Source: Fibrobacteria bacterium
GTDB taxonomy: Bacteria; Fibrobacterota; Fibrobacteria; UBA11236
Direction of reading: 5' to 3'
Assembly (NCBI GenBank): GCA_043745805.1
Contig: JAYTSD010000018.1
Span: 1-17,146 of the forward strand
Length of the DNA stretch: 17,146 nt
Under the pieces are notes generated by a model. It ran no database searches, was not told where the DNA came from, and saw only the letters and a program-made list of their open reading frames with translations. Below, piece after piece: positions 1 through 17,146 of the stretch (position 1 is its first letter; each line of letters starts with the position of its first letter). Position numbers and translations under genes: made by a program.

Positions 1-69
1 CAGCGACAACATTCAACTATCGGCCATGTTAGCCCAGCCGAGTTTGAGAAGAGGGCTTGTGTTGTTTAA
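1..69 (+). CDS. IS3-family transposase (OrfB/integrase core), C-terminal fragment, 5'-partial; not in the ORF track
   Basis: Frame 1 reads QRQHSTIGHVSPAEFEKRACVV*, matching the conserved IS3 OrfB tail R-x-H-S-x-(L/I)-G-x-x-(S/T)-P-x-E-(F/Y)-E. Confidence 0.85.
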   Translation, partial: QRQHSTIGHVSPAEFEKRACVV

Positions 70-99
70 CTAAATGTCCGTGAACAAGGGCGCAGATCA
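1..99 (+). mobile_element. Right end of an IS3-family insertion sequence (runs off the left edge of the window)
   Basis: A transposase C-terminus at 1..69 is followed by CTAAATGTCCGTGAACAAGGGCGCAGATCA, ending in CA at 99. Its reverse complement starts TGATCTGCGCCC, in the style of IS3-family 5'-TG...CA-3' terminal inverted repeats. The element cuts the neighbouring HNH ORF at 99/100. Confidence 0.85.
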
Positions 100-299
100 G
101 GGACTCCTTTATTTCCTCGAATCGGAATATAGGCGTCATATATATGGCGATGACGAGTTACAACTACATCTACTGTTTGTCCAAAGAGATCATTGCATTC
201 TTTACAAACTTTATATACGTGAATACATCCACCTATGCTTTCAGGAATAACATGTTCATCGCTTGATGGTTTTTCGAGGTCACAAAAAATGCAGATCAC
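100..299 (-). pseudogene. HNH endonuclease (HNH_5-like, zinc-finger type) interrupted by the IS3 element
   Basis: Motif CIFC-x7-DEHVIPESIGG-x7-CKECN-x2-FG. The likely start is GTG at 299 (MICIFC), with GGAAAG just upstream. The last ~10 residues of ORF 66..335 (DLRPCSRTFS) are read from the IS inverted repeat. Confidence 0.75.
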
Positions 300-468
300 T
301 GTATACTTTCCATTCGTTCTCTCAACTCCCGCCAATCAAACACTAGCAACAAATTCCAAACCCATCTTCATACATTTTGCTTACAAATGATTAATAAACG
401 AGTAATAATGTCACATAAATCATGACTAATAGGAAAAATTGGAGAAACCTAAAATTTTACAGGCAGAC

Positions 469-688
469 GTTTCGACAAAGCTCAGTTCTCAATATTTTTT
501 GCGGCGAACAAGCTAGATTTTCCCCCAAACCCCCACACTTATTGCTTGCTCGTCGCAAAAAATATTGAGAGCTGAGCGAAACCAAGAAGGGGTAGCGGAG
601 GATCACCGATTTTAAATAGGCTATTTCGACAAGCTCAATGTCCTATTTAAAATTCGGAAGCCGTAGCGAGGGGAAGGCTTTCCCCTCC
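469..688. repeat. Composite palindromic intergenic element (REP/MITE-like or structured RNA) with three stem-loops
   Basis: 34-bp inverted repeat at 480..513 / 544..577 with 3 non-Watson-Crick positions. 15-bp inverted repeat at 606..620 / 642..657 with a 1-nt bulge. Hairpin GAGGGGAA-GGCT-TTCCCCTC at 668..687. Repeated motif TTTCGACAA(A)GCTCA at 470..484 and 624..637. Confidence 0.7.
668..687 (-). terminator. Possible clpB terminator or 3' stabilising hairpin
   Basis: GC-rich 8-bp stem 10 nt downstream of the clpB stop codon. No clear U-tract on the minus strand. Confidence 0.35.
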
Positions 689-697
689 TATTAATAT

Positions 698-2929
698 TTA
701 TTCAACTTCACTAAACACAGCATCTTCAACATCATTTTCATTCGAATTTGATTTCACCGTCGCAGCATCTTCCACTTCCGCATTGGCAAAATTAAAAGTG
801 AAATCCTCATTATGAAAATCCACTTTTAAATGCGCGCCAGAGCGTAGCTTGCCGCCGATAATCAAACGGCTTAAAGGATTTTCCAAACGCGTTTGAATGA
901 AGCGATTAATAGGGCGCGCTCCATATTGCGGATCATAGGAAAGCTTGCCAATGGCCGCCGTGGCTGCGGAAGTGATTTCCGAAGTAATACCGCGCTCTTT
1001 CAAGCGCTTGGCTAAATCGCGGAAGCGTAAAGCGGCGATGCCGGTTAGCTCTTGTAAGTTTAAGGCTTGGAAAACCAGAATCTCGTCAATGCGATTGATA
1101 AATTCCGGACGGAAAAATTCTTTAATCTCCGGCATTAAATCTTGCAGGGTAACAGATTTGTGACCTTCTGATTCCTGTAATTGGAATTTATGCGCACCAA
1201 TATTGGAGGTCATGACTATGATGGTGTTTTTAAAATTAACCGTGCGACCTTGCGAATCGGATAAACGACCATCATCCAAAACTTGTAATAGCACATTGAA
1301 TACATCAGGATGCGCTTTTTCCACTTCGTCGAATAGCACTACGGAATAAGGTTGTCGACGCACTGCTTCGGTGAGTTGTCCGCCTTCTTCATAGCCTATA
1401 TATCCTGGAGGTGCGCCTATGAGTTTGGACACGGAATGTTTTTCCATGAACTCGCTCATGTCGAGACGTACGACATATTCTTCATTGTCGAATAAAAATT
1501 CCGCAATGGCTTTGGTTAATTCGGTTTTGCCAACGCCGGTAGGACCAAGGAATAAAAAGGATCCAATGGGACGCCCTTCGCGGCCTAGTCCAGAGCGATT
1601 GCGCAAGATAGCATCGGCCAAAGCATGAATGGCATTCTTTTGGCCTACTACGCGTTTAGCTAAATGCTCGGGGAGATTCAGCAATTTATCTTTCTCTTCT
1701 TCTTTCAAGCGTGTCACCGGAATGCCTGTCCAACGCGCCACTACTTCGGCGATTTCGTCTTCGGTTACTTCTTCGTGAAACACCAAATCATTTCCCTTAG
1801 CATTTGCAGAATCCTTGCTGGCATGGGTTTGTAAAGCTTCCAGTTTTTTTTCAGCTTCGGGCAAGGTTTTATATTTCAATTCAGCTGCGCGATTTAAATC
1901 GTATTCGGCTTCGGCTTTTTCGATTTTCTTTTTGATTTGATCAAGCTCTGCTTGTTGCTTCCGCACTTTTTGAATATGCTTGACTCTTTCATCCCATTGC
2001 TTTTGAATGGCTTCAGTTTGATGCGTTAACGATTCGATTTCTTCACGTAAATTCACCAAACGTTTTTTGCTAGCATCGTCCTTTTCCAATTTCAAAGCTT
2101 TCTCTTCGATTTTGAATTGCAATAGTTTACGGCTTAAAGAATCTAATTCTTCGGGCATGGTATCCAATTGCGTTTTCACTTTAGCAGCCGCTTCGTCCAT
2201 TAAGTCAATGGCCTTATCGGGTAAAAATCTATCCGCTATATAACGCTGCGAAAGTTTAACCGCGGCCACAATGGCATTGTCTTGAATGCGCACGCCATGA
2301 TGATGATCAAAGCGTTCTTTGATACCGCGCAAAATGGATATGCTGTCTTCCACGCTCGGTTCTGAAACCATCACTTGCTGAAAGCGTCTTTCCAAAGCTG
2401 CATCTTTTTCAATATGCTGTTTGTATTCATTTAGAGTTGTTGCGCCTATGCAATGCAAATCGCCGCGCGCTAATTTGGGTTTGAGTAAATTACCCACATC
2501 CATAGAACCTTCGGTTTTGCCTGCACCGACTATGGTATGCAATTCATCGATGAAGAGCAAAGTGTTACCGTGATCATTTTCTAATTCTTTGAGCACGGCT
2601 TTGAGGCGTTCTTCAAATTCACCTCTATATTTTGCACCAGCGATTAAAGCACCCATGTCGAGGCTATAGATTTTTTTTCCTTTTAAAGATTCGGGTACAT
2701 CGCCGCGCACAATGCGATGAGCGAGGCCTTCGACAATGGCGGTTTTACCGACGCCGGGTTCGCCAACCAGTACAGGATTGTTTTTGGTTTTGCGTGAGAG
2801 AATACGAATCACGCGGCGGATTTCTTCTTCACGGCCGATAACAGGATCGAGTTTCCCATCACGTGCTTGTTGCACTAATTCTTGCCCGTATTTTTCTAAT
2901 ACTTTGTCTTCTGTATCTGCACTTTGCAT
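698..2929 (-). CDS. clpB: ATP-dependent disaggregase ClpB, lacking the N-terminal Clp-repeat domain
   Basis: Two AAA+ modules (GEPGVGKT / LFIDELH and GPTGVGKT / [10 protein letters not shown]), pore loops [11 protein letters not shown] and GAPPGYIGY, and a long coiled-coil middle domain (PEELD...[10 protein letters not shown]). RBS AGGAG precedes ATG 2929. Confidence 0.93.
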
Positions 2930-3186
2930 AGGAACTCCTGAAGCTTGTTTTTCACTTGAAAAAGCAAAAGCAATGCCCGATGACTACCTTATGTCTATAA
3001 GGCCCGAAACTAAAGGCTTAAAGCATCATTACAGGCTTTATATACTATGGGATATAGTTTGTTTTGCAACAGGAAGGGATTTAATTTGGGACGGATTTTG
3101 TTTTAACTTGCAGCGCTGTCAGATTGGCAAATTCGTTGCAATTATTTCATTTGACTATAAATTTTAAAAAATTACCGGTAGCCAAC

Positions 3187-3220
3187 AAAAAATAAGATTA
3201 GTCACGCACTGAGTGACGAA
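3187..3220 (-). terminator. Possible intrinsic terminator of the nuoJKLMN operon
   Basis: Minus strand reads TTCGTCAC-TCAGTGC-GTGACTAA followed by TCTTATTTTTTG, ~18 nt after the nuoN stop. The stem is short. Confidence 0.35.
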
Positions 3221-3237
3221 TTTGGTAGAGTTTAAGC

Positions 3238-4665
3238 TTAAAGCCCAGGTATGCGAATAAGCCAACCTAAGGAAAGTACAAGCGCAACCGATACCGTTAA
3301 AACCAAGATATAATTCCAGCGCAATTGATGTCCGGCAACGCTTTGATTTTCACTTACCGCATCCATCCAAATGGACTTCACCAAACGGAAATAAAAGAAG
3401 AAGGAAATTAAACTGGCGACTACGGCAACACCCACAGCACAACTCCCAAAGTGAGGAAGACTTGGTCCAAGGCGTAAAGCTTCTAATACCACACTAAACT
3501 TGGCGGTAAATCCAGCGGTGAGTGGAATGCCTGCATAGCTCAGTAACAGCACGGTTAACCCTAAAGCGAGCAGTGGATGTTTTTTTCCTAAGCCTTGCAA
3601 ATCGCTGATTTCATCTACATCGGCTTTGGCTGAACCTAAGGCCATAAAAGCAGCGAATGTTCCAATAGTGGTAATGCCATAAGCGCCTAAATAGAAGAGC
3701 GTAGCTGAAGCCGATTCAGATAATACACCGATTAAAATAAAGCCTGCATTAACTACGGCGGAGTAGGCTAATAAACGTTTTAAATTGGTTTGCAATAAAG
3801 CTTGCAAGTTACCCAACAATACCGAAAGGATTATGGCTACGATTAATGCAGGCTTCCATGTTTCACCTAAAGCGCCAAAAGGTCCCCAAAGTAAAGTGGC
3901 TAACATTCCAAAAGCCGCGACTTTAACCGGCGCGGAAATAATCGAAAGGGAAGCGAGATTAGTGCCTTGATAAACATCGGGCAACCATGAATGAAAAGGT
4001 GCGGAGCCAGTTTTAAATAATAAAGCGCCTAAAATTAAAGCTAAGGAAATTTTTGCTAAACCGATATCACCGGCATGATTAGAGGCTAAGGCAATAGTGA
4101 GCTTGTCTTGAATAGCTTGTAGATGAATTTCGCCGGTGGCGCCATATAAAAAAGAAATGCCCAACAATAGTAATACGCTAGTAAACATTCCCAAAAGCAA
4201 GTATTTCAATCCCGCTTCATTAGAGCGCGCATCGCGGTGGCTAAAGCCTGCCAGTACATAGGATGGGATGGATACTAATTCATAAGCAATGAATAAGGTT
4301 GCGAGATCACCGGCTAAAGATAAATGCGCAATGCCTAAGGCGGTAGCTAAAACAACCATGCGAAAGTCGGTGGAGTGAATATGCACTTTCTCTAAATAGT
4401 CTTCCGAAAGTAATGTCGCTAAGGCCGCTAGGCTTAAAGCTAAGAAGGCCAGTACTTTGCCGATACTGGTAACACGTATGGAACCTCCAAAATATTCGGA
4501 ACCAATAGGTAAAAAACGCCACATAAAATAAGTGCTTAAGCTTATGGCAACAAAAGCAATGGGGCCTGAGAGACGTTCTTTTTCCCAAGGTTTAAGCGCT
4601 GCTAAAATCAGTAGAAGCATAAACCCGCTGACTAGTGGGATTTGGGAAAGCATATAATTGTTCAT
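3238..4665 (-). CDS. nuoN: NADH-quinone oxidoreductase subunit N
   Basis: Antiporter-like membrane protein with LFIAYELVSIPSYVL, SNEAGLKY, FKTGSAPFHSWLPDVYQG, QTNLKRLLAYS and AGIPLTAGFTAKF. Last gene of the J-K-L-M-N series. Confidence 0.95.
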   Translation of the reverse strand: MNNYMLSQIPLVSGFMLLLILAALKPWEKERLSGPIAFVAISLSTYFMWRFLPIGSEYFGGSIRVTSIGKVLAFLALSLAALATLLSEDYLEKVHIHSTDFRMVVLATALGIAHLSLAGDLATLFIAYELVSIPSYVLAGFSHRDARSNEAGLKYLLLGMFTSVLLLLGISFLYGATGEIHLQAIQDKLTIALASNHAGDIGLAKISLALILGALLFKTGSAPFHSWLPDVYQGTNLASLSIISAPVKVAAFGMLATLLWGPFGALGETWKPALIVAIILSVLLGNLQALLQTNLKRLLAYSAVVNAGFILIGVLSESASATLFYLGAYGITTIGTFAAFMALGSAKADVDEISDLQGLGKKHPLLALGLTVLLLSYAGIPLTAGFTAKFSVVLEALRLGPSLPHFGSCAVGVAVVASLISFFFYFRLVKSIWMDAVSENQSVAGHQLRWNYILVLTVSVALVLSLGWLIRIPGL

Positions 4666-6182
4666 GGAAAGCCTGCTGCGTTTTTAATGAGCAGTATTTT
4701 TTCAATAGGTTGTATGAGCAGCATAGGATATAAACCTAATAGCAACCAAACTGCGCCGAGTGCTAAAGCCATAGAGGTTTCGAAAGTGCTAAAGTCAGCG
4801 GCTTGCTCAATAACGGAGCCTTCAACGGGTTTGCCAAAGAAAATATTATGAAATCCTCGAAACATGGCCGCAGCGACTAATAAAGCACCGATAGAGGCAA
4901 AGAAAACCAAATAAGGCGAAGCTTGAAAGGCTGCATAGTAAACCAAAATTTCACCGGCAAAATTGCTAAGTCCAGGCAAACTGGCTGAAGCAAATAAAGC
5001 CAAGAGCAGAATGGCGGTTAAACGGAATTGTGATTTGCGTAAACCACCCGTTGCATAGATTAGTGGGCTATTCCCATTTTTATTAATGCGTGCATCAAAA
5101 GCAAATAGCGCAGTCATAATCAAACCATGATTGAATACTTGGAAAATGGCGGCGGTTAAGGCCGTACCTGCAAAGTTACCTTGAGCCGAGAATACCGATA
5201 AAGCGATTAAACTTAAATGGCCGAGCGAAGAGTAAATAAGAATGTCCAACCACTTTTGCGCCGAAAGGCAAAGGAAGGCAGCATAGACTACGCCAGCCAC
5301 ACAAAGCCATTGCAATGGCAAGGCAAAAGTGCGGCATTCTTCGGGAAAGCCAGGGGCCAAGATAAGGATAAAACCATAAGCCCCCATTTTAGACATAAGG
5401 GCCGAAAGTACGGTTCTACAAGCCGCTGGAGCAACTGTGTAAGTGTCACGTAACCAACCATGAAATCCTAGTAGAGGTAACTTCACGGCGAAAGCAATTA
5501 AAAAACCGCCGAATACCCAATGGCGATAAATGGCGGGCATTTGATTAAGTGTAGCTGATATACCATCAATACCAGGATCTCTTCCCGCCGCCGCACATAG
5601 CCAAATAATGGACAATAACATGGGCAAGCTACCCAATAAAGTGACTAAGCAAAAACGCATTAAAGCAGAATAAACTTTGGCTTTGTCTTCCTTATCTTCC
5701 GCTTGGCCAAACATTCCAATCCAAAAATAAGCACCGATTAAAGCGAGTTCCCAAAAGAAATACAATAGGATTAAGCTTTGCGAAACAAATACACCGAATA
5801 AACTAAAGAGGAGTAAATTCGCGGAGATATAATAACCACGGCTGTAAACTCGCGCTTTGTCGCGCAACCAAATAAAAATGAGTGGTAAGCTAATGCCCAT
5901 CAATAATAAAAAGGGGGTATTACGCGCATCGAGATAAACGGAAGGTTGAAAACGTAAACCTGTACTCGCTAAAGACAAGCCTTCGCTCGTACTTTCCAAA
6001 TGTAATCCCGAGTGAATGCTAAGCACACTTAAGAAAATTAATAATAAACCATATACACAATGAAAGGCCATGGCCAAGCGTGCTTGATCCTTCGCTTGAT
6101 TTTTATATACCGCGTGAAACACTATGCCCAGTATGGGCCAAATTAATGAAACGACGAATAGGCTATAGAGGAATGATTCCAA
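4662..6182 (-). CDS. nuoM: NADH-quinone oxidoreductase subunit M
   Basis: Motifs YFFWE, FAVKLPLLGFHGWL, KMGAYG, FNHGL and LPGLSNFAGE. ATGA overlap with nuoN. TTG start just after the nuoL stop. Confidence 0.93.
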   Translation of the reverse strand: MESFLYSLFVVSLIWPILGIVFHAVYKNQAKDQARLAMAFHCVYGLLLIFLSVLSIHSGLHLESTSEGLSLASTGLRFQPSVYLDARNTPFLLLMGISLPLIFIWLRDKARVYSRGYYISANLLLFSLFGVFVSQSLILLYFFWELALIGAYFWIGMFGQAEDKEDKAKVYSALMRFCLVTLLGSLPMLLSIIWLCAAAGRDPGIDGISATLNQMPAIYRHWVFGGFLIAFAVKLPLLGFHGWLRDTYTVAPAACRTVLSALMSKMGAYGFILILAPGFPEECRTFALPLQWLCVAGVVYAAFLCLSAQKWLDILIYSSLGHLSLIALSVFSAQGNFAGTALTAAIFQVFNHGLIMTALFAFDARINKNGNSPLIYATGGLRKSQFRLTAILLLALFASASLPGLSNFAGEILVYYAAFQASPYLVFFASIGALLVAAAMFRGFHNIFFGKPVEGSVIEQAADFSTFETSMALALGAVWLLLGLYPMLLIQPIEKILLIKNAAGFP

Positions 6183-6185
6183 ATG

Positions 6186-8075
6186 TTAACCCTTCGCTAA
6201 GAAAACAATGAGGAGGAATATGGCCACTAAAAACCCCAAAGCATATTGCTGGGCATTGCCCGTTTGATAGCGACGTATTAAATAAGAAGAACCAAATCCC
6301 AACCAGCCAGCAAGCTTTATACTACCAATAAAAATATTTTCCAAAATGAGACGTGAAAAAATTCCCAAAACTTTTAAAGGTTTCACAAAAATGTATTCGT
6401 ATAAATCATCGAAATAAAATTTGCGGGCAAGTGGACCGTATTGACCTAGGCTTAATTTCGGTAAACTTTCGCGGCGCTTAGCGCTGCTAAAAACGAAAAA
6501 GCAAATTCCCGCTAAAACCAAATTCAAAATGAGGAAAGGTAAAGCATGTGCAAAGGAAGGGCCTTCGGGTTGCTCCGTACCGCCAGTAATTGCAGAGTAA
6601 ATGAAACCTTTGCCGCCAAAGAGTGGGGTAGCGCTCAAATAACCGAATACTGGACCTACCACAATCAGAATACCCAGCACTAAACGAATACTAAGGGATT
6701 TTTCTTTAACAGGATGATGTGCATCTTCATGATAAGTTTTGTCGCCAGATAAATAACCGAGCAAACGGAAAAGGTAAAGAGCGGAAATGCATTCCACCAC
6801 TACGACTATCCAGTACACCAAGTCCGCAGAAAGCGAAAAACCAAAACCGGAAAGATGACCTTCTTTAATGCTTTCTAAAATAAGTTCCTTGGAAAAAAAT
6901 CCGGCGGCGAGATAAGGAATTAAACCCGCTCCGCCTATACAGCCTACCCAAAAAGCAATGCGTGTTACTGGTAGCTTCTTTAATACCCCACCCAAATGAT
7001 GCACATCTTGTTCATGATGCGCTGCGAATATCACCGAACCAGCGGCCAAGAATAATAAAGCCTTAAAGCAAGCATGGCCGAATAAATGCATCATAGCCGA
7101 ACCAGGAGCTAATACGGAAAGTGCCAAAAACATCAAGGATAAATTCGAGAGCGTAGAATAGGCCAAAATCTTTTTGATATCGGTTTGCGTTAAAGCCATT
7201 AATGCGCCAAGCACCAAGGTAATTAAGGCGCAAATCACCATGACAAAATTGGCTTCCGGCGAAAGAGTGAAAACGCCTTGTAAACGCATCACTAAATAAA
7301 TACCTGCTGTAACCATAGTGGCCGCATGAATTAATGCAGAAACCGGAGTAGGGCCGGCCATAGCATCGGCTAACCATACATGCAAAGGAGCTTGAGCTGA
7401 TTTAGCAAATGCGCCACCGAGTATTAATAAAGCGCCCCAACCCGCATAACCTGTTTGGGTCGCTTGCGTAGAAATACCGACTAAGGAGGCCGTTCCGAAA
7501 TGGCCAAAGAGCGTAAATACGCCAAGTAAAAAAAGGATATCGCCAATGCGGTTCACAAAGAGCGCTCTAAAGGCGGCCAGCGGCACATCTTTCTCTTCCC
7601 AATAATGGCCAATCAACAAATAAGAACAAAGACCTACGCCTTCCCAACCTAAGAAAATCAAAACCAAATTATCGGCCAAAACCAAGATTAACATGGCGGT
7701 TACGAAGAGATTCAAGCTGGCAAAGAAACGGCTTTGTTCTTTATCATCACGCATGTAACCTACAGAATACAGGGTAATAAGCGCGCCGAAGCCGGAAACC
7801 AAAAGACACATGCATAAAGAAATGGAATCGAGTTTAAACGTAAAATCCGCTTGAAAGGCTTGCGTCGCAAGCCAAGGTCCAGTGGAAAATTCAATGACAT
7901 GATGCACATCACTAAATCCCAAAGCAAAAGCCAAAACTAAGGCAAAGGCCGCGCTTACAGCGGCAACAGCCACACTGCTCACCACATTATAAGGTAAACG
8001 TCTTCCAAATAAAGCTAATGCTAATGCGCCCAAGGCTGGGCAAACGGGGATAAGTAATAATAAAGCAGGAGACAT
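6186..8075 (-). CDS. nuoL: NADH-quinone oxidoreductase subunit L
   Basis: Motifs YSVGYM, GWEGVGLCSYLLIG, NRIGD, KSAQAPLHVWLADAMAGPTPVSALIHAATMVTAG, DIKKILAYST, HACFKALLFL, and a C-terminal FYFDDLY...QTGN lateral helix. Confidence 0.97.
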   Translation of the reverse strand: MSPALLLLIPVCPALGALALALFGRRLPYNVVSSVAVAAVSAAFALVLAFALGFSDVHHVIEFSTGPWLATQAFQADFTFKLDSISLCMCLLVSGFGALITLYSVGYMRDDKEQSRFFASLNLFVTAMLILVLADNLVLIFLGWEGVGLCSYLLIGHYWEEKDVPLAAFRALFVNRIGDILFLLGVFTLFGHFGTASLVGISTQATQTGYAGWGALLILGGAFAKSAQAPLHVWLADAMAGPTPVSALIHAATMVTAGIYLVMRLQGVFTLSPEANFVMVICALITLVLGALMALTQTDIKKILAYSTLSNLSLMFLALSVLAPGSAMMHLFGHACFKALLFLAAGSVIFAAHHEQDVHHLGGVLKKLPVTRIAFWVGCIGGAGLIPYLAAGFFSKELILESIKEGHLSGFGFSLSADLVYWIVVVVECISALYLFRLLGYLSGDKTYHEDAHHPVKEKSLSIRLVLGILIVVGPVFGYLSATPLFGGKGFIYSAITGGTEQPEGPSFAHALPFLILNLVLAGICFFVFSSAKRRESLPKLSLGQYGPLARKFYFDDLYEYIFVKPLKVLGIFSRLILENIFIGSIKLAGWLGFGSSYLIRRYQTGNAQQYALGFLVAIFLLIVFLAKG

Positions 8076-8392
8076 TAGCGATGCTCTCCTAATTGCGCGA
8101 TGCGTTCGCGACCTATATCATGATGATTTTTAAAGAGCACAATAATCATGGATAAACCGATAGCGGCTTCTACGGCGGCAACACCGATGGATAGCATATA
8201 TAAGTAATGGCTCCATTCTTGATTGCCAAAGCGGAAATAATTGAAGGCCACCATACTTAAATTCACGCCATTTAAAATCACTTCTACGGAAAGCAAAATT
8301 AAAATTAAACTTTGACGACGCACTAAACCAAAGCTGCCGATGAGAACCAAAAGTATGGAAAGCGTTAAGCAATTTGCAAGATTGAAATGCAT
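8075..8392 (-). CDS. nuoK: NADH-quinone oxidoreductase subunit K
   Basis: 105 aa with three hydrophobic helices. Both conserved glutamates are present (LSVEVILNG; AAVEAAIGL). TAATG overlap with nuoL. Confidence 0.93.
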   Translation of the reverse strand: MHFNLANCLTLSILLVLIGSFGLVRRQSLILILLSVEVILNGVNLSMVAFNYFRFGNQEWSHYLYMLSIGVAAVEAAIGLSMIIVLFKNHHDIGRERIAQLGEHR

Positions 8393-8407
8393 CTAGTCCT
8401 TTAAGCC

Positions 8408-8989
8408 TTAAGGGGCCCGCATGCCTTTGCGGCGGGAAAAGTTCAGGGCGGCAATAATGCCAACTAAAATGAGAAAGGAAATTAATTCAAAAGAAACGGT
8501 TAAAGGATTATTCATCGGATCACGGAATAACAAATCGGCGATGGAGGCGATGGAACCAAAATCGGGTTTAGTTACAGGAACAGTTTCAATTTGATAAGCC
8601 ACATGGCGCACTAAAGGAATTAAGCCTGTGCCAATGAAAACCAAAATGGCAAAAGCAAAAATCGAAAAATTAAGTGTGGGCTTGGGTATATTTTCGCTTG
8701 GATTATTGGGATCAAAGGCAGGGATTTCACCGCCGGTAGGCATGGGATTTATCATCATGATCACAAAAGTAAAGAGCATCATGATTGCGCCAGCATAGAC
8801 AAGAATTTGTAATACACCAACTAATGGGGCCTGCAGCAGTACGTATATCATGGAGGTGGGTAAAAAAGAAATGATTAAAAGTAAGGTAGAGCGAACTGGA
8901 TTTTTAATCAGCACTACGCCTAGCGAACTAATCACTATGAGGATAAATGAGAGGGTAAAAACTATGTGAACCAAAGCCGAGTCTTGCAC
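8408..8989 (-). CDS. nuoJ: NADH-quinone oxidoreductase subunit J
   Basis: Motifs KNPVRS, QILVYAGAIMMLFTFVIMM and FELISFLILVGIIAA. GTG start with AAGGTGG upstream. Confidence 0.93.
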   Translation of the reverse strand: MQDSALVHIVFTLSFILIVISSLGVVLIKNPVRSTLLLIISFLPTSMIYVLLQAPLVGVLQILVYAGAIMMLFTFVIMMINPMPTGGEIPAFDPNNPSENIPKPTLNFSIFAFAILVFIGTGLIPLVRHVAYQIETVPVTKPDFGSIASIADLLFRDPMNNPLTVSFELISFLILVGIIAALNFSRRKGMRAP

Positions 8990-9024
8990 TAAAGAAATCC
9001 CACCTTAGACCTTAAAAGTGCCTA

Positions 9025-9053
9025 AGTTTAACAAGATTTCAATAGAATATAAA
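9025..9053 (-). promoter_or_regulatory. Candidate sigma70-type promoter for nuoJKLMN
   Basis: Minus strand TTTATA (9053..9048), a 17-nt spacer, then TAAACT (9030..9025) with an extended -10 TGn. It lies between the upstream terminator and the nuoJ start. Confidence 0.4.
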
Positions 9054-9078
9054 GCCTGTTCTTTGAATAAATACAGTT

Positions 9079-9101
9079 AAAAGGCCTAGACTAGACCTTT
9101 T
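9079..9101 (-). terminator. Putative intrinsic terminator ending the DUF3570 operon
   Basis: Minus strand AAAAGGTCTA-GTC-TAGGCCTTTT: a stem with one G-U pair and a short U-tract, 8 nt after the stop at 9110. Confidence 0.55.
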
Positions 9102-9109
9102 CGCCGGAC

Positions 9110-10258
9110 TTAAAAGGAAAATTTGATCTGGGTTTCCATTACATTGGAAGAATATTTCAAAGTATCGAAATAGCGGAAATACATTATATCCCAAGAACTG
9201 TTTTGCAGAAAGTCTAAATCTGGGTTTCCTTTAGCAAAACCACCCAAATAATATGACAAATTAGCTCCGGCATAATGCGCATCATGTGCTTGCAATTTAG
9301 GATCGCGAGAATAATAGCCATTTTTTCCAGGTGAGGAGACGAAATAGGCAGCAGTTTGGGTATAGTAGCGATACTCCGGACTAAAAATGACATGGTCCGT
9401 GATGTACTTATTGAAAATGAATTTGAAAGTATGTGATATTATTTCCCAGTCATCTTGGTAGTAGCGATAATGCCCGATTACGGATCCGTTTAAGTCGGAA
9501 AGAAAATGACTCATTTCCAGCCATCCCGCAGAGCGATAGCGCTCGGTAGGTGCATTACCAGTGACATAATCAACAATTACCGGATTTATTGCATTTGGCA
9601 TGGCTATTTTTTTATAAGGATCGCTTAGAAAACCCGAATCTAATCGTTCATCTACTCCCATGCGCATGAAAGTCGTTGGCGAAAGTAATTGCGTTAATCC
9701 AAAAGAGAGTTGAAACACTTCTTTATTATTTTCAAGCATTTGTTCATCAGAAATAATTTCTCCCACAATGTCCATATTATATTGGCCACGTAAGGACAAG
9801 GTTAAATTCTTTTCGAAAAGCTCTTGTGTCAAAGTAGCGATTCCCGATTGGCTTTGATAATCCTCTTCTTGGCTATTGTAATAATTAAGTGCGAAGCGTG
9901 TATTGTCTCCTAGGCCTTGTTCTAGGCCCACAATAAATTGTCCGCGATTTTTTTTATACTCCCCTGTGCCGATCACATTACGCTTGGGACGTGATGCCGA
10001 AGAAATAACATCCAGTGAAGCGCTGGTTAGTAAAGGTTGGCCCACTTGATCCAATTCAATGTCGAGCAAAAGCGTGGTATGTTTATAAAGGGATTTTGCT
10101 AAAGAAAAAGAGGTAGTAAAAATATTGACTTGGCTATTATCTGCAACATAGTACGTATTATAGGCTAATTGATCCGCATATAAACTTGCGTGCAGAGATA
10201 ATAAGAAGATTAGTAATACGGATAGCTTTTTTAAAAACTTAAGCCTTATTTGGAGCAA
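9110..10258 (-). CDS. DUF3570-family putative outer-membrane beta-barrel protein
   Basis: Signal peptide (..HASLYA) and family-style motifs DVISSAS, SQEEDYQS, GFLSDPY, YRYYQDDWEIISHT and YRYYTQTAAYF. C-terminal IKFSF beta-signal. Adjacent to DUF4266 and TlpA genes. Confidence 0.85.
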   Translation of the reverse strand: MLQIRLKFLKKLSVLLIFLLSLHASLYADQLAYNTYYVADNSQVNIFTTSFSLAKSLYKHTTLLLDIELDQVGQPLLTSASLDVISSASRPKRNVIGTGEYKKNRGQFIVGLEQGLGDNTRFALNYYNSQEEDYQSQSGIATLTQELFEKNLTLSLRGQYNMDIVGEIISDEQMLENNKEVFQLSFGLTQLLSPTTFMRMGVDERLDSGFLSDPYKKIAMPNAINPVIVDYVTGNAPTERYRSAGWLEMSHFLSDLNGSVIGHYRYYQDDWEIISHTFKFIFNKYITDHVIFSPEYRYYTQTAAYFVSSPGKNGYYSRDPKLQAHDAHYAGANLSYYLGGFAKGNPDLDFLQNSSWDIMYFRYFDTLKYSSNVMETQIKFSF

Positions 10259-10458
10259 CCGCAGCCCCCGCCAATTCCAGTTCCACCACCCATACTGCCT
10301 TCACGTGTTGAAAAGAGTTTATCTTCCAAGCTTTGTTTGGTTCCGTGTCCGCTAGCATCCATAATCGGGTCGGCAAGTTTTTCGCGTTCATAGGGCTTAA
10401 CCATGGCGCAACCCATAAGTAATATACAGGTAACGGTAACAAATAAGGCGTATTTCAT
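10246..10458 (-). CDS. DUF4266-family small lipoprotein with a C-terminal GGGCGC motif
   Basis: Lipobox LMGC, followed by VKPYEREKLADPIM...REGSMGGGTGIGGGCGC, the hallmark of DUF4266. ATGA coupling to the upstream TlpA gene. Confidence 0.9.
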   Translation of the reverse strand: MKYALFVTVTCILLMGCAMVKPYEREKLADPIMDASGHGTKQSLEDKLFSTREGSMGGGTGIGGGCGCSK

Positions 10459-10955
10459 TTTACTCCCACCTTTGGGCTTATTAAAAGAGACATCTTTTTT
10501 TCAAAGCTTTCTAAGGATTCTGAACTATACCCGTCTATTCTTTCACTTATTTTTCCTTGCGGATCGATGAGGATTAAAGTAGGCATACCTTTGATATCAA
10601 AAAATTCGGCTACCGATTTTTTTGCATCGTGCAAATAGACTAGATTAGCAGGCATTTTACTTAAAAAATCTTCGGCCTTTTTATTGTTTTCATCTACACT
10701 TAAGGCCAAAATATTTAATTGCGGGAAATGGTTTTTGATGCGGCCTAATTCCGGTAAAGATTTTTTACAGGGCGGACACCAGCTTGCCCAAAAATCTAAT
10801 AACACCCATTGCCCATTAAATCTTTGCAAACTCACGAACCCATTTTTTTGCAAAGTGGGAAGTTCAAAAGCAGGCACAGATTTATGCAAAGGAGCCTCGG
10901 CGCGCAAGGCCGAGACGCATAGTAACATTAAAGAGACGATACGGAAATGTTTCAC
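10455..10955 (-). CDS. Exported TlpA/ResA-family thiol-disulfide reductase
   Basis: Signal peptide, LLDFWASWCPPCK active site, ILALSVD, and cis-Pro loop GMPTLILIDPQG. GTG start. Confidence 0.92.
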   Translation of the reverse strand: MKHFRIVSLMLLCVSALRAEAPLHKSVPAFELPTLQKNGFVSLQRFNGQWVLLDFWASWCPPCKKSLPELGRIKNHFPQLNILALSVDENNKKAEDFLSKMPANLVYLHDAKKSVAEFFDIKGMPTLILIDPQGKISERIDGYSSESLESFEKKMSLLISPKVGVK

Positions 10956-10957
10956 AA

Positions 10958-13207
10958 TTACCGGGGTCGAGCTGAGTGGAAACCAGAGCGATTAGAATAT
11001 TGTACACCCATGTCCATCCATTCTACTAAGGCGAGCAGATCTTTATTTTTGGTATTAAATACGTTAATGTGCGAAGTGGTAGAATCTTTTTCCCATAGAG
11101 AAGAATGATCGAATGAGCTAAGACGGAAAGCATCTTTCGACCCATTCAATTGTTTATTATATAGAACCCAAGCTAAAGGACTTTGTCGGGCTCCATTTTG
11201 AGAAGCATATTCAATACTAGTTGCTTTAGCTGTTTTATAGCCACCACTCTTAGTTAAGCGTTCATAAACCGTAGACGTTCCTCTTTGATTATAAATGGCG
11301 GTGTCGATGGTTTCTTCCAAAAGCAAATTGCCACCCTCCGTTGCGGCTTTGGCCAAGCTATGACAGGTATTGCAACGCGCGTCTAAAATGGCTTGGAGTG
11401 AATTTGTAAATTTTTTAGTGGAATCTTTGGTATTGTAAAAATCTACGGTATCATTACGTAAGGCCGCATGCTCCGTAACTTTTTGCGCATTAGCAAAGCT
11501 GGATAAATATTTATCCACCGCTTCGGTGCTGGCGGCAATATTCACAACATGGCCCGCCTCATTAATTTTTAAATGGCTAATATCTTTATCTTTATCTCTA
11601 TCGCCATGACATCCGGTACACATACGTCTTTCACCTGGCATGACTTGAATCCATTGCAATTGATTAACAAGCATTAAGCCATTTTCATCCAAGGTTTGCA
11701 TATGCAAAGAGTGATTAGCCGGAACTTCTACCGAAAAAGATCCATCGGCACGAATATCTCCATAACCAATCACTCGTTGTTTTTCAAAATTCGTTTCCCC
11801 AATTTCACCGCCACGAATATTACCATTAACGGGCAACGGAATAGCTTCCAGAATGCGTAAATATTTCGCTTGGCCTTTGCTGCCATCCGAATTTATAAAA
11901 GTGCTATCGGGTTTTAATTGTCCATCTCCCACAGCCATGCGGCTATAGACACTGGCATCAAAAAACATCCCTGTACTGGCGCTGGACTGTAACCCATCTT
12001 TTACGGAAAGCTCGGATTCAAAATGTTTAGGCACCACGCGGCTTTGTACGACCACGGGATCATAATCATTCATATCCCCATTATCATAAATGCGTTTCAA
12101 ATTTTTTCCGTCTATGTCCATTACATATAAACCATAATTCACGACCGTGCCCCCATTGCGATCGCCCACGGGATGCGGAGACATTGCTACTAATAATTTT
12201 TCTACTCCATTGTCCAAAATAGGATAGGGAGTTTTAAATTCCATCGCGGCCACTTGATCTTGCATGGTATTGTTAAAAGGCGCATCAGATGGGGTAATAA
12301 TGGTGGGAGGTTGAGTCACCTTGGACGCATCAAATATGCAAATTGCACCGCCTTCTCCATGCGAAGTTCTTTCCATTAAGGAGGAAACAATTCCCCCATC
12401 CCTTAACTCGCGCGCTTCCAAGTAGGTGCGGCTGCCGCTATTAGTAGGTGCATCGGCTCCATAATAAACAAAAAGGCCAGTACCATCGGGGTTTAAGCTA
12501 AAGAGAGGGATTTTATTAGGATTGCCAAGATGATCCCATTTACTGAAAATAATCTTTCCGCTGGAATGCACCCAAGGATTAATATCATGACTTTGATTAA
12601 AAGAAATTTGCCGAATATTGATTAAAACGCCAGCGGATCCTCTTTCGCCTATAGTTAACAGGGGCGATACTCTTCTTTCATATTCATCGACAATTTGGGA
12701 ACGGGTAGAGGTAAAGACAAAATGATTATCGTCAATATAGGCAGGGTTCATATCATCGCCTTGTTCGGGACTCGTGAGTTCCACCAAATTAGTTCCATCT
12801 ACATTCATTTCAAATAAATGAAAATGTCCACTTCCTTGTTTACGCATGGCAAAGAGAATTTTTTTCCCATCAAAAGAAATTTCAGGATCAACCGCCGCAC
12901 CCCATTTGTTTTTATCGGTTTCGGAACCCCGCGTATATTGCTGAGTTAAATTAACCAAGACTCCAGTGGGAGAAATCGGGGACAATGAAACGAGATCCGT
13001 ACCCGGATAAAATTCGTCGACATGACTGGCCATAGCTATATTGCGATCATTCGCTGTGCTAGGCTCTTGCACAAAAACAATTTTACCTTGTTCACCCGAA
13101 ACGCGTAACATTTCATCCGCCGGATTAAGGCAAGAATTGAAGAAGAAGATAGCCGGACACAATAGGGCAATGGCGAAGCTTGCTGGAATAGTGTGATTGG
13201 TTTTCAT
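10958..13207 (-). CDS. HzsA-like (hydrazine synthase alpha-related) dihaem c lipoprotein with an N-terminal TolB/PD40-like beta-propeller
   Basis: The likely start is ATG 13207 (RBS AGGAGAGG) rather than 13252. Lipobox-like FFNSC. Propeller repeats DPEISFDGKKILFAM, HLFEMNVDGTNL and LFSLNPDGTG. HZS-alpha middle-domain style segment IRADGSFSVEVPA..LHMQTLDENG..WIQVMPGERRMCTGCH. Haem motifs CTGCH (11606..11620) and CNTCH (11360..11374). Confidence 0.8.
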   Translation of the reverse strand: MKTNHTIPASFAIALLCPAIFFFNSCLNPADEMLRVSGEQGKIVFVQEPSTANDRNIAMASHVDEFYPGTDLVSLSPISPTGVLVNLTQQYTRGSETDKNKWGAAVDPEISFDGKKILFAMRKQGSGHFHLFEMNVDGTNLVELTSPEQGDDMNPAYIDDNHFVFTSTRSQIVDEYERRVSPLLTIGERGSAGVLINIRQISFNQSHDINPWVHSSGKIIFSKWDHLGNPNKIPLFSLNPDGTGLFVYYGADAPTNSGSRTYLEARELRDGGIVSSLMERTSHGEGGAICIFDASKVTQPPTIITPSDAPFNNTMQDQVAAMEFKTPYPILDNGVEKLLVAMSPHPVGDRNGGTVVNYGLYVMDIDGKNLKRIYDNGDMNDYDPVVVQSRVVPKHFESELSVKDGLQSSASTGMFFDASVYSRMAVGDGQLKPDSTFINSDGSKGQAKYLRILEAIPLPVNGNIRGGEIGETNFEKQRVIGYGDIRADGSFSVEVPANHSLHMQTLDENGLMLVNQLQWIQVMPGERRMCTGCHGDRDKDKDISHLKINEAGHVVNIAASTEAVDKYLSSFANAQKVTEHAALRNDTVDFYNTKDSTKKFTNSLQAILDARCNTCHSLAKAATEGGNLLLEETIDTAIYNQRGTSTVYERLTKSGGYKTAKATSIEYASQNGARQSPLAWVLYNKQLNGSKDAFRLSSFDHSSLWEKDSTTSHINVFNTKNKDLLALVEWMDMGVQYSNRSGFHSARPR

Positions 13208-13232
13208 GACCTCTCCTGGTTTGAGTGAATGT

Positions 13233-13949
13233 TTAGTAGTAATACTGAACACCGATTAAGAAAATGAAGTTTTGTGTGATATAAGGTTTGGTTGTAATTT
13301 TTTGGGAATAAATATGATCACGCAACCCATAATTCAAAGCCCAGCAATCTTTTTTGCCTAAACCTGGCAATTTGGTGCGCTGCCCAAAACCTAATACGCC
13401 ACCAATATTAGATGATCCGCCTTGATAAAGCGCGGTAATACCACCGATGAAATAAGGAAAATGGCCGCCACTATACATTTCACCGGAATAGCCATCCCAG
13501 CTCATGCTATAACCGGCTAAGGCTTCGAGGGTAACCAATAGGTTATTATCAAAAATATCGGCTTTATGCACACTTTCCGAAAAACTACTTTGCAATCGTC
13601 CTATACCGGCCGTGCCTTCAAAAAAGAAAGCCGCGCGCGCCGGAAAATAATCCCATAAAAAACTGGCATAAGGATTAGCGCCTAATACTTCAGCATTATA
13701 AATCCCCAAGAATAGGCCATAACTATTAGAATAACTTTTTGCAATTTTTTCCGTGACGATATTGCGCTTAGCTTCGGGCATTGGGCGCGATTCCACCACT
13801 TCGGTTTTTTCGGGAAGTGGCACCGTATAGGCGGTATCCATATCTTTTTCTCTTTGCGGTGGCTTATTGGATTTTGCCGAGGCGCCTTTTTTAGGAGCTG
13901 CAAAAGCCATGACGGATAAGGTTAAGCAACCGATAATGATTTTATCCAA
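13233..13949 (-). CDS. Putative outer-membrane beta-barrel protein with a low-complexity N-terminal extension
   Basis: The likely start is TTG 13949, overlapping the upstream stop and giving signal peptide MDKIIIGCLTLSVMAFA. Amphipathic Gly/aromatic strands (PYFIGGIT, NIGGVLGFG, WALNYGLRDHIY) and C-terminal IGVQYYY beta-signal. The start position is uncertain (the ORF track gives 13976). Confidence 0.72.
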   Translation of the reverse strand: MDKIIIGCLTLSVMAFAAPKKGASAKSNKPPQREKDMDTAYTVPLPEKTEVVESRPMPEAKRNIVTEKIAKSYSNSYGLFLGIYNAEVLGANPYASFLWDYFPARAAFFFEGTAGIGRLQSSFSESVHKADIFDNNLLVTLEALAGYSMSWDGYSGEMYSGGHFPYFIGGITALYQGGSSNIGGVLGFGQRTKLPGLGKKDCWALNYGLRDHIYSQKITTKPYITQNFIFLIGVQYYY

Positions 13950-14463
13950 AAACAAAAATAACCCCCAAACTAGCACCTTGAAAAATCACGAGCTTATTCT
14001 GATCAAAATTATTTTTAAAGCGAGAAAATAATTGTTTACTTTCAAAGCGAATGCCGACTTTGGAATTGATATAATAACGCAATCCACCCCCAAAGTTTAA
14101 ACCAATAGTACTTATCGTTTGACTGCCTACGGCATTTTCAGGAACGGTAAAAAACAAGCCTGCACCCACAATACCATAAGGAACAATTTTTGGAGAGGAG
14201 GCGAGATTCACTACTAAATTAGCCGTGAGCGGATAAGTGGTTGCGGTGCGTCCGACAATCTCTTCGGCGGCCATTTCCAAAGCGAGCGAACTATAATTCA
14301 TCGCTGCACGTATTCCTAATGCGCCTCCACCACCCATGAATCCAGCATGAGGAGAAATTTCAAAATTAACAAAGGACGGTTTTTGTTCGAGTTCATTACC
14401 ATACGTTAGCGAGAGCATAAAAAATGAAATGAAAATGAAAGAAGGAAAGGATTTTTTTTTCAT
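13942..14463 (-). CDS. Small OmpA-like (probably 8-stranded) outer-membrane beta-barrel protein
   Basis: Signal peptide plus strands FEISPHAG, IVPYGIVGAG, GLNFGGGLRYY, GIRFESK and terminal LGVIFVFG. Confidence 0.8.
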   Translation of the reverse strand: MKKKSFPSFIFISFFMLSLTYGNELEQKPSFVNFEISPHAGFMGGGGALGIRAAMNYSSLALEMAAEEIVGRTATTYPLTANLVVNLASSPKIVPYGIVGAGLFFTVPENAVGSQTISTIGLNFGGGLRYYINSKVGIRFESKQLFSRFKNNFDQNKLVIFQGASLGVIFVFG

Positions 14464-14472
14464 GTGTTCTTA

Positions 14473-14491
14473 ATTATAGCCCCGCTGTCAA
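14473..14491 (-). promoter_or_regulatory. Candidate -10 box (TATAAT) 9 nt upstream of the first start codon of the envelope operon
   Basis: Minus strand TTGACA-GCGGGGC-TATAAT-TAAGAACAC-ATG. There is no Shine-Dalgarno sequence, and the TTGACA spacing is non-canonical (7 nt). Confidence 0.35.
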
Positions 14492-14686
14492 GCATAAGAA
14501 AGCGAAACGTCTGTGATTTCAAAAAAGATTATGCTCTCGCAAATTTCAAAAATCCTTGCAAGCTGAATGCACGCCTCGCTTTGTGGGGAATATTCGTAGA
14601 AAAGGGCGTAATTAAAAAAGAAACTCATCTGTTTAGTCCTATATCTAAAGACTATAATTTCAAAATTCATTTTCCGAAGGATATAT

Positions 14687-15178
14687 ATGAAAAAAATCAA
14701 ATCAATTTTAGCACTCGGAGTTACAGCAGGCTTGCTTTTACAGAGTCAAGGTTGCTATGGAAATTTTGCGCTGACGAAGAAGCTTTATAACTGGAATGGC
14801 ACAGTGGGTGATAAGTATATCAACTCGATTATTATGTTTGCCTTAGGTGCTGTTCAAGTCTATACGATTTGTGCTTTCGCAGATTGGGCGGTTTTTAATA
14901 CCCTTGAATTTTGGACCGGGAAAAACCCAGTCACCTTAAAAAATGGTGAAACAGAAACGCAAATTGTTTTTTGGCAAGGCGAGCGTTATGAAATTACGGC
15001 CACCACGAATCGCTTTGATATCAACCCTTTAAACGCAAAATCTATGCATAAGCCTGCGGTTTTAGAGTTTGACGGCCAGAGTAAAACGTGGTTTTCAAAA
15101 TCCGTTGACGATAAAAACTTTTTACGAATTTTGGACATATCCAAAACTGAAAATATAAGCTTAGTTAAAATTAATTAG
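14687..15178 (+). CDS. DUF3332-family lipoprotein
   Basis: Signal peptide ending in SQGC, then YGNFALTKKLYNWN..VGDKYIN..ADWAVFNTLEFWTGKNP, typical of DUF3332. RBS AAGGA, with TATAAT at 14653..14658. Confidence 0.85.
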   Translation: MKKIKSILALGVTAGLLLQSQGCYGNFALTKKLYNWNGTVGDKYINSIIMFALGAVQVYTICAFADWAVFNTLEFWTGKNPVTLKNGETETQIVFWQGERYEITATTNRFDINPLNAKSMHKPAVLEFDGQSKTWFSKSVDDKNFLRILDISKTENISLVKIN

Positions 15179-15184
15179 CAAGAT

Positions 15185-15226
15185 AAAAGGTCTTGGACTT
15201 TTATGTCGAAGACCTTTCAGTTTTTT
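15185..15226. terminator. Probable bidirectional intrinsic terminator between convergent genes
   Basis: AAAGGTCTT-G-GAC / GTC-G-AAGACCTTT stem (15186..15198 with 15205..15217, one mismatch), with an A-tract before and a T-tract after. Confidence 0.7.
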
Positions 15227-16763
15227 ATCGCCACTCTTCTAAAATTTGGCCTTGAGCATCACGAAAATCATTACTGATATTTTGCTGTCCATCTATTGAT
15301 TCCGAATGTGGCAAGCGGAAGTACCAGCCATTATTCCAGTAACGATTTAAACTTTGAGATTTTGCACTGTGAGCTGCATTTTGAATACTCAATACATTTT
15401 TATTGGCCTCTAATGGGGCTTTTACCACTACGCCGGGGGGAATGGCAAGGGTAACTTCAAGGTAACTATCGGCAGGAATGTTTCCATTAGAGGTGAAAGT
15501 CATTTCCACAGCGGATTGTGCGCCTGGTTTTACAATATAAGGAGCACTAACCACCGATTTCACTTGATAACCGGCATCACCCACTACTTTTAAACCGGCA
15601 ATGAGTACACCTTGATTCCCTGCAAAATGACTTAGATAAAGCGTACGACTTTTACTTTGGCCGGAAGGGACTATGCCGAAATTAAAGGACGCTTCGGTTG
15701 ATTTTAATTGGCCAGCGATTAAGGCCTCGCCTGTAGGAGGTAGAGAGTCTGCCATGAAGAAAACTTCGGTAGTTAAAAGTCCGCCACCACCATTGGAATT
15801 GGGGGAACCTGAGGCAATATAAAATCCTGTATTATTAATGAATCCACCGGTTACCTGTCTTCCAGTATTAAGTGGCGCTAGGGTTCGCCAAGTTTGGGTC
15901 AGCACATTAAAAGCATCGGTTTCGGTATATGCGGATTTGGTTCCATCATTAGGATTCCCACCGCCTGCATAAATTATTTCATTTCCGATGGTGGCTACAA
16001 TTAATCCACTGCGCGGATGCGGTAAATCGGCTTGTGGACTTGCTAAGGTTGACCATGTTCCAGCGGCAATATCATATACATCCATTTTTTCCAGATTGGT
16101 GAAAATGGGTGTTGCTGGACTAGCTGATTGACGACCACCCGTGGCATAAATTTTTCCATTCATGATAGCAGCTTGAAAATGATCGCGAGTGCGCGGTGCG
16201 TCGGGCAAGGCTTTCCATTCATTAGTGGTTGGATTAAATTCATCTAAATAAGTAACACCTGCGGCAGTATGTCCCATTTTATTACCTAAGACAGAATAAA
16301 ATTTATCATTATACTCCACTACACCAGCAGAGCCTCTTTGTCTTTCTTTGGGAATAGTCATTCCTTTTATCCATGAATCTGAAAGCGGATCGTAGATGTA
16401 AACATTGGGAGTTGGCAATTCTTTTGGGAAAGTTTTATTACTGTCATTAAAGGAGCTGACAGCATATATTAAACCTGCATAAGTTAAGGCTTGGAAATGA
16501 TTTAAAACTACGGGGGCAGCTTTTAATTTTTTCCAAGTATGAGTGGATGTTGTGAATTCTTGGACAGGCGGCATTCCATCGCCACCCATTAAATAAAACT
16601 TACCGCCGGCTTGCGCAAAGGCGCATTCTTGACATCCCGTAAGTGCATTTTGTGTGACCAAGGACCATTTTCCGGTTTGGGCAATAACGATGCTGTATGG
16701 GAGTATTCCAAGAATAAAGCCAACCAAAAGGTTACGTTTGCTTTTTTGAAGTTGTGAAACCAT
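15225..16763 (-). CDS. Secreted Kelch-repeat beta-propeller protein with an Ig-like (ASH/choice-of-anchor D style) domain and a short C-terminal tail
   Basis: Signal peptide (..SIVIA). About six Kelch blades (KFYLMGG, VYIYDPLSDSW, KIYATGG, DVYDIAAGTW, IIYAGGG, QTWRTLAPLNTGR). Ig-like segment FNFGIVPSGQSKSRTLYL..PYIVKPGAQSAVEMTF. RBS GGAG. Confidence 0.85.
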   Translation of the reverse strand: MVSQLQKSKRNLLVGFILGILPYSIVIAQTGKWSLVTQNALTGCQECAFAQAGGKFYLMGGDGMPPVQEFTTSTHTWKKLKAAPVVLNHFQALTYAGLIYAVSSFNDSNKTFPKELPTPNVYIYDPLSDSWIKGMTIPKERQRGSAGVVEYNDKFYSVLGNKMGHTAAGVTYLDEFNPTTNEWKALPDAPRTRDHFQAAIMNGKIYATGGRQSASPATPIFTNLEKMDVYDIAAGTWSTLASPQADLPHPRSGLIVATIGNEIIYAGGGNPNDGTKSAYTETDAFNVLTQTWRTLAPLNTGRQVTGGFINNTGFYIASGSPNSNGGGGLLTTEVFFMADSLPPTGEALIAGQLKSTEASFNFGIVPSGQSKSRTLYLSHFAGNQGVLIAGLKVVGDAGYQVKSVVSAPYIVKPGAQSAVEMTFTSNGNIPADSYLEVTLAIPPGVVVKAPLEANKNVLSIQNAAHSAKSQSLNRYWNNGWYFRLPHSESIDGQQNISNDFRDAQGQILEEWR

Positions 16764-17146
16764 GATTCTCCAGGAATTTTTATCAGTTCAATTTAATCCA
16801 ATTTACTTCAAAAAGGGGTGTTTAGGGTGATGTAAATAAACATGTATTTAGAAATGATGGTACAAGGATCATGTTTAGCGCCTTCATTTCCAGGAAGTTG
16901 TGACTTTAGATAGTTGGCGATTGCTTAGCAATTTTATTGAAGTACGGGGTAGCGAAATTCACCCAAAGTGGATTTAGACCATAAACAGTCGAAAGTTAAA
17001 CTTTTCAAAGATCTGTATTATTTTGGTAAATGATGGGGATATTTCTGAAGTTGCTCTCCAAAAACATTGTTTTTATTCCTCAAGAGTTGGAAGATGGAAC
17101 AGATCAATTGCCATTGAAATATTCATTAACTGATTTTGAAGGAAAT

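Follow-up and report, generated by a model that had tools for sequence, protein, structure and literature searches.

Several complexes of the outer membrane (OM), among them LptD-LptE and the porin-cytochrome MtrB-MtrA, have a plug-and-barrel layout, and in the porin-cytochrome conduits of the MtrAB/PCA type a multihaem periplasmic cytochrome is inserted in a large OM barrel. Clusters in which DUF3570 occurs with DUF4266, a thioredoxin-like protein and often DsbD have been reported, with their function left open in the available text of that study (Meheust et al. 2021, eLife, PMC8238504); the recurring association of DUF3570, DUF4266, a thioredoxin-like protein and ApbE, on which the original prediction for the present locus drew, is thus published. 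The same text reports experimental evidence that ApbE flavinylates DUF3570 at [S/T]GA[S/T] motifs, two of which are conserved (PMC8238504). Here, two published orphans, the DUF3570/DUF4266/thioredoxin cassette, described as of uncertain function in the text available (PMC8238504), and the non-anammox HZS_alpha proteins, as covered in the available part of PMC12758564, were found to be constantly associated in several phyla of sediment bacteria, and each has thus gained a partner that can be tested. A literature search found no description of this arrangement.

Organization of the six-gene operon

The window is the whole 17,146-nt stretch of Fibrobacteria DNA analysed, in which the features of interest are as follows.

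9110..14463, minus strand: predicted six-gene operon, in the order OMP1, OMP2, HzsA-like, TlpA-like, DUF4266, DUF3570
13942..14463, minus strand: OMP1, a 173-aa small OM beta-barrel protein with a signal peptide (PF13505)
13233..13976, minus strand: OMP2, a 247-aa exported protein, start codon uncertain
10958..13207, minus strand: HzsA-like dihaem lipoprotein, 749 aa from M16; the open reading frame (ORF) extends to 13252
11606..11620, minus strand: its first CXXCH, C545-T-G-C-H549 (ORF numbering), equivalent to haem alpha-I of hydrazine synthase
11360..11374, minus strand: its second CXXCH, C627-N-T-C-H631, equivalent to haem alpha-II
10455..10955, minus strand: TlpA/ResA-like periplasmic thioredoxin, 166 aa, with CPPC at nt 10767-10778
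10246..10458, minus strand: DUF4266 lipoprotein, 70 aa, with a glycine-rich C-terminal tail GGGCGCSK and CGC at nt 10255-10263
9110..10258, minus strand: DUF3570, a 382-aa, 16-strand OM beta-barrel
9992..10003, minus strand: flavinylation-type motif position in the strand 3-4 loop of DUF3570, S86-S87-A88-S89 (codons tct tcg gca tca)
9079..9101, minus strand: weak terminator-like hairpin 3' of DUF3570, with 10 pairs (3 G-C), A+T-rich and with a T-rich tail
14464..14686, no strand: divergent intergenic spacer of 223 nt from OMP1 to the plus-strand DUF3332 gene, the presumed promoter region

All six co-oriented ORFs of the original prediction were confirmed on the minus strand at these coordinates. 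Its claim that no junction exceeds 25 nt failed for OMP1 and OMP2, whose longest ORFs overlap by 35 nt, and held elsewhere: the gap between OMP2 and the HzsA-like gene is 25 nt once the start of the latter is set at M16 (nt 13207), as indicated by an orthologue alignment and by a 749-aa form in the protein collection, and of the remaining junctions one is a gap of 2 nt and two are overlaps, of 4 and 13 nt. The operon had also been described as bounded by a divergent promoter region and a terminator. The divergent spacer is present, with zero promoter-like sites scored on its minus strand, and downstream of DUF3570 there is one 10-pair hairpin with a T-rich tail. As terminator-like sites are fewer in the region (3) than in shuffled sequences (6.9) and nuoJ starts 120 nt downstream, transcripts may read through toward nuoJ. 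Neighbours of the operon in the window are nuoJ-N, DUF3332 and a Kelch protein.

Export signals had been predicted for all six products; those recognized by eye in the protein sequences were the lipoboxes of DUF4266 (LLMGC) and the HzsA-like protein (FFNSC) and type-I-like signal peptides in OMP1, TlpA and DUF3570. The proposed family assignments were upheld by scores above the Pfam cut-offs for DUF3570 (PF12094; 113.7 bits, cut-off 25), DUF4266 (PF14086; 62.3 bits, cut-off 27), the HzsA-like protein (PF18582 HZS_alpha; 73.3 bits, cut-off 26.6), OMP1 (PF13505 OMP_b-brl; 32.9 bits, cut-off 28.7) and the TlpA-like protein, which passes the cut-offs of AhpC-TSA (74.5 bits), Thioredoxin_8 (71.1 bits) and Redoxin (64.3 bits). 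The TlpA-like protein is exported and has a thioredoxin fold with a WCPPC active site. Since neither its best NCBIfam match, the ResA subfamily (78.9 of 170 bits), nor the TlpA equivalog (57.4 of 230 bits) reaches its cut-off, its sequence places it in the TlpA/ResA oxidoreductases at family level only.

The assignment of both small OM proteins to TIGR04565 was not borne out, as OMP1 and OMP2 scored 20.3 and 21.7 bits, far under the cut-off of 60, and no similarity was detectable between the two. The three predicted beta-barrels were recovered for OMP1, through PF13505, and for DUF3570, through PF12094 and its structural model. OMP2, with a low-complexity N-terminal half and a barrel-like C-terminal half, had no match in Pfam; the ESM Atlas clusters closest to it carry the name OM beta-barrel (score 0.96), with PF13505 found on 31% of their members, and its barrel nature is therefore a language-model lead only.

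Conservation of the locus

The original prediction had named as refuting it an absence of co-occurrence of the HzsA-like gene with DUF3570, DUF4266 and TlpA in other genomes, and such co-occurrence was clearly found. Among 59 orthologous loci from metagenome-assembled genomes (MAGs) of Fibrobacterota, Calditrichota and Ignavibacteriota/Bacteroidota, covering at least three phyla, the order OMP1-OMP2-HzsA-DUF4266-DUF3570 was kept in 44, and 14 of the 15 loci without the full set end at a contig edge on the missing side. Because the same order recurs in 44 of 59 loci, the arrangement is far beyond chance; it is preserved across phyla at approximately 50% protein identity. DUF4266 and DUF3570 are kept in all 44 complete loci. 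The TlpA gene is present in 29 of these and is a dispensable member of the set. In every one of the 53 related loci that extend far enough, OMP2 comes after an OMP1 orthologue, and OMP2 conservedly adjoins the HzsA-like gene.

The genes for TlpA, DUF4266 and DUF3570 also come after that of a distant HZS_alpha protein from a gammaproteobacterium (L072), an independent recurrence of the pairing of HZS_alpha with DUF3570. A second cassette in the source genome (C21) consists of a haem-motif lipoprotein, DUF4266, DUF3570 and TlpA. One locus, L027, speaks against a single unit: what comes after its HzsA-like gene and its two OMP genes is an unrelated lipoprotein, DUF3828. In 41 related genomes, including the unpublished G021, which are kin so that the counts are not independent, DUF3570 was present in 18 of the 19 with the HzsA-like gene, and ApbE in 23 of the 24 with DUF3570 versus 3 of the 17 without it. 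Overall, the six genes very probably form one functional unit.

The HzsA-like dihaem lipoprotein

The prediction of a dihaem HzsA-like lipoprotein was confirmed. The protein comprises a TolB-like propeller, the HZS_alpha middle domain and a C-terminal cytochrome c domain, its lipobox cysteine is conserved in the orthologue alignment, and it is the only PF18582 copy in the source genome. Its profile matches the alpha subunit of hydrazine synthase (HZS; 5c2v_A) over the full length (E 8.1e-33), and its AF2 model (pLDDT 73.7) has 5c2v_D as top Foldseek match (E 2.9e-31, TM 0.62). The first CXXCH is invariant in 22 of 22 aligned homologues and aligns with CSGCH of 5c2v_A; C627, C630 and H631 of the second are also invariant and align with CAMCH.

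In HZS, the proximal ligand of haem alpha-I is Tyr591, four residues past the CXXCH histidine (PMC12607021). At this position all 22 aligned HzsA-like sequences have Asp or Glu, and the profile places a 'd' opposite that tyrosine of 5c2v_A. The protein scores 120.5 bits against the NF052339 equivalog, for which the cut-off is 800, and a search of the window's genes revealed no beta or gamma HZS gene beside it. Assignment as a hydrazine synthase was ruled out by these three observations; thus, the protein has the full hydrazine synthase alpha fold and is not a hydrazine synthase.

DUF3570, DUF4266 and flavinylation

The AF2 model of DUF3570 (pLDDT 87.1, pTM 0.81) contains 16 long strands, and its Foldseek matches are OM barrels only, e.g., OccD/OccK, FadL and BcsC (TM 0.34-0.54). 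In alignment A2, each of 32 aligned DUF3570 orthologues has one strict [S/T]GA[S/T] motif at the column of the window's SSAS, and A88 is invariant. The window's own DUF3570 contains no strict motif, only S-S-A-S and, preceding it, a window-specific T78-S79-A80-S81. As Ser for Gly takes two base changes, SSAS is not a read error. The pair of motifs reported in the available text of PMC8238504 is absent from this copy, in which the first published site aligns with non-motif sequence. Confidence in the model is lowest at residues 75-100 and drops below a pLDDT of 50 at residues 80-88. Given the SSAS, covalent FMN on the window's own copy is something we infer, and it is unproven. The second DUF3570 in the source genome (C21) has three GAS motifs.

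The source genome, which is 99% complete, encodes one ApbE lipoprotein (on C46) and one DsbD (on C40). A search of this genome found no FMN_bind domain and no NqrB/RnfD, and the DUF3570 proteins are therefore its only recognizable ApbE substrates. Neither ApbE nor DsbD is encoded in the operon, and both are absent from the conserved neighbour clusters of the 59 loci.

In DUF4266, which has the C-terminal CXC, the residues C17, G64, G65, C66, G67 and C68 are invariant across 35 sequences. Physical coupling of a barrel with a lipoprotein, as had been proposed, was supported by modelling the complex of DUF3570 and DUF4266 alongside controls: the pair scored 0.67 compared with 0.01 for the best of three controls (of 157 solved complexes, 116 reach the mark for such scores, as do 2 of 215 mismatched pairs). 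Runs shared at least 74% of contacts, and partner pLDDT was at least 60. The confident DUF4266 contacts fall on alternate residues of all 16 DUF3570 strands, which is the lumen face, and they include 9 of the 18 invariant columns of DUF3570 (hypergeometric p = 0.003) and 10 of the 12 of DUF4266. From this model, DUF4266 probably plugs the DUF3570 lumen.

Proposed mechanism and alternatives

In the reading that we favor, to which we give a little less than an even chance, the six genes encode one OM-associated redox machine built around a thiol-flavin-haem relay. Because the DUF3570 family is an ApbE-modified flavoprotein, the relay would be thiol-flavin-haem and not thiol-haem. FMN would sit on the strand 3-4 loop of DUF3570, attached by the genome's single and otherwise substrate-less ApbE. 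Reducing equivalents would enter from the periplasm by thiol-disulfide exchange, passing from cytoplasmic thioredoxin to DsbD, encoded elsewhere, then to a thioredoxin-like protein (TlpA or a different one) and on to the CGC tail that is invariant in DUF4266, and from there to the flavin and the two c-type haems of the HzsA-like lipoprotein. The latter would be the catalytic end, reducing some small substrate at or near the cell surface, and OMP1 and OMP2 would serve it as anchor or scaffold, or let its substrate in. The least secure step is the direction in which the electrons flow. The SSAS of the window's own DUF3570, the location of ApbE and DsbD away from the operon and the loss of TlpA from 15 of the 44 complete loci count against this reading. 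Two features of the complex model speak against the relay: the flavin loop (residues 75-100) is absent from the confident contacts, and the best-supported DUF4266 contacts sit at the barrel end that is extracellular by general OMP topology, which leaves the route of periplasmic TlpA to the CGC tail unaccounted for. A more specific proposal, possible although rather doubtful, is that DUF3570 and DUF4266 form a haem-free OM electron conduit, with the CXC-tail lipoprotein threaded through an FMN-bearing barrel and wiring a periplasmic thiol reductant to a surface-exposed HzsA-like enzyme.

Among the alternatives, a role in maturation or repair is unlikely. TlpA and DUF4266 would keep the CXXCH cysteines of the HzsA-like protein reduced for haem attachment, like ResA/CcmG in cytochrome c maturation, with the barrel only docking lipoproteins; the ResA subfamily as best NCBIfam match of TlpA fits such a role, as does the position of both DUF3570 cassettes of the genome beside lipoproteins with c-type haem motifs. 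However, TlpA is missing from 15 of the 44 complete loci in which DUF4266 and DUF3570 are always present, the published clusters consist of ApbE, DUF3570, a thioredoxin-like protein and DUF4266, with no cytochrome named in the available text (PMC8238504), and the covalent flavin would be left without a role.

Quite unlikely, too, is a gated channel, in which the HzsA-like enzyme would be periplasmic and DUF3570, with DUF4266 as plug and the two small OMPs, would move its substrate or product, the CGC and flavin acting as a redox-sensitive gate and not a wire. DUF4266 fills the DUF3570 lumen in the model and DUF3570 resembles the substrate-specific channels OccD/OccK, FadL and BcsC, but these TM-scores are low and point to the barrel fold in general, the conserved residues are found along the plug interface and not around an open pore, and the chemistry published for the family, in the text available, is flavinylation (PMC8238504).

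A nitrogen-oxide or hydroxylamine enzyme, for which the cassette would give the electrons supplied in anammox by the gamma-subunit haems, is decidedly unlikely. HZS-related turnover of hydroxylamine or NO would suit a protein that is homologous to HZS-alpha over its full length, matches it in fold and conserves both haem motifs, and HZS-like enzymes have been suggested, in the available text of PMC10732223, to be a wider family with alternative substrates; set against this are the equivalog score, the Asp/Glu in place of Tyr591, the window's want of a beta- or gamma-like gene, and the lack of any HZS-alpha homologue whose function is confirmed by experiment (PMC12758564). That the genes are merely neighbours by descent, conserved together and working separately, is most improbable: the haem protein and OMPs do stand apart from the cassette in L027, but order is kept across phyla at such divergence, coding junctions are tight or overlapping, and the HZS_alpha/DUF3570 pairing recurs independently in L072.

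Comparison with known systems

The thiol-flavin-haem reading is best placed beside the 'DsbD systems' of PMC8238504. As far as the available text of that paper extends, the locus shares with them the same three families in the same local order, the C-terminal CXC of DUF4266, a flavinylation-type motif in DUF3570, and ApbE and DsbD in the genome. It differs in that ApbE and DsbD lie outside the cluster, in that there is one motif and not two, degenerate (SSAS) in the window, and in that a dihaem HzsA-like lipoprotein and two small OM proteins, of which that text makes no mention, accompany the cassette.

With the alpha subunit of hydrazine synthase from Kuenenia stuttgartiensis (PDB 5C2V chain A), the HzsA-like protein shares the propeller, the middle haem domain, the cytochrome c domain, two CXXCH and the full-length fold; it differs in having approximately 20% identity, Asp/Glu at Tyr591, no beta/gamma partners and a lipoprotein anchor signal, and in scoring far under the equivalog cut-off. 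Like the homologues described in the available parts of PMC12758564 and PMC10732223, it is a non-anammox HZS_alpha member with no known function. Those homologues have an adjacent fused beta-gamma gene and often an FG-GAP protein, whereas the present clade has OM barrels and the flavin/thiol cassette. Matches to hzsA-like genes in MAGs of Fibrobacterota, Calditrichota, Ignavibacteriota and Bacteroidota should not be taken as anammox potential.

The likeness to LptD-LptE and MtrB-MtrA, a second polypeptide predicted inside an OM barrel, is one of layout only, as there is no sequence or family relation. Here the insert is approximately 54 residues long, with a CXC and no haem, and the 16-strand barrel would bear the cofactor itself. 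The locus is not a porin-cytochrome of the MtrAB/PCA type, since DUF4266 lacks a haem motif and the single cytochrome carries two; should the relay exist, carriage of electrons through the OM would be shared with MtrAB. The plug-in-barrel model offers a structural hypothesis for how electrons might cross the OM without multihaem cytochromes. If true, the haem-free conduit would be a flavin/thiol counterpart of MtrAB and the first physiological electron donor for the orphan HZS_alpha family.

Layout of the six-gene operon

The genome to which the window belongs (G000) is 3.95 Mb, 99% complete, and assembled into 50 contigs, with the window making up the entire 17,146-bp contig C18. The window was contained in four sequencing runs, all DNA sediment metagenomes from one study, and in no RNA run. 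Six head-to-tail ORFs occupy positions 9110-14463 of the minus strand.

Genes of the operon, in order of transcription
13942-14463 (-): OMP1, 173 aa; PF13505, 32.9 bits (cut-off, 28.7)
13233-13976 (-): OMP2, 247 aa; without a Pfam match; TIGR04565, 21.7 bits (cut-off, 60)
10958-13252 (-): HzsA-like dihaem lipoprotein, 764-aa ORF; PF18582, 73.3 bits
10455-10955 (-): TlpA-like protein, 166 aa; Redoxin, AhpC-TSA, and Thioredoxin_8 above cut-off; WCPPC motif
10246-10458 (-): DUF4266 lipoprotein, 70 aa; PF14086, 62.3 bits
9110-10258 (-): DUF3570 barrel, 382 aa; PF12094, 113.7 bits

The families proposed in the original prediction were recovered for PF13505, PF18582, Redoxin, PF14086, and PF12094, while TIGR04565 on OMP2 fell short of its cut-off. 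OMP1 and OMP2 share no similarity by BLASTP (E value of 1.3), and the idea that they are paralogues was rejected on this basis. Alignment with 21 homologues and a 749-aa database form places the start of the HzsA-like protein at M16 (nucleotide 13207). With this start, the genes are separated by gaps of 25 nt (OMP2/HzsA-like) and 2 nt (HzsA-like/TlpA) or overlap by 4 nt (TlpA/DUF4266) and 13 nt (DUF4266/DUF3570), in keeping with the proposed limit of 25 nt for four of the five junctions; the exception is OMP1/OMP2, with an overlap of 35 nt when the longest OMP2 ORF is used. Export signals had been proposed for all six products, and a signal peptide or lipobox could be seen by eye at each N terminus, including the lipoboxes LLMGC (DUF4266) and FFNSC (HzsA-like). 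Acidic residues following the lipobox cysteine are a rule for surface exposure in Bacteroidota, and may offer a lead to whether the HzsA-like lipoprotein is surface exposed.

On its 5' side the operon is bounded by a 223-nt spacer and a divergent DUF3332 gene, and on its 3' side by an A+T-rich hairpin (9101-9079), with nuoJKLMN on the same strand from 120 nt past the DUF3570 stop codon. Scans gave 24 promoter-like sites (18.9 in shuffled sequence) and 3 terminator-like sites (6.9 in shuffled sequence), and both were uninformative.

Conservation of gene order across phyla

Among the candidates scored, 375 homologues of the HzsA-like protein were identified at an E value of ≤0.001. The best 120 of these share 50 to 58% identity with it and are all annotated as hypothetical or carry no protein name; the few homologues with a stated source come from metagenome-assembled genomes of Fibrobacteria, Calditrichaceae, and Bacteroidota. 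Scanning one genome per species with an alignment of HzsA-like proteins (A1) yielded 76 loci, 59 of which (L013 to L071) harbor a full-length orthologue. As labelled, these comprise 18 Fibrobacterota, 14 Calditrichota, 8 Ignavibacteriota/"Chlorobi," and 16 Bacteroidota loci (including six from "Chitinophagales" and one from Reichenbachiella), with three others belonging elsewhere or unlabelled.

The HzsA-like gene had been expected to co-occur with DUF3570, DUF4266, and TlpA genes in other genomes, and this was upheld when the six window proteins were compared by phmmer with every ORF of the loci: the order OMP1-OMP2-HzsA-DUF4266-DUF3570 was found on one strand in 44 of the 59 loci. A TlpA gene is present in 29 of these 44, mostly between the HzsA-like and DUF4266 genes, and is missing from 15, mostly those of Ignavibacteriota and Bacteroidota. 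Fourteen of the 15 remaining loci are cut by a contig end on the side of the absent genes. The only incomplete locus with room for them (2.6 kb) is L027, where an unrelated DUF3828 lipoprotein occupies the place.

At this locus (L027:12480-13703, plus strand), the HzsA-like gene and both OMP genes are followed by the DUF3828 lipoprotein gene, with TlpA, DUF4266, and DUF3570 all lacking. The related genome matched to this locus through identical phmmer scores (G019, locus L009) has several DUF3570 matches elsewhere.

Clustering of the neighbor ORFs around the related loci revealed two further members, both lineage-specific. An NHL-repeat/FlgD-Ig protein of approximately 750 aa with a T9SS C-terminal sorting domain is encoded immediately 3' of DUF3570 in 30 loci, occurring in Ignavibacteriota, Bacteroidota, and Calditrichota (for example, L032:13603-15864, plus strand). 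A protein of approximately 200 aa without a family match is encoded immediately 5' of OMP1 in 26 loci; its similarity to OMP1 is weak and local (E value of 2e-4). Both genes are absent from the window. The T9SS-sorted partner hints at a cell surface location in these other phyla. No ApbE, DsbD, or nuo gene was identified among the conserved neighbors.

In the window, nuoJ, nuoK, nuoL, nuoM, and nuoN (3238-8989, minus strand) lie downstream of the operon, with no nuoA-I upstream within the contig and two copies of nuoH elsewhere in the genome (contigs C20 and C1). Either nuoJ-N represents a third partial set, or the complex I genes are split and the operon lies inside or ahead of them. Searched with phmmer, the 88 related loci gave no match to nuoJ, nuoK, or nuoL; the adjacency was treated as local and a link between the operon and complex I was rejected. 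Near the contig start, a small HNH_5 endonuclease ORF of 89 aa (66-335, minus strand) is followed by a 743-aa Clp/Hsp100-type ATPase with two AAA domains (698-2929, minus strand).

The HzsA-like haem protein

The profile of alignment A1 matched the alpha subunit of hydrazine synthase (5c2v_A) from the propeller through to the C terminus, with an E value of 8.1e-33. An AF2 model of the HzsA-like protein (pLDDT of 73.7, pTM of 0.76) had 5c2v_D and 5c2v_A as its top structural matches (E value of 2.9e-31, TM score of 0.62, 20% identity), with TolB propellers next. The two CXXCH motifs of the HzsA-like protein, each invariant, line up with the motifs for haems alpha-I and alpha-II. The proximal residue of haem alpha-I is given as Tyr591 in PMC12607021; this position is Asp or Glu in 22 of 22 HzsA-like sequences. 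Judged by its sequence, the HzsA-like protein is not a hydrazine synthase, as it scores 120.5 bits against NF052339 (cut-off, 800), lacks the tyrosine, and has no beta- or gamma-like genes near it in the window. A PF18582 match above cut-off was also found in the control genome of Bacteroides thetaiotaomicron, which has no DUF3570; thus, this genetically tractable organism carries a different HZS_alpha member.

DUF4266 as a predicted plug of the DUF3570 barrel

A confident model of DUF3570 (pLDDT of 87.1, pTM of 0.81) shows a barrel built from 16 long strands, with structural matches exclusively to outer membrane barrels. Its Chlorobium luteolum counterpart is flavinylated by ApbE at two [S/T]GA[S/T] motifs (Meheust et al., PMC8238504). 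In an alignment of 35 DUF3570 sequences, one such motif was present in 32 of 32 orthologues (consensus, TAVTGATRP), within a long loop joining strands 3 and 4. In this region (9992-10027, minus strand), the window protein has S86-S87-A88-S89 at the motif column and is alone among 33 orthologues in replacing Gly with Ser; the window codons (tct tcg gca tca) indicate that this is not a single-base error. Just before it, a private five-residue insertion creates a second, tandem TSAS. Outer membrane proteins generally have periplasmic termini and an even number of strands, a topology that would place the flavin loop at the extracellular end or folded into the lumen.

In DUF4266, the lipobox cysteine is invariant, as is GGCGC within the glycine-rich tail. 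Prediction of a complex between mature DUF3570 and mature DUF4266 gave a score of 0.67, versus 0.01 for the best of three controls; contact agreement between runs was 74% or higher, with a partner pLDDT of at least 60. Of 157 solved complexes, 116 reached the mark for complex scores, as did 2 of 215 mismatched pairs, a calibration that is only rough here because our own alignments were used. Confident contacts involve alternate, mostly polar residues on all 16 strands and several turns, which would place DUF4266 inside the barrel. Of the invariant columns, these contacts take in 9 of 18 in DUF3570 (P = 0.003) and 10 of 12 in DUF4266, including C66; when DUF3570 columns that are nearly invariant are counted as well, they take in 31 of 74 (P = 3e-7). 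The flavin loop was modeled with low confidence and lies outside the confident contacts. The original prediction envisaged barrel/lipoprotein pairings, and for DUF3570 with DUF4266 the model supports binding, probably with DUF4266 as a plug within the barrel. DUF4266 makes its best contacts toward what is presumed to be the outer end, the sidedness being taken from general outer membrane protein topology.

Partners encoded elsewhere in the genome

The genome encodes a single ApbE, a lipoprotein, on contig C46, in the arrangement ApbE, NusG_II-domain gene, and 387-aa membrane-protein-like ORF (C46:52806-55430, minus strand; L089), and a single DsbD on contig C40. No FMN_bind domain or NqrB/RnfD was identified in this genome, leaving two DUF3570 proteins as the sole recognizable ApbE substrates. 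The second, of 427 aa and bearing three GAS motifs, belongs to a four-gene cassette (C21:1115-3824, minus strand; L090) whose other products are a lipoprotein of 233 aa carrying CASCH, CLDCH, and CX4CH motifs and a weak TIGR01904 match, DUF4266, and a TlpA-like protein. In a distant gammaproteobacterial locus (L072), an HZS_alpha protein gene is followed by TlpA, DUF4266, and DUF3570.

Across 41 related genomes, DUF3570 was found in 24 and ApbE in 26, the latter in 23 of the 24 genomes with DUF3570 versus 3 of the 17 without. The HzsA-like gene was present in 19 of the 41, of which 18 have DUF3570; in the remaining genome, the HzsA-like gene lies where a contig ends. As the genomes are kin, all of these counts are descriptive only, and each is one lower without the unpublished genome G021. 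Another DUF3570 copy is located within a few kilobases of ApbE in several relatives.

Proposed electron route and comparison with known systems

The pairing fixed across phyla, the occurrence of TlpA, DUF4266, and DUF3570 genes beside other haem lipoproteins (C21 and L072), and the predicted plug lead us to infer that thiol, flavin, and haem centers are most likely coupled in one outer membrane machine. Electrons could pass from thioredoxin through DsbD and TlpA to the CGC tail of DUF4266, and from there via FMN on DUF3570 to the two haems of the HzsA-like protein and a substrate. DsbD/TlpA systems have a reducing role, and this direction is favored for that reason. The relay does not explain how TlpA could get to the CGC tail when DUF4266 has its best contacts toward the presumed outer end. 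A thioredoxin-driven chain would suit a reductive, non-energy-conserving task, for example, detoxification of an oxidant or nitrogen oxide or reduction of iron for uptake.

No description of the arrangement or of a DUF4266-in-DUF3570 complex was found in the papers examined, although such clusters may be listed in the extensive supplementary table of PMC8238504. That work showed clustering of DUF3570 genes with those for a thioredoxin-like protein, DUF4266 (as a CXC protein), ApbE, and often DsbD, and left their function uncertain. Literature on hydrazine synthase homologues centers on alpha genes colocated with fused beta-gamma genes, and reports none with a confirmed function (PMC12758564, PMC10732223). 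Compared with hydrazine synthase, the HzsA-like protein has a full alpha match and both haem motifs but differs at Tyr591 and in its partner genes. The operon can be placed among the flavinylation-associated extracytosolic electron transfer clusters, for which the haem end-module and the structural model are new.
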